Translations under genes and position numbers: made by a program
Assembly: GCA_010405405.1 (NCBI GenBank)
Contig: MU004241.1
Location: forward strand, 310,001 to 374,000
Length of the DNA stretch: 64,000 bases
Source of the DNA: Microthyrium microscopicum
Taxonomy: Eukaryota
Direction: 5' to 3'
Part shown: positions 1 to 64,000 of the stretch, piece by piece
Layout of the letters: each line of letters opens with the position of its first letter
Numbering within the stretch: position 1 is the first letter of the stretch
The notes under the pieces: generated by a model
What the model was told of the DNA's origin: nothing
Seen by the model: only the letters and a program-made list of their open reading frames with translations
The model's database searches: none

Positions 1-972
1 CGTTGAAAAGATGACTGCAGGTGCGAGCCTTGTGCAACAGGGGCATCCGGTCAACCCGCCCGCCCATTCGTATTCATGAGCAGTGACTCATCCAAAAGCC
101 CATATTAGGCGCCCAATTGTGGCCTTATGACTAAATAAACTTTCAAAGTGATCGTAAAGTCCATTTCATAAAGGTATGTACCATGGCAGTCGAAGCACCA
201 GTAAAAGCAATGTTATATTGGTGACATCAGGTACTCGATGAATGGTCTCATCAAATGCTTTGATCTACGAACATAGCCTTCCTTTATTATGTGTACTTGA
301 GGTGCAAGTCTTTCAGAACAGAAATCGAAGGTCTTTTGGTATGATGTAACAGATAACAAGTACTTCAATCAGCACCTAGTCGACTGTTCGGGTCACTTCT
401 GCTTCGCCTGGAGCTGACGGCTAGAATTAACAATGGCTTTGTTCATTCTTGCCGTCAGAATTCTTTCCCCTCTACGACAGCCAGAAGGGAGGATACAAGT
501 GTTCGAAGACCTGGGGTCAGTGGGCGGATGATTCTCATTGTTAAAGCAACATTAAGGGTCTCATAGGCAACAGAAGCGCGTTTTGCTAGAAGATTCACGT
601 GAACCTACGGCAATGTCAAGTTGACAGCCAAAAAGAAATTACTTCTTCAGATTCATTATGACAATGTAAACATTTCCAAGTCAGGTCTGCCGAATCTAGG
701 TATCCCTATCAAGTGACCAGCTGAAGTATATACTCTATTATATTATGATACCATGAGTCTCATGGATGTCAACTAAGTAGATATCTGAGTAAGTGTGCCA
801 GCGAGCTTCAAGCATAACAGAACGTACATTAAACAGAAAGTGTGATGCCAGGATTTGTAAAGGAGAGGACGGATCGAGCTGCGGTGTGGCTAAGGCGAAG
901 CTCAAATCAAGTAGAATCAACCCATAGGTTTGTGAAATCGAATCTATTCGTCGGTTCTCTAATCTAGCTACT

Positions 973-2025
973 TCAATAGGCACTTGATTCCCACCATCCA
1001 TTGCTCTTAATGACTTTATAATCAACGTTCCAGGTAACATTGCAGTTTTTGAACTCTAGTGTTACGGTTTCTGTAGCAAATTCGGCCCAAGGGTTGGCAG
1101 CATCGCATACTCTTTTGATGTAATTTTGAATTTCCAAAGAATCGGGCTCATATGGATAATCGTGGGAGGGTATCTTGATCACCAGGTGACGAAACTTGGC
1201 CAACCAGTTGACAGTCATATGCAGCGTCTGTAGCACTCTTCCAATAATACAAAGTAGAATGGAGTCTAGTTCCTCTTTGACGATTGTGTCTATCTGGGGC
1301 CAAGGCGCAGCCGGCTGTTTATGAAGACGAAATTTGAAATTCTCTACGATCCCCAGATGAAATCCTGGTTCTCGGAACCACATCTGACACTCATCGGGAA
1401 ATTGTCTTCGAGTTACTAGGTTCATACCTGTGACTTGGTTGGTATTGTTAGCCTCGTAAGCTCTGGCATTATAATGGACCTTCATAGCTTCCAGCATTGG
1501 GACTTCGCATATAATGGTCAAAGTGCCTAGATTCTTCCACGGTCCGCCGAGTGGGCGAGGTAAAAAGTCCCAGGTCAGCTTGGCCGATCGAAGTTCGTGG
1601 TGCCATGTTGCTTCGTAGTTCATTGGCTCACCACCGTAGATATATTCCAAAACCTGCGAGAATTCCCGATCTACACGTCTCAGGGAATGGTCATTTGCAT
1701 GATGCGGTCTTACGATTTTGACATAACTTGGGGGTATCTCGATCTTGTAACGATAAGCAGTGGCATTCTCATTAAGGTTGGGTGGTTTGCGGTGGTCTGC
1801 ATGAGGCTCGATCAGATACGTATTGCTCTTGAGCTTTCCATTTGCCTTTTTATTGGACCTTTCTCTGAGCACTTCACTGAATATTTGTGCCTTCAGCTCC
1901 AAAGGTAAAGATTCCAAGTTTGTTCCATGAAGGTTTCCATCGGCCGTTCTGCTCATGCGTCGGCGGAATATTGGTGGCGCGTGGTTATCCAGCCAGGACT
2001 TGATCTTGTCTTTTGTGGTAGACAT
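973..2025 (-). CDS. Hypothetical protein with an N-terminal F-box-like motif
   Basis: Long intronless ORF. First ATG is at 2025 (MSTTKDK...). LESLPLELKAQIFSEVL resembles the F-box LxxLPxELxxxI pattern. The remainder is not recognised. Confidence 0.6.
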   Translation of the reverse strand: MSTTKDKIKSWLDNHAPPIFRRRMSRTADGNLHGTNLESLPLELKAQIFSEVLRERSNKKANGKLKSNTYLIEPHADHRKPPNLNENATAYRYKIEIPPSYVKIVRPHHANDHSLRRVDREFSQVLEYIYGGEPMNYEATWHHELRSAKLTWDFLPRPLGGPWKNLGTLTIICEVPMLEAMKVHYNARAYEANNTNQVTGMNLVTRRQFPDECQMWFREPGFHLGIVENFKFRLHKQPAAPWPQIDTIVKEELDSILLCIIGRVLQTLHMTVNWLAKFRHLVIKIPSHDYPYEPDSLEIQNYIKRVCDAANPWAEFATETVTLEFKNCNVTWNVDYKVIKSNGWWESSAY

Positions 2026-2898
2026 ATTACTTGAGTAATGATCTTTGAAAAGACTGCAATGAAGTAGTTTCACTTGATCTGCGCGGTGCGAGGAATCTTC
2101 GACACAATACTTGAATTACGTTAGGAGATATCTCTAAAAGATGGTATGCATTCGTTGAAACTATTCTCATCAGCAGACAAAGGAACGAGTACGCTTTCGG
2201 TACTGTGTTACCTCAGTCTACCGTTCTAGAACAAACCGACCGATGGACAAAGCAAATGGATTGTTCCCGTTAGCCTCGATCCGCGTTGGTCTGCTATGAC
2301 TATTTTTTCCCCATAATGTTCATACAGAAGACCGAAGAATAGATCAAATAAGATCAAAAATCCAAGCGTGCTCTTTTGATCTGTGGCGACAGATATTCTG
2401 CATGATGGGAGCCTGCAATTCTTTCCAATCTGTTGACAAAGAATAGCAACGAATTGGTACTGAGATAGAAGGAATGCTTTGTTAACGAAGAAGACGAATC
2501 GCGATGGAAGATGATCTACGTCAAATGCACTCTTCTATACCACAACGACACCAATAAGCACCACTGGCATTTAAATAGGTAGTAATAATACTAACATCAA
2601 TCCATATCGTGAACTTTACCGCAGTCTGCTTCAGGCATTTAGGATTTAGTATACCTCATTCTCTGGGCCAATCGCAAAAATAGCGGATAACAATCAAGTG
2701 AAATCTACTCTCTCATTAAGCTTTTTCCGGATTCGACCATGAGTTACGCAGGGGTGTAACGTGAGCTATGAGTAAGCAGTCTGAGCTGTAGCTGAGCATA
2801 CCCGAGCTCCCCTCTGAGCCAGCGTGAGCCGGCGCGATTGTACACGAATAAATCCTGAGCTCCTTTGATTATGCCTAAGCTCCCTGTGATTTTGCCTT

Positions 2899-4342
2899 TC
2901 ACTGGTCCTTTGGCTCCGTCGCCGCGAAGATTTCAATGTGCATCTTCCCTCTAACCTGTATTGCCAGCTTTTCGGCAACATCCTCGTGCATGACAACCCA
3001 TTGTGTAGCCTTGTTGTTTCCAATCTTCAACACTTTGTCTTCGTTAATGGCTGTCTGGACTTCATTCGGTCGAATTCTTGCGATTTTCGGGGCGACACCG
3101 GAGCAGATATGGCCGAGCATGATATCGGTCTGCTCTGGTCCTGGCTTCCAGTACTTGGTGAACTTGCTGGGGATGTCCTTTTCAAGTCTAATTAGTATTG
3201 AAACTAGATAGACAGAATCGCAGATGCCAACTTGCCTTGGGTGGTAATTGTTTTTTGCACGCCCAAATATATTCTTTCCAGCTTGCAGAAAACCAAAGGT
3301 CTTCTTGACGGAGTGTCTGAAGAAATGATCCTGGGACTTGTATTCGCAGGATCACAACCTCGCCAGAACGTACACGGTGAACTGCCCAGTCTCGGTACTT
3401 GACTGCAGTCTCATACTCGGGAGTCCAGTACCAAGCATGGTCCACAGGGTTGAAATCACCTCCACGATGACTTGAAATTGCCCGCATGTTGATCGAGCCA
3501 TCCTCGGCAATGAACATGTGATTTTCAGACATTTCATTGACGGCTTTAGCCTTGTAGAAGATTTTGTGATCAGGAAGAATAGGTTCGGCAGCTCCAATGG
3601 ATATCTGCGTTTGAGGAAGATGGCCGCTGTCACTAGCAAGACTCATGGTTGCCACATGTTGCGCCAGGGCTGTAGGATCTGAGGAGGAGGAAGCTTCACC
3701 CGGAGGAGACTGGAAAGCGTCCTTGATACTGGCACGTTTCTGCTTCTTCTTCTCATTTTTACGATCTTTCACGTATGCTTTCAGCTGCTGTTGAATAGTC
3801 GCAATGGATCTGTAGTTGCCGCGGAAAGTTTCGTTGAGCCAGAATCGAAGTGTTTCGGTCTCGTAAATGTCCTTGAACCTGGGATCAAGAAGCACGCTGC
3901 GCAGCCAGGGAGCAACGCCGAGTCTTTGAAGAGCCTCAGCATCTGAATAGCCTTGCCATGAAGTCTGCTTCAGCCAGGATATATGGCCATAAACATAGTC
4001 CAAGAGCTCATCTGGATTTTGGTCAGGATCTGGGCGCGATTGCCAACGGTCGAAAATTTCCTTTGCAGTTGCAGGTTGTAGCCCAATATATTCCAGCGCA
4101 GGTGCGCTCTCTTGCTCGTCTGGAAAATCCGGAATGTCTTGATGAGAATGAGTATCGCAGTACCGAACGGACGCAGTGCTCTTAGTCGACGAGATAGTGC
4201 CAGCAGCAGACGAACTTCCCAAGGATGGAGGAGTTAGAACAAAAGATGCCGAAATCTTACGCTTTCCAGCTTGAGGGCCGGGCAAGAGAACGCCATCTTC
4301 CTGCAGCACACTCAAGTCTTCTTCGCTCAGGGGAGCTGCCAT
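2899..4342 (-). CDS. Conserved-looking fungal protein with a C-terminal DUF3990-like (ADP-ribosyltransferase-fold) region; 2 exons
   Basis: The 384-aa ORF 3188-4342 continues after an intron (branch TACTAAT near 3190, exact junction ambiguous) into ...KYWKPGPEQTDIMLGHICSG...KATQWVVMHEDVAEKL, with the stop at 2899. Confidence 0.7.
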
Positions 4343-4420
4343 GACGAACCAGCAAAGTTGAACGATCCGCTACGTTGATTTGGGTGAAAAGTGATGTTTT
4401 GGTGAGTTAGAGGTTGTCTT

Positions 4421-4550
4421 CGAAGCTGGAGTGTCGGAAGCTGGAGTGTGATTGCGCTCGAAGCTGGAGTATTTGGAACTGAAGTGTTTGAAGCAGAAGT
4501 ACTTGAAGCTGGTGTGTTTGAAGCTGGGAAAAGACCTGCTGAAGTATCTG
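4421..4550. repeat. Degenerate ~15-bp tandem repeat (GAAGCTGGAGTRTTT-like)
   Basis: Recurring gaagctggag/gaagcagaag/gaagctggtg units upstream of the 4342 start codon. Confidence 0.65.
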
Positions 4551-4611
4551 TGTGGTGGGTTCTTGTAGTCCGCATGAGTGTAACCGTGGTTGCAAAAAGT
4601 ATCCAGCACTC

Positions 4612-5085
4612 CCTTAGCGGGCCTTGGCGGCCCAGGCAACAGTCAAGCGACGGTCGATCAACGGTTATTTAGCAATCAACGTTTATTTTTCTAAATGTGC
4701 AAAAGACTGTTAAATAATGCCTTAACAGTTAATTGCGTAAAACGTTAATTAACCTTATATTTATTAACTAATGGTTAGTATAATATTGCTAACTATTAGC
4801 TAACGTTTATTACTTATAATTAAAATCTAGGCTAACTACTAATTAATATTTAATAACTAAACTAACGCTTATTTAATAGTTATATAATATATTAACTATT
4901 ATTTAATAATTATACTTTATAAATATTAGCTAATTCTTTAACTATTAGCCTACGTTAAGGCTCTATTAATATATATTTACTCTAATAGTTAAACAACTAT
5001 TAAAATTTATTTAACTATAGTTAGATAATTAATTACTAACTAACCGTAGAATAATAGTTGCCCATGTCGCTAAGGCCCGCTAAGG
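4612..5085. mobile_element. MITE-like / non-autonomous DNA transposon relic with ~29-bp TIRs and a RIP-degraded AT-rich interior
   Basis: Left 4612-4640 reads CCTTAGCGGGCCTTGGCGGCCCAGGCAAC. The reverse complement of 5057-5085 reads CCTTAGCGGGCCTTAGCGACATGGGCAAC. The interior is extremely AT/TpA-rich with no ORF. No clear TSD. Confidence 0.75.
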
Positions 5086-5493
5086 TCCCTGTCAATCTTG
5101 GCGTTGCGTAGAAAATATAGAAAAGCCGCTATACCGGATCCGGAAGTTTTTTTTTTTGGCCGCACCCAACAGGAGGGAGAGCTAGCTCTTGATCTCCATT
5201 GCGTCTACGGAGGAGTACTCTGATTGAGATGTGCCGAGAGCAACTACTTCGATGTCGTAGTCCACATACGGGGTTAGGGGAGGTATATTAAATGCAGGCA
5301 TGGCTAGTAATAACACGAGGAGAACAGCGAGGAGATAGGTTGATGTGAATCTTGCATGGAAAATGCTTGGGATGATAATGGTTGTTGATCGCTTGGTATA
5401 GCGTAGAACCTAGCAGGTCTCATGTGAGAACTATGCTCAGAGATGGGCTCCGCGAAGAACTCCTCCGAGGAGAGATGAGCTCCCCGAAGAAAA

Positions 5494-5670
5494 TCTCCAA
5501 GGAGAGGAAAGCTCCAAGGAGAGAGATGCTCCCAGGAAGAAAGCTCCCAGGAGAGAGACGCTCCCAGGAGAGAGGTGCTCCCAGGAGAGGGACGCTCCCA
5601 GGAGGGAGATGCTCCCAGGAGAGGAGAGCTCCAAGGAGAAAGCCCATAGGAGAGAAGAGCCCACGAAAGA
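5494..5670. repeat. 17-bp minisatellite (GCTCCCAGGAGAGAGAY), ~10 degenerate copies
   Basis: Consecutive units gctccaaggagagagat, gctcccaggagagagac, gctcccaggagagaggt, gctcccaggagagggac, gctcccaggagggagat and others. Confidence 0.9.
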
Positions 5671-5745
5671 AGCTTAGGCCAGTTTTAGAACTTGTCAGGC
5701 GGTTGTGGTAATATGGTAATGGATTTGGATCAAAAGAGCAAGGAG

Positions 5746-5747
<2 letters not shown>

Positions 5748-5779
<32 letters not shown>
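5748..5779 (+). repeat. Poly-G homopolymer (32 nt)
   Basis: Directly visible uninterrupted G run. Confidence 0.95.
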
Positions 5780-5782
<3 letters not shown>

Positions 5783-6403
5783 AATCAGGACTGCGATCAG
5801 GTTAAGAACCAAAAGGGAGTCGAGTATGAGCAGCCTGAGGCACCATCATCTTGATCATGACCAAGCACGAGCAAGCGTGATTCAGGCTGAGCAAAAATAA
5901 GCTGAGGTTGAGCCAAGTAGGATTTTGCTGATGTAATGGCCCAGAAACGAGTAACCTAATCGAGTGTATGCCAAGAGTAGAATCCACTTGAAAATAGCGA
6001 GATTGTTTTAGCAATTCTGAACTTCATTTTCAAGATGCATACCGTACCCACGCACATTTTTATACCCGTTGTAAATTGCCTGAGATTATTCATATATAAA
6101 GCTCAGCACAAAAAATAGTAAGTTAAGCTCCTACCACCTCATGTACCTACTGAGCAACAACCCTACGGGCGGCAACTCCCGCAAGTTACTTTAGTATATT
6201 TCTAACAAATAAATGAGTTAGACCATTGTAAACCATCGCTAGCGATGAGAACCAGTCGTTACTATCTAGTATATCAATAATAACTACCTCCGGCGTAGAA
6301 GTGCCTTAAATGCTGCTTCCCCCTGATCATGCTCACGGTCTTCTGAAGTATTCATATTCCAGCAACCCTATTTTCTGACGAATTAATACTGAAGTGGTTG
6401 AAA

Positions 6404-7361
6404 ATGCGGTTTTGGTCTTTCATCGCTCTTGGGGCCGTAGCGTATGCCTCGCCACAATCCAAACCCGCTCCATCATGTGGTTGTTCTGTTGCCAATGTCC
6501 ATGTGGAGCACGAAGGAAAACCTGTTGGGCAGATGAATGAAGTTAACGGCAGTACGACTACGCCCTGTTTCTAGAGTAATCGAATCTTAACTTGAATCAG
6601 TTCAGACATATATTTCATATCCGGCCGATAAAAAGACGGACTATGGCATTCTTTACCTGCCGGATGCATTCGGATTCCCGCTGGTTCAAAATCGATTGTA
6701 TTACTTCACTTTTCATGAACGCCGAAAGGAGAACACTAACACCTCTGCAGACTGGCTGACAGTTTTGCTAAAGCTGGCTATGTAGTAGTTGGTCCAGATT
6801 TCTTTGAAGGAGAGCCAGCTCCTCATGACTTGGCGAATCCAAATTTTGACTACACTGCTTGGCTGGCTCGCCATCCTGCAGACAAAGTGGACAAAATCAT
6901 CGAAAACACTATCAAGTATATGAAGACGACCCTTGGAGTGAAAAAGATTGGTGCAGTAGGTTATTGTTTTGGAGGCCGTTTTGTTGCTAGATTCCTAGCA
7001 AAGGACAAAGGACTAGATGCTGGATTCACAGCTCACCCCAGTTTGGTGACCAATGAAGAGTTACAAGCTGTTTCGGGGCCGTTCAGCATAGGCGCCGCAG
7101 GCAAGTGAGAGCGAAGAGCTTGTATTCAGGATACTAATCAGCCATATAGAGAACGATATCATTTTTACTACTCCAAAACGGCATGAGGCAGAAGGCATCC
7201 TTTCAAAGAGCAACATTCCGTTTCAGATTAGTTTGTATGGAAGTACAGCTCATGGGTTTGGAGTGAGAGGAAACATGACGAATAAGCGAGAAAAATATGC
7301 CAAAGAGGAAGCATATCTTCAGGCGGTCAGATGGTTCGACACATGGTTGAAGGATATTTAA
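6404..7361 (+). CDS. Dienelactone hydrolase family protein with a predicted signal peptide; 4 exons
   Basis: ATG 6404 (MRFWSFIALGAVAYASPQ...). Introns at ~6552-6600, ~6698-6750 and 7101-7149 (GC-AG). Motifs: YLPDAFG, GYCFGG nucleophile, AENDIIF, HGFGVRG, AVRWFDTWL. Stop TAA at 7359-7361. Confidence 0.9.
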
Positions 7362-7695
7362 AAGCCTCTGTTCTTCACAGTGGAAACCGGATATCGGAAA
7401 AACAATAGTCGGTTGATACTATTTCTATTATCCTATGCTTTCTCATTGCGCTTCCTCAAGCGAGGCACTTTCACCACTCTATGGTATAATTAGTTCGCAA
7501 AAGCCACGAGTCGCTATGCCAGATGGGTATTAGGTAATGCTAGAAGCAGGTCGCCTTTTCGTTTCTGTGAGAAGATCCGGGGGCTATGTATTTAATTCGA
7601 TATTTGAACTGCATATGATAAAGTCAGAGGACAATGGTTTGAGCATCCTAATTCAGCAGAAGCTGAGTGATAGTATAACCATTCAATAATCGAGT

Positions 7696-8973
7696 TTACT
7701 CCAACTCTTCATACAGTGGGAGCTTCCATCCTTTGACATCCTCTTTGATATCCATCATCCATCGGGCAATGTCCACTTTGAACAACGAGGCCAATTGTGT
7801 AGCATAGTTCATGAGAGTAATTCCAAACTGTGATTCGGGGTACATTCCTGATTCCTCCTTGACACCACGCTGTATATCTTTCATGAATGGCTTGAACTTG
7901 CTTTCGTAAGCTCTTAGAGCGGTTTCTACCGCGTTCTTAGTATTCTGGCTTGATGGGCTTTCGGCGTTCGCTTCACCGCATGCTCTTCCAATTTCACCAG
8001 CCAAGATGTAAGCGCCAATCAGACTGGACGAAGTGCCCATTCCGGATTGCACAGAGGGGCAATAGGCAGCATCACCTACAAGCGCGACAGAGCCTTTGCG
8101 CCAGGAATCGAGCTTGATCATGGCTAATCGCTCGCAGTAAAAGTCCTTGGCATCCGGGAGTGATTTGATCATTTCTCCAGTCCGCCAGCCAGCGCCCTGG
8201 AAGATTTCTGCAATAGCCTGTTTTTCCTTTTCAACGTCGCCTCGAGCAGCTTTGAGTAGTTTAGAGTCCGAAGAGCCCCCAAGGTAAATCTGGAGTTGGT
8301 TGGGATTTTGTCTTCTTGTCATCACGCCCCGCTTTCCAGGAGCCATATACACTGTGGCGATGAACTCTTCGTCCTCTTTCATGGGCCAGGGGAGAGTGAA
8401 GTAGCATACGTATTGATCGCCGAGCGGATGAGTTGGATCTTTAGCACCGGGCCTGGGCCCGCCGATCAGCATTTTACGCGTTTGTGAGCCAACACCATCG
8501 GCGCCAACCAGCAGATCATACTGTTCACTTTGCCCGTTGGAAAAGATTACATCCACGTGGTTGTCTAGCTGCTCAAAGCTTTCAATCCAGGTTCCGAAGA
8601 CGTATTTGACGCGATCCTTGTTGGCATCATACATGATGCGGCAGAAATCACCTCTCATGATCTCGTATTCCGTGGTGAAGCTTTGCGGTCCTTCGCCTGA
8701 TGTATTGGCCGGAAAGAAGCCACGACGTTTACCAGACCTATCCACCATCTGCGTGCCTTGCTCCGGGCAAAGCTTGGTGCGGAAAGCTGGTTCGAGACCC
8801 ATTCTTTTCAAGATCTCGATTCCGTGTCCTCGTAGATCCACCTGAAGCCCATTGGTCCGTAACAAAGGAAATCTTTCTACAACGGTCACGCTATGACCGA
8901 GCTTTGCGAGTAGCAAGGCAAGAGCATTTCCGGCAATGCCTGCACCACTAATGAGGACCTTAAGCTGAGGCAT
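7696..8973 (-). CDS. FAD-dependent oxidoreductase/monooxygenase (FAD_binding_3-like)
   Basis: MPQLKVLISGAGIAG Rossmann motif, DLLVGADGVGS (DG motif) and VALVGDAAYCPS...GMG (GD motif). Intronless; ATG at 8973. Confidence 0.92.
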   Translation of the reverse strand: MPQLKVLISGAGIAGNALALLLAKLGHSVTVVERFPLLRTNGLQVDLRGHGIEILKRMGLEPAFRTKLCPEQGTQMVDRSGKRRGFFPANTSGEGPQSFTTEYEIMRGDFCRIMYDANKDRVKYVFGTWIESFEQLDNHVDVIFSNGQSEQYDLLVGADGVGSQTRKMLIGGPRPGAKDPTHPLGDQYVCYFTLPWPMKEDEEFIATVYMAPGKRGVMTRRQNPNQLQIYLGGSSDSKLLKAARGDVEKEKQAIAEIFQGAGWRTGEMIKSLPDAKDFYCERLAMIKLDSWRKGSVALVGDAAYCPSVQSGMGTSSSLIGAYILAGEIGRACGEANAESPSSQNTKNAVETALRAYESKFKPFMKDIQRGVKEESGMYPESQFGITLMNYATQLASLFKVDIARWMMDIKEDVKGWKLPLYEELE

Positions 8974-9387
8974 GGAGATGTTCGAGTGGTGGCTTCTATG
9001 TTGCAGATGACAAGCTGAGGTAGCGTTACTAGACGTAAGAAATAAAAAGCTTGTATTCGAAGTTTTCTGGAGTTGATCAATTGTCGTACGACAAAGCGAA
9101 CAAGGTCGTGTGTAGGAGGGGATATATAGGGGCAATAGCAATTGGAAGCTTGTAGGAGAACTTTGATCTTGCAGTAATCATGGGCCACAGCGATGTAAAC
9201 CTCAAGAGCAAGAAACATACATGGTAACGTGAGAGTAGGACCTTTATATCTACCTATTCATACCTCTCGGCATATGCAAGTTATCTCCGTAGCGTGAGTT
9301 TATGATCGCCTTCAGTGCCGCTTCGGCCGAGCACGTCAAAGACAATGGCCTGGAAAATGCCATTCTGGCAAGTTTGAATGACAATTG

Positions 9388-11848
9388 TCAAGTGTTAGAG
9401 AACCTCAATCCTGGAAACAAAAAGTCCATGTCCAAGTCTAGGCCATAGCTATCCATTTCCATTCCAAAGTTCATGGATCCTGGTCTAGCGTATTCAAGTG
9501 GTGTATTCGAGGACGTAGACTCGACCTGTGGTAATAATGTATCATGACAGAGTTGCAGCCTGTCTCGAGCACTGAGTGCTATTTTTTGTTCCAGGGTGTT
9601 GTTGGTTTCCAAGGCTTCTACTTGAGCAAGGACCATGCTCAAGAACATGTGGCTTTTGATATTGGTCTCACCTTGACGAATGCGATCTAAAGATAGCGAA
9701 ACCTGTTCCTTGATGGCGCTCTTCAAGATCTCTCGGTGGGGTGATACTTGTGAAAGAGTGCCGTCAAGCCGTTGCACATTAGTCTGGGCGATAAGCTCGA
9801 TACTTATTGCAGTGTAGGCATAGATAATGCCTTCCCTGAACATTCCTCCGCCTGTAGCCATGAGTCGAGAGAATTCTTGATCAGATTCAGGCGACACGAG
9901 TGTCATTGCAGCATCAAGATTAGCTTTCAGTGAATAGCTGAACACTGGATTCATGCGCGCCTTGCTGATGAAGAGACAATGTAAAGGTATCATGAAGCGG
10001 CGCAAGAGATAATGAAGCAAATTTCTTTGAAAGGTCGTGAGACCAGAGTCCGAGTTTGCCACGATGAAGCTGCCCAGTTTCTGGTAAGCGTCAGTCATCT
10101 CTACACTAAGCTTCATGACTTCCGAGTAAGATATGTCTGAATTCAAGCCGTTCAATAGTCGGATGATTCGTAACCGAGTAGGCAAAGAGTCTAGAAGTAC
10201 GAGCTGCATAGAGGTTGCGGTGTACACCTGTCCCGGTTTAGATTCAACTGTAGTCGTTGAGTCTTCTATCTCGGCGTCGTTAATGTTTGCTGGCGGATTG
10301 GTATCAAATTCCTCGAATGATATCCTCGCAGGCATACCCGAGTCCAAGGATGATTGAACTGTCATTTCGAGTATAGTGGCCCATAGCCTTCTCCGCAGTT
10401 CGGCTTGCAGGGCAGACATAGCGGGAAGATATTTAGGATCGCGATGCATGGCTATTTGCATGGCACGGTGAATCAAAGACCCCATTGACATCCACATCAA
10501 GTCGCCACCTATTGAGAATAATTGGCTAGCTATGATCATTAGGCAATGTATTTGTATGCCAATAATGTCAACCCGAGTTTTTTTGACTGGTCCCGCTAGC
10601 CACATTTGTGCTGTATAAATACACTGATGGACCGTGAACAGAAACAAAGGATCTTGGTCAGCATGGTCACATAAGCTTGAGCCAATACCGACAACGAGGA
10701 GAACTTTAAGGGAGAGGTCTGGAGTGGAGATTTCGGATTGGTCCCAAAATTGCTGATATTCTCTCATGAACGTGGGTTCATGAAGAATGCGAAACGATGG
10801 TTCGAACGACTGAAAATATAGTTCGACCATCTTGTCTGCTGCTAGTCGGGAGGGACGCACGAAGCGGAAACCAGGCTCAACAAGACCTCTACTGGGATGT
10901 CCGACTTTAATGCTTCTTGCCAATAGCTTGCATTGTTGCAGAAGATCACCAATATCAGTCAGTAAAGCTCTGATTTGCGTCGCCTGGCCGAGGCTTTCTT
11001 GAGCTTTATTGCTCTCTAATGTCTCATTGGCTGTATTGCCCGCTTGAACGTAGCAAGCTGCAATATTGGCGAGCTGTGAGCATGATCAGTCTGCATATTC
11101 TACCCTTGATAGTCGAATGTACCTCTGGAGCCATGCCCATTCTAGCAATACATTAGCAAGGAATGCATATATTGTTCAATTGCGTGTACGGTGCTCTATC
11201 AGCCCCAACAAATTTCATTACAATGACTTACAAATGAATCCACCTCAAAGCTCTTGATTTGTTTAGAACTGTTTGAGAGCCTTGCAAGCCGGCCTGGCGG
11301 GAGAGTATATCTCGACCTGTCTCAGTTGATAACTCAACTGAATCGCTTGTTGATGCATTTTCAAGTCTCTGCACTCTTTGCATCAGATCAGACAGGTCTT
11401 CTCGAGAATCCTGGGAATAGCGTGGGGTCTGTATGGAAGTAGTGTTCTGCTTAGGTCGAGTATGATTATGTGCAGTAGCAGCTATCATGGCTAAGGGCGG
11501 CCCGAGTGACGCTGCCGCATGTTCATGCAACTGTTCATTCGACTGGCCACTCGACTGTCCAGTTGATTGCCTATTTCCATCTGCGATGATTCTTTGATTG
11601 TGCACTTCTCCAGTTGAAGCTGAAGTTGCTGATGTGTTCCTAGAAGAGTTGGTAGACCCCAACTGGGAGCTGGATTGTCGGTGACGACGCTGGACAGCAG
11701 GACCGTTGTGATGAACGCTATACGTGCATTGAGATTTAGTTGTAATACAATGTGCACACGGATTGCTCCTGTTACATTTTATCTTACGGCGCCGGCATGC
11801 TACACAGGATAGTGCCGGTCGCCGTCGCCGTCGCTGTTCGGTCTCCAT
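9388..11848 (-). CDS. Zn(II)2Cys6 transcription factor with a fungal-specific TF domain
   Basis: CVACRRRKIKCNRSNPCAHCITTKSQC binuclear cluster. A micro-exon (MGMAPE, ~11122-11140) links it to a long exon with RILHEPTF and AMHRDP...ELRRRLWATI. Confidence 0.93.
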
Positions 11849-12372
11849 GCGCAATGTGTGTCAGGCGGGAGATGGAGCGAGACGGCGTCCTCGAGGGTAA
11901 ATCTCATAATGCAAAATAGATAGATAAACCTGAACAGCCTGAAGCAAGAGGATATGTCCGGCTTGGTTGGATGATGTTGCGGAGATATCATTTGAGCCCC
12001 TGAAATTTGAATAAGCCGAACTGAATTGAGCGAAAATGCCGAGCCCGGCGCTAGGCATGCACGTGAAACATATACAAAAGTCTTCGGCCTCAGGCAGCAA
12101 CATTGGTTCGCGACCCCCTTCCCGACCGGCGACCTTCTTCACGACCACATTTAACTACCAGTCTTCTTTTGACTTCGTCTTCCAATCGGTACTCCGCAGC
12201 AATGGATATCGAGATGTCAAAAAATCACCATGCGGAGAAGCTGTATTGTTGGACGCTGTGGCTCACTCCTGCAGCTCCTGACACCAATCATCGATATGGA
12301 AGGGTGGAGTTTATCTACAGAAACCAAATCTGATTAAGTGTAAACATGACCTGTTTCTCGATTTCTATCCAT

Positions 12373-13346
12373 TCAACCGATTGGGGTGACAGAGATTTTG
12401 TCCATATTTCTCTTTTCCACACTCCAGCCATCGTTCTCTGCTCCTTTGCCAGCGAAGAACTCTGAGCTGCTGTTTCCCCCACGAAGCGTGAAGTCGAGCC
12501 ATTTCCACATAGCAGTGCCAAATTTACCTCCTTTTGCTTGAGTATAGGTAGCCATATGCCCGACTGGCAAGTTTCCTTTCCACGCTGGGGTAGTACTTGG
12601 GAGAACCTTGTAGTTAGCTTCCCCGTTCTCGAATGCGATATCTGTTTTTCCGCCCAAGAAGTAGAATATTGGTCGATTCATTTTGGTAACAATCTCCATG
12701 TCCTTTTTCGAAGTTGACGTGAAGAAGCCAGAGTTGAAGATGCCGATCGTCTTGACCGCTGGATCCTGGGAAGCATAATAGCTTCATTTATTATCAGTCA
12801 CAGTCTCACTCCATTACCGCACCTAGGAGCGACTCACGATTCAAGGCCACCACAAGATTGGCCAGCCACAGCGATACGAGAGCCATCCAAGTTGGCGTAT
12901 TTTCCTTTTCCGGCGTTCTTTGCAATCCATGCTAACGCCTCCTTTTGGAGTTTGATATCGGCACCCATGCCTGCCTGACGGCGAACCTTCTTGCCTTTTC
13001 CTCCTTTACCTCCTTTTCCTCCAAATCCACCAAATCCACCGCCTGACAGCTTTCCCATGGCGATGATCATGATGCCATGAGCAGCGGTCTCATCTAGTGC
13101 TGGCTTATGCTGCTTTCCACCTATGGCACATCAGTGACTGCAGCTTCATCAAAGTAACATGCCTAGTGAATTACCATCATGCATACAGCCGCCACTTCCA
13201 AAGACCAACACAGGCACTTTACCAGTGGACTGGGGCATGTAGATGGTGTGGGAGCTAAGCCCATCAGCTGAGCCATCATAAACCTTTGCTGCACCTTGAG
13301 CAGAGGCGTAAGCTGCCAGAGACAGCAGAGCGACAGAGGTTCGCAT
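12373..13346 (-). CDS. Secreted alpha/beta-hydrolase (GQSCGG nucleophile elbow); 3 exons
   Basis: Signal peptide MRTSVALLSLAAYASAQ, VPVLVFGSGGC, AVAGQSCGGLE, GIFNSG, FLGGKTDIA (Asp) and GHMATY (His). Confidence 0.88.
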
Positions 13347-15238
13347 AATTGCAATACAGTAACGGGAGAAATGAGTGTGGGCTTGGAAATGCTGTCGCAA
13401 ACGTTCAACAGAAGTGCACAAACTCGATTAAAAGCCTAAAGGGCAACGCTGTAGTGAAATTAAAGAGTATAATCACTATTAAAAGAAAACGCAGGAATGA
13501 GATGACCCCAACATCCTATTGCTCAGAACCTTCAAGGCTTGTACTATAGCTATGGCTCGGACGAGCCGAATCACATATAAACCTTCTATACGTATTGCGA
13601 GGTAGGATATTAGACCGGGACTCGGTTTCTTGGCTCTGACCGTAGGCCTGGTATTCACGGTCTTTGAAAATACGATGCTGGCTTGTCTGAGCAAAACTGG
13701 TTTCTTTTCCTACCAAGATCCATTCTAGTGATTGCCTGACGAGGATAGGCTCTATGATACTGTACTGGCCTCAACTAACCTGCCCACCGCTAGTTCTGAC
13801 AGTCGTCTATATTTTGTGTCCGCCATATACTGAACGGACGTCAATTTCTCGCCCTTAGGAATGTGTTGGGGTTGGGTCTATATTGGTCGGACACTCAAAG
13901 ATATATGAGCCTTACTTTTTTCTGATTAGATCGTTTCAAGTTGTATAAACCTTCCAATAGCTTTATAGGGTAAAATCGTTGTACGAAATGATGCCCAGGT
14001 GCATTTTGCAGCATGACCCTACCGCATGATTCAAGTGCCATATTGCCACATATATGGTCTGGAAGTCTACAAGCAGATTGCCATTATTACAGAATTGCAA
14101 TAACGTCTGCTCCTTCAAACTATCATGAGCTTGCTCATCTAAGTATTATTATTACTTTTCGAACGCCTTGATCAGTAAAATACGTACCTACCTACCTAGG
14201 TACCTAGATAGTGTAGATTTAGGTGCTCAGTACTAACAGGTCAATGGCCTAGGAATCTTCAAACAGGGTGGTATATCCTCTAGCAATCTACTTTACTGGA
14301 CGAACAATGTGAAGAAGTATCTAGGGTTTGCACCCTAGATCCTCAGTTAGTCTTTCTGCGCAGGAAAAAACGGATCTCGTTCCATACTATCACTACCCAA
14401 CGGCCATCTCTCCCGGCTTCGATCAATTGATACCACTATTTGCTACTTAGTTAGGTAGGCAAACAATACTTCAGTAAGACATTTCCATCATATTTATTGT
14501 CCTGGAAAGTAGGCGTGTATTAGAGTCTAGCCGACTGGCCTATAAGAATCCAGATCTCAACATGGCTTGCAACTTACGAGTCGTATTTTGGTTGCGTGCT
14601 GACGATAGTCGACCCGCCAATTTTTCGGGTTTGGGCATTTGTGTACTTGATGACATTGCCTCTCTAAGTCAAAGACTCCCGATGGAAGCTATCATTTGAG
14701 ATTTCAACTTCGAGTGAAACCGAATGAAACAACTTTTAGAATCAATAAGGCTCTCCGTCAAAATATATGGTCAGTTGGTCATCAATGAGCAGGTATTTAA
14801 ACTTCAGTCTTTCCAGGCATTCGACATATCAGAGGCGAGGAACACAGACGAAAATGTTTTTGCAGAGTGTTTGTCCACACAAACCAGAAGTCCTGATAAG
14901 TTTGAAGGAAACAGTCCGTTGGAATAAGAACCTAGAATCAAATCACGGAATACAAGCTGTGGACTTCGTTCGCATCGTCTTTCAAGATAACCGTTTGTGG
15001 CAACTGGTGTGATAAATAATTAGTATGATAGGATGCGCATGACAGATGCATAGGAAGCGACATTCATTTTTTATTGACATGGTCAAGTCAATTCTTCTCT
15101 TTCTATAGGTTACACATACTCTTTGGAATCATACCTCTCACAGATTTGGTATGAGTCGAGCCACAAAGAGTCACTCTGATGATCAATATCACCACAACTT
15201 CATTTAAATTGTATAGGTATATTGGATATCGAATGAGA

Positions 15239-16099
15239 CTACTGTTTCCAGACCTCAGGACCTGGGAAAGTATACGAATTGAGATTTGCTGCGATATTGA
15301 AAACAATTCCTGGGGTAGTTGGTTTATAAAACTGTGTTGCTGGAACTCCAGCAGGTAATGAAGCGGTGCCTCCGCCGACAACTTTCAGATTGAAACACTG
15401 CGGATAATTTTGAGCACCCCCTACAGTTCCGGCGGTATGCAAAGCAATGATTTCATTCCGAAGAACGTAGTTTCCAGACTTTAAGCTTTTTGGAATGGTG
15501 ACTTCCCATGTGTTGTTATTCTTGATCAGATAGTCCGTGGCAAATTGATATGAAGATGGTCCACCAGGCTTCATCAAACCCGTTTGATCAATTTTGGTGA
15601 ACTTGAGCTGGAGCGGCTTCGCAGATGTGCATTCCCCGACGCAAGGCGCAATATAATCTAATATTGGACCATGATGAGAGTCGGGCCATTTGGTCCAGTG
15701 CACTTTTACTTTACTACCAGCCGTGACTTCGGCATAAGCTTCTCCAGGTTTGGGATTGTCATGGCAAGCAATGTCAACCTGATGGGTTTGGTACATTAGA
15801 GAAGGAAGTGAATGAGGATTATCGTCGTAATTGGACTTACCGTATTGAAGTGATCAGGTGTGATGCCTCCTTGGCCATATCCGCCAGCAGACCACGCAGG
15901 AACCTTTGGCTTTGGGTTCATGTACTGAAAATTGGGAGAGTAACTGCATCTTATGATCAATGTCTATTGACTTTCGAAGATTATGATGAGAAATGAATTA
16001 CCCTTCGTAGAACTTTCCGTTCGCCGTTAATCCTTGAACATGGCCATGCGCCTTGACTTCAATAGCACAAAGTAACAGAGTCACAAATGTTGAGATCAT
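15239..16099 (-). CDS. AA9 lytic polysaccharide monooxygenase (catalytic domain only); 3 exons
   Basis: Signal peptide MISTFVTLLLCAIEVKA followed by His1 (HGHVQG). Also DIACH, WPDSHHGP (second His), EIIALH, GAQNYPQC (axial Tyr) and a C-terminal PGP. Confidence 0.95.
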
Positions 16100-18437
16100 G
16101 TTGACAATAACGAACTTATTGATTGAGTAATCGAATGACTTCTAGGGAACTTGAAAGCAATGTAATTAATGCACAGCCAGCGCTGGAGGAGTCGTTTTCC
16201 CCTCAACTTCCCCATGATCTTTTGAAGAATTGTATTCGGTTTCCACCCTTGGAGACATCAACGTATTGCAGGCGGTGTTTAATTTCCGAGTTGATGCAAA
16301 TAGTTCCTCCGCACCAATGACACGATAGGGATGTGTATACATGGCCTGGAAGGGCAGGCAAAACTATATGCTTGAAACTCATGATGTGAAAAAACGCAAG
16401 AATTGGTCACAACAAAGCAGCAATGCATCATTTATAGTCATGAAATACTTCTTTCAGGAATGCATATCAATGGGGATTCAGTTTCAATATCTCCTACGAA
16501 GACTTAGGAAATCAAAATGATCAGGTTTTATTGTCAAAGGTCGCCACTGTGACTTGGAATTTCTTAATTAACCTCTTACACAGGGCAAGTTTTTTGATGA
16601 TTCCTCACAAAATGGAGTTAATCTATGCTGGGTCAACCTCGAAAACCAGACCATTGTGCCACTCGCAGAACATGCTTTATTTCTTTCGATAGGTTAAGTA
16701 CTTGTTAGCTCATGCTGAATTGAGCCTCAATGCGCTAGGAAATGAGGGAAGCTTGTCAGAGCCCGAACAAATACGATACAGAACCAATTCGAAGGCGATT
16801 TGCAGTCAAGCTCAGTATGCATCGCTTGTATTAGCTCAGATCCATTTTATTTGACATCACCAAGATGGATGATGTGGAGATCGCGGCTATCTGCATATAC
16901 GCCAGCTCATATGCCCTAGCACGTTATGTTAGACTGTGAGGAAGAACTTGATGCTACAGTATATCTCTGGAGGACGCGTGATGCTCTACTAAAGGCTCAA
17001 TGATACCATGGACCATGTCCAGTGATCAGGATTTGTACTCTTGCTACTGTCAAGATCTTGGCTGTTCACGTATACAGAGATTGGCTAGTTCCGATGCTCT
17101 AGAATGGGGCGAAGTGGCTATTTAAAAAGAGAGGCAGGATCTGACTGAAAAGATCCTCGCCGAGCGATTTGTGTAATATCTCCAGGTCATAATGGATTGA
17201 TGATCTTGTGTCATTATCATTCAGATTCATAAATGTACTGGAACCAGAACACTGCCATCTCCACAATCTAAAAGTCCACCACTCAACCGGAACTACAACT
17301 CCATAGAAAAGATAGCGAAGCGGCTTTTGGCAGTAAAGTTGCAATTTCCCAAGTGGCTGCCACGCGGGAGAATCAGACTCATGATCTAGGGCGGGCTACC
17401 CTAGCAGATTTATATTAACATTCCATCCTATGTGCCTGACAATCTATATGATCGACGCGAAATGGGGAAAGGCAAAGCTTTTGGACGTTCTAAGCACCAA
17501 TAACGGCGCAGTGATATATTGTCCTTGCTCTTGTTAGGCTTGTTTGAGGCGTGCGGGTATTTGAAGAAGACTTGAATGAGAAGCTCGATACATCAACAGA
17601 ACCAAATCCTAGATGACTTGACAAGGCTCATAGTATCTGAGATTCTCCCGAAAGACCCAAACAAATCTGATAGTCATCTTGTGCTACTCAAGCACCGACA
17701 AACTAGAACCACAAGTAGCTGTGGCACTTCGAGAGCTTTCCTGCCAAGGCACTGGTGCATTATATTTGTCCGTAGCCCAGTAGATAAGAGCAGGAGTACT
17801 TTAAATACCCATGCTGGTACCTGGCATGATCCACGCGACTACACCAGGCTAACATCCAGAACCTCTTGCAAAGCGAGATTGATTCGGCGAAATCACCAAC
17901 ATCTCAGGGCCACACGGGCCAAAATGAGCCATGTGAGCAATATGAGCACCATAACAGAGCTGTTCTGCCATGCTCGAAGACAGGATCTAAGATTTACACA
18001 GGCCCAGACCCAACGATCTGTGCTTGAACTTGCTCCCTTCCACGCCCTGCTGACCCCATGAGAATGAACTGAATGATTTGAACGAGCTAGAAATTTTGCT
18101 TCCATGTTACCGCCAAGATAACATATAACATCTTTTCGTCTTCTGGGCCGTAGTCGTTGCTGGTGACACGCGCGTTTCTTGTGTTCTGAAATTACATGCC
18201 AATTTTCGACGTTGTTCGTCGGACTTTTTCGTTTCCGGCTCGAGGTGCTATATTGTCACTGTTATATCTCTTTGATATCCAAACCAAACTCTGCTATCTT
18301 CACTACACCAAGACAAAGATAAGAAAGACAAGCTCGCTCCACCGTCGACTAGTTCTCAAGACAAAGCCAAGAACAGAAAACCAGGACCCATCACACCCGT
18401 CTCAACCAGCCCACGGGCTCAACACACAACCGTCACA

Positions 18438-19667
18438 ATGAAGTCAACAAGAGCAACCACCGCTCTCCTCCTAACATACACAACCCTCACCCTCGCCGCA
18501 CCACAATCGCAACCCCTTCAAAGACGACAAGACAAGCCCGCCGACGCCGCCGCCCAACCACCCCAATACATAGCCCAACTCACCACAACCAGCACCCGCG
18601 CCCTCGAATGCAAAAACTGCCCCTACGCCAGCTGTCTCAACGCCAAAGCCTACCCCGCCAACAATGAGATGACATTCTCCTGCTGGACAGCCCCAAAGTC
18701 CGCCGCGCCAGAGACACAGGAAGAGACGTGGGTGAAGTACGCATATGGCACACATAATGGCGACTTTTGCTACGTTTCGGCGACTTCTTTGTCGGAACCA
18801 GATCCTCTCTCCATTCGCTCTCGTTTACCGCATTGTGGGTCACGGAGTGCGTTAAACTTTTATCTGCCGCATGCGAGCACGACTACGGAGTTGCGGACGG
18901 AGTGTAGTTTGTGTCCGTTTCGTGAGTGTCCGGGCGTGTCGTTTTATCAGGCGGGCGTGAGTTTGGATGTGAATTGTGTAGTCTCGGATGGCTGGCGCCA
19001 GGTTAGTCCGACGCATGAGAATGGGACGAGCAAATACTACAGAGTGGCTGGCGAGAATAACTGCTACGTGAGCGCGAGTACAGTCAAAGAAGTTCCTATG
19101 ACGCAGGTGCTCATCAGTGGGAGTGGGACGACAGCGGTGATGCAGAGCAGTGAGATATTACCGCCTTGTGGACCGATTCCAAAGTTGAAGGCGGAGGATG
19201 TGCCAGGACTCAAGTTGCCAGCGGCGAAATTGGCGGCGGCGGCTTCGGCGAGGCATACGATTGCATTGGCACCGGCGGTGGGCAAGATGGAGCCATCGGC
19301 GAGCGTGGCGAACAATGTGGCGCATATGCCGACTGAACAAGCGGTTGTGTCAGTCGCAGCGAAGCATTCGATTGCGTTGGCGCCAGCCGTGTCATTTGCG
19401 ACGGTAGTGAGCTCACGGCATTCCATTGCGCTCGCTCCCGCGATCTCACCCGCGAAGATAGAGGCAAAGGAGGCTACGGCTGCAGTGAAGGTCGCGCAGG
19501 CAGAACAGACGCATGAAGCAGTGTTTGTGCCAGTCTTTATACCAGCGGACGTGGCCACGAAGCAGTCGATTGCGCTGGCACCAGCAGCGACACCAACAAG
19601 ACACTCGATAGCACTGGCGCCAGCCGTATCGTTTGCAGTGGCGGCCGAGGGAACGGGTTCCATATGA
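18438..19667 (+). CDS. Secreted protein with two Cys-rich SH3-like modules and an Ala-rich C-terminal repeat region
   Basis: Signal peptide, then a QRRQ dibasic site, two CxxCPxxxC...C...CYVS modules and five (R/K)(H/Q)(S/T)IALAPA repeats. Intronless, 409 aa. Confidence 0.85.
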   Translation: MKSTRATTALLLTYTTLTLAAPQSQPLQRRQDKPADAAAQPPQYIAQLTTTSTRALECKNCPYASCLNAKAYPANNEMTFSCWTAPKSAAPETQEETWVKYAYGTHNGDFCYVSATSLSEPDPLSIRSRLPHCGSRSALNFYLPHASTTTELRTECSLCPFRECPGVSFYQAGVSLDVNCVVSDGWRQVSPTHENGTSKYYRVAGENNCYVSASTVKEVPMTQVLISGSGTTAVMQSSEILPPCGPIPKLKAEDVPGLKLPAAKLAAAASARHTIALAPAVGKMEPSASVANNVAHMPTEQAVVSVAAKHSIALAPAVSFATVVSSRHSIALAPAISPAKIEAKEATAAVKVAQAEQTHEAVFVPVFIPADVATKQSIALAPAATPTRHSIALAPAVSFAVAAEGTGSI

Positions 19668-20118
19668 GGTATTGGGATGTCGTTAGAATACGCATCTACG
19701 CGGCAAGGTTAGTTTGGAGTTCAATGGGTTGTTAGCATTTCTTGGGGTTCAGCGATAAGAGCATACGGCATGCGCCGGCACAACAGCTGTTTAATGCATA
19801 CATGTGGTTACTATTGGTTGCTAGCATCAATGTTTACACTAGAGTCTAGAACTATAATGAAACATTACTAGAAGAGTTGAGTATGAGTTTATCAGCTCCC
19901 TAAAACGAATTGAATCTTTCAGGCAAGGTGATATTGAAGCCTAGCACGACAGTACTTATGCGCTTTTACGACTCTAAGAGCTGACATTTCCCCATGGAGG
20001 CGATGTTAATTTAATTCTGTGAGCCTTGAGGCAAACCAACCGGTTTTGAGTCAACAATGCCGTCTCCCTTCCAGTCTATTTGTTCGTCATGTCGTTAAAT
20101 CATACCGGTGTCATTGAG

Positions 20119-21843
20119 TTACCACTCAGTGACGTTTTCGGGGTAGTAAGCAGGAACGAGTTCCTCCTTACGTCCCTTTTCCAAGTTGGTAGGATTGAAT
20201 ATGTGCCATTCGACAATGTCTCTCGCTGCGAGAGCGTCTTCCTTGCTGTCGTGTCCAAACGAGTTCTGTATCGGTCGACCAAGTCGAATCATAGCCAATG
20301 TCTTGAGGGAAAGCCGGCCCGAACCTTTGGGTTTTCTAGGCTTCTTGGTATCCCCATTCTTAGCCTGAGCAGTCGGTTCCTCTTCAACCCGCAGTGGAGC
20401 TGCGGCCTCAGATATGTCCATCTTCGGGACATAGTCGGGTGAGATGGAAACCTTTAGTCTTTCTTCTTCTATTTCAGCAATGCGCTGTGCCTCAGCTTTG
20501 ACCATCAGATCTTCCAGGACAAACGAGTCAACGATACAATCGTGAATCCAGCGAAGGGAGAGAAGATCGTTGTGAACAGAGTGGCCAATGACAACGGTGT
20601 CTGGTGCAATAAACTTGAAAACCTCTCGTCTTGCAGAATCAGTGCCCATCAAACAGGTTCCTTGCCGGAAAGCATAGTTCATTGCTGATGCGGTGACACC
20701 AGAGTATTTAGTATTGAAGTGGGCCATTCGTGCTTCTGGCCAGACCAGTTTGTCTAGCAGAACTTGACGAGAGTCGTAATCGATGACAGTGACGCGAATT
20801 AGTTCAGATTCTCCAAGTACAGACATGCCCATTTCACAATCTATTGCAATGGCCGATTTGATGGATGCTGGACTTGGGTGCTGGCCGTCTGCGACAGAAG
20901 GTGTACGATGTAGTTGCCATCGTCGTTGGATGTCTTCCAGATCCGAGTCGGCCAAATGATGATACTCGCTCCCAGAGCACGGTTTGGAATACTGACCAGG
21001 AGGCGCCCCGCAACAGCTCCAGCGTCCGTGAAATACAGTTCCAGTGTGATATTTGCATCTCAAGATGGGTGGCTGATCCTTTTCCTTAGGTCTTCGATTG
21101 TAGTCTTCAACGCTTTCCTCGTCATCAGATTCGGGATCGTTCCGGACTTTCTTCCAGGCAATTTTGCATTTTGAACATCTTCGTTTTGAGAGAAGGGCGT
21201 GGTTATCCAATGGCTGTAGTGTGAATGGATACTTTGTCAGTATGCTACGGCTATGAACGAGGGAACGCAATTTGGCCAAATGGGCATCGTCCACTAGCTG
21301 GTGAACAAATGGAGTTTCCGGAGGTTGAGGATCATCCACGGTCTGGAAGCTGGGAGGGATAAATCTAGCATTACCACCACGAAGCGGTAGCTTGGCTGGT
21401 AGAGTAGTTCCGCCCATTGACTCAGCTTGGAAGAGGGTCGGAGGCATTGCACCTTGTGATTGAGAGCCTGGAGTAGAGTTGGAGCTGTTCAAAGTTTGAC
21501 GAGAAAATGATTCAGCCGATATGATCGGAGGGTTGTCAATAGTCATGGAAGAAAATCCTCTGGTCAATTCGGTAGGCTGCTGTCCTCGTCTACCCCGGCG
21601 CGGCTCTGACTGGAATGCACCTCTGGCACTCCCATTACTACCTCCATGGTAGACGAGCGGCGGTGGAGCATTGGACCAGTCATTCCGTGATGTGGTTGCA
21701 TGGCTAGTGGAGTTTGATGGCGTTCTTGCGGCATTTGCCGAGTCAAAAGCTTTTGAATTTCCATATCGAGGCGGGCGTCTGGGGCCTTGGCCTCGTCCGC
21801 GTCCTCGTCCAGGTGGTGATGTGGTTGGTTGATTGTTAGGCAT
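20119..21843 (-). CDS. REX3: DEDDh RNA exonuclease, Rex1/Rex3-like
   Basis: AIDCEMG (ExoI), NTKYSGVT, VIGHSVHNDL (ExoII), LSLKTLA...IQ and GHDSKEDALAARD (ExoIII). A Cys/His cluster lies upstream. Confidence 0.85.
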   Translation of the reverse strand: MPNNQPTTSPPGRGRGRGQGPRRPPRYGNSKAFDSANAARTPSNSTSHATTSRNDWSNAPPPLVYHGGSNGSARGAFQSEPRRGRRGQQPTELTRGFSSMTIDNPPIISAESFSRQTLNSSNSTPGSQSQGAMPPTLFQAESMGGTTLPAKLPLRGGNARFIPPSFQTVDDPQPPETPFVHQLVDDAHLAKLRSLVHSRSILTKYPFTLQPLDNHALLSKRRCSKCKIAWKKVRNDPESDDEESVEDYNRRPKEKDQPPILRCKYHTGTVFHGRWSCCGAPPGQYSKPCSGSEYHHLADSDLEDIQRRWQLHRTPSVADGQHPSPASIKSAIAIDCEMGMSVLGESELIRVTVIDYDSRQVLLDKLVWPEARMAHFNTKYSGVTASAMNYAFRQGTCLMGTDSARREVFKFIAPDTVVIGHSVHNDLLSLRWIHDCIVDSFVLEDLMVKAEAQRIAEIEEERLKVSISPDYVPKMDISEAAAPLRVEEEPTAQAKNGDTKKPRKPKGSGRLSLKTLAMIRLGRPIQNSFGHDSKEDALAARDIVEWHIFNPTNLEKGRKEELVPAYYPENVTEW

Positions 21844-22425
21844 GTTAGCTATAAAGGCGGTCGAGTCATAGATGCAGGATGAAGAGTTTGAAAGAGAAAG
21901 CGAAAATGTCGAGATGTGCGAGAGGTAAGTGGCGGCATGAAAGCGGGAGAAGGTGAAGGATTTTATACTGAGTTGGATTGAGAAGTAGTTTCGTAACTCA
22001 AATTCTCAAAATGGAAAGGGCGAGTGCTACAGTAGTGCTGAGTACAGTATTTGGGCAGTTGCAATAGTCAAAAAGAGGAAGAGCAGTTGAGAAGCACAGT
22101 TGAAGCTTTCGAGTCGCTGCATCCTGGTTGGACCGAGTAAGCGCCACTCTGCCAATAACAGTTGAGCTAACATCACTGTCAGATATCTCGAGGGTATGAG
22201 TATTGCGTTCAGTCCCTAAGTCCTCATTAGTAACATACTATCCACGTTTATGTATCCAGGTTTTTTGCGACTTCTCACTATGGAAAATGGGTAAAACCGA
22301 GGTTGAATCGTAATTGCTCAAGTGGTATCTGAGTGAAAAACTAACAAAGCCAAGCCATGAGACACTTCAATCTGCTTCTAATCCTTTCCCCATGCTCTCT
22401 TTTCAAATCGTAATTGTCTGCTGAA

Positions 22426-23306
22426 TCATAGCTTTGGAATCTTGATAGACTTGCTGACCATCATGCAGCCCCACAACGCAAACACTCCAGCAATAGGATG
22501 GAAAGCCAATAATCCGCCCTGATTTACGACACCAAATGGCAATGCATCATGGACCCAGCCGCGCTGAACCCAGAAAGCCATTGCACCAGCTATACTCAGC
22601 GATGTTGGAATTGGAGTTCCCTCAAAGTATTTCGATTTTCCTGTTGCATCCTTTGGCAAGTGCGTAACTGTAACATTGAAGCGAGCTAGCCGAGTGAGAC
22701 CACTGAGAACGAAGAAGGTTAGGAGAAGAGTGTCGACTGTGGTCTGCAGGCCCATGGAGAAGGCACAGACAGCTGGTGCGACGCCAAACGAGATCTTGGT
22801 TCGGTTAGTAATGACTTAGGCAAGATTGATCAGTAGGCTTACAAGATCAGCCAAGGAATCCAACTCCTGACCGAGCATGCTGCTTTTTCCTCTCCATCTC
22901 GCTACCTTTCCGTCCATGAAATCGAAGAATAAACCAAAAGGCATGAATGCGAGGGCAGCCCAAAGGTAGCCATACTCGGTTGAGGGGCCTTGAACGTATC
23001 GTAGGGAGGAGAAGATGGACATGATGCCACAGAAGCCTGGTGAAGTTAGACATGTCTGCCACTGGCTCAACGAGGATAAGTACCATTTAGTTCTGTGATG
23101 AGGTCGGCGAGATGAAGAGCGCTAGAATCGTGTCAATGGATGGATCGAATCGCAAAGGGTGCTTGTAGCATACCGGATCATGGTGAAGTGACCATTTTGA
23201 GTCGCTAGAAGTCGAGCTTGCTTCTCGTGGGCTACAAGGTGGTCAGAGTGAAGACAAGAACTCAGATACTGGGAACACTAACGCGTCTCCTTGCGATCGG
23301 TTTCAT
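22426..23306 (-). CDS. CHO1: CDP-diacylglycerol--serine O-phosphatidyltransferase (phosphatidylserine synthase)
   Basis: Exons [12 protein letters not shown] / [19 protein letters not shown] / [12 protein letters not shown] / [29 protein letters not shown] (CDP-alcohol phosphotransferase motif) / RLARFN...YFEGTPIP...SKSIKIPKL. Confidence 0.95.
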
Positions 23307-23826
23307 TTGTAGCCTTGTTGACCGAATCGGTGCTTGGTATACGTCGAGACATTGGAATGTATATAGAGGTGTTGTTGAGAAGGAAGTATGGAACGGTTGA
23401 AGGATTATTTTGAAGGTCAGAGGTGTAGGGAACACGGGATATTGTATTGAGAGCACAAGAGGAGCAAGAAGCGGTTATTTGCAGGATAGAATCACAAAAC
23501 AGGTTGTTGACGAAGTGGCTTTGCAGGACGTGACAACGCCCAGACTTTTGGAAATTCTGGTCAATGACGTTACAGGCAAAGTGATAACCCTAGCCCTACA
23601 AGTCTCCCAAATGCCTTCCCACCGGCTACGATGTCCCATCGCCCTTTATAACGAAAGGATGCTTCGAACCCCCGAGGATTCGATGCAGAGTGGAGACTCC
23701 GTGCATTCAATAGGACATGAAGCTATGCTAAAGAATTGGAGGCGTCGAATGCAATCTATGCTGTCGACAGGTTTAAGCGCGAATAAGCGCGGCGGAAAGG
23801 AGCTTCCCTGTCATGGGGCCGGCTAG

Positions 23827-24821
<995 letters not shown>

Positions 24822-25479
24822 TTTGTTGGATATGCGTTGATATACCGAGCAACCTACGCGAACCCTTACTCTTACTATTTAACCTACTGTACTGATTCCT
24901 GTGATATCCATTGCGTACATATTGAGGCGTTGGAGGAGAATGGTTCTTCAGATTGAGTAGTGAGCCTTGCATGGCCATACCCTTAGAGAATGAAGCATTG
25001 TAGTTTGTACTTGGTGTTGTATGAAATTATTTGGACCTTACTTGCTCTACGTGACCATATTCAAAGCAACCACACCTTGAGACGCTTGTTTCCCCCATCA
25101 ACGTACATAGCTCTCATTACCATTATGTCCCATTCAGAGCTAGCTTTCCGCAAAGGATGTCGACTCCTTGGTCATCCACTAAATGCAATGGGAAATAGAC
25201 CATCTTTTCAGATGCGTTGGTGGGAGCCATGGAATCTGATGGGACCATGTCGGTCAATTTGCCAGTCCGTTGACTTGATATATCTCGCCGTGATTTCCAC
25301 CGCACAACCGAGTGATACAATACTAGATGAGAGAATGACTTGCATGTTTAACATGGTCTTGTGCTTGACTGTTGTGCCTGCGTCAGGTCTAGAACATTTG
25401 CCGTATGCAGAATTATTTTCGGAGGCGCTTGGACTAGCGAATTCCTGCGTAGCACCCTTGAATTCGACTTTATTAAGAA

Positions 25480-25830
25480 GAGGGTAAAATAAATAAAAGT
25501 AGGCTTGTTAGAATCTACGTTTAGACACCTCTAGACGTATTTGCTATTTTCTTATTATCTACGTTAGTAAGGGTGTAGTTCTGGTTTAAAAGGAGCCAAA
25601 ATAGCAAAACTAAAGACTTGAAGATGTTGATTTTGATACCAAGACCTGCTAAGATATTGCTAAGACTTAACATTAAAACTTAAGTTTTTAGTACTTTTTG
25701 GCAAAAACTAAGATACCTCTCTTAACACAACGGATAATAAACTAAGCCTTAGATATACTTATAGCTAAGAGGATAAACTTAAAGGTTTAAAAGAGTATAC
25801 CTTAAACAAATAAGTAGTTATACCATAATT
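25480..25830. mobile_element. AT/TpA-rich RIP-degraded repeat relic
   Basis: Abrupt drop in GC, excess TA/TAA/TAG, scarce CA/TG and no ORF. The element family is not identifiable. Confidence 0.6.
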
Positions 25831-26115
25831 CTAATCCGCGTCCAAAAAACCACAAAATCTACGAGGGAGCTGCGCGAGAATTCGGGTCCAAGCGCCCTCC
25901 GAAAATGATTTTGCATACGGCAAATTGAGCGTCGAAAGGCGACATGCGAGCCCTGCAACTTCATCTCTTGCATCATTCTCCTGCAGACCACGACTTTCAC
26001 TCACCCAGAACTACTCCTACCTTTCACATGCTTTCTTCATGAGCCTTGTAATATTTCATTTTCCATGTCTTACTTTCTCCGGTAGACTTGTGCGTCTTAT
26101 CGCTTCAAGGCCGCT

Positions 26116-27497
26116 ATGACGGGCTCATCCTCTAGTGTGGAAGGGATTCGAGACGATGTACCACAAGCTTCCGCATATGCGCGATCGACCTCGTCGAGCG
26201 CCGATTCACTTTTAGGCTCGATAGCGAGCTTACGAGACGATATGTCAAGCTCTGCAAGATGGAAGAATAGCAAGTGGAGGCATCCGCTGGGCATATCGCT
26301 TCTCCTGGTGACTGTTTGCTTATGGACGACATCGAACTTCCTAGCCAGTGTACAACCTCAACTCCCCTCATGTCTAGAAAGCGATACTGACTGCCCTTCC
26401 AGACCATATTCGCCGATAACACCTACTCCAAACCTTACTTCGTAACCTACATAAACTCCTCCTTCTTCGTCCTCCCCCTCTTCCCCATCCTCCTCCAAAA
26501 ATGGCACTCAAACCCCCAAGAAATCCACGATCTTGTCGACGCTATCCGCCGCAAACCACGCCGCTACGCCGTCCTACCCAGCAGCGATCCAGACATCACT
26601 TCCTCACCATCTCCACCGATCCTCAAAAGCCGGACCTCCAGCGACGGCTCCCGCTCCATATCCGCCCTCGACAATCCCGACAGCAAACTCTCCCTCCGCG
26701 CAACGGCCATACTAGCCCTCCCCTTCGGCCTCCTCTGGTTCACAGGCAATTACTTCGCCTTCGCCTGTCTCGAATACACCACCGTCGGTTCCGCGACCAT
26801 CCTAACCAGCACATCATCAATCTGGGCGTTAATCGCCGGTACATTTGCGCAAGTCGAGCGCTTTACATTCCGCAAACTCCTCGGTGTGCTTGCATCGCTT
26901 GCTGGTGTCGCCCTCATCAGTAGTATCGATATGCGCGCCTCGGATGACACGGACCGTGGTTCATTTCCACACAAAACAGCGCGCGAAATCGCGGTTGGCG
27001 ATATGATGGCTCTGTTTTCCGCAATGATCTATGGTGTATACGTAGTCTTGATCAAGAAAAGGGTAGGCGATGAAAGTAGAGTGAACATGCCACTATTCTT
27101 TGGCCTGGTGGGGTTATATAATGTACTGATGATGTGGCCGGGCTTCTTCATTCTGCACGTTACTGGCATCGAAACATTCCAACTACCGCCGACGGCGCGT
27201 ATCACAGGAATCTTGGTGGTTAATGGTACGAGTAGTCTAGTCAGTGACTTTTGCTGGGCTTTCGCGATGCTGATCACGAGTCCGTTGGTCGTTACTGTGG
27301 GACTCAGTCTGACGATACCACTGAGTTTGGTGGCGCAGATGTTTATCAGTGGGCTGTATTCTGGGTGGATGTATTGGGTTGGCGCGAGTGTGGTGGTGGG
27401 GAGCTTTGTGTTTGTTAATAATGAGGAAGTCAAGGATGATATTGTGCTGGAGGAAGGGCCGGGAGTTCTGGAGTCTGGAATATTGGCTTCTGGATAG
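26116..27497 (+). CDS. DMT/EamA-superfamily membrane transporter (THI74/YML018C/SLC35F5-like)
   Basis: LGISLLLVTVCLWTTSNFLAS, intron 26350-26402, TIFADNTYSKPYFVTYINSSFF, CLEYTTVGSATILTSTSS, GDMMALFSAMIYGVY and TSPLVVTVGLSLTIPLS. Confidence 0.9.
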
Positions 27498-27665
27498 CCT
27501 ATTGATCGTGGTGTTGACTGAGGATGAAATATACCCCTATAGATGATATTTATGATTTGTTGCATTTGTGTATTTAGCTTAATAGATTTAGAGCATTATA
27601 CCTACGAAATAGCGTTACAAATTACGCATTACACAGTATTACGCTCCCGATGTCTGATTACGTCC

Positions 27666-30600
27666 TTAACCAACTGGCTGATTCCCACCAGCCCGGTTCT
27701 CATCATACCATCGATACAGTGGATACGGTTTCTTGACGCGCTCCCTCCTGGGGAAGATCCACCGCCATACCAGCTGGTCCATCTTATATGGCGCAACTTC
27801 GAGTAATTGATAGCGGCAATGCCGGAGCGTTGGCACGCCGACTGTCACACATTAGATGCGTCATCGCAGAAAAGTAGATATAGACGTACAGATATAGTTG
27901 ATTTCCTCTAACGTCTTCTCTTTCGTCTCAGGTACGAACAAGAAGATGAACACCCAGGCGAGCATACAGAGCCCTGTGAATATTCCCAGGAGCGTACGAG
28001 CTGAAGCTGCTGGTGACGACTTGGATGGAAGAAGGCGGGGGACGAGAAGGAGGAGGAGGCCGGCCTGGTGGGTATTAGTATGGATGTAATGCAAGTAATA
28101 TAAAGGTAAGATAAAGGTTGTCGGGGTCCACTTACGCCTAGAAAGTTCCAGAAGACGGCGAATGACATGCCGGCTTCGCGGTTTGTGAGTGGGTATACTT
28201 CCTATCTCTGGTTAGTTGGGACTACTCAAAGATGTGGTGGGATTGATAATGTGTATGGTGGAATGATAGAGCTGGGGACAAGAGTGATTGACTTACGGCA
28301 GAGTAGGCGAATGGTATGGGGCCCTGTGTTTGGTCAGTATTATGGATGACAATTGACATCAAATTCGTGGCGAGACGAGACTGAGGGTATTATAGCAGGA
28401 AGACACAATCTTTGCCGCTTTGTTACTCAAAGGTAGAATAGGAGAAGGAGAGAAGAGAGAGAGAAAATTGTACATACACCGCCGAAGCTATAGAGTGCAG
28501 TAAAAACGATGATGAATGCATAAGCAACATTTTGGTGATCTTCTATAACCAGAGCGGTTATGAGGAGGCAAATGGCTGTTCAATCATTAGATTTCAGGGG
28601 AGGATGTGGGTGTTGGTTACTTTTACCCATAAATGGAAATGTCCACAATAATAGCCAACGTCTGCCTTTACGATCAACGAGAAAGTATGCTACAAAGGAT
28701 ATCAGTAAACATGCTGAAGACTGAGAAGAGTATTCGTTTCAATGGCTCTATTGGGAGGACCCACCTGGAAAGGAGAATAGGAAGTTGGTTATGCCAAAGC
28801 CCCCTAACAAATGTTAGCTGCAATTGTGCTCCTGTTCTGTTTGTTGAGTAGAGGTTGAAAGAGTTCACTCAGGACACAGCTTCAAATCCTGGTGTATAAT
28901 ATCTCCATTTTGGTCATGGTCAAGCGTTCGCATAAGGGATTGAGATCATATGGGAGACAGCATCATAATAGGGGATGAGCACTTACAGCTGTACCATAGA
29001 GGCTTAAGATCATTCACGCCGTTGTGTATATCGGCGCTACTGTCGCCACCAAAGAGGCTCGATGAATCTTTAATAGTCAGGAATTTTAGATCTCAGGAAG
29101 GGCCAAGAAGCTTACAAAAGGCTAGAATATTGATCTAATCAAAGTTAGCAAGCATTGTGTGGGTCTCGAATTGATAACTTACGCCGCAAAGCTGTTGGGC
29201 AATCATGACCACCGCGGCAGCCAACGCTGTGAAACAGTCAGTCTGCTGTAGGACGAGTCGTAATCTGAAGGCCCGTGAACTTACATGCTCGAGCAACACG
29301 CTTGTGTATGACCAAATGAGCCACTCGCTTGATATAGTTCGTATCACGAAATTGAAGAACGAATGGATCTCTGGCCACATTGTCGCCCTTGAGATCTTCA
29401 TTACCAATCCACATACGACTCCACCAAGCAGTGATGCGCTGCCGAAATCCTCTTGGACCATCATATATCTCTGTTGTAGACGTATTCTTCCCATTGGTCG
29501 TAGCATCATCTTCGTCATCGCTGTAATAATCGTCGTAGTCATCGTATTCCTCCTGCTGGGTGCCATGCGGCAACGGTGTTAGAGGGACGGGTCTATTTGC
29601 TAGTTCTTCATCAGATTGTGCCTTTCGTTTCCCCATCAGCTGGGCTTCGGCTGCTTGAAGTTGTGCGTCCAGGGTGATCATCTCTTCTGCAGCAGCTATT
29701 GGACTGCCACGAAGCCGCAGATAAGAGCGGTATGCCTCAATATACAATCCTCGTTTAAGTAGAAATCTATGATGGTTAATGGGGCATCTCGACCAGCCAT
29801 GGAAAGAGACACACCTTGGACTTTCTGGACACGCAAAGACCATCGTGAGCAGGCAAAGAGTTGGAACGATGCCAGAGCCAAACATGATTCTCCAAGCTTT
29901 AGTTCTAGCACAGACAAGGTTTACAGTAAAGGAGACAAATATTCCAAATGCTGTAAAGACCTGCTCTCTGTCAGTGCGGGTCAACTCAAAAGTAAAGTCT
30001 TGAAGCGTCGAGAACAAACTTATTGTCCCACACTTCATTGAGAAATGACAATATGTGGAGTGCACATACCTGCCAATTGATGACCAGTCGTCCTGCTCTC
30101 GTTAGCTTATGAAAGAAAATAAGTAGGGATTTACGAACCTCTTAGTCGGGCAGGCGATACCTCCGCTTCACTTAGTTAGCACATATCCGTTTCAATCTGT
30201 TGTCGCAACCAAATTTCATACCGGCATAAATTGGAACTAGAAAAAGATTAGCTGCACATCCTAGCCTTAGAAAATAGAAATTCACTTGCCCACGCTGGCC
30301 TTCGCGCCCATTCCTAGGCCTAAAATGATCCTGAACACGAGTAGTTCCCACTTAGTCTTGCAAAATGCCTGTCCTAAGACTGCTGTCAATGTGAAGCAAG
30401 CAGCAATGAATATAGCTCCTCTGCGGCCATATATCTGAATCTGTTAGTAAACATTATCGAGGCTACTCTACGGGCAAAATGATGAAATCTTCCTATACAC
30501 GCCGAATTCTATGTTGCCGTCTCGTAAGGGCAGTCACAGCTCGGCAGGATGTGATGGTCCGGATTGGAAAGTTCATGTTGACGAGAAGAATGCTTACCCA

Positions 30601-31628
30601 TTCGTTTAAAGGGTCACTTAGCCAGCAGCCTGCCTAGTCGTCTGTCAGTCTGGGGCCCGCGAGGAAGAGTCAAGTCAGACTATACCAGTGCGCCACTCAA
30701 AAATAAGGCCGCATTTTGAACCTCAAATAACCATTTACTGCCATTGGAGAAATTTCCGCTTGGGTCGAGCATTCCCAAATCCGCAGGATAATAGAGATTG
30801 GCTGCATTGGCGCTAGATTGGGTCTGAGAAATTAGAAAAGTAGTTTAGAGTTGAATCCTTCGATCAACACTGCTCAATGATAATGCACCAGAAGGCGAAG
30901 TAATGAACAAGCGAGTCTTGAAAACTGAGGAACACTTACCCATCCCTGAACGACTGCTGCGATGCAACATAGTGCAATTGGTATTCTGATATGAGTTTCA
31001 TCCCAGAATGTCGCATCCTTTTGGAGACGAAAGACCCTCTCCTCTTCTGCTGGTAGACCAAGACTTGCGTAATGCTTCGGACGTTGGGCTACCTGAGCAG
31101 CTCGATGAAAAAGATCAATATCAATTGCGTATTTCGCAAATCCCCATCTGTTAAAGAGATCTTGGACTCTTTCGCGCAATTCTCTGTCGCTAAGGTGAAT
31201 CAATGGATTATCAATTCTAGAAAATGTTAGAAAGAATTCGCGAGATTTAGAAGCGTCTCGTATTTAACATCAGATCCCTCAAATAATCAAGCATTCTATG
31301 CAGTGACTTTACAAATTCCAGCGATGGGGACGTAAGGAGGAGGTAAGCATTGTTCTATTTTTAGAAATGCGCGATGATGTTGAAAGTCGCAAGGGATGAA
31401 GTTGAGGAAGAACACTTACATCGCACCCTCATTATCTTCCAGCAGCCTTTGCGTTGCAAGAGAGCGCGCAGCCTCACGTTCATGTCTTCGCTGCCGACGA
31501 GCACTTAGACGAGCAGCGCGTCCTATCGATGCGCCCGTGGCGACAGTTCCAATTGTATCAACAGTCGCTCTGCGCTGAGGTCGAACAACGGGTAAACCAT
31601 TTACGGGAGGAACCGAAGGGTCTGCCAT
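27666..31628 (-). CDS. MFS sugar/polyol transporter family protein, highly fragmented by introns
   Basis: Spliced motifs IDNPL, AAVVQGW, GCWLSDPLNE, YGRRGAIF, GMGAKASVVPIYAAEVSPARLRGRLVINWQ, PESPR, AQQLCGINILAF and FVPETKEKTLEEINYI. Some 3' junctions were not fully resolved. Confidence 0.85.
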
Positions 31629-32445
31629 GCCGTTTCAAACAAGCTGTCGATCATCGCAACCAGCGAACCGCCGTTTTTGTTCGAAAGCTATAAAGCTCGC
31701 TGCTAAAGATAATACAGCATAAGACCTGGAAAGTTTGGGAAGAATTGCAGGGGAGAAGCTGGAAACAAGTAGGCAATAATAAAGGAACAAAGTGACGCTA
31801 AAGCTTACAGCGGGCTGGCCCTTTTGACGAACGCTTCTTCGCAGCCAAGGAAACTCACCGGCCGCGCCTCGTATTAGAATTTAGGCCTCAATTGGCACAG
31901 TCACGGCCATTTTATTGGGGGAGGCCTCGAGCAAGGCGTGAGAAAAAGAAGGAAGTGGCGTCAATTTCCAAGAATAATTTCATGATTGACGAGGCTGTGG
32001 CACAATATGCACGGCTGCTGGATGCTATACCGGTAGGTAAGCAAGTTATTTGATAAACGTAGTAAGGTTTGATTTCAAAAACAAGTATCCTGCTTCGCTA
32101 CATTCACTTCATCCCAACGAGATGTCTTTGAAGAGATGCGCGAACGGTCTTGATTCTTGGTTTGCATAAGGCTGAATCGCTCCACTATTTCGAAATATGC
32201 CTTGCGAGACGCTAAATATAAGAGCCAATCACAGTTCTCTCCGAATACAAAATGCGGAGTAATTGCTTGATAGATATATGCGCCGCTGCGCGAAGCGGAA
32301 GTTTGGACTAAGCTTTACTCATCATCATACGCGTCCGGTTGGAATCACAGGCAGCAAATTACTGTGACAGCTCTCCGAGTCCCATACCATACCTACTCCT
32401 GAGTCCTGGTTTGGTTGACAACATTTTTACACGTCATTAGAGAGT

Positions 32446-33231
32446 ATGTTCTTTATTACACCATCAAGAGTCGTGGCCGTAGCTTCTGTACTTATCCTCC
32501 TAATCAGACCGAATCTGCGGATTGCCAATCACCTCTAACATTTACAATAGAAATTTTCTGGAATCTCATCAGCGCGAACACCTTCTAGGGCTATCTTTCA
32601 GTCCCTCTGGTTGAATCAAACACATCATCGAACACACTTCAGGTCGTTCAACAGAGAAATCGCTCAAATGGCCGCCACAAAGCAGGCAATCCTCACAAAG
32701 GGTGCTCCAACGCCGTTGCCCTTCCTTTCTCAAGGTATTGCTGTTAATGGGATGGTCTACTGCTCAGGACAAATCGGGCAAGACCCAGAGACTGGGAAGG
32801 TAATTGAAGGCACAGTTGGGGACAGAACGGTACGATATAACTTTTTCCTATGCTTTGTTCAGTAAAAGACAGAAGTTCACTGTTCTTCATGCTACATCCT
32901 CTTTTTCATCCACAGAGTTCTCTAACTTCTGAACCATAGAGACGAATTCTCCAGAATCTTTCAGCAGTTCTCGAAGCCGCTGGCTCAAGCATGGAGCATG
33001 CGGTGAAGGTTAACGTTTTTCTTACCACCATGGACAATTTCAAAGCTATGAATGACGTTTATACCGAATTCTTTCCGGATCCGAAGCCAGTAAGTTTGTC
33101 ATTTGCCAGTATACTAACTATAAATGATTGACACGCAATAGGTGCGCACTTGTGTTGCTGTGAAAGAACTGCCAATGGGAACAGACGTCGAGATCGAGTG
33201 CTCTGGTTTCATTGCAAAGCCTAACCTTTGA
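32446..33231 (+). CDS. RidA/YjgF/YER057c (Mmf1/Hmf1-like) imine deaminase; long form from ATG 32446, short form from ATG 32668
   Basis: Motifs APTPLPFLSQGI, VYCSGQIG, VKVNVFL, MNDVY, PKPVRTCVAVKELPMGTDVEIEC. Upstream exon 32446-32487 is joined in frame through intron 32488-32550. Confidence 0.9.
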
Positions 33232-33531
33232 TAAGAATCGATGCGATGTTATTATGATATAACAAAAATGCCTTTCCATAGGCCAATAACCGCTGTGTCT
33301 TAAATTATATCTAGCGTTGATAGCGATTGAGTGAATGCTACCAGATTGGTGATCTTTACGACTTGTTCAGGACATAGGGAATGTTCAAAACGTAGTGTGT
33401 CGTACTCAGAAAGCCTTGAAGCCCAGAAATACCAACTGACCCTGCTTTTAATTACACTATCCTGATTTATCCGGGCGTCAATCTTTTTCCAAGATCCAAC
33501 AATCGGGGATTTCTTAGACATCAAGTACAAG

Positions 33532-34464
33532 ATGGACGAAGACGCAGTCAAGGCCCCCATCGCCGCAGAACACTTCCTTCCAAGCTTTCAATACCTGACT
33601 GATCTGGCATTGACGCCGATTGATCGCGATCTCAACCGCGAGGTCGTGGCCCAGGCTCTTTTGCTATCACCTTTTGTTCCTGTCTCAGGAGCTCAGAACA
33701 CTCGAGATCTAGGCCTCTATCCACAGTCTGGAGTCAAAGCTGTTCTCATCTTCCGTTCCGGACCATTGCATACAGTTCCTGAAGCCAGTCGCGCTTCGCT
33801 CTCAACTCAGTTGGGTATAAAAGTGATTTTCGACCTTCGCCAAGAGCACGAGTTCGAAAAGAATTCATGCCCCGAAATACCTGGCATCAGGAATATTTGG
33901 GTTCCGCCTACAGACGAGAGAGTTCGAGTCACTCCGTCAGATTTTGCTGAGGACGAAGGCGTTGCGGGCTATATCAAGATGTATGACAACTCTCTTACTG
34001 TCTATGCCCAAAGCTTTGGCCGTATTCTACGATTTCTCAAAGATAATGAAGATGTTCCTATCATATTTCATTGCTCAGGTAGCCATTGTAGAATTCTCCA
34101 TGTTGTTTTCTCTTATTTCTAATTGTATCTAGGTGGAAACGATAGGACAGGTGTTCTCTCAGCTTTGATTATGAGTCTTGCTGGCTGTTCACCTGAAGTG
34201 ATTGCCCAAGATTATCTTCTCAGCAGGATCTCTTTAGAAACAACCAAGCATCTATTGTTTGATGATATGGAGCAGTAGCTTGGGAACGACTGGATAACTA
34301 TCCCAGGTGCGAAAGAGATGGTCGGCGTGAATGCATACATCATAGCTTCATTCTTGGGCTTTATGCAGAAAACGTATGGCGGTGTGTCAGAATATTGCAA
34401 GAACGTCCTTGGATTAAAAACAGAGGAAATTGCTGGGGTATGTAAGAGCTTGAAGGTAAGATGA
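33532..34464 (+). pseudogene. Tyrosine/serine protein phosphatase (Y_phosphatase3/IphP-like) with one in-frame TAG at 34276-34278
   Basis: NTRDLG, IFRSG, IFDLR and HCSG/GNDRTG (CX5R across intron 34079-34132). After EQ*L the frame continues to a typical YGGVSEYCKNVLGL end and TGA at 34462-34464. Pseudogene versus recoded gene is unresolved. Confidence 0.75.
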
Positions 34465-35036
34465 GTATGGACTTCAAGAATAAAATGCAACAATGAGAAT
34501 TATAGTGGCATCTGTTGATGTCTCCTTGAACTTCACGCGCATCGTTTGCTCTTTTACTTAACTTCAGAATACCTATATTTCATACTTTTCAAGGTCATTT
34601 GCTTTATTGAGAATTCCAGTATCAGAATCAATTGACTCTTCTGCAATGAAAAATCGTGCATTCCTCTCCTGATTTGTTATTCAACTGGGTGCTTAAATCT
34701 ATGATCCAGGAAAAATTATATCTTCCAAATGTCCAAGCCGCTCGGAAAATGAGGAAAACCAACCACATTATTTCCAATCAAGAATCTGCTTCGGGAAGGG
34801 ACCTGAGGTGCAGCTGCAATGGTCATTTTTCCCGTTTTCAACCCGCACCAGCTCTCTCCAAAATCTCATCTTCACCGTCTTTTGTTCAAAGTCTTCCACG
34901 TACTCTTTCAATCATCAGCCTCGTCAACGCTTGCTAATACACGGCCAAGTGGACCTTACGACCATTATCTTTCCACATTGAATTACAACTTGTCGAGGAT
35001 CTTATTAAAGCTTCACGTCGCGCTATTGCCTCATCA

Positions 35037-36887
35037 ATGAACAATCTCAGACAACGACAGCTTGCGATCACCCAAGCTGGTTGGTCGTTCATTGAAGATG
35101 ATCAGATCGATCCACAAAAGGCATTTATCTATCGATTGTCCAACGAATTGATTCACGAAATTTTCCAGTATGTCTTCTTGGAGCCAAGTGGAGTTCCACG
35201 GTGTGTGCGCGAGCAAAATTGTGTCTGCTCACTGCAATGGAACCAAGGATCTTATCCCGTGCTATACCTTTCTCATCGTCTTTACGACATTTGCTTGCCC
35301 TTTCTATACCAGAATATAGAATATAGAATTAGGGAGTATTGGTAATTGGACCAATCTGGGTGGCACATCGAACTTTGGAAAGATGACGGGCACCCGCCAC
35401 AGGAAATTGCAAATCCTGTATCAAAACCTGTGCGTTCATCCAAGATACCGATCTTGGTGCCGTAGGCTCAAGCTGGAGTCCTGCGTGAATTCAGAGACTG
35501 ACGAGCTTCGATATAACCCTGAAAGCATTTCCCTGGCCAGTAGCATTTTTGAATTTCTAAATGCCTTGAGGTGTATCGAGATTTCTTCCGCATGGTGCCG
35601 CGAAGAAGACAATCCATTCATGGATGATTTGAGCCACTCTTTAATGAAAAAAGAACATGTCAAACACTGTCATGTATATGAAGGTATGGGTAGATGTTCA
35701 CCCTTGCCATTACAAGAAGTTGTATTTGGGAGAGCTTTCGGTAACTTGACTATTCTCGAATTATCGATGATGTCTGAGGAAGAATGTGAGCAACTGAATA
35801 GCAAGGTAGAGAGTGCAATCATCGAGGCGAAGAAGATACTAACGCCATAACCAGGATATGATCAACACGGCATCTTTCACAACCCTTATTCTTTCAGGAT
35901 GGGGATGGCGACGATTCGGTGGACAACAAAGAATAGGGACGCAAGTTCAGCTAGCCCCCATTGCTGCTATCTTGAGATGGCCTCGAACTTTAGAGCACTT
36001 CTACTACTCGGACTCTTGTCCAGATCTAATGGATTTTGTGTTGTTGGACTTCCAGCATCTTCTCGCTCCTTGGAACCAGACATTGAGGTCCATCGAGATC
36101 CGGCACATATCGCAGTCCCAACATTCGGCTGTTACTATTGATCCTAGTCAATTGATGTTACTCGCACAACAGTCTATTTCTATGTCAACGCTTATTGAGA
36201 ACCACCAGTCGCAGTCCCCTCCAATTGATTTGCGAGGTTTTGTTAGCTTGGAGTCGTTTTCTGCCCCCCGAATCCATCAATACATGCCGCCTGCGATGGC
36301 TGCGAAATATCTGCTTGCACCAAACCTGAAGCGAATTGTCTGGAACTTGGAGAACGACTACCGCCAAGGTCCTCATCCTTATGAAACCTTCGGTCCCGAC
36401 TGGGACGCCTTTGAGCTGAACCAGGACTGGTTGCAAGACTTCATTATCAGAGTGGCTACAAGCCAGTGCTCTTCATTGGAAAATATTCATGTCGAGTTTT
36501 GTCCACGCCCTGATGCTGGTAAGCAAAAGTTTCCTATCGATGGCATCCTTGCTCTTTGGTAAACGTCTGCGTAATGCCGAACCTTGAATTTATCTCTATA
36601 GCCAAAGTTATCGTGTACTAACAAACCTAGTGGTTACATATATCGATCCTTTTATTGAGAAGGTTGTTCGATTCCGATATCCTTGGGACAAGATGGACAG
36701 AATTGATCGCAAAATCAGGAGACACGAGTTGTCTTTGAGTTATAGTCCACCACCACTTAGCCGAGAGCACTTCTACAAACAGCAGGAAGAACACCTTTCA
36801 ATGCTCAGAGTGGAGGAGATTCAGGCCAATGATGGAAATTGGTGGCAACAAAGTGACACCATAGCAGACTTTAGTAGAGAGGCATAA
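35037..36887 (+). pseudogene. F-box domain protein, frameshifted by a 7-bp tandem duplication
   Basis: F-box-like IYRLSNELIHEIFQYV. AGAATAT is duplicated at 35311-35324, giving an early TAA; removing one copy joins the 35037 and 35383 frames. Further exons lie at ~35854-36518 and ~36631-36887. Confidence 0.7.
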
Positions 36888-37250
36888 CGGTCATTTAGCA
36901 CCGCGGCATCAAGTAGTTGAGCAATTTAGTGTCCTTGTTGCCTGGTATTGGCAGGTACATGTATGGACCTGAGTACGCGAAAATAGACAAATTGAGCAAT
37001 GATAATGCCTCAATTCTGTGTGGCCAGGAACTGGCTTGAATTGGAGCTAACCGGTTGACGTCGCTACTACTGATGGAAATGATGAGTGGTGTGCCTCCAT
37101 CAACGACTTTGCCTCAATTTGCCACAATGTGTGAGTACCAACTACTTTATTCTCCATTGGCTTCCTAGCGGATGTTGAGGATCTTCGACTACTATGAGCT
37201 CTGGAGAGTATGAGCGTTGGAGAGTATGAGCTTCAGAGGGTGTGGTGGTA

Positions 37251-37345
37251 GCCACCGCACTCGATGGGAGCCACCGCACTCGATGGGAGCCACCGCACTC
37301 GATGGGAGCCACCGCACTCGATGGGAGCCACCGCACTCGATGGGA
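37251..37345. repeat. Perfect 19-bp tandem repeat x5 (GCCACCGCACTCGATGGGA)
   Basis: Five identical contiguous copies with no spacers. Confidence 0.97.
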
Positions 37346-37376
37346 GTCTGCCACTTATTTTGTCAACTCGTTGATA

Positions 37377-38414
37377 TCAGTGTTCCTCATAGGGAATTGC
37401 CAATGACCCAGCTGCATTCTGTAAGAATTCTAGCTTTTCCTGGCGAATGGCCATTTGTTCAGGAGTTGACACTTCACTTTGCACCACCCATTCAATCGCC
37501 GCTTGAGTTGTTCGTCTGAGGCGTCTGTCATACTCATGGACCTCTTTGCTGAGGTCGTCGAGTGCAGTCGACAATCCGATCTTGTCAAGCTGCTTAGGCC
37601 AGCCAAATTTATAGTACAGAGTTTTCAATGCGCGCCAGTAATTCAACTCGTTTCGATGCCAGTTCTGAAGAGCAGGAAACCCCTTTCGCCAGTCCTCAGG
37701 ATCTGCGTACGCAATCAAGGTAGCCTGAGAAAGTCCAGTGCGGTTTCCAGTTTTTTCATCAAACTCTCGCGGGAATTGTGCTTTGAGCTCGACGCCCCCG
37801 ACTGGTAGATAGATGAGATCATGAAGATTTTTGACCCAGTTGTCCAAGATGACCTTGGCAGGATAGGACTTGATGGTTTTGTACTCATCCCATGAGGTAT
37901 CGCCGCTATGCATGATTGTCATGGTCGCGTCCTCGCTTTTGTATAAATAGTAGAAATACCGCCGTCCAAACATGATTCGCCTATCGCCTGTGACAAAAAA
38001 GTCTTTCCCAGAGAGAAAATTAGGTATCTCATGCATCCCGCGATAATTCGGGCCCGCAACCAGATAGGATAGATTTGTAGCATCGTGAGCAATTTCAATA
38101 GGCTCGTGGTACTTCAAATCATCCTTGAGATATGGTAGTAACTCCAGAATATCGACGACTTCCGGAGCGAAGCCAATGCGTAGCCAATCCTGACGAGGAA
38201 AGTCGGTATGAGGTGGCCAAGAGATGTTGTCAGGATTAATATGGCCGAGGGATACTAGCAGCGTGTAGACCGCAAAGAGGCCGAGGAGCAAAGGGTGGTG
38301 TTGCTCGGGGATGGCATTGTCTTGTATGAGCGAGCACAATGATCTTCCATGTTCGTTATATTGTGAGACGTGCTCTAGGTCAATGTAAGGAGGGAGTAGA
38401 TGAGGAGAAATCAT
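37377..38414 (-). CDS. Hypothetical protein
   Basis: Intronless 345-codon ORF from ATG 38414 with globular-protein composition (YTLLVSLGHI..ISWPP, PEVVDILELLPYL, LYYKFGWP). Function not recognised. Confidence 0.7.
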   Translation of the reverse strand: MISPHLLPPYIDLEHVSQYNEHGRSLCSLIQDNAIPEQHHPLLLGLFAVYTLLVSLGHINPDNISWPPHTDFPRQDWLRIGFAPEVVDILELLPYLKDDLKYHEPIEIAHDATNLSYLVAGPNYRGMHEIPNFLSGKDFFVTGDRRIMFGRRYFYYLYKSEDATMTIMHSGDTSWDEYKTIKSYPAKVILDNWVKNLHDLIYLPVGGVELKAQFPREFDEKTGNRTGLSQATLIAYADPEDWRKGFPALQNWHRNELNYWRALKTLYYKFGWPKQLDKIGLSTALDDLSKEVHEYDRRLRRTTQAAIEWVVQSEVSTPEQMAIRQEKLEFLQNAAGSLAIPYEEH

Positions 38415-38695
38415 TTTCGCTTGGAGGATGTGATAGATAGTTTTCTGGGGATGACAGAATTGATATTGGAACGGAAGACGCAGGGTTGGAATCCTCAAAA
38501 AAAAGCAAAAAATCGCCGATCAATGCGGCTCAAAATGGTTCGCCGGGTTTCAAACGCCGGTAACTGTGCTGACTGATGCCGATAGCGAGTTCTTCATGTC
38601 CTGTACCACATTACACCCTTACGATTAACAAAGAATACCTGCCAGCTTCAAGATCTTTACTTGGTTGTCGGAGAGATCTCTGCAGACTGCGGATA

Positions 38696-39712
38696 ATGGA
38701 TCCATCAACTCCATCACAAATCAAGGCCGCTCCCGCACCCTGGAACATCAAAGCAGAAACTTACTAGTTTGTGCTAAAGCTGGCATCAGGCTCAGATAGC
38801 GACAAAGGAGTCTACGCGCCGCTAGAAGCTGCATCACCCGTTACTACTAATGCCGAACAAGTGGGAAAGCACTGTGGTGGTTTGGGGCTCATAATGATCG
38901 TCCGCTATGCCGACACACCATGCGGTTAGTCCCCGGATAGAACTGTCGCCAAAATCGTGATCAAAAAGTGTAAATATGCGGAGGACAATATTGACACGTA
39001 CAGGTCCATACGACGAGATGATGCTCATTCCAGGAGCGTTTGACGTCCCTAGCAAAAACAAGAAACGACTGCGCATTACACGAATCTATGTTAGCCAGAA
39101 AGACACCATGTATAATGGTATGCTTTCCCCAGCAAATGTTCTAGTGTTGAAAGCGAAAATATGATCCGAAAGCTGATCAACTGTATAGGTCGTGTGAATT
39201 GGAATATCCCCAAACATCTCGCACGCTTCACATTTTCATCACCACCAGTCTCTGCGTCAAATCCAACGCCCAAGCATCTGCAAATCTCCCTTTTCCCACC
39301 AAACCCAGCAGCCATCAATCCATTCTTCTCAGCAACAGTCCAGCCATTTACTTTTCCACCTGGTCTACCGCTCAACACCACATGGCTGCCCTCTTACTAC
39401 GGAACCACTACTTTACCGCCTCTACCATCTGCACTGTCAGCTCTAGATGGCGCTTGGTCGGCAGACGACGAGCAGATAGATGTCATGTATGCCCCAGGCA
39501 CAGATGAATGGTGTGAGTTTAGTGTTATCATGAAGTCGCGTAGGGCACGGTGTTGCTGGGTGAAGGTTGAGGGACCTGAAGCGGGCAGTGAAGAGGAGGC
39601 GGAGGCGCAGAGGTGGTGGCCGCAGGGGAAGAAGTGGAAGCCGTGGGCCGTTGGTCTTTGGATGGAGAATGCGGATTTGGAGATTACGGAGGGGATTAAA
39701 TGGAAGAGTTGA
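38696..39712 (+). pseudogene. Acetoacetate-decarboxylase-like fold protein with one in-frame TAG at 38765-38767
   Basis: APAPWNIKAETY*FVLKL...GGLGLIMIVRYADTPC/GPYDEMMLIPG...RITRIYVSQKDTMYN/GRVNWNIPKHLARF. There are two canonical introns and no other lesion is visible. Confidence 0.75.
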
Positions 39713-39787
39713 GAAGCAATTCCTAGTCTGGACGATAGCAGGAATGGCCTCCAGATCCGTAAGCATGATTATTAGATGGTGTCGGTA

Positions 39788-42331
39788 TTATGACATAGGT
39801 ATTTTGAAGGCTCGCTTCTTATTGCCACTGAGATCTGTGTGTATGTAGCTTTCAGCAAGCTTGTCGTTGTGAAAGACGTCTCTCTGGTCTCCTACTGGGA
39901 GTATGATGGCCAGTTCTGACCAGGCGGGTTTGAAGCCATTGGCTTTGATGTCTAGCTTGACTACCAAGTTATCCTGTTCAGCGACACCAGAGGGGCCGTA
40001 GGCCAATCTGAACTCTGCTATGTTTGGGTTTGCAGCCATACCATCATCTTCATACCATACATAGTCGGAAGGAGAAGCGTCCCAAGCCCACTGCTTCGGA
40101 GGAAAGATTTCGACGCCTCGGTAGTTATCAGGTGCTAGATGTCCCGGATTCGTCTTTTCTCCTGGCGATAATGTCTGATATGGTCTTCCAACAGGTATCG
40201 CTGACCCTATCCTCGCCAATATCGGGATAGAGTCCTTCCAGTCGCATTTGATTGTCACCCAATGGCCCTCCTGAAACTCTTGGAAGGGTGCGTTTAGGTT
40301 TATGTAGTCGCGAGCCTCTGACCCTGGGCGAGATTTCGGCAAGTAAACGTCAGAAATAGTCTGGCCTTCTTGGTATACGCCGCCTATCAGAAGTGCATCG
40401 CCAAACCAATACTGGTTATCCCCTTTCTTCAACTCTTCTGTCCACACTTCTGGATCATGTTCAAAGCCCCATCCGATCCATCGCTGTATCGGAGTCGCAA
40501 ACTGATGACTTTGAAGATGTAATGAATATGTGTATGGTATGAGCTCATATCTTCTCTTCATGGCTCGACGAACCAACGGTGTGATCCTCGGATACATCCA
40601 GGGCTCAATCACATCGCCCACGTTGTTGTCCTTCGGCGATGTTTTAAAGCAGTTGATGGCAAGTCTAGGCGAGTGGACGGCGTATTGTATCCAGCGAAGA
40701 AGAAGTTCTGGACTGGGCTGTGGACCCTCGAAGCCACCACAATCATGGCCGTAGCATTGCAATAGACAGAGACCAGCGTTGATGGTTATAGCATTCGCAC
40801 CTTGCATTGAACTCCAGCGGGTGTAGTTGTCACCGCTCCAGGAGCTTGCTGCGTATCTCATGGTGCCTGGAGTTGCCGATCTCGTAAGAACGAAGGGTCG
40901 AATGTTTGGGTCCATATCAACCAAGGCATCGTGCGACGCCTTTCCCATCAATTCAGTCTGAATTGCTCGACCCCAGAATCCGACATCCTTTCTCGTGCTC
41001 TCGTCTCCGTTAGCCTCAACAGCTGGATTATCCAATTTGCACTCCCAGCCATCATTCGGGATTGTATACTCATTATTATCGTTCCAAATCACTTCAATGC
41101 CCACCTCTCTCAACTTCTTAACGCCCTCATACCACCACTGAAAGCCCGCTTTCGACGTGAAATTAACATGACTCCCCTCACCACTCTCACCTCCACCAGC
41201 ACTCCACAGCCTCGCCACCGCCGTCTCCCTACCCATCTTGAACAATGCTCCCTCTCTCTCCAACCTCTCATACTCCGGATGATTCCTCAACACATAAGGC
41301 TTAACATTCGCAATGATTCTAACACCCGCCTCCCTCATCTCCCCCACAAAGCCCTTCGGATCCGGAAACCTCCGCCCATTCCAAGTAAACACATTCCTAG
41401 TTTTCGGCTCCGTCTCCGCAACCGTATACCCGGAACTCAACTGAAATCCCGAGCATGGAATATCATACTCGCTCAACAAATCCGCAAAATCCAACACCGC
41501 TTCGTGCGCCGGTGGATCATCCAGCATAGAATACTTCATACCGCCCGCAATATACCCAAATGCCCACCTAGGCACGAGTTTCGGATAACCCACGATCTCC
41601 GCGTAGCTAGTTACGACCTCAGAAAGCGTTTTGCCGATGATGATATATTCTTCTAGTCCACCATGTGCTTGGCGGTATACTTTATATCGTCCCCAGAGAC
41701 CGTCCATCTCTGAACCAATGGAGTAGAAGCCGCGCGCATGGCTGGTGGAGAAGAGGCCAACCACACCATCTGCTGAGGCGGTTAGGAGGAGGGGGATGTG
41801 TTTGTAGAGGGGATCAGTGCGGTAGGCGTCGTAGCCGAATGAATCTGTGGCGGAGAGGACGAAGGCGCGGTTGGAGAGATCGAGAGGTGCTGCCTTCTCG
41901 CCGAGACCTGCGTGGAGATCACCTAGACGGTAGGTGGTGTAGTGGGCGATGCCGGGACCGTCGAGGGCGTAGGAGCGGTGGGGGAGGTCGGCGTGGTAGA
42001 TGTGTTTGGTTTTGGTGTCTTGAATTGTGAGGATGGGGGTGTGGGTCCAGTCGAGGGAGGCTGTTGTGTTGGGGAGGGTGATGGTTGCTGAGGAGGAGGT
42101 TTGGGTGAGTCTGGGTTGTATATTGGCTAGATTGGTTGAGAGTGGTTTGGCACTGCGGTGAGGAGGAAGGGTGTGTTTGTTGGTTGTGAATGTTGTGCGG
42201 AAGATGGATGGGCGGACGGCTTCGAATGTGAATTTGATGGTGATACCCTCGCTCTTACTTTCTAGCTCTAACAAGCTTTCCGATGCTGATGTGAGTTCGT
42301 AGTCTTGTGGGACTACTTCGTATTGGGCCAT
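39788..42331 (-). CDS. Glycoside hydrolase family 31, intracellular (alpha-glucosidase/xylosidase-like, WNDNNE type)
   Basis: GLGEK, DPLYKHIP, RRFPDP, IWNDNNE (nucleophile), LTRSA, WSGDN (acid/base), GHDCGGF and ELLLRW. Intronless, no signal peptide. Confidence 0.93.
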   Translation of the reverse strand: MAQYEVVPQDYELTSASESLLELESKSEGITIKFTFEAVRPSIFRTTFTTNKHTLPPHRSAKPLSTNLANIQPRLTQTSSSATITLPNTTASLDWTHTPILTIQDTKTKHIYHADLPHRSYALDGPGIAHYTTYRLGDLHAGLGEKAAPLDLSNRAFVLSATDSFGYDAYRTDPLYKHIPLLLTASADGVVGLFSTSHARGFYSIGSEMDGLWGRYKVYRQAHGGLEEYIIIGKTLSEVVTSYAEIVGYPKLVPRWAFGYIAGGMKYSMLDDPPAHEAVLDFADLLSEYDIPCSGFQLSSGYTVAETEPKTRNVFTWNGRRFPDPKGFVGEMREAGVRIIANVKPYVLRNHPEYERLEREGALFKMGRETAVARLWSAGGGESGEGSHVNFTSKAGFQWWYEGVKKLREVGIEVIWNDNNEYTIPNDGWECKLDNPAVEANGDESTRKDVGFWGRAIQTELMGKASHDALVDMDPNIRPFVLTRSATPGTMRYAASSWSGDNYTRWSSMQGANAITINAGLCLLQCYGHDCGGFEGPQPSPELLLRWIQYAVHSPRLAINCFKTSPKDNNVGDVIEPWMYPRITPLVRRAMKRRYELIPYTYSLHLQSHQFATPIQRWIGWGFEHDPEVWTEELKKGDNQYWFGDALLIGGVYQEGQTISDVYLPKSRPGSEARDYINLNAPFQEFQEGHWVTIKCDWKDSIPILARIGSAIPVGRPYQTLSPGEKTNPGHLAPDNYRGVEIFPPKQWAWDASPSDYVWYEDDGMAANPNIAEFRLAYGPSGVAEQDNLVVKLDIKANGFKPAWSELAIILPVGDQRDVFHNDKLAESYIHTDLSGNKKRAFKIPMS

Positions 42332-42835
42332 GCTGCTGGTTCCAAGTTCGAATACACTCTGGAGGGCTGACAATGATGAAGGTTGCGAAGTACTGGCAAG
42401 TATCAATTGATGATCGTATTGAGCTTTCTCGAACCTTTGAAGCTTGATCCTAAGCTTGCAGTACGACCCCGCCAAGTATTTTCGGAAATCCCCAATCAGA
42501 GACAAATACATGAGCGTGCCATGATCTTAATGGGCTAATTGGTTAGTTGAATCACTGTTCCTGCAGTTAAGCTTGATACCTACTACTGTACGTAGCGGTT
42601 AGGAGGCACCCAGGGTTCCCGGCGGTATCGTTGGTAGAGAGTACTGTTTCAATCAATAAATTCGCTACCGAAGCTGTCCTTCGTTGTAGATATACAATAA
42701 CGCTGACCTTTGGGGTATTACCAATACTTTTGTAGTTCATATCTTCGTTTATTCCTGCCATCGAGTGGAATATTGCATACTAGGGCTCATCGCATCCCGG
42801 AACCATGGGCTGGCTTCAGAATTGTGTAGCAGGCT

Positions 42836-45305
42836 CTATCTGCTTACCACAGCCATCAGCGATTCCTTAGTTATGACGCCCCTGGCATATTTCAACTCAT
42901 CCGAATCCGCATAGAATTGTGCAATCGTCATGGGCTCTTCCATGTTGTCTGTGCATTCGGCAGCGTAAGGGCGATACTCGGTGAAAGATCGAACAATGAA
43001 ATCGTCCCACGCATACTTCGCCACTTTAGCTTTCTGCATTTGAACGCAAGTGTTGGTGAATTGAGTCAAGTTCCCGGTATATTCCGGGTAAGTTGTTCGA
43101 AATTCTCTCAGGACTTCGCTAGGACTCAAAGCTTGAGTAGGGCTGGGCCCATTATCTGGCCTATACTCAGAGATGCGTCGTGGTGGAGCCGTAGCCTTGG
43201 GCTTCATCTGCTCCCGCTCCGCACGCGGAGTGCTCCAAAAGGTCGCGGCACTCATAGGGCCTTGAGGCGTGCTGGCTACTGATGCTTGAGTAGCAAGGAT
43301 TCTGCTTGATGGTGGTTCTGAAGCACGTCGAGATTTGACCTGCTCTTTGAGATGATTCAGCGTCCGATTGTCCGTCTCTTGCATGGGCTGCCTACGTGTT
43401 GGACGCTCTTGAGTGGAGTCGAATTTGGGAGGAGCTTTGAGCACAGATGTAATTTTTGATCTTTTCGGTGGGCCATCAACTTGTTCTTCATTTGGACGCT
43501 TGAGATGTCTACTTTGAACTTCGTTATTTCTGCCACGGACTGAGGGCTCAATCGTGCTCGGTATCACAGTGTTTCTAGCAGAGGTGTTTGACTCGTCGCT
43601 AAGAGTCTGGGTGATACTCTGTGGTGACGCAAATTCGCGACGGCTAGCAGATGGTGTGCTTGGAATAGGACTTGGTCGCTTCTTCATCGAAAATCCGACA
43701 AAATCTGTATTTTTGGAGGTGGTGTTGAGCGATTTTGGACGCGAAGCTAGGTTATTTGCCGATTTGTTAGTCCTGTTTGTCGGTTGCCCACCCGCCGTGG
43801 AATCTGGAGAAACCTGTACGGGACTTGGGACTTGAGAGTAGCCATCGTCCGTATCCGAAGGCAGTTTCATTTCTGGATGTTGATGAAGAGGCCGTGGTTT
43901 GACTGGAGTAGGCGAAGGCGTCCACTGGGTGAGCACCTCGTCGTCTTCGTCTTCGTCGTCGTCTTGGTCTTTGACAGCATCCACTTTTGAGTTGCGGGTA
44001 TTACTGGATTCAGGGAGACCGTCGTCAGAATCTGAATGGCCGCTCTCTTGGGTTGAGTCACCGTCGGAATCTGTATCGGTATGAGATTTTGAGGAGTGCT
44101 TTGAGATTCTTGCAGCTTCCAGTTGCATAGTCTCCTGGTCTTGATACAGCTGTTCACGTATTGCACCCGGTAAGAAGACGTCACGCAAACCGTGAGGTGG
44201 CTTCTTCCAGCCTGATAAGTCAGTATTGAAACACACACGCGGCGAAGAACCTACTAGTGAGGCTTTCCAGAATTTGTTCCTGGTCCGGGGATGTTTGAGC
44301 AGTGTGACAGCTCGGTTTAGTGATGTGCTAAGTGAAGTTTTAGTACTGACATGACATGACAGGCACCAAATAGAAAACTCACTGCCCAATTATCTAATGC
44401 ATTTGAGCTGAGTTTTGGCGGGTATGCCATGGCCTGTTCAGGTAAGCCTTGACGGGCTTGAAAAGCGGCTAAGGCGGAATGAGCGGCAAACGCGAGTTCC
44501 TTGTGTGGATTGTCGGGCTCCCCGGCTGTGTCTGAAGCAATAGTCTCGAGTAGTTCTACTTGTAAGGGTGACGATGGTCGAGGCGTCAATGGCAAGATGG
44601 CACGCGGCCTGGGAATAGGATTGAGGTGTTCAAACTGAGCCCAGCGTTCAGATAGCTCCTGAATGGCAGACACCAGGCCGATTGGCTTAGGATTGCCGAC
44701 GTGAGGCTGTTGATCCACAACAGAATCAAAGTCTTGCAAAATGAAGAGAGGGTCTATATGGCTGGGTTCAGAAGGATTTTGCTTCAAGCTGAACTGTACG
44801 GTTATGACCTTGAGGCGGATGATGTTGCCAATGTGGAGGTTCTTCACTTTGTAGTGTTTGGTTTTAAGATCTTCTTGGCCTGATTTGGAAACATATGCCT
44901 GCACATGAGTGGTGCCATCAGAAACAGAAAAATAGTTCCTGTGCTTGGTGTGATGAAATGAGTAGATCTAAGATTCAACGGTGAGATTAGTAAAATGAAA
45001 CCGGTGGTACGATTTGGTTGAGGAGAGGGAAGATTAAGAAATGGAAAGGATACCTCACGAACCTGAAGTGATTCTGGTTCTGAACCAAAACGGATGATCA
45101 AGGTTAGTGTTTTGCGATGTCTATCAAGTCTCGGTTGGACCTGATATATGGGAGAACTGGAAGAATCCAATTCAGTAGGCAGCCACGAAGTAAATGACAC
45201 TTCAGTCGCGGCGGACTCAGTAGCCTTTGTGGAGAGTTTTTGCCAGGTCTTTAGTAATTCGCGTTGGATAAGAGGACCAATCCAGTCTGTCAAAAGGGTA
45301 GCCAT
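42836..45305 (-). CDS. TPP1/Est3/Tpz1-like telomere protein (N-terminal OB-fold, disordered linker, conserved-looking C-terminal domain)
   Basis: LTDWIGPLI...LQVRE/IYSF...FSVSDGTTHVQA...GNIIRL...GNPKPI matches the TPP1/Est3 OB pattern. Spliced DQEQILESLTSW motif. C-terminal FRTTYPEYTG..F...C...WDDFIVR. Introns at 44968-45053 and two near 44216-44381. Confidence 0.7.
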
Positions 45306-46298
45306 GGCCAGCAGTGCATGCTGAGGAAATGGATATTCTGGCGTAAGGCCGTCGCAAGATTTACATATGGATTGATAGTAACAGCTTCCGAATGCTGGAA
45401 CGCGACGAGGTTGAAGTAAGAGTAGCGGAAAGGTGGGAGCCCCCCACGATGTTGCCTATAATAGCCCCTGCAAGGATAGGACTAGCTTGGCGAAACGCGT
45501 GAGCACATGACCAGCCATGTGGCACTTCTAGATCAACCCCGCATTATTGTTCTTGCTCAGAGTACCGTATGTCAAGTGCAGCATAAAAGTAGAGCCAAAC
45601 GAACACTGCTATATCAAGATACGAGGCCTGATTTGGAGATATGACCGAGAGTCTAAAGTGCCATTACAGAAAAGGCCTGCGATCCCAAGACAAAATGTAG
45701 AAACAAAGTACATTTAGACATATATCTACGTGCGAGCAAACATCAATATTACAGATCACAAAAACAAAGCTATGTGCCTAAAGCTGAGCTAAGATAGGTT
45801 CCAGCTACTACAATATTCCTACAGCGATGAGTTCTTACGTATAGCAGTCACTTGCTTCGAGTCCAGAGTTTGGGTCAAATGTTGAAACGAAGAACAGAAG
45901 GTGTTAGTGATTGGTCCAGCTGACCAGCCTCATGCACGCTAAAAATTAAGGTTATCGATAAGATGGCTGGAACAAGGATCAAAGAATCAAGATCAGCGTC
46001 ATTGCTTACTACTCAACTACATACCTCCATCAAGTCACTCAACACCATCCTTTTCCTCCCAACACCTACTACATGGTACCAACGCACCTACGCGCCTCAA
46101 GACGAGACTCAACATGCCGCAGTCTCGCCCGGCTTCACCCTCGCCAGTTTGTCGACCGCCTTCTTGTCACACCATGCCCAACCGCAGCCTAATTGGTGAC
46201 TTTCTGGGCAGTCATACTAACTTTTGATTACGCGTTCCGCACTCCTTTCTGGCCCTCTAGATATTTCTGGCTATTCAATTTGCCGCTATCTGCACATC

Positions 46299-49200
46299 AT
46301 GTCGCCTAATAAAGAGCCGGCAAATCCTAGCCCAGCTCCCTCGTCTGCTGGTGTCCCTATACATCACTCTCGCCGACCGTCATTTGCATCTCAAATTTCC
46401 CGCTCTACAGTCGAGCACGATGTCAACGCACAAGCCCTGGACAAGATTCATACTACCGCCTCCAAGACAGATACTCTCACCACTTTTGACTTTGGATCTC
46501 CACCTAGACCTCCCAGCGTCGAGAGTCGCGCATTTGCTGGCGACATAGTCCCAAGTGGCCTAAGCCAGCTATACAATAGATTCAAAGCTTCAGTCGGAGG
46601 AACTAAGGAAACAGCACCATCTTCGCCTGCTACAGAGACTGCAGACGACGCTTCAATCATTAGCGGAATATCTACTGCAGATCCCCTTCGAATTACTGGC
46701 ATCTCTTCTCCACCCAATCCATCCACCATATCATCTCGAATACAATCTCCGGCGGCTCCAACTTTCCCAGATACCAGTTCCTCCAAGCCCCAGCTTACTA
46801 GCCCAACAAACCCATCGTTTCATTCCGTTATGACCCCTACCACTCCTCGATCTCATCACACTGAGCACTCTGCTGGTGGTCTAGAGAAGCGTGGGCAAAG
46901 TAAGTCGAGATACAGTGATGGCCGTCGGTCTAGAAAACAGTCGGGCGTCAGCAGATTTCAGCATGATTCTATTGATAGTATACCTCAAACTATAGAGCAC
47001 CCTGTATTGCCACGGATTGAGACTCACCTGCAGCAAGAAAACGAACGAACGCCACGGCCGCTTAGCAGATTTCATGATTCTAGAACCATTGTGGAATCTT
47101 CCATGTCTCCATCGCGCAAGAAGAAAGTCGACAAGGATTCTGCAAAGCTCCCCTCTTTCAAATTTCCTGAGGGTGATAGACCACCAATCATACACGTCAG
47201 TCATTCTCATCTTCCAAACTTTCAGGTTTCCCGAGAAACATCCATCGATGGCGATTATAGCTCCAAAGCTAGCGCCGGTAGTGCAGCACGCCAAGGCGAC
47301 GTCTCTGCCGTCGATGATTTGAGGAGGACACAGATGTACGACGACACGATGATGCAAGAAGATCCATCTGCTCGAATGAAGAGCAAGGTTCTGGCCAAAG
47401 AATTATGGATGAGAGACGAAACTGCAAAAGAATGCTTTTACTGTGGCGAGCCATTTTCTACATTTCGACGAAAGCACCATTGTCGCATATGCGGAAACAT
47501 ATTCGATGGTAAATGTACCAAACTAGTCTCAGGAGCGCAATTTGGCCAGTCTAACAGTCTTCGGATTTGCAAACCTTGTGAGGCTATTGTTCAAGGAACA
47601 GACGACGATTCTTCCGTCTACTCCGACGACTTCGACCGAGTCTCAACTGCTGGAGGACGTTCATCTTCACCTCGCAGGTTCGAACGTAGTGGCCTACGAA
47701 AGGCGCAGGTTGATGACATTAATCTGCAAGCGCCATCCTTAGGCATCCCTGTTGCTCGAAAGATGGGAGGATCAAAGAGAGGCTCTGCTGTCATAGAATT
47801 TACCAACGAACATTCTCTTATCCGACCGAGCTCTTCAAGATCTCTCAAGTCTTTAAGTGGACTGCACCGCGTTCCGAGTCATAAACGCCATCATTCGAGA
47901 CAAGATCATCAACATATGAAGAGCTTGAAGCACCATCATGATGACCGAGCCCCTTTTCAAAGAGAAGCGGAAAGATCGGGCAAAGGAGTTTTACCAGCGT
48001 TGCACCATGACAACATCATTGATCCAGATCTAGCTCCATTCATGTCCGATGAAGATCCTAGTGAAGACGAAGCAATGAGTATATTTGCTACTCTCAACGG
48101 TGAGGCTCAATCTCCCGGAAAGGATTCTGAAAAGGCCGGCCTTGCTTCCTTGATGAGCTCGTCGCGTCGAAAAGCCTGGCAAACTGGTAGCGTTGCGAGC
48201 CGAGATGCAGATAATATTAGTCTACTCAGCAAAAGCATGTCACGCCAGCGTCGGCGGAATCCCAGTGTTAGTAGCTTTTACCATCCCTCGCGACCTTCAC
48301 CCAAGCGCATGAAAAGCAATAGCCTCCTCAAGGGCTTTTCTGTTCCAGGCTTCGGTGGCTCCCCTTCCACTCCCCAAATGCCTTTACCGGCTTCTCCGGT
48401 GGCGAGTGGGTATAAAATGATTCGAAGTTCAGCAATGAGAGGCTCATCCGCGCCGCCTGTTGAGCTCAATCAGGCCAGTCTACAACACGTCCGAAATTTG
48501 TTGAAGCAAATGCTTGAAGATGCAGAAATTCCCGAGGCAAAGCGTTGGGAGAAGGCAATGATGCCAATCCTCCTTCAATGTACTGATGACGTTACCCCTG
48601 ACATTCATCGAAGCGATGACATTGATATTCGTCATTACATCAAGCTGAAAAAGATACCTGGTTCGAAACCTGGAGATACAGCATATGTTTCTGGAGTAGT
48701 TTTCACCAAGAATCTGGCACTGAAAAGTATGCCACGAAGTATCGCCAATCCTGGCATTCTGCTCGTTACTTTTCCCATTGAGTACGCACGCCATCATTCT
48801 CATTTCATGAGCCTTGATCCTGTCATTGCGCAGGAGCGGGAATACCTCAGCAATCTGGTAAAGCGTATTGCTGCTCTTAGTCCACAAGTGCTACTCGTGG
48901 AGAAGAATGTTTCTGGGCTTGCGCTTGGCTTTCTTGAACAAGCTGGAATTGCCGTCGTTCCAAATGTAAAAGCTTCGGTTCTTAATGCGGTCTCTCGCTG
49001 TACGCAGACCAAGCTTATCACATCCATCGACAAACTCACGACTTTGGATCCCGAAGAACTCGGGAAATGCGCAAGCTTCGACGTCAAAACTCACGTCTTC
49101 AAGTCCATCAAAAAAACTTACATCTACTTGAGCGGGTGCCAGAAAGATTTAGGTTGCACCATCGTGCTACGAGGCGCTGATGTGGAGAATTTACGAACCA

Positions 49201-52200
49201 TCAAGCGCATCACAGAATTCATGTGCTACGTGGTTTACAATCTCAAACTAGAGACCTGCGTGATGAGAGATGAATATGTACTGATACCTGCTACAACCAA
49301 TGGCGGATCCTTTACTTCAGCAAAAGAGAAGTCGAACGAGAAAACACCCGATTCACCATCAGTGCCAACTTCGACTAGCACATCACAGAGTTTGACAAAG
49401 TCTGGCTCAACTGTCTCGCAAACTAGAACTAATACATCAGACCTAACATCTCCAACTCATACAGATTCCACTATTGCCGTTACGGAAGCAGCATCGTCAA
49501 CCACGAAGGTCTCTAGTGAGGACTATCGCATGAGTGACTCGGTTCCGTCGACTTTGCCATCATTTTACAATGATATTGTTGAAGAGCATAAAACAAAGAT
49601 TATTTCTTCTTCGCCATTCGTCAAGTTCATGCAGCCATACCTCCTAACCCAAGCTCGAGAGCAAGAATCCAAACTGGCTGAATTGAAAAGACTTCGAGAT
49701 CAGTACCACTACCAACGAGACGCGGAAAAGAGTGACGAATCGGGCGAGGAGTTTGAGCTTGTTAAACCTGAGATGGTGCACAAGATCATACGAAAGCCTT
49801 CTAAACCAGTTCGAGACTTTTTATTCGCCGTACACGATGCTGAATATCAATCTAGTATGCACGCCTATCAGACACAAAAACGGCAATGGGAAGGATACCT
49901 GTCTAACAATCCAACAATGTTCGATCCATTCAATCACCAACGTATTGCATTTTTGTACAGCATGGTCAATTCGAAGACCAATCCTTGCGTCGGTCCAGAA
50001 ATGATCGCGCTTAGCTTTTACAACGAACACGAGCTTGAAGATGACTTCCTACCAGACAGTACCCTGGGACAGTATGTGGAAGAACTGTGCACTAGTGGTG
50101 ATGCTTCATGCTCTGCCAATGATTGCAATGACAACATGTTCAGCCATCACCGGCAATATGTTCATGGCGATGGCCAAATGACTGTTACTATCCAGCCCCT
50201 CCCTCCACGTATTCGAGGGATGCAAAAGACTATCTTGATGTGGAGCGTATGTAGGATATGCGGACAAGAAACCCAGGTCATGCCTATGTCTGACAACACT
50301 TGGAAATATTCCTTTGGAAAATATCTCGAACTCACTTTCTGGAGTACTGCATTGCATCCTAGAGCTCATGCCTGTCCACACGACATTCACCGACATCACG
50401 TACGATTTTTCGGTTTCAATAATGTCGCTGTCCGAATACAATATGACTCGATCCAGCTATACGATATCGTCGTACCTCGGACAACCGTCACCTGGAAAGT
50501 TGATCAAGACCTTCGTATCAAGAATGAACAGTACTCGAAGTTCAAAAACAAGTTAGATCGTTTTATGTCGGGTGTCAAGTTGAGAATCGAAAGCATTCAT
50601 GTCGAAAGTATGCCACCAGAAACAGTGGACGACTGTCGAAAAGAAGTTGATCGTCTCCTTACCAAAGCTAAAGATGACCATGTGCGCTTGACCAAGCGAC
50701 TTCAAGAGAAATACATGGGCTCTAGATGGTACGAAATCATACCACTGAACCGTGCTGCGCGCGCTATTCAGGAAATCTCTATTGAGTGGGATCAAATTTT
50801 CGCCGATTTTGAGGAGAATTTCTTCCCATCAGAAAAGGATATTCGACGAATGACCGCCTTGCAGCTCAAAAGACTTTTCGAATCAGCCACTTCTTTTACG
50901 TCCATGGATGATACTACGGATGAAGGCGATCAAGAGATTAAAGAGAAGAGTAAAACACCAGTCGCAGAAACGCTACCGCAGTTGAATCGACGAGCGTCTC
51001 TCATGTCACCCGAGGATACTAAGAATCTTCTCGCGTCTGTCATTCAAGAGGAACACATGTCTGAAACTCCAACCGAGATCGACGATACACCTACACCTAC
51101 TGAGCAGCAAGATCCTGCCATCGTGAAAGAGGCTAACGAGAGAGAAGATGTCAAACATCTCGACCTCGCAGTTCCTCCTACACCATCAGCCGCTGAAGGG
51201 GCGCAACATGAATTGTCTCCACCCACTAGTAGCGAGAAGGACTCTGTAGCTTCGGAAAGTCTTCGTCTGAGCCCAGAGGTGTCAGATACTGTAGACAAGA
51301 TGCGAACGGATTCTGGAATCGATAGTCACTCCTCACCTGATGCCATCATGCATGGACACACGCCACCAGAGTCTCGCATCCCCCGTCCTATCGACTCTAA
51401 TCGGAGACTTGGAAATCTGATAGCTCCTCCGTTAGGTCGTGCGCAATCTTCACCTCATCATAGTATTTCATTGTTAAAGTCAACGCCACTAGGATACGAG
51501 CCAGGAGAAGCATCCTCGGCATTCCCTCTTAGCAAGACAGAAAGGCTGAGAAATCTCCTTGCCGAGCCGGCTCGAGCGTTTGAACGTAGTGTTAGTAGTA
51601 GACTCGTTTCACGCTCTGGTAAAGGGCAACCGCCTTCCATGATACCGCGATCCATACCTGTCAAGCGTAATGTTTTCAATCTGGCAAGACATTATGAACA
51701 ATTGACGCGTGAATTCGAAAAGCAGCGACAGAAAGATCGTCAATGGCGTGAGGCACGAGGTGCCTATCCCTTGGCATCTTCCAAACCGGTCGTTGAAGTC
51801 TATCGTGATGCACATGAGGCTGTTAAGGAGACTGATTCTGTAGACGAGCCGGACAATTCAACGACTGGACGCGTTTCTGTTGACACTAGTCGCATAGATG
51901 AAGGTAGCGTGACCGACACCGTTCCTTCTGATGCAGCTTCTATTATAATTCCGCCAAATAGCAGCAAACCTGCCGATAATGACGACCATTCAATTGTTTC
52001 TGAGGCGGCCGAGTCTGGCACTATTGATAACAGCACGATTGAAGATGATGTGGAAGATACAACGGTTGTCGATCCTGAGACTACTCAAGCATCTCCGAAT
52101 GATTCGCAAATTGACCTGTCACAGCTCAAGGAAGAAAAGGTGTCGCTATTGAAGATGCTCACTAACTTTTGGGGTGAACGATCATCCAGTGGCTGGACTC

Positions 52201-53366
52201 CTTTGGAGTATCCTTTTGCTGCTGGAGAACATGTCTGGGGAGATTCAGACATCATCGTTCGAGAAGATGAGCCGAGCTCAATTATTGCCATGGCTTTATC
52301 CAGCGCAGACTACCTTGTGAAGCTTCGTCAATTCCGCAAGCAGCCCGAAAACGCCACACTTGAAGACATGGACGCATCAATTGAGAGCAACCTCCTCCAC
52401 TCCAACCACACCAACATCCGATACGCCTTCCAAAATCGTGGTGTCCGCGCACAATGCAAAATCTTCTACGCTGAATCCTTCGATGCTCTCCGTCGCAAGT
52501 GTGGTGTGGCCGAGCGCTTCGTCGAGTCTCTCTCGCGCTGCCTGAAATGGGATTCGAAAGGCGGCAAAACAAAATCCCTCTTCCTCAAGACACTCGACGA
52601 CCGCTTCGTGCTCAAATCGCTATCGCCAGTGGAAGTTAATTCCTTCTTCAAATTTGCACCCGACTACTTTGTCTTTGCACACGCAATGCTCTTCAATGGC
52701 CTGCCCTCCGTCATTGCGAAAATGCTTGGTCTGTTCCAGGTCACCATTCGCAATCCACACTCAGGCATGGAGTTTAACTGGTTCATGATCGTTATGGAAA
52801 ACCTCTTCTATGACCGCGAGCCAAATCGGCGATTTGATCTCAAAGGATCAATGCGTAATCGCAAAATACAAAGTACCGGCGAGCGCGATGAAGTGCTCCT
52901 CGATGAGAATCTCGTCGACATAATCTTCGAAAAGCCAATTTTCGTCCGCGAACACACAATGAAGCTTCTCACCGCCAGTGTCTGGAACGACACGCTCTTC
53001 CTCTCCAAACAAAATGTCATGGACTACAGTCTTATGGCCGGCTTCGAAGACGAGACGCGCGAGATCGTCGTGGGTATCATCGATTGTATCCGCACCTACA
53101 CCTGGGACAAGAAACTCGAGACATGGATCAAGGATCGTGGTAAAAATAAACCAACTGTTACTAGTCCCAAGGACTATCGTAATCGGTTCCGCGTGGCGAT
53201 GAGCAAGTATATTCTTCAGGCGCCGAATTGCTGGCATCAGTTCCAGGCGCAGCAGATTCAGGGTCGGCCGGTGAGACTCGGCGGGCGCAAGGGTGATGAT
53301 ATATTGATGTTGACGGGTGTTGATGGGAAGGATACGTTGCCAGCAGGGAAGGGAGCTGAAAGATAG
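46299..53366 (+). CDS. FAB1: 1-phosphatidylinositol-3-phosphate 5-kinase (Fab1/PIKfyve)
   Basis: FYVE domain (WMRD..CFYC..RRKHHCRICG), CCT/TCP1-like domain (IKLKKIPG, GCTIVLRG), and PIP kinase domain (GGKTKSLF, FDLKGS, MDYSL, GIIDCIRTYTWDKKLE). A single 7-kb ORF. Confidence 0.98.
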   Translation: MSPNKEPANPSPAPSSAGVPIHHSRRPSFASQISRSTVEHDVNAQALDKIHTTASKTDTLTTFDFGSPPRPPSVESRAFAGDIVPSGLSQLYNRFKASVGGTKETAPSSPATETADDASIISGISTADPLRITGISSPPNPSTISSRIQSPAAPTFPDTSSSKPQLTSPTNPSFHSVMTPTTPRSHHTEHSAGGLEKRGQSKSRYSDGRRSRKQSGVSRFQHDSIDSIPQTIEHPVLPRIETHLQQENERTPRPLSRFHDSRTIVESSMSPSRKKKVDKDSAKLPSFKFPEGDRPPIIHVSHSHLPNFQVSRETSIDGDYSSKASAGSAARQGDVSAVDDLRRTQMYDDTMMQEDPSARMKSKVLAKELWMRDETAKECFYCGEPFSTFRRKHHCRICGNIFDGKCTKLVSGAQFGQSNSLRICKPCEAIVQGTDDDSSVYSDDFDRVSTAGGRSSSPRRFERSGLRKAQVDDINLQAPSLGIPVARKMGGSKRGSAVIEFTNEHSLIRPSSSRSLKSLSGLHRVPSHKRHHSRQDHQHMKSLKHHHDDRAPFQREAERSGKGVLPALHHDNIIDPDLAPFMSDEDPSEDEAMSIFATLNGEAQSPGKDSEKAGLASLMSSSRRKAWQTGSVASRDADNISLLSKSMSRQRRRNPSVSSFYHPSRPSPKRMKSNSLLKGFSVPGFGGSPSTPQMPLPASPVASGYKMIRSSAMRGSSAPPVELNQASLQHVRNLLKQMLEDAEIPEAKRWEKAMMPILLQCTDDVTPDIHRSDDIDIRHYIKLKKIPGSKPGDTAYVSGVVFTKNLALKSMPRSIANPGILLVTFPIEYARHHSHFMSLDPVIAQEREYLSNLVKRIAALSPQVLLVEKNVSGLALGFLEQAGIAVVPNVKASVLNAVSRCTQTKLITSIDKLTTLDPEELGKCASFDVKTHVFKSIKKTYIYLSGCQKDLGCTIVLRGADVENLRTIKRITEFMCYVVYNLKLETCVMRDEYVLIPATTNGGSFTSAKEKSNEKTPDSPSVPTSTSTSQSLTKSGSTVSQTRTNTSDLTSPTHTDSTIAVTEAASSTTKVSSEDYRMSDSVPSTLPSFYNDIVEEHKTKIISSSPFVKFMQPYLLTQAREQESKLAELKRLRDQYHYQRDAEKSDESGEEFELVKPEMVHKIIRKPSKPVRDFLFAVHDAEYQSSMHAYQTQKRQWEGYLSNNPTMFDPFNHQRIAFLYSMVNSKTNPCVGPEMIALSFYNEHELEDDFLPDSTLGQYVEELCTSGDASCSANDCNDNMFSHHRQYVHGDGQMTVTIQPLPPRIRGMQKTILMWSVCRICGQETQVMPMSDNTWKYSFGKYLELTFWSTALHPRAHACPHDIHRHHVRFFGFNNVAVRIQYDSIQLYDIVVPRTTVTWKVDQDLRIKNEQYSKFKNKLDRFMSGVKLRIESIHVESMPPETVDDCRKEVDRLLTKAKDDHVRLTKRLQEKYMGSRWYEIIPLNRAARAIQEISIEWDQIFADFEENFFPSEKDIRRMTALQLKRLFESATSFTSMDDTTDEGDQEIKEKSKTPVAETLPQLNRRASLMSPEDTKNLLASVIQEEHMSETPTEIDDTPTPTEQQDPAIVKEANEREDVKHLDLAVPPTPSAAEGAQHELSPPTSSEKDSVASESLRLSPEVSDTVDKMRTDSGIDSHSSPDAIMHGHTPPESRIPRPIDSNRRLGNLIAPPLGRAQSSPHHSISLLKSTPLGYEPGEASSAFPLSKTERLRNLLAEPARAFERSVSSRLVSRSGKGQPPSMIPRSIPVKRNVFNLARHYEQLTREFEKQRQKDRQWREARGAYPLASSKPVVEVYRDAHEAVKETDSVDEPDNSTTGRVSVDTSRIDEGSVTDTVPSDAASIIIPPNSSKPADNDDHSIVSEAAESGTIDNSTIEDDVEDTTVVDPETTQASPNDSQIDLSQLKEEKVSLLKMLTNFWGERSSSGWTPLEYPFAAGEHVWGDSDIIVREDEPSSIIAMALSSADYLVKLRQFRKQPENATLEDMDASIESNLLHSNHTNIRYAFQNRGVRAQCKIFYAESFDALRRKCGVAERFVESLSRCLKWDSKGGKTKSLFLKTLDDRFVLKSLSPVEVNSFFKFAPDYFVFAHAMLFNGLPSVIAKMLGLFQVTIRNPHSGMEFNWFMIVMENLFYDREPNRRFDLKGSMRNRKIQSTGERDEVLLDENLVDIIFEKPIFVREHTMKLLTASVWNDTLFLSKQNVMDYSLMAGFEDETREIVVGIIDCIRTYTWDKKLETWIKDRGKNKPTVTSPKDYRNRFRVAMSKYILQAPNCWHQFQAQQIQGRPVRLGGRKGDDILMLTGVDGKDTLPAGKGAER

Positions 53367-53807
53367 ACATATTGTTGTTTTCATAGCATGGCGTTGTAGC
53401 ATTTTAGTTTGGAATAGAATTAGCGTTTTGTTCTTGCATTTATCGCCTTTTGAGTTGTACGATGTACTTGCTCTGTGATATAGGGAGTGAGAAAGCTGAT
53501 GTTCCTCAAGTTATACTTCCTATTCATGCTGAGGGAGATGATATTTACACGATGTTGGGTATAATGCAAAATAAAAAGCTCAGGTATGAATGCATTCGCC
53601 GAAGTCTTCTCCCTTCCACATTATGACTTTCATCTCTCCTCTCCTCTTTGCACTGTGAAAGTATCTGTCTCTCTGAAAGCGGTTTTGCCACGCCGTAAGA
53701 ATGCTCGAGGAAATCATGTCATGCCTTCTCCAACTCCAGTTTTGGCTGCGCTGTAATGGATACTTGGTTATATCATCTCGCAACGGGGTGCTTTCCCATC
53801 TTTTCTC

Positions 53808-56014
53808 TTATCCAACGATAATGTATTCATCATCCTCTTCGATGATAGGAGACAAGCCTTGGTTGACTTCATTCTCCTCGTCGTCATTGTCAACTTCATC
53901 ATCCTCTGAATCATCCTCGTCGTCACTGTTTTCCACATTGTGGCCTGCGAGTAGTCCAGTGAAGGTCCGATCTTGTGAGCTGTCGTTTATCAACTCGAGT
54001 AGCTCCTTCTCTATTTCGGTAAGCGGCTGACGTTTTGCCTTGCCTTTGTTCTTTGACTTTCGAACCGTGCTGCCAGTTTGTTGATTGCTATGGCTGGCCC
54101 TTTTCTTCTCGCCTGTGCACTTTCTTGTATTCTTGCCAGGCTTGGAAGCTCTTCCATAGAAGTTCTTCGCCAGTTGAGCACCTGCAAAGAATGCTACTTT
54201 GGCGGCATCGAGAGCTAGCGAAGTCTTAAAGTCGCTGCTTGATGTACTGTCCTCGAATACGAGAAGAATCCAGATGCTGAATGCTCGTTGCAAATTCTCT
54301 TCAGATTGGAAATAGATCCACCAGCCTTGAATGATGGCATAGACGCCAGCTTCAATAACGGCTGGTCGATTAGTTGGAAAGATCTTGAAGAGGATCAGCA
54401 ATTTCGCAAATCCAATCGCAGTACTGTCGTTAAGGTATACTGGCTCGTCTCTAAAGACAGCACGTACTTTCGTTATTTTTCGTGACTTTTCGAGAATATC
54501 CAGTCTCAGAATCGTGGCCACGCTTGAACTCTGCGAGCTTAGATAGTAAAGGTCGGCTAAAGTGACGGTAGCCTGTAAGCCTTTGGCAATTTCAGCCCAG
54601 AAGACCCACTCCGTCGAGGCACTATATCTCAGATGGGCTGTAGGAACGTGGCCGTCTCTCTTCTTCTTCAAAGCCTTGTACAGGGGAGCAACGTAGACCG
54701 GACTGAAAGCAGTCTTGCTCTCACGACTATCGATTAAGGTAAGGTTGATCTCATGAGGATTTACTCCGGACTCCAAGTCGTCAAAGGCCTTGCAAACAAC
54801 CCAAATAAGAGAGTCGCTGGTAGAAATGAACGGAGTGCCAGTCGGGGATCGCGCCATGTGATGAGCAAGGCGTTGTTTGAAGTAGCTGCTTTCCGGCGGA
54901 ATTGGTGTAGGCATGCGTCCGATGGGCAGCTGAAACTCGCTGGCTCGGAAGTAGGATGGGCTGTTGAGGCCAGCACTCTTAGGTCCCCATTTGCGGAATA
55001 GAAGAGCTGGAATCCCCTCCTCTTCCACTTGCTTTTGAGCTGAGCTAGAGGCGTTAGGAAAATCACTTGGTAAAGATGATTGTGCTAGTCGACCTGCTGC
55101 TGGACCACGGGGAGGAGGACACGGAGTGTCTGGTAAAGCTTCAGAGAGGCTTCTCATGTCGTTTATTGGACTATCCTCCACTATTCATCCCGTTAGCTTG
55201 TGTGACTAAATGCTGCGCTTATATGGGACGTACCGAGGATGATATCTTGGTCTGGGAAGACAGGAGTGCAGGGTCTAGCGGATTCCATCTCATCCTCACT
55301 ATCACTCATTATGATGATTATGTCTCTAGCATTATCTGGCAAGAAGTCGGTGCGAGTTGAATCAAGTGAAGATTGACGAGCATGCATGCCTTGAGTGCTT
55401 GAGATTGAGTTAGTCAGCTGAGGCAGCTGTCGCTGAGTGTTCAGAAAGGGATTGTTGATAGGCTGAGATTGCTGAGTATGTCGATGAGTACTAAAAACAG
55501 GAATATTACTTGGCTGCGGTTGACGACGAAGAGCCGAGCGACGCAAGGTCATATCCTCAACGAGCCGATGATGAGGGAGGATGCCCCTAGATCTCGCTGC
55601 AGACTCAACTCGAGCAATCAGCGTATTGATCTCCGGCGTCTTCACTATGAAGTCTGATTCCTGGATTCTGATCCGAAGGTTGTTCTTGTTCTTGGAAAGA
55701 TCTGCCTTCTTTCTTCGGCATATGTCGCGCCAATAAGCTGAGCACTTCCGAGGAGTCAGGGCCTCAGCCATAGGAAACATCTCAGTCATGATTGCTGCAA
55801 TGTCATGCCAAGAGTTGGTGAACCACCGCCTGAAGACAAGCAAAGCGGCTAATTCTTCGTCTGTCCAGGATCGTCCATGGAAATTGTTTATAGGTGGCTC
55901 TAAGCGCTGAAATACTGGTACTCGCGACCTTACTGTGGTTAAGTCTTGCTCAGGAGTTGAGCGAATTGACTCGGTTGGAGGCCTATAGGCAAAGTCTTCG
56001 AAATTGGGAAGCAT
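53808..56014 (-). CDS. ~717-aa protein: Myb/SANT-like N-terminus + ART-like (DUF7587-type) domain + basic/acidic tail; 2 exons
   Basis: Intron 55181-55233 (GTACGT...GCTAAC...TAG) joins the 273-aa and 457-aa ORFs in frame. Motifs WTDEELAALL...W...KCSAYW and LLFR...PFISTS..L.W...EWVFWAEI. Confidence 0.75.
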
Positions 56015-56610
56015 TGTGACAAAGTACTAATCTGCTCTTGAAACAATGTGATAATGAGCAATTTTGAATCAAAGCAAGGAGCAACAAGAAGAATGAGCCT
56101 GTAATCAGTCAGAGAAAGATGAAGCAGGAAAAGAAGTGGACTAGAGAGTAATGTGGAGAGGTTATATCATACATCCCACTATCCGTGCTTTAGCTGCCTA
56201 TTCTAGGCATGGAGCTGGGACAAAATAAACTTCGATTGAGGTCTACAGTTGCGTCCCTAGGCAGTAAGAATTAAAATACTCAGGTTTTGAGGTTGGAAAT
56301 CTCAGCCTTGGGCTCAGCCTTGTGACGGAAGTTGCCGTGTAAGTAAAGAGCTCCCACAGCTCCCATGTGCTACGGAAAGAGCCCCGCACATATCCGGCGG
56401 TAAACAGCATGGTCATCAAAACTAAGGGGGCTGTAGCTTACCACGCTCAATCATACTCTCGATTAAAGGTGAGAACTTGATCTTGCCGCTTATTAAGTCC
56501 ATCTTGCTCGAACCATCTGGTGACAAGAACTCTAACGAAGTGTTCCATGTCAGTTACCTCATTGTGCCACTCAGGATCTGTTCAAACAATTCAGCGATAC
56601 TCCTTCGACA

Positions 56611-57696
56611 ATGGCGACCAGGGAAGCATCCCATGCGGGCGATTGGTACGATAGCTCCAAGTCAAAGCTTAACTTGCATCTTGATACATATCTCAACCGT
56701 GTGCCCGAAGAGCTAGTAGGCCTTGGGGAGCCTGCTGGAGAGCCAGTCCCGGTACCTGTGCCTGGAGCCAGAGCTATCATTGCGCCGTAAGTCGCCTCAA
56801 TCTTGCACCTTTTGGTTTCAGTATTGATTCTTTGTGCCAGACATGCAGGTTATTCTTACTCTGGCCCAGCAGCGGCCTGGGCCTATAAGTCCATTGACTG
56901 GTCTCAAGCGTAAGTAATTCCCCGATGATCTGTATGCTAAATGCTGATCGAGTGCAGCAAGCGGGTGTTCCTACTAGGGCCTTCTCACCACTATCATCTC
57001 TCCAACTGTGCTCTCTCGCAATGCGCCAAATATGACACTCCATTGGGTGCTCTGACTCTGGATCGAGAAACAATCGCCGAGCTTAAGCAGACCGGGGAGT
57101 TCGCGGCCATGAAACTCGATGATGACGAAGCCGAACACAGCCTCGAAATGCATCTACCTTACATTTATAAGATGCTGAAAGAGAGCCATACTGGATCTAG
57201 CCAGATGCCTCCTATCGTGCCCATCTTGATTGGCTCAACATCTGCTGCTGCCGAAAAGAAGTTTGGGGCAATCCTTGCTCCATATCTCGAAGACCCAGCC
57301 AACGTCTTCGTCATCAGTAGCGATTTCTGCCATTGGGGAACACGCTTTCGCTATACATACTACAAACCAGCTTCCGGTCCGGCCAAAAATCTTCGATCCA
57401 GTGATGCTCCACCTGTGCCTCACATCCATGAAAGTATTGCGGCGGTTGATCGAATGTGTTGGGAAGCCGTAGAGACCGGACAGCATAATGCGTTTCTCTC
57501 GGTATTGGAAGAGACAGGAAATACTGTCTGTGGGCGCCATCCAATTGGTGTCATGATGGCTGCGGTTGAAGAGTGGCGGAAGAACGGGGAAGGTCGGGAC
57601 GGAACATTCAGATTCGTCAGATATGAGCGCAGCAGCCTTGTACAGAATTTGCAGGAGAGTAGCGTGAGCTATTGCAGCGCTTATGCCATTCTATGA
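56611..57696 (+). CDS. MEMO1: MEMO1 family protein
   Basis: MATREASHAGDWY, IIAP/HAGYSYSG, LGPSHH, AEHSLEMHLP, SSDFCHWG, NTVCGRHPI and SSVSY. Two introns. Confidence 0.95.
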
Positions 57697-58061
57697 GAGT
57701 AGGGTGGAGTTCTTCCTGATAGAAATGTCACTGTATGGAAGTCAGTTATCATGCTTTTCAAGTCAATCACTCATGTCTTACCAAATTTAGGACTCCTTCC
57801 TCCAAAATCCACCACAAATATCTACTCATTTCTTGAAGCATTAGCATGTACATGAACACGTGTTTTCCAGCGTGTCTTCGGCCTGTTAAAGCAAATACAA
57901 GTTTAGCATTAGTAGTATTAGCAACTATTGCCAAGGGCCAGTTCCAATACAATAGAGAGGTCCGATCCTCCGGAAACTTCGCCGTAGACGCCACGCTCTA
58001 GCTCCAGTATTTAAACAAGTCATCCTGATTTGCTTTTATCTACCTCAGCGTTGAAGCAAAG

Positions 58062-59533
58062 TTAGACTTTCCCAAAGTAAAACAATCCTTTCTTCGCAGT
58101 TCTGGTATAATGCATACAAACAGACGCAACGATCATGGCGACACCAGCAAATATAAACACGCCGTCGTAGTTCGCCCTGGCCTCGATCAAGACACCATTA
58201 GCGTCTTTTGGGCTTTGCGTTTTCAAGATAGCACCGGCAATGGGGTTGCCGATTAGCACGCCCAGTGAGACAACGGTGTACATCATCCCAACTCTCGTTC
58301 CAATCTTATTTAGTTCCGGCGATAATAGTCCCACGACTGCCGGTGCAGCGTTCGTTAAGCCACCAGCGAAGAAACTGTATATTATGGATATCGCGATCAG
58401 GTTCGCGGTTTGATGGACCGTAAGCCACAGCAGCAGAATTATGCCGGAGACATAGCTGATGGAAATGATGACATTCAGATTCCCAATGCTGTAATCATCA
58501 GTGGCCATAGAGCTCATACCTGAAAGGAACACATACCTGTCTGCAAGAAAGTTTGGGAGCAAGCGCCCAACAGTGCCTGCCGCATTCATTATGGCAAGCA
58601 TATAGAACGACAGCTCCGCGCTTGTACCAACTCGTAGCGAAAATGGCTCGATGTAGAAGAAAGGGATGAAATACGCCATGAAGCCTAAAGTGAGACCAAT
58701 TACGAAGACCGTGTAGGCAGGATCTCGGAACGCTTCCAGGTCGAAAAAGGGTCCAGATTTCCGGGGCGGCAAACGCGTTCTCAAGAGAGCAAATCCTAGT
58801 AGGAGAGATCCGAGCATGATGAATCCCATCGCTCGAGCAGCCCACGGAAACCCGGAATGGTTGATAATCTGACGCACTGCAATTGGATATATCACACCAC
58901 CTGTGCCACAAGATCAATATCAAGGCGATCGCAAGAGTCCGATGGAGTGCTTACCAACGCTACTTCCACTGGCTACTAGACCCATAGCCAGCGATCTCCG
59001 TGTGCTAAAATAAGTTCCAACAATCGAGATGCCACAGGTGAAGATGATGCCAGCTCCAATGCCTACACAAACACCTTGTGCTAGGAACACTTGATAGTAC
59101 TTTGTACTCAGAGAAGTCATCATCATGCCGAAAACCTGAAGAAACGACCCAATGGCGAAGAGAATATTGTAGTATCCCGCATCAAGAGCACGTCCGGTAA
59201 TCTGGCCCACAAACAGGAGCAGAAACGCTTGAATTGATCCGATCCATGATATGTTGGAAGGAGTGGAAGTCGACAGTAAATCGGAAGTATAGAATGCTTG
59301 AAAAACGCCGAAAGTCTGCACCATGCCACTATAGTATTTCTCGTCAATTGCAGCCGAACGAATACCAAGGCTGGACCTTACATGCTGTTGAGAGCAAACA
59401 GAAACCCTCCGGCTACCGCGAGCCATGCTTTGAGACCCCCATTTGGTATTGGTGCCGGTGCTTGAGGTTGTCCGGCCGGAACACCAATCTCCTTCTCAGA
59501 ATGTTTCTCGCTGTCGGTACCTGACGTCGCCAT
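58062..59533 (-). CDS. MFS monocarboxylate-transporter-like (Mch family) permease
   Basis: PNGGLKAW, FGVFQAFY, ISWIGSIQ, GRALDAG, LAQGVCVGIG, YFSTRRSLAMG, GRLLP and IGNPIAGAIL. Three introns. Confidence 0.93.
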
Positions 59534-60399
59534 TTCGCGTTATATTGAACGATCGAGAGTTATGTTTCATTTGAGAAGCAAATTTCAATGAACTTCAACG
59601 CCGGGGGTCAGCAGCTGTAAAAGGAGATGATGCCGTATTCGTCGTTCGGGAAGGCGTGGATTGTGCTGACAAGGTCGAAAGCAGTACTCCGTACTACCAC
59701 ATACAAGCACTATGCGGTATCATCATCGATTGCCACGACTGGGAGAGAGTGCGTTACTGGTCGTTGAGGTTGATGGTCATATTGAATGCATCGGGGAGAT
59801 TGTGAACCGCTTATACAAAAATATAATGCAGCAGATCTACAAGCAAACCTCTTCAACAAATTCTCGCGAGTCGCGAGTCGTGACGCCACAGACGCGACAG
59901 AAACCGTCGGCAACTTCCATGTTCTCTGACCGTGTCGTGAGCCGTGCAGGAATCTGTGCACCAGATCGCTGGGAAGATAATGATTTACCCATGACTTCAA
60001 CACGAAAGTGTGCAACGCGTTCCTGAAAACCGTCACAACCCCCGGCTTCATGATGATGGAAGTGTTTTCAATCTTCATTCAGCATGATTCTTTTGTTTTG
60101 AATGGTCCAGGCTCCATGACAACCATCAAGCCTCCGAAGGGACATATCGGCTATGGGATTGGTACCGGAACAAAGACTACTCGGTACCAGCAATGTACTT
60201 GTGGAAAGAAATAGACAAGTTATTTTATTTCAGCTTCGTATTCATCACTTTCGCATAGTACACCAATGCGTGTTCAAGGCCGATCACTTCGTACTCGCAA
60301 GATTGTTTAGAGGCTCATTTACAATGCTTATCTCTAACCCGCAATTTGGTTATCTCAGAAGCTTAGCCCCTAAAACTCCTAAAGCCAGATCCTGTCTTA

Positions 60400-61020
60400 T
60401 CACGGCACGTAATGAGGTAGATCTAAGTTTTAGGGTCTAAGACTATATCGCGCCTTTTATTAGTAGAAACGCTTTAAAATATAACAACTTCAACTTATTA
60501 ATACTTTATTAATAATAACTCGTTATTCTCTAAAATTAAGATATACTTAAAGCTCTTAAACTTAGCTTCTTAACACTATTTATGGCTTCTTTATTAGCCC
60601 ATTATTAAGCTTAGAATCCTCCTTTAGAATCTATGTTTTAATTCTAGGTTACTTAGAATTAGAAAATTAACAATTCTTTAAACTAATATAACTCCACTAC
60701 CTTTCCAAATTTAAGTTTTTAGATATTTGTTTTAGATTTTTTAGGATAAGGTAAATAACTATAAGCGCGGAAAAAATATCAAAATTTTGGTCGTTATAGA
60801 GCTTTAGGAGGTTAGTAAATTATATAATTGTAAGCATTTAGGGTATTTTTTAGCCTTATCTTTAGCGACCTATATAGCTATATAGAGTTAAGTAATAAAA
60901 ACGAAATTATAATAGTTATAAAGCGACGTTATTAAAGTATTTTTAGTAAAGCTTAGCTTTTTGAAATAAAGCTTTGTTGTCGAGATAAACCTAAATAAAG
61001 CCAAACTAAAGAACCCTTCT
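60400..61020. mobile_element. AT/TpA-rich RIP-degraded repeat relic
   Basis: Sharp AT-rich block with TA excess and retained CG dinucleotides, and no ORF. Confidence 0.65.
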
Positions 61021-62018
61021 AAGCGTTTGCTCATACAAATTCCGCGATCTAATCCCAGACTGTTGGATCGCGGATTAGGAGGTTAATGTTAGTCCTAAAA
61101 GGGAAGAAGCTAATCTAAATTAGGATACTATAAGCGATCACAACAGTCTGGGTTTCTGAGATAACAATTTGGAGTCTTGGTCTTGGACCCTTTTGATCAA
61201 ATCTTACGGCGTCAAGCCGAGAGCACTACCACTCGCGCTTCAAGGAATACCATCTTAACATTGTATCCCCGCAAGACCCTGCGGTCCGGGCCGCAGGGTT
61301 GGCTTTGTCTTCTATCAAAATGACCCACTACAGGGACTCCTAGTCGTTAAGACTTTGTGCTATGTGGCAGGCCCTACAGGAAACATGCAGTGTATCGTTG
61401 CAATTTAGAGAAGGGACAGCTGGTTGAACTTGAGGTGCATATTTCGAAAAGTATAGCTTCCGGTCACAAATTCATGTACCTTTCCTGAGTACCCTTGAAG
61501 GCAATCTGACTCAAGACCTCCAGATATTTCCTAGCGCTTATGTTGCTTAGAAGTTAGAACCTAAAGGTCAAATCCGAATCAGGCTATGTTCTGAGCTTCA
61601 GGTTCTGATTTAAGCCCCCAAGATGTGTGGTGTACTGCGGGTACGGTAAATCTACATTGTACTTTTCTTCGTGTCACAATAAGGCTGGGGTGGCTTTATA
61701 CTTACCTCTTAGGCTAGCTAAGCATTCATTTCGCTTCCTCACGATCATATGTACTGCTAATAATAGATGAAGCAATTGGTATATAGATTACTCTCGCAGC
61801 TCTGGTCAACAACGACGCACTTCTCATTCCAAGGCTCGTGTTTTGCTCTATAATATTGCTCACGTTATAACTGATCGATTTGTCACTTTAGGAACGAGTG
61901 ATTACTTTGGGCATTTTGACAGATCCACATCTCGTTGTCAGCTTTCCAAAGGTCTCTTCAGTTTTAGAAAACTGAATGTCGATCACATGAAAAGCTGTGC
62001 ATCACACTATCACCTCTC

Positions 62019-63740
62019 ATGCAGTCCCTTTTGACCCGAAGCTTACCTCTGGTTCTTAACTCGCGAATTGCGCCCATAAAATTTGGTAGAACAGTTCGAA
62101 AAATGACTACTTCAAATAGTCCCCTGGATGTTATCATCATAGGCGCTGGAATATCAGGTCTCTCCACCGCTATCGCACTGCGACGAATCGGACACAATGT
62201 CAAGGTACCTAGCAATGCGGCGCAGATATACTACGACAGACTAAATATTGTCAGATTTACGAAAGATCGAATCTGAAAAATGAGCTCGGTGCGGCAATCC
62301 ATATCTCTCCGAATGCCTCGAGAATTCTTCTCAGCTGGGATTTCGATGTCAAGCGAGCTCGATTTGTTAAAGCAATGAAAACATATATTGCTAGCGGCAA
62401 TACGCTCCAAAAATTCTACGAGGGGAGCTATGATCACGTAGAACCCACGTACGGGGCTGCATGGTATCTGTCTCATCGAGTCGATTTGCACGAAGAGCTG
62501 AAGAGGTTGGCGACAACCAGTGAAGGCCCTGGCAAGCCCGCAGTGATTATCCCAAATTCTAAAGTGGATGACTATGTTTGTAATCTCAAAGTTTCACAAG
62601 GCCCGAATCGCTGATGAAGAGTTAGGATGTAGAAGCTGGCACCATCACCTTGTCAAACTCTGAAGTGCACAAAGCAGACCTCATTGTCGCCGCTGATGGC
62701 GTTCACTCTCAGGCAACAAAACATATCCTGGGATCACTTCAGTATCCTGAGCACACGGGGCAATCCGCATTCAGGTTCTTGATACCGACTGCTGACATAA
62801 TTGCGGACCCAGAAACCGCTGATTTTGTCAAAGACGATGATGGCCGCTTCAAAGTCTTTACCGGTGTTCGAGGAAACCGAATCGTCTGGTATCCTTGTCG
62901 AAAGTATGTGTAAAATAAAACCTGCGAACTGTGAACTAACGCATTATGGCAGTAATGAGGAGCAAAACTTCGCTGCCATTTTTCATGAGGATACAAGCGA
63001 GACAAAAGAAGGTACATATTACCCCAAATATGCGAAATATAGCTCACACTTTTTGAAGACTGGGACGCGTCCGTAAGTGGCGAGAAGCTGCTTGAAGAGT
63101 ATCAAGATTTTCACCCTGCCATCCTAGCAGTTTTCCGGTAAATCAACTGATGCTATGAGACATTTCTCGACTAACTCTGTTTAGGAAAGCCAAGAGTGTC
63201 AAAAAATGGCCCTTGTTGTTTCGTGAACCATTGCCAGCTTGGTATAAATCGAAACTAGTTTTGGTTGGAGATGCCGCACATCCAATGTTACCGCGTAAGT
63301 CTAGCAGTATTCTCATATCAGGTGCAATTCATGCTAAAAGCTCTCATAGACCAAGGTCAAGCCGGAGCACAAGCGATAGAAGATAGCGTTGCTCTCGGTG
63401 TGGTCCTTAATGGGGTAACGAAGACCGAGCTACAAAATGACCCCAATGCTCTAGCAAAGAGGTTAGAACTGTACCAGACCATCCGGCGAAGACGAGCTGC
63501 GGCCATGCAGATATTCTCCAATTTCGGTCAAGATCAAGGTGATAAGTGCGCCGAGGCTGTCAAGCCCTATCACGATGGTCCAATACCCAGTAAGTCGATC
63601 AGTGATTGTCGTCGGGAAGTCACATATGGACGCTGACGCTATTATAATTCACAGTGAATCCGGCAGAGTTTATTGTTTATAACTTTTCCTATAATGTCAA
63701 AGACCATAGTGAACAAGCCTTGAAGGATGCAAAGCTCTAG
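62019..63740 (+). CDS. FAD-dependent monooxygenase (salicylate-hydroxylase-like) ending in PTS1 AKL
   Basis: [56 protein letters not shown] and C-terminus EQALKDAKL*. In-frame ATGs at 62019 and 62103; multiple introns. Confidence 0.92.
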
Positions 63741-64000
63741 ATAACCGAAGATCTTGAATATCTGAACATGTCATATAAAGTGTATATACGGCCTTTGAAT
63801 TGATTATAAACTGCAACATTATCTCCACGCCCGAGGATCTTCATGTTTTTTGATTATCTTCATATACTACTTTTCAGCTGTCATTCGAGTTAAGATGGGC
63901 TAAAGGGTCCGAGACGTAGAAATGGACTGAACTGTTGGTAGTTATTATACCTTAGCAATATATGATAAGCGTATTGCGCTCCTAAATAAACTTGGTCGCG

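Follow-up and report, generated by a model that had tools for sequence, protein, structure and literature searches.

Our analysis revealed a single in-frame TAG at codon 24 of an acetoacetate-decarboxylase-like (ADC-like) gene of Microthyrium microscopicum, and we consider a recent TGG>TAG nonsense mutation the best reading of it, with a somewhat better than even chance of being correct. The nonsense reading is favoured because the DNA carries the TAG and a spliced RNA contig retains it unedited, because it occurs at none of the 28 related loci that cover the codon, with TGG at all five of the closest, and because its adenine (A38766) is predicted to be paired, has depleted U at positions +3 and +4, and lies in a host class without reported editing. 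The gene has the following parts in the window, by which we mean the whole stretch of 64,000 nt that was analysed.

38696..38924, + strand: exon 1 of the ADC-like gene, its ATG at 38696 with A at -3 and G at +4; aligned to the N-termini of relatives
38765..38767, + strand: in-frame TAG, codon 24, with the target A at 38766; present in DNA and spliced RNA contigs
38894..38896, + strand: first in-frame ATG 3' of the TAG, at which the public annotation begins its 222-aa product
38925..39003, + strand: intron 1, 79 nt, GT..AG; skipped exactly in the RNA contig, position common to five relatives
39004..39117, + strand: exon 2 with the conserved GPYDE motif (family alignment, RNA contig)
39118..39188, + strand: intron 2, 71 nt, GT..AG; skipped exactly in the RNA contig, position common to five relatives
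39189..39712, + strand: exon 3 with the NWNIPKHLARF motif and the final TGA (family alignment, RNA contig)

Joining the three exons gives 867 nt, that is, 288 codons and the final stop, in which codon 24 is the sole internal stop. This confirms the initial annotation in two of its claims, a single UAG in an otherwise intact ADC-like gene and a frame and two introns that stay intact past it, both introns being spliced exactly in the RNA contig. Positions 38696-38800 read MDPSTPSQIKAAPAPWNIKAETY*FVLKLASGSDS in translation. The public model begins the protein 66 codons late, at ATG 38894, which has A at -3, lies 127 nt 3' of the TAG and is preceded by an out-of-frame ATG at 38850; such a start at the next ATG resembles an error type of CHE1 homologues described in the available part of PMC11169179. 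Downstream, a GH31 glycosidase gene on the minus strand (39788-42526) converges on the ADC-like gene with 75 nt between the stops, and one 7537-letter RNA contig covers the ADC-like/GH31 region. Upstream, short arrays of 2.5 copies of a 16-nt and 5.3 copies of a 19-nt tandem repeat occupy 37193-37346, just behind a divergent neighbour gene at 37377-38519.

The modelled structure of a close relative places this fungal gene, which is present once in the genome, within the acetoacetate-decarboxylase-like fold. The protein search gave 17 matches among 4295 candidates, the named neighbours being Dothideomycetes and other Pezizomycotina, and its top match was the 222-aa M. microscopicum protein that starts at ATG 38894 and is 100% identical to the part 3' of the TAG. 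The relative P0021 (281 aa, 64% identity, structure model pLDDT 91.6) matched the solved structures of acetoacetate decarboxylase, MppR and others (PDB 3bgt, 3c8w, 4jmd MppR, 6eej Sbi aldolase-dehydratase, 5upb Swit_4259) with a Foldseek E of 3e-9, a probability of 1.00 and a TM of up to 0.60, which supports the ADC-like assignment that had been made from the sequence. The likeness to this superfamily lies in the beta-barrel fold of P0021 and an invariant PK motif, whereas identity to its structures is only 9-15%, and a PDB sequence search gave no match for the protein. Pfam PF06314 was matched in 7/7 scanned proteins at 15.2-24.1 bits, under the curated cut-off of 29.8. The lysine of PK (codon 39212-39214, exon 3) is invariant in 51/51 family rows and presumably serves as the Schiff-base lysine, and the Trp24 column falls in the long first strand (E14-27) of the P0021 model. 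Protein and DNA searches of the genome returned one match and no second copy. The family search of the genome scored, as its sole PF06314 match, a second, unrelated ADC-like frame (L141, G000:C2:4022662-4025931) that is open for 489 codons and has a proline-rich insert.

Four of the six listed runs were compared over 38500-39850, as contigs only, so that rare variants are dropped; none of the runs listed was from fruiting bodies. Two DNA runs from one sample, which is possibly the source of the assembly itself, had depths of ~1026 and ~104 at the site and no letter other than TAG. Run X5, from a second sample of another study and year that may be the same strain, gave one contig in which both introns are skipped exactly and the UAG is retained, with no other letter; it was judged to be RNA from the two exact splice joints, no run being on record as RNA. 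Thus, no A>G at 38766 was seen in this single spliced RNA contig, which speaks at contig level and has no stage on record. Run X6 did not cover the TAG site. DNA run X4 had a minor contig at 39242-39406 of the window (depth 16.8 vs ~930) with 9 differences in 165 letters, which may stem from a related contaminant or from a copy left out of the assembly; it ends short of the TAG.

The Trp under the TAG, which the initial annotation had taken to be probably conserved, proved ancestral but not invariant. Among 32 related metagenome loci, 28 cover the column, with TGG in 13, ATG, ACG, ACA, CTC or TTG in 15 and TAG in none, and the five closest loci all have TGG and carry both introns at the same positions. 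Trp is just the commonest residue in the family alignment of 51 rows (16/37 once the 14 gapped rows are set aside), stands in 6/12 full-length matches of the first protein search, and is replaced in the wider family by T, S, M, L, V or I. Judging from these codons, the TAG is derived from a TGG that was ancestral for the clade. Conservation of the TAG in relatives, suggested as a check at the outset, was not seen at the 28 loci, the nearest of which are already at saturated dS; the searches turned up no sequence from the same genus.

Of the 55 columns on which 80% or more of 38 full-length homologues agree, the protein encoded here retains 54. Its dN to the relatives (0.21-0.30) is no higher than that among the relatives and matches the value for L003, the other long branch. 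Branch omega is not estimable because synonymous sites are saturated in all five comparisons (pS 0.74-0.87). The ADC-like gene thus appears either to have been under purifying selection until very recently or to be so still.

RIP was rejected as the cause of the TAG, since there is no duplicate, the indices are normal and only the short tandem arrays at 37193-37346 lie nearby. The gene has a TpA/ApT of 0.65 and a (CpA+TpG)/(ApC+GpT) of 1.36, and the indices are normal over 34,001-44,000. RIP-like AT-rich patches in 500-nt windows were found at 4501-5250, 25,250-26,000 and 60,250-61,250; the nearest are ~13 and ~21 kb from the gene, in agreement with the earlier statement that the gene has no RIP damage and that the nearest relic is >12 kb away. 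The CpA context on the opposite strand at the TAG fits RIP but is not specific, and none of the six RID/DNA-methylase matches had internal stops. The TAG needs no special cause because, by computation, 10-22% of the single-base nonsense changes that this CDS could undergo are TGG>TAG.

We propose that a single G-to-A transition changed the ancestral TGG (Trp24) to TAG very recently, in the lineage or the strain. The gene would still be transcribed and spliced, and ribosomes starting at 38696 would halt after 23 codons, which would leave a null or near-null allele with at most a little N-terminally cut protein made by re-initiation at 38894. The recency of the change, the loss of the protein and the dispensability of the ADC-like gene are what we infer from this reading. 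Like a young unitary pseudogene, the locus has one stop, no frameshift and no duplicate and is transcribed and spliced; in the tests made, it is set apart solely by its hairpin position and by genome-level hints. Against the nonsense reading, the lack of any decay is compatible with a loss only if that loss was very recent, and is just as compatible with continued function. In addition, the predicted place of the UAG, a single base away from the apex loop in a long, imperfect hairpin, weighs weakly, other genomic TAGs with a coding-like frame behind them, some in hairpin loops, provide hints, and the TAG in the second sample, possibly of the same strain, may count as well.

The hairpin and the bases around the site bear on A-to-I editing. 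Editing in Fusarium graminearum prefers C or U at -2, U at -1, A or G at +1, +3 and +4, and G at +2, and hairpin loops are favoured (available part of PMC9600606). The site reads C-U-[A]-G-U-U-U: C at -2, U at -1 and G at +1 are preferred, the -1 U and +1 G being forced by any UAG, the +2 U is neutral, and the U at +3 and +4 is the depleted base, so that the site departs from the preferences of premature-stop-correction (PSC) editing at these two positions. The hairpin is as follows.

38752..38775, + strand: predicted RNA hairpin of 9 pairs, in which A38766 pairs with U to close a 4-nt loop

This prediction extends to 16 nested pairs over 38739-38790, with energies of -10.2 kcal/mol in 41 nt (z -1.84) and -15.0 kcal/mol in 61 nt (z -1.03) and z-scores from -1.8 to +0.3 across windows. 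A38766, one base from the loop, is paired in every folding window tried (P unpaired 0.05). When 351 control Trp codons were mutated to TAG in silico, 30-44% were in a loop, 89-94% were more exposed than the site, and ~6% had as good a hairpin position of the site's kind. A position within one base of the loop of a hairpin with at least 12 pairs and at most -15 kcal/mol was found for 14/500 random control Trp codons and 3/44 ordinary terminal TAGs; this criterion was set after the site had been seen, and the support from it is weak. Taken together, the predicted sequence and structure context for editing at the site is middling.

Comparison with the known correction systems gives a mixed picture. 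According to the available part of PMC11156358 (the PMC sources below are likewise cited from their available parts), mRNA editing has been reported in Sordariomycetes and Pyronema and was not found in Aspergillus nidulans or Botrytis. M. microscopicum, a Dothideomycete, therefore stands outside the classes with reported genome-wide editing, as the initial annotation had envisaged. Editing in Dothideomycetes is left open by reviews (PMC11156358; for pseudothecia, PMC7306014), and no report of it was found in the open literature searched. Like the F. graminearum PSC pseudogenes, which are served by Tad2-Tad3-Ame1 (PMC10776026, PMC11087585), the ADC-like gene is intact but for one UAG, which arose from TGG through a G-to-A change. 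Unlike them, it has an unedited RNA contig, a TAG present in 0/28 relatives, an A predicted to be paired and a Dothideomycete host. The known corrected-stop genes are mostly induced in fruiting bodies (55/71) and rich in disorder (50/71; PMC10776026), whereas the ADC-like gene encodes a compact enzyme fold and was seen in RNA without a stage record. The same source describes TAGs at such sites also in single species of other classes, where it leaves editing undetermined. A word search of one supplementary file did not find the ADC-like gene among the F. graminearum PSC genes, table S1 possibly being elsewhere.

OLD-ZAO editing is known from Eurotiomycetes, Sordariomycetes and one basidiomycete (review PMC12754623). 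With the antiviral OLD-ZAO editing of Neurospora crassa and with CHE1 of F. graminearum, our case shares a UAG in a hairpin context, here a predicted one, and OTT_1508 genes in the genome. In those systems (PMC12754623) the hairpin UAG is corrected outside the sexual stage, with OLD-1 hitting further sites too, and the targets are zinc-finger transcription factors beside the deaminase, whereas the ADC-like gene has an enzyme fold. No OLD-like gene was seen beside the ADC-like gene in the window; the five OTT_1508-like deaminase loci above the cut-off (L039-L043) lie on other contigs, carry the HxE..CxxC motif in 4/5 cases and have a putative mRNA-editing activity. Neither within 10 kb of these loci nor among the C2H2 matches was a zinc-finger gene with an internal TAG seen. 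The ADC-like TAG behaves like a young nonsense allele and does not clearly show most of the features that define the known correction systems, so it is not classed with them.

As to the candidate cofactor, Ame1-Tad3 binding arose in Sordariomycetes via the change KN -> MV, and the Ame1 paper flags lineages with a duplicated Ame1 as a question (PMC11087585). The genome has three DUF726 genes, and the Ame1 supplement lists two Microthyrium Ame1 orthologues, a number that many Dothideomycetes share. Two of the DUF726 genes (L036, L037), which differ in subtype, lie in tandem on the minus strand at G000:C1:947325-952798. The Ame1-like gene is the following.

G000:C7:56177-57214 (L035), - strand: Ame1-like DUF726 gene with LV before a conserved Arg at the probable KN/MV place

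Our tentative equation of this LV with Fusarium MV500-501 is drawn from the description of KN, and the distance to the catalytic Ser differs by one residue. Among the matches listed, the first position of the place is K in 80/119 homologues and L or M in 19/119; the closest homologues of the C7 gene, one of them named Verruconis, have MA, LA, MS or LS, and most others K-x. The best 120 of 2692 matches in the Ame1-like homologue search included no named Sordariomycete, and no Ame1 structure was found in the PDB. The host of PSC editing is a Sordariomycete or Pezizomycete with a competent Ame1; here it is a Dothideomycete, and from its sequence the LV copy is a putative equivalent.

Other TAG stops of the genome were surveyed with a blind dicodon-model screen for coding-like continuation over 0.96 Mb (2.6% of the genome). 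A coding-like frame followed strong-frame stops in 3/47 cases for TAG, 2/55 for TAA (both introns by inspection) and 1/68 for TGA (marginal); TAG 3/47 against TAA/TGA 1/121 gives a Fisher p of 0.067, or 0.021 without the marginal TGA case. The screen misses the ADC-like site (score ~0), so the counts are lower bounds. A looser screen with 24 candidates in 4770 pairs gave no clear excess (non-intron TAG 5, TAA 5, TGA 3). Reassignment of TAG as a sense codon was rejected, since TAG terminates 47/170 strong and 22/102 long frames. Three sites were located in detail.

G000:C1:1642329 (L068:2327-2329), - strand: in-frame TAG in an 857-codon disordered, Trp-motif-rich frame, from the dicodon screen
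G000:C4:1000041 (L050:1642-1644), + strand: terminal TAG of ADA1/HFI1 (PF12767), with a 198-codon coding-like tail
G000:C2:1097854 (L083:7852-7854), - strand: TAG CAA CCG closing a 267-codon frame, with a 203-codon coding-like tail

The TAG in the 857-codon frame has 572 codons before and 284 after it, no intron signal, a DDWA* that parallels an upstream DWAW, and all six Fusarium-preferred bases; of the folds made, only that of 41 nt puts its A into a hairpin loop. From its sequence, it would be a stronger candidate for premature-stop correction than the ADC-like site. The ADA1 TAG lies in the 8-nt loop of a predicted 18-pair hairpin, with an OTT_1508 deaminase gene 8 kb away, and at C2:1097854 the A of the TAG is in a predicted 5-nt loop. 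Coding-like tails also follow the TAGs of RPC5 (202 codons), CWC21 (65), HIR1 (141) and RSC7 (101). The A falls in a predicted hairpin loop in RPC5, CWC21, ADA1 and C2:1097854 and outside one in HIR1 and RSC7; among ordinary terminal TAGs it does so in 16/44. A CAR 3' context follows the TAG in RPC5, HIR1 and C2:1097854, which suggests ribosomal readthrough as much as editing. These other sites are stronger editing candidates than the ADC-like site, and together the genome-level signs hint at UAG recoding in Microthyrium but do not prove it.

The chief rival of the nonsense reading is conditional A-to-I editing of A38766, in fruiting bodies or under virus or stress, which at every step we infer would turn UAG into UGG and yield the full 288-aa enzyme only then, by Tad2-Tad3 with an Ame1-like cofactor or by an OTT_1508/OLD-type deaminase. 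We hold this to be possible but rather doubtful. An ancestral TGG is the usual origin of corrected stops, the gene shows no decay behind the stop, and the UAG sits at the edge of a predicted hairpin apex. The genome adds a possible excess of coding-like continuation behind TAG, the 857-codon frame with its preferred bases, the TAGs with A in predicted loops, five OTT_1508 loci and an Ame1-like gene with LV where most homologues have K. Moreover, an edited site would look just like this in vegetative RNA, so that the unedited contig is no refutation. Against editing stand that single contig without G, the absence of the TAG from the related loci, the paired A with its depleted +3 and +4 bases, and a host that is neither Sordariomycete nor Pezizomycete. 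As for the machinery and the other TAGs, two Ame1 orthologues are common in Dothideomycetes, L or M recurs among the homologues and the MV alignment is indirect; the CAR contexts of RPC5, HIR1 and C2:1097854 suggest readthrough instead, 16/44 ordinary TAGs have A in a loop, HIR1 and RSC7 lie outside one, the C1 site is in one only in the 41-nt fold, and no OLD-like gene was seen beside the ADC-like gene. The UAG recoding suggested in the initial annotation thus keeps its premises, namely the fold, the TGG origin, the absence of RIP, a real TAG and the host class, and loses ground to the UAG of the RNA contig, the 0/28 loci and the middling context.

The remaining explanations carry far less weight. 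Re-initiation at ATG 38894 after the 23-codon frame, giving a functional 222-aa product in which the YDE and PK motifs are retained, is improbable. The ATG is in frame, has A at -3, lies 127 nt 3' of the stop and opens the public model, the mRNA was stable enough to be assembled, and AlphaFold gives the 222-aa protein a pLDDT of 89.6 and a pTM of 0.84. However, full-length homologues informed that prediction, which tells little about stability, the out-of-frame ATG at 38850 comes before, and the product would lose the long first strand (E14-27 in the model of the relative) and half of the second, both of which full-length relatives keep. Readthrough of the UAG by a near-cognate tRNA, yielding enough full-length protein, is more improbable again: the variable column would tolerate T, S, M, L, V or I, and CAR contexts occur at other genomic TAGs, but TAG is an ordinary stop in this genome, and the 3' context here is UUU GUG, unlike CARYYA or CUA, the leaky stop contexts. 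An assembly error, which the initial annotation had considered, or an intron that removes the TAG has hardly any probability left. A C precedes the TAG, so an acceptor is possible in principle, but the conserved APAPW motif upstream would be lost. Both were rejected: the two DNA runs (depth ~1026 and ~104) and the RNA contig all have TAG, and the RNA contig is continuous over 38500-38923 with no joint.

If the nonsense reading is true, the ADC-like gene carries an ordinary young null allele, and the main use of our study is the correction of the annotation, which begins the protein late. Our results also lead us to consider, tentatively, that Microthyrium may have evolved its own UAG-directed A-to-I editing, with the ADC-like gene as one corrected stop beside RPC5, CWC21, ADA1 and others, possibly by means of an OLD-type deaminase or of an Ame1 copy that converged on a hydrophobic pair at the Tad3 contact. 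Editing of this UAG would extend fungal A-to-I recoding to the Dothideomycetes. Recoding editing would then have arisen a third time in ascomycetes and, as far as the literature searched goes, for the first time in the Dothideomycetes.
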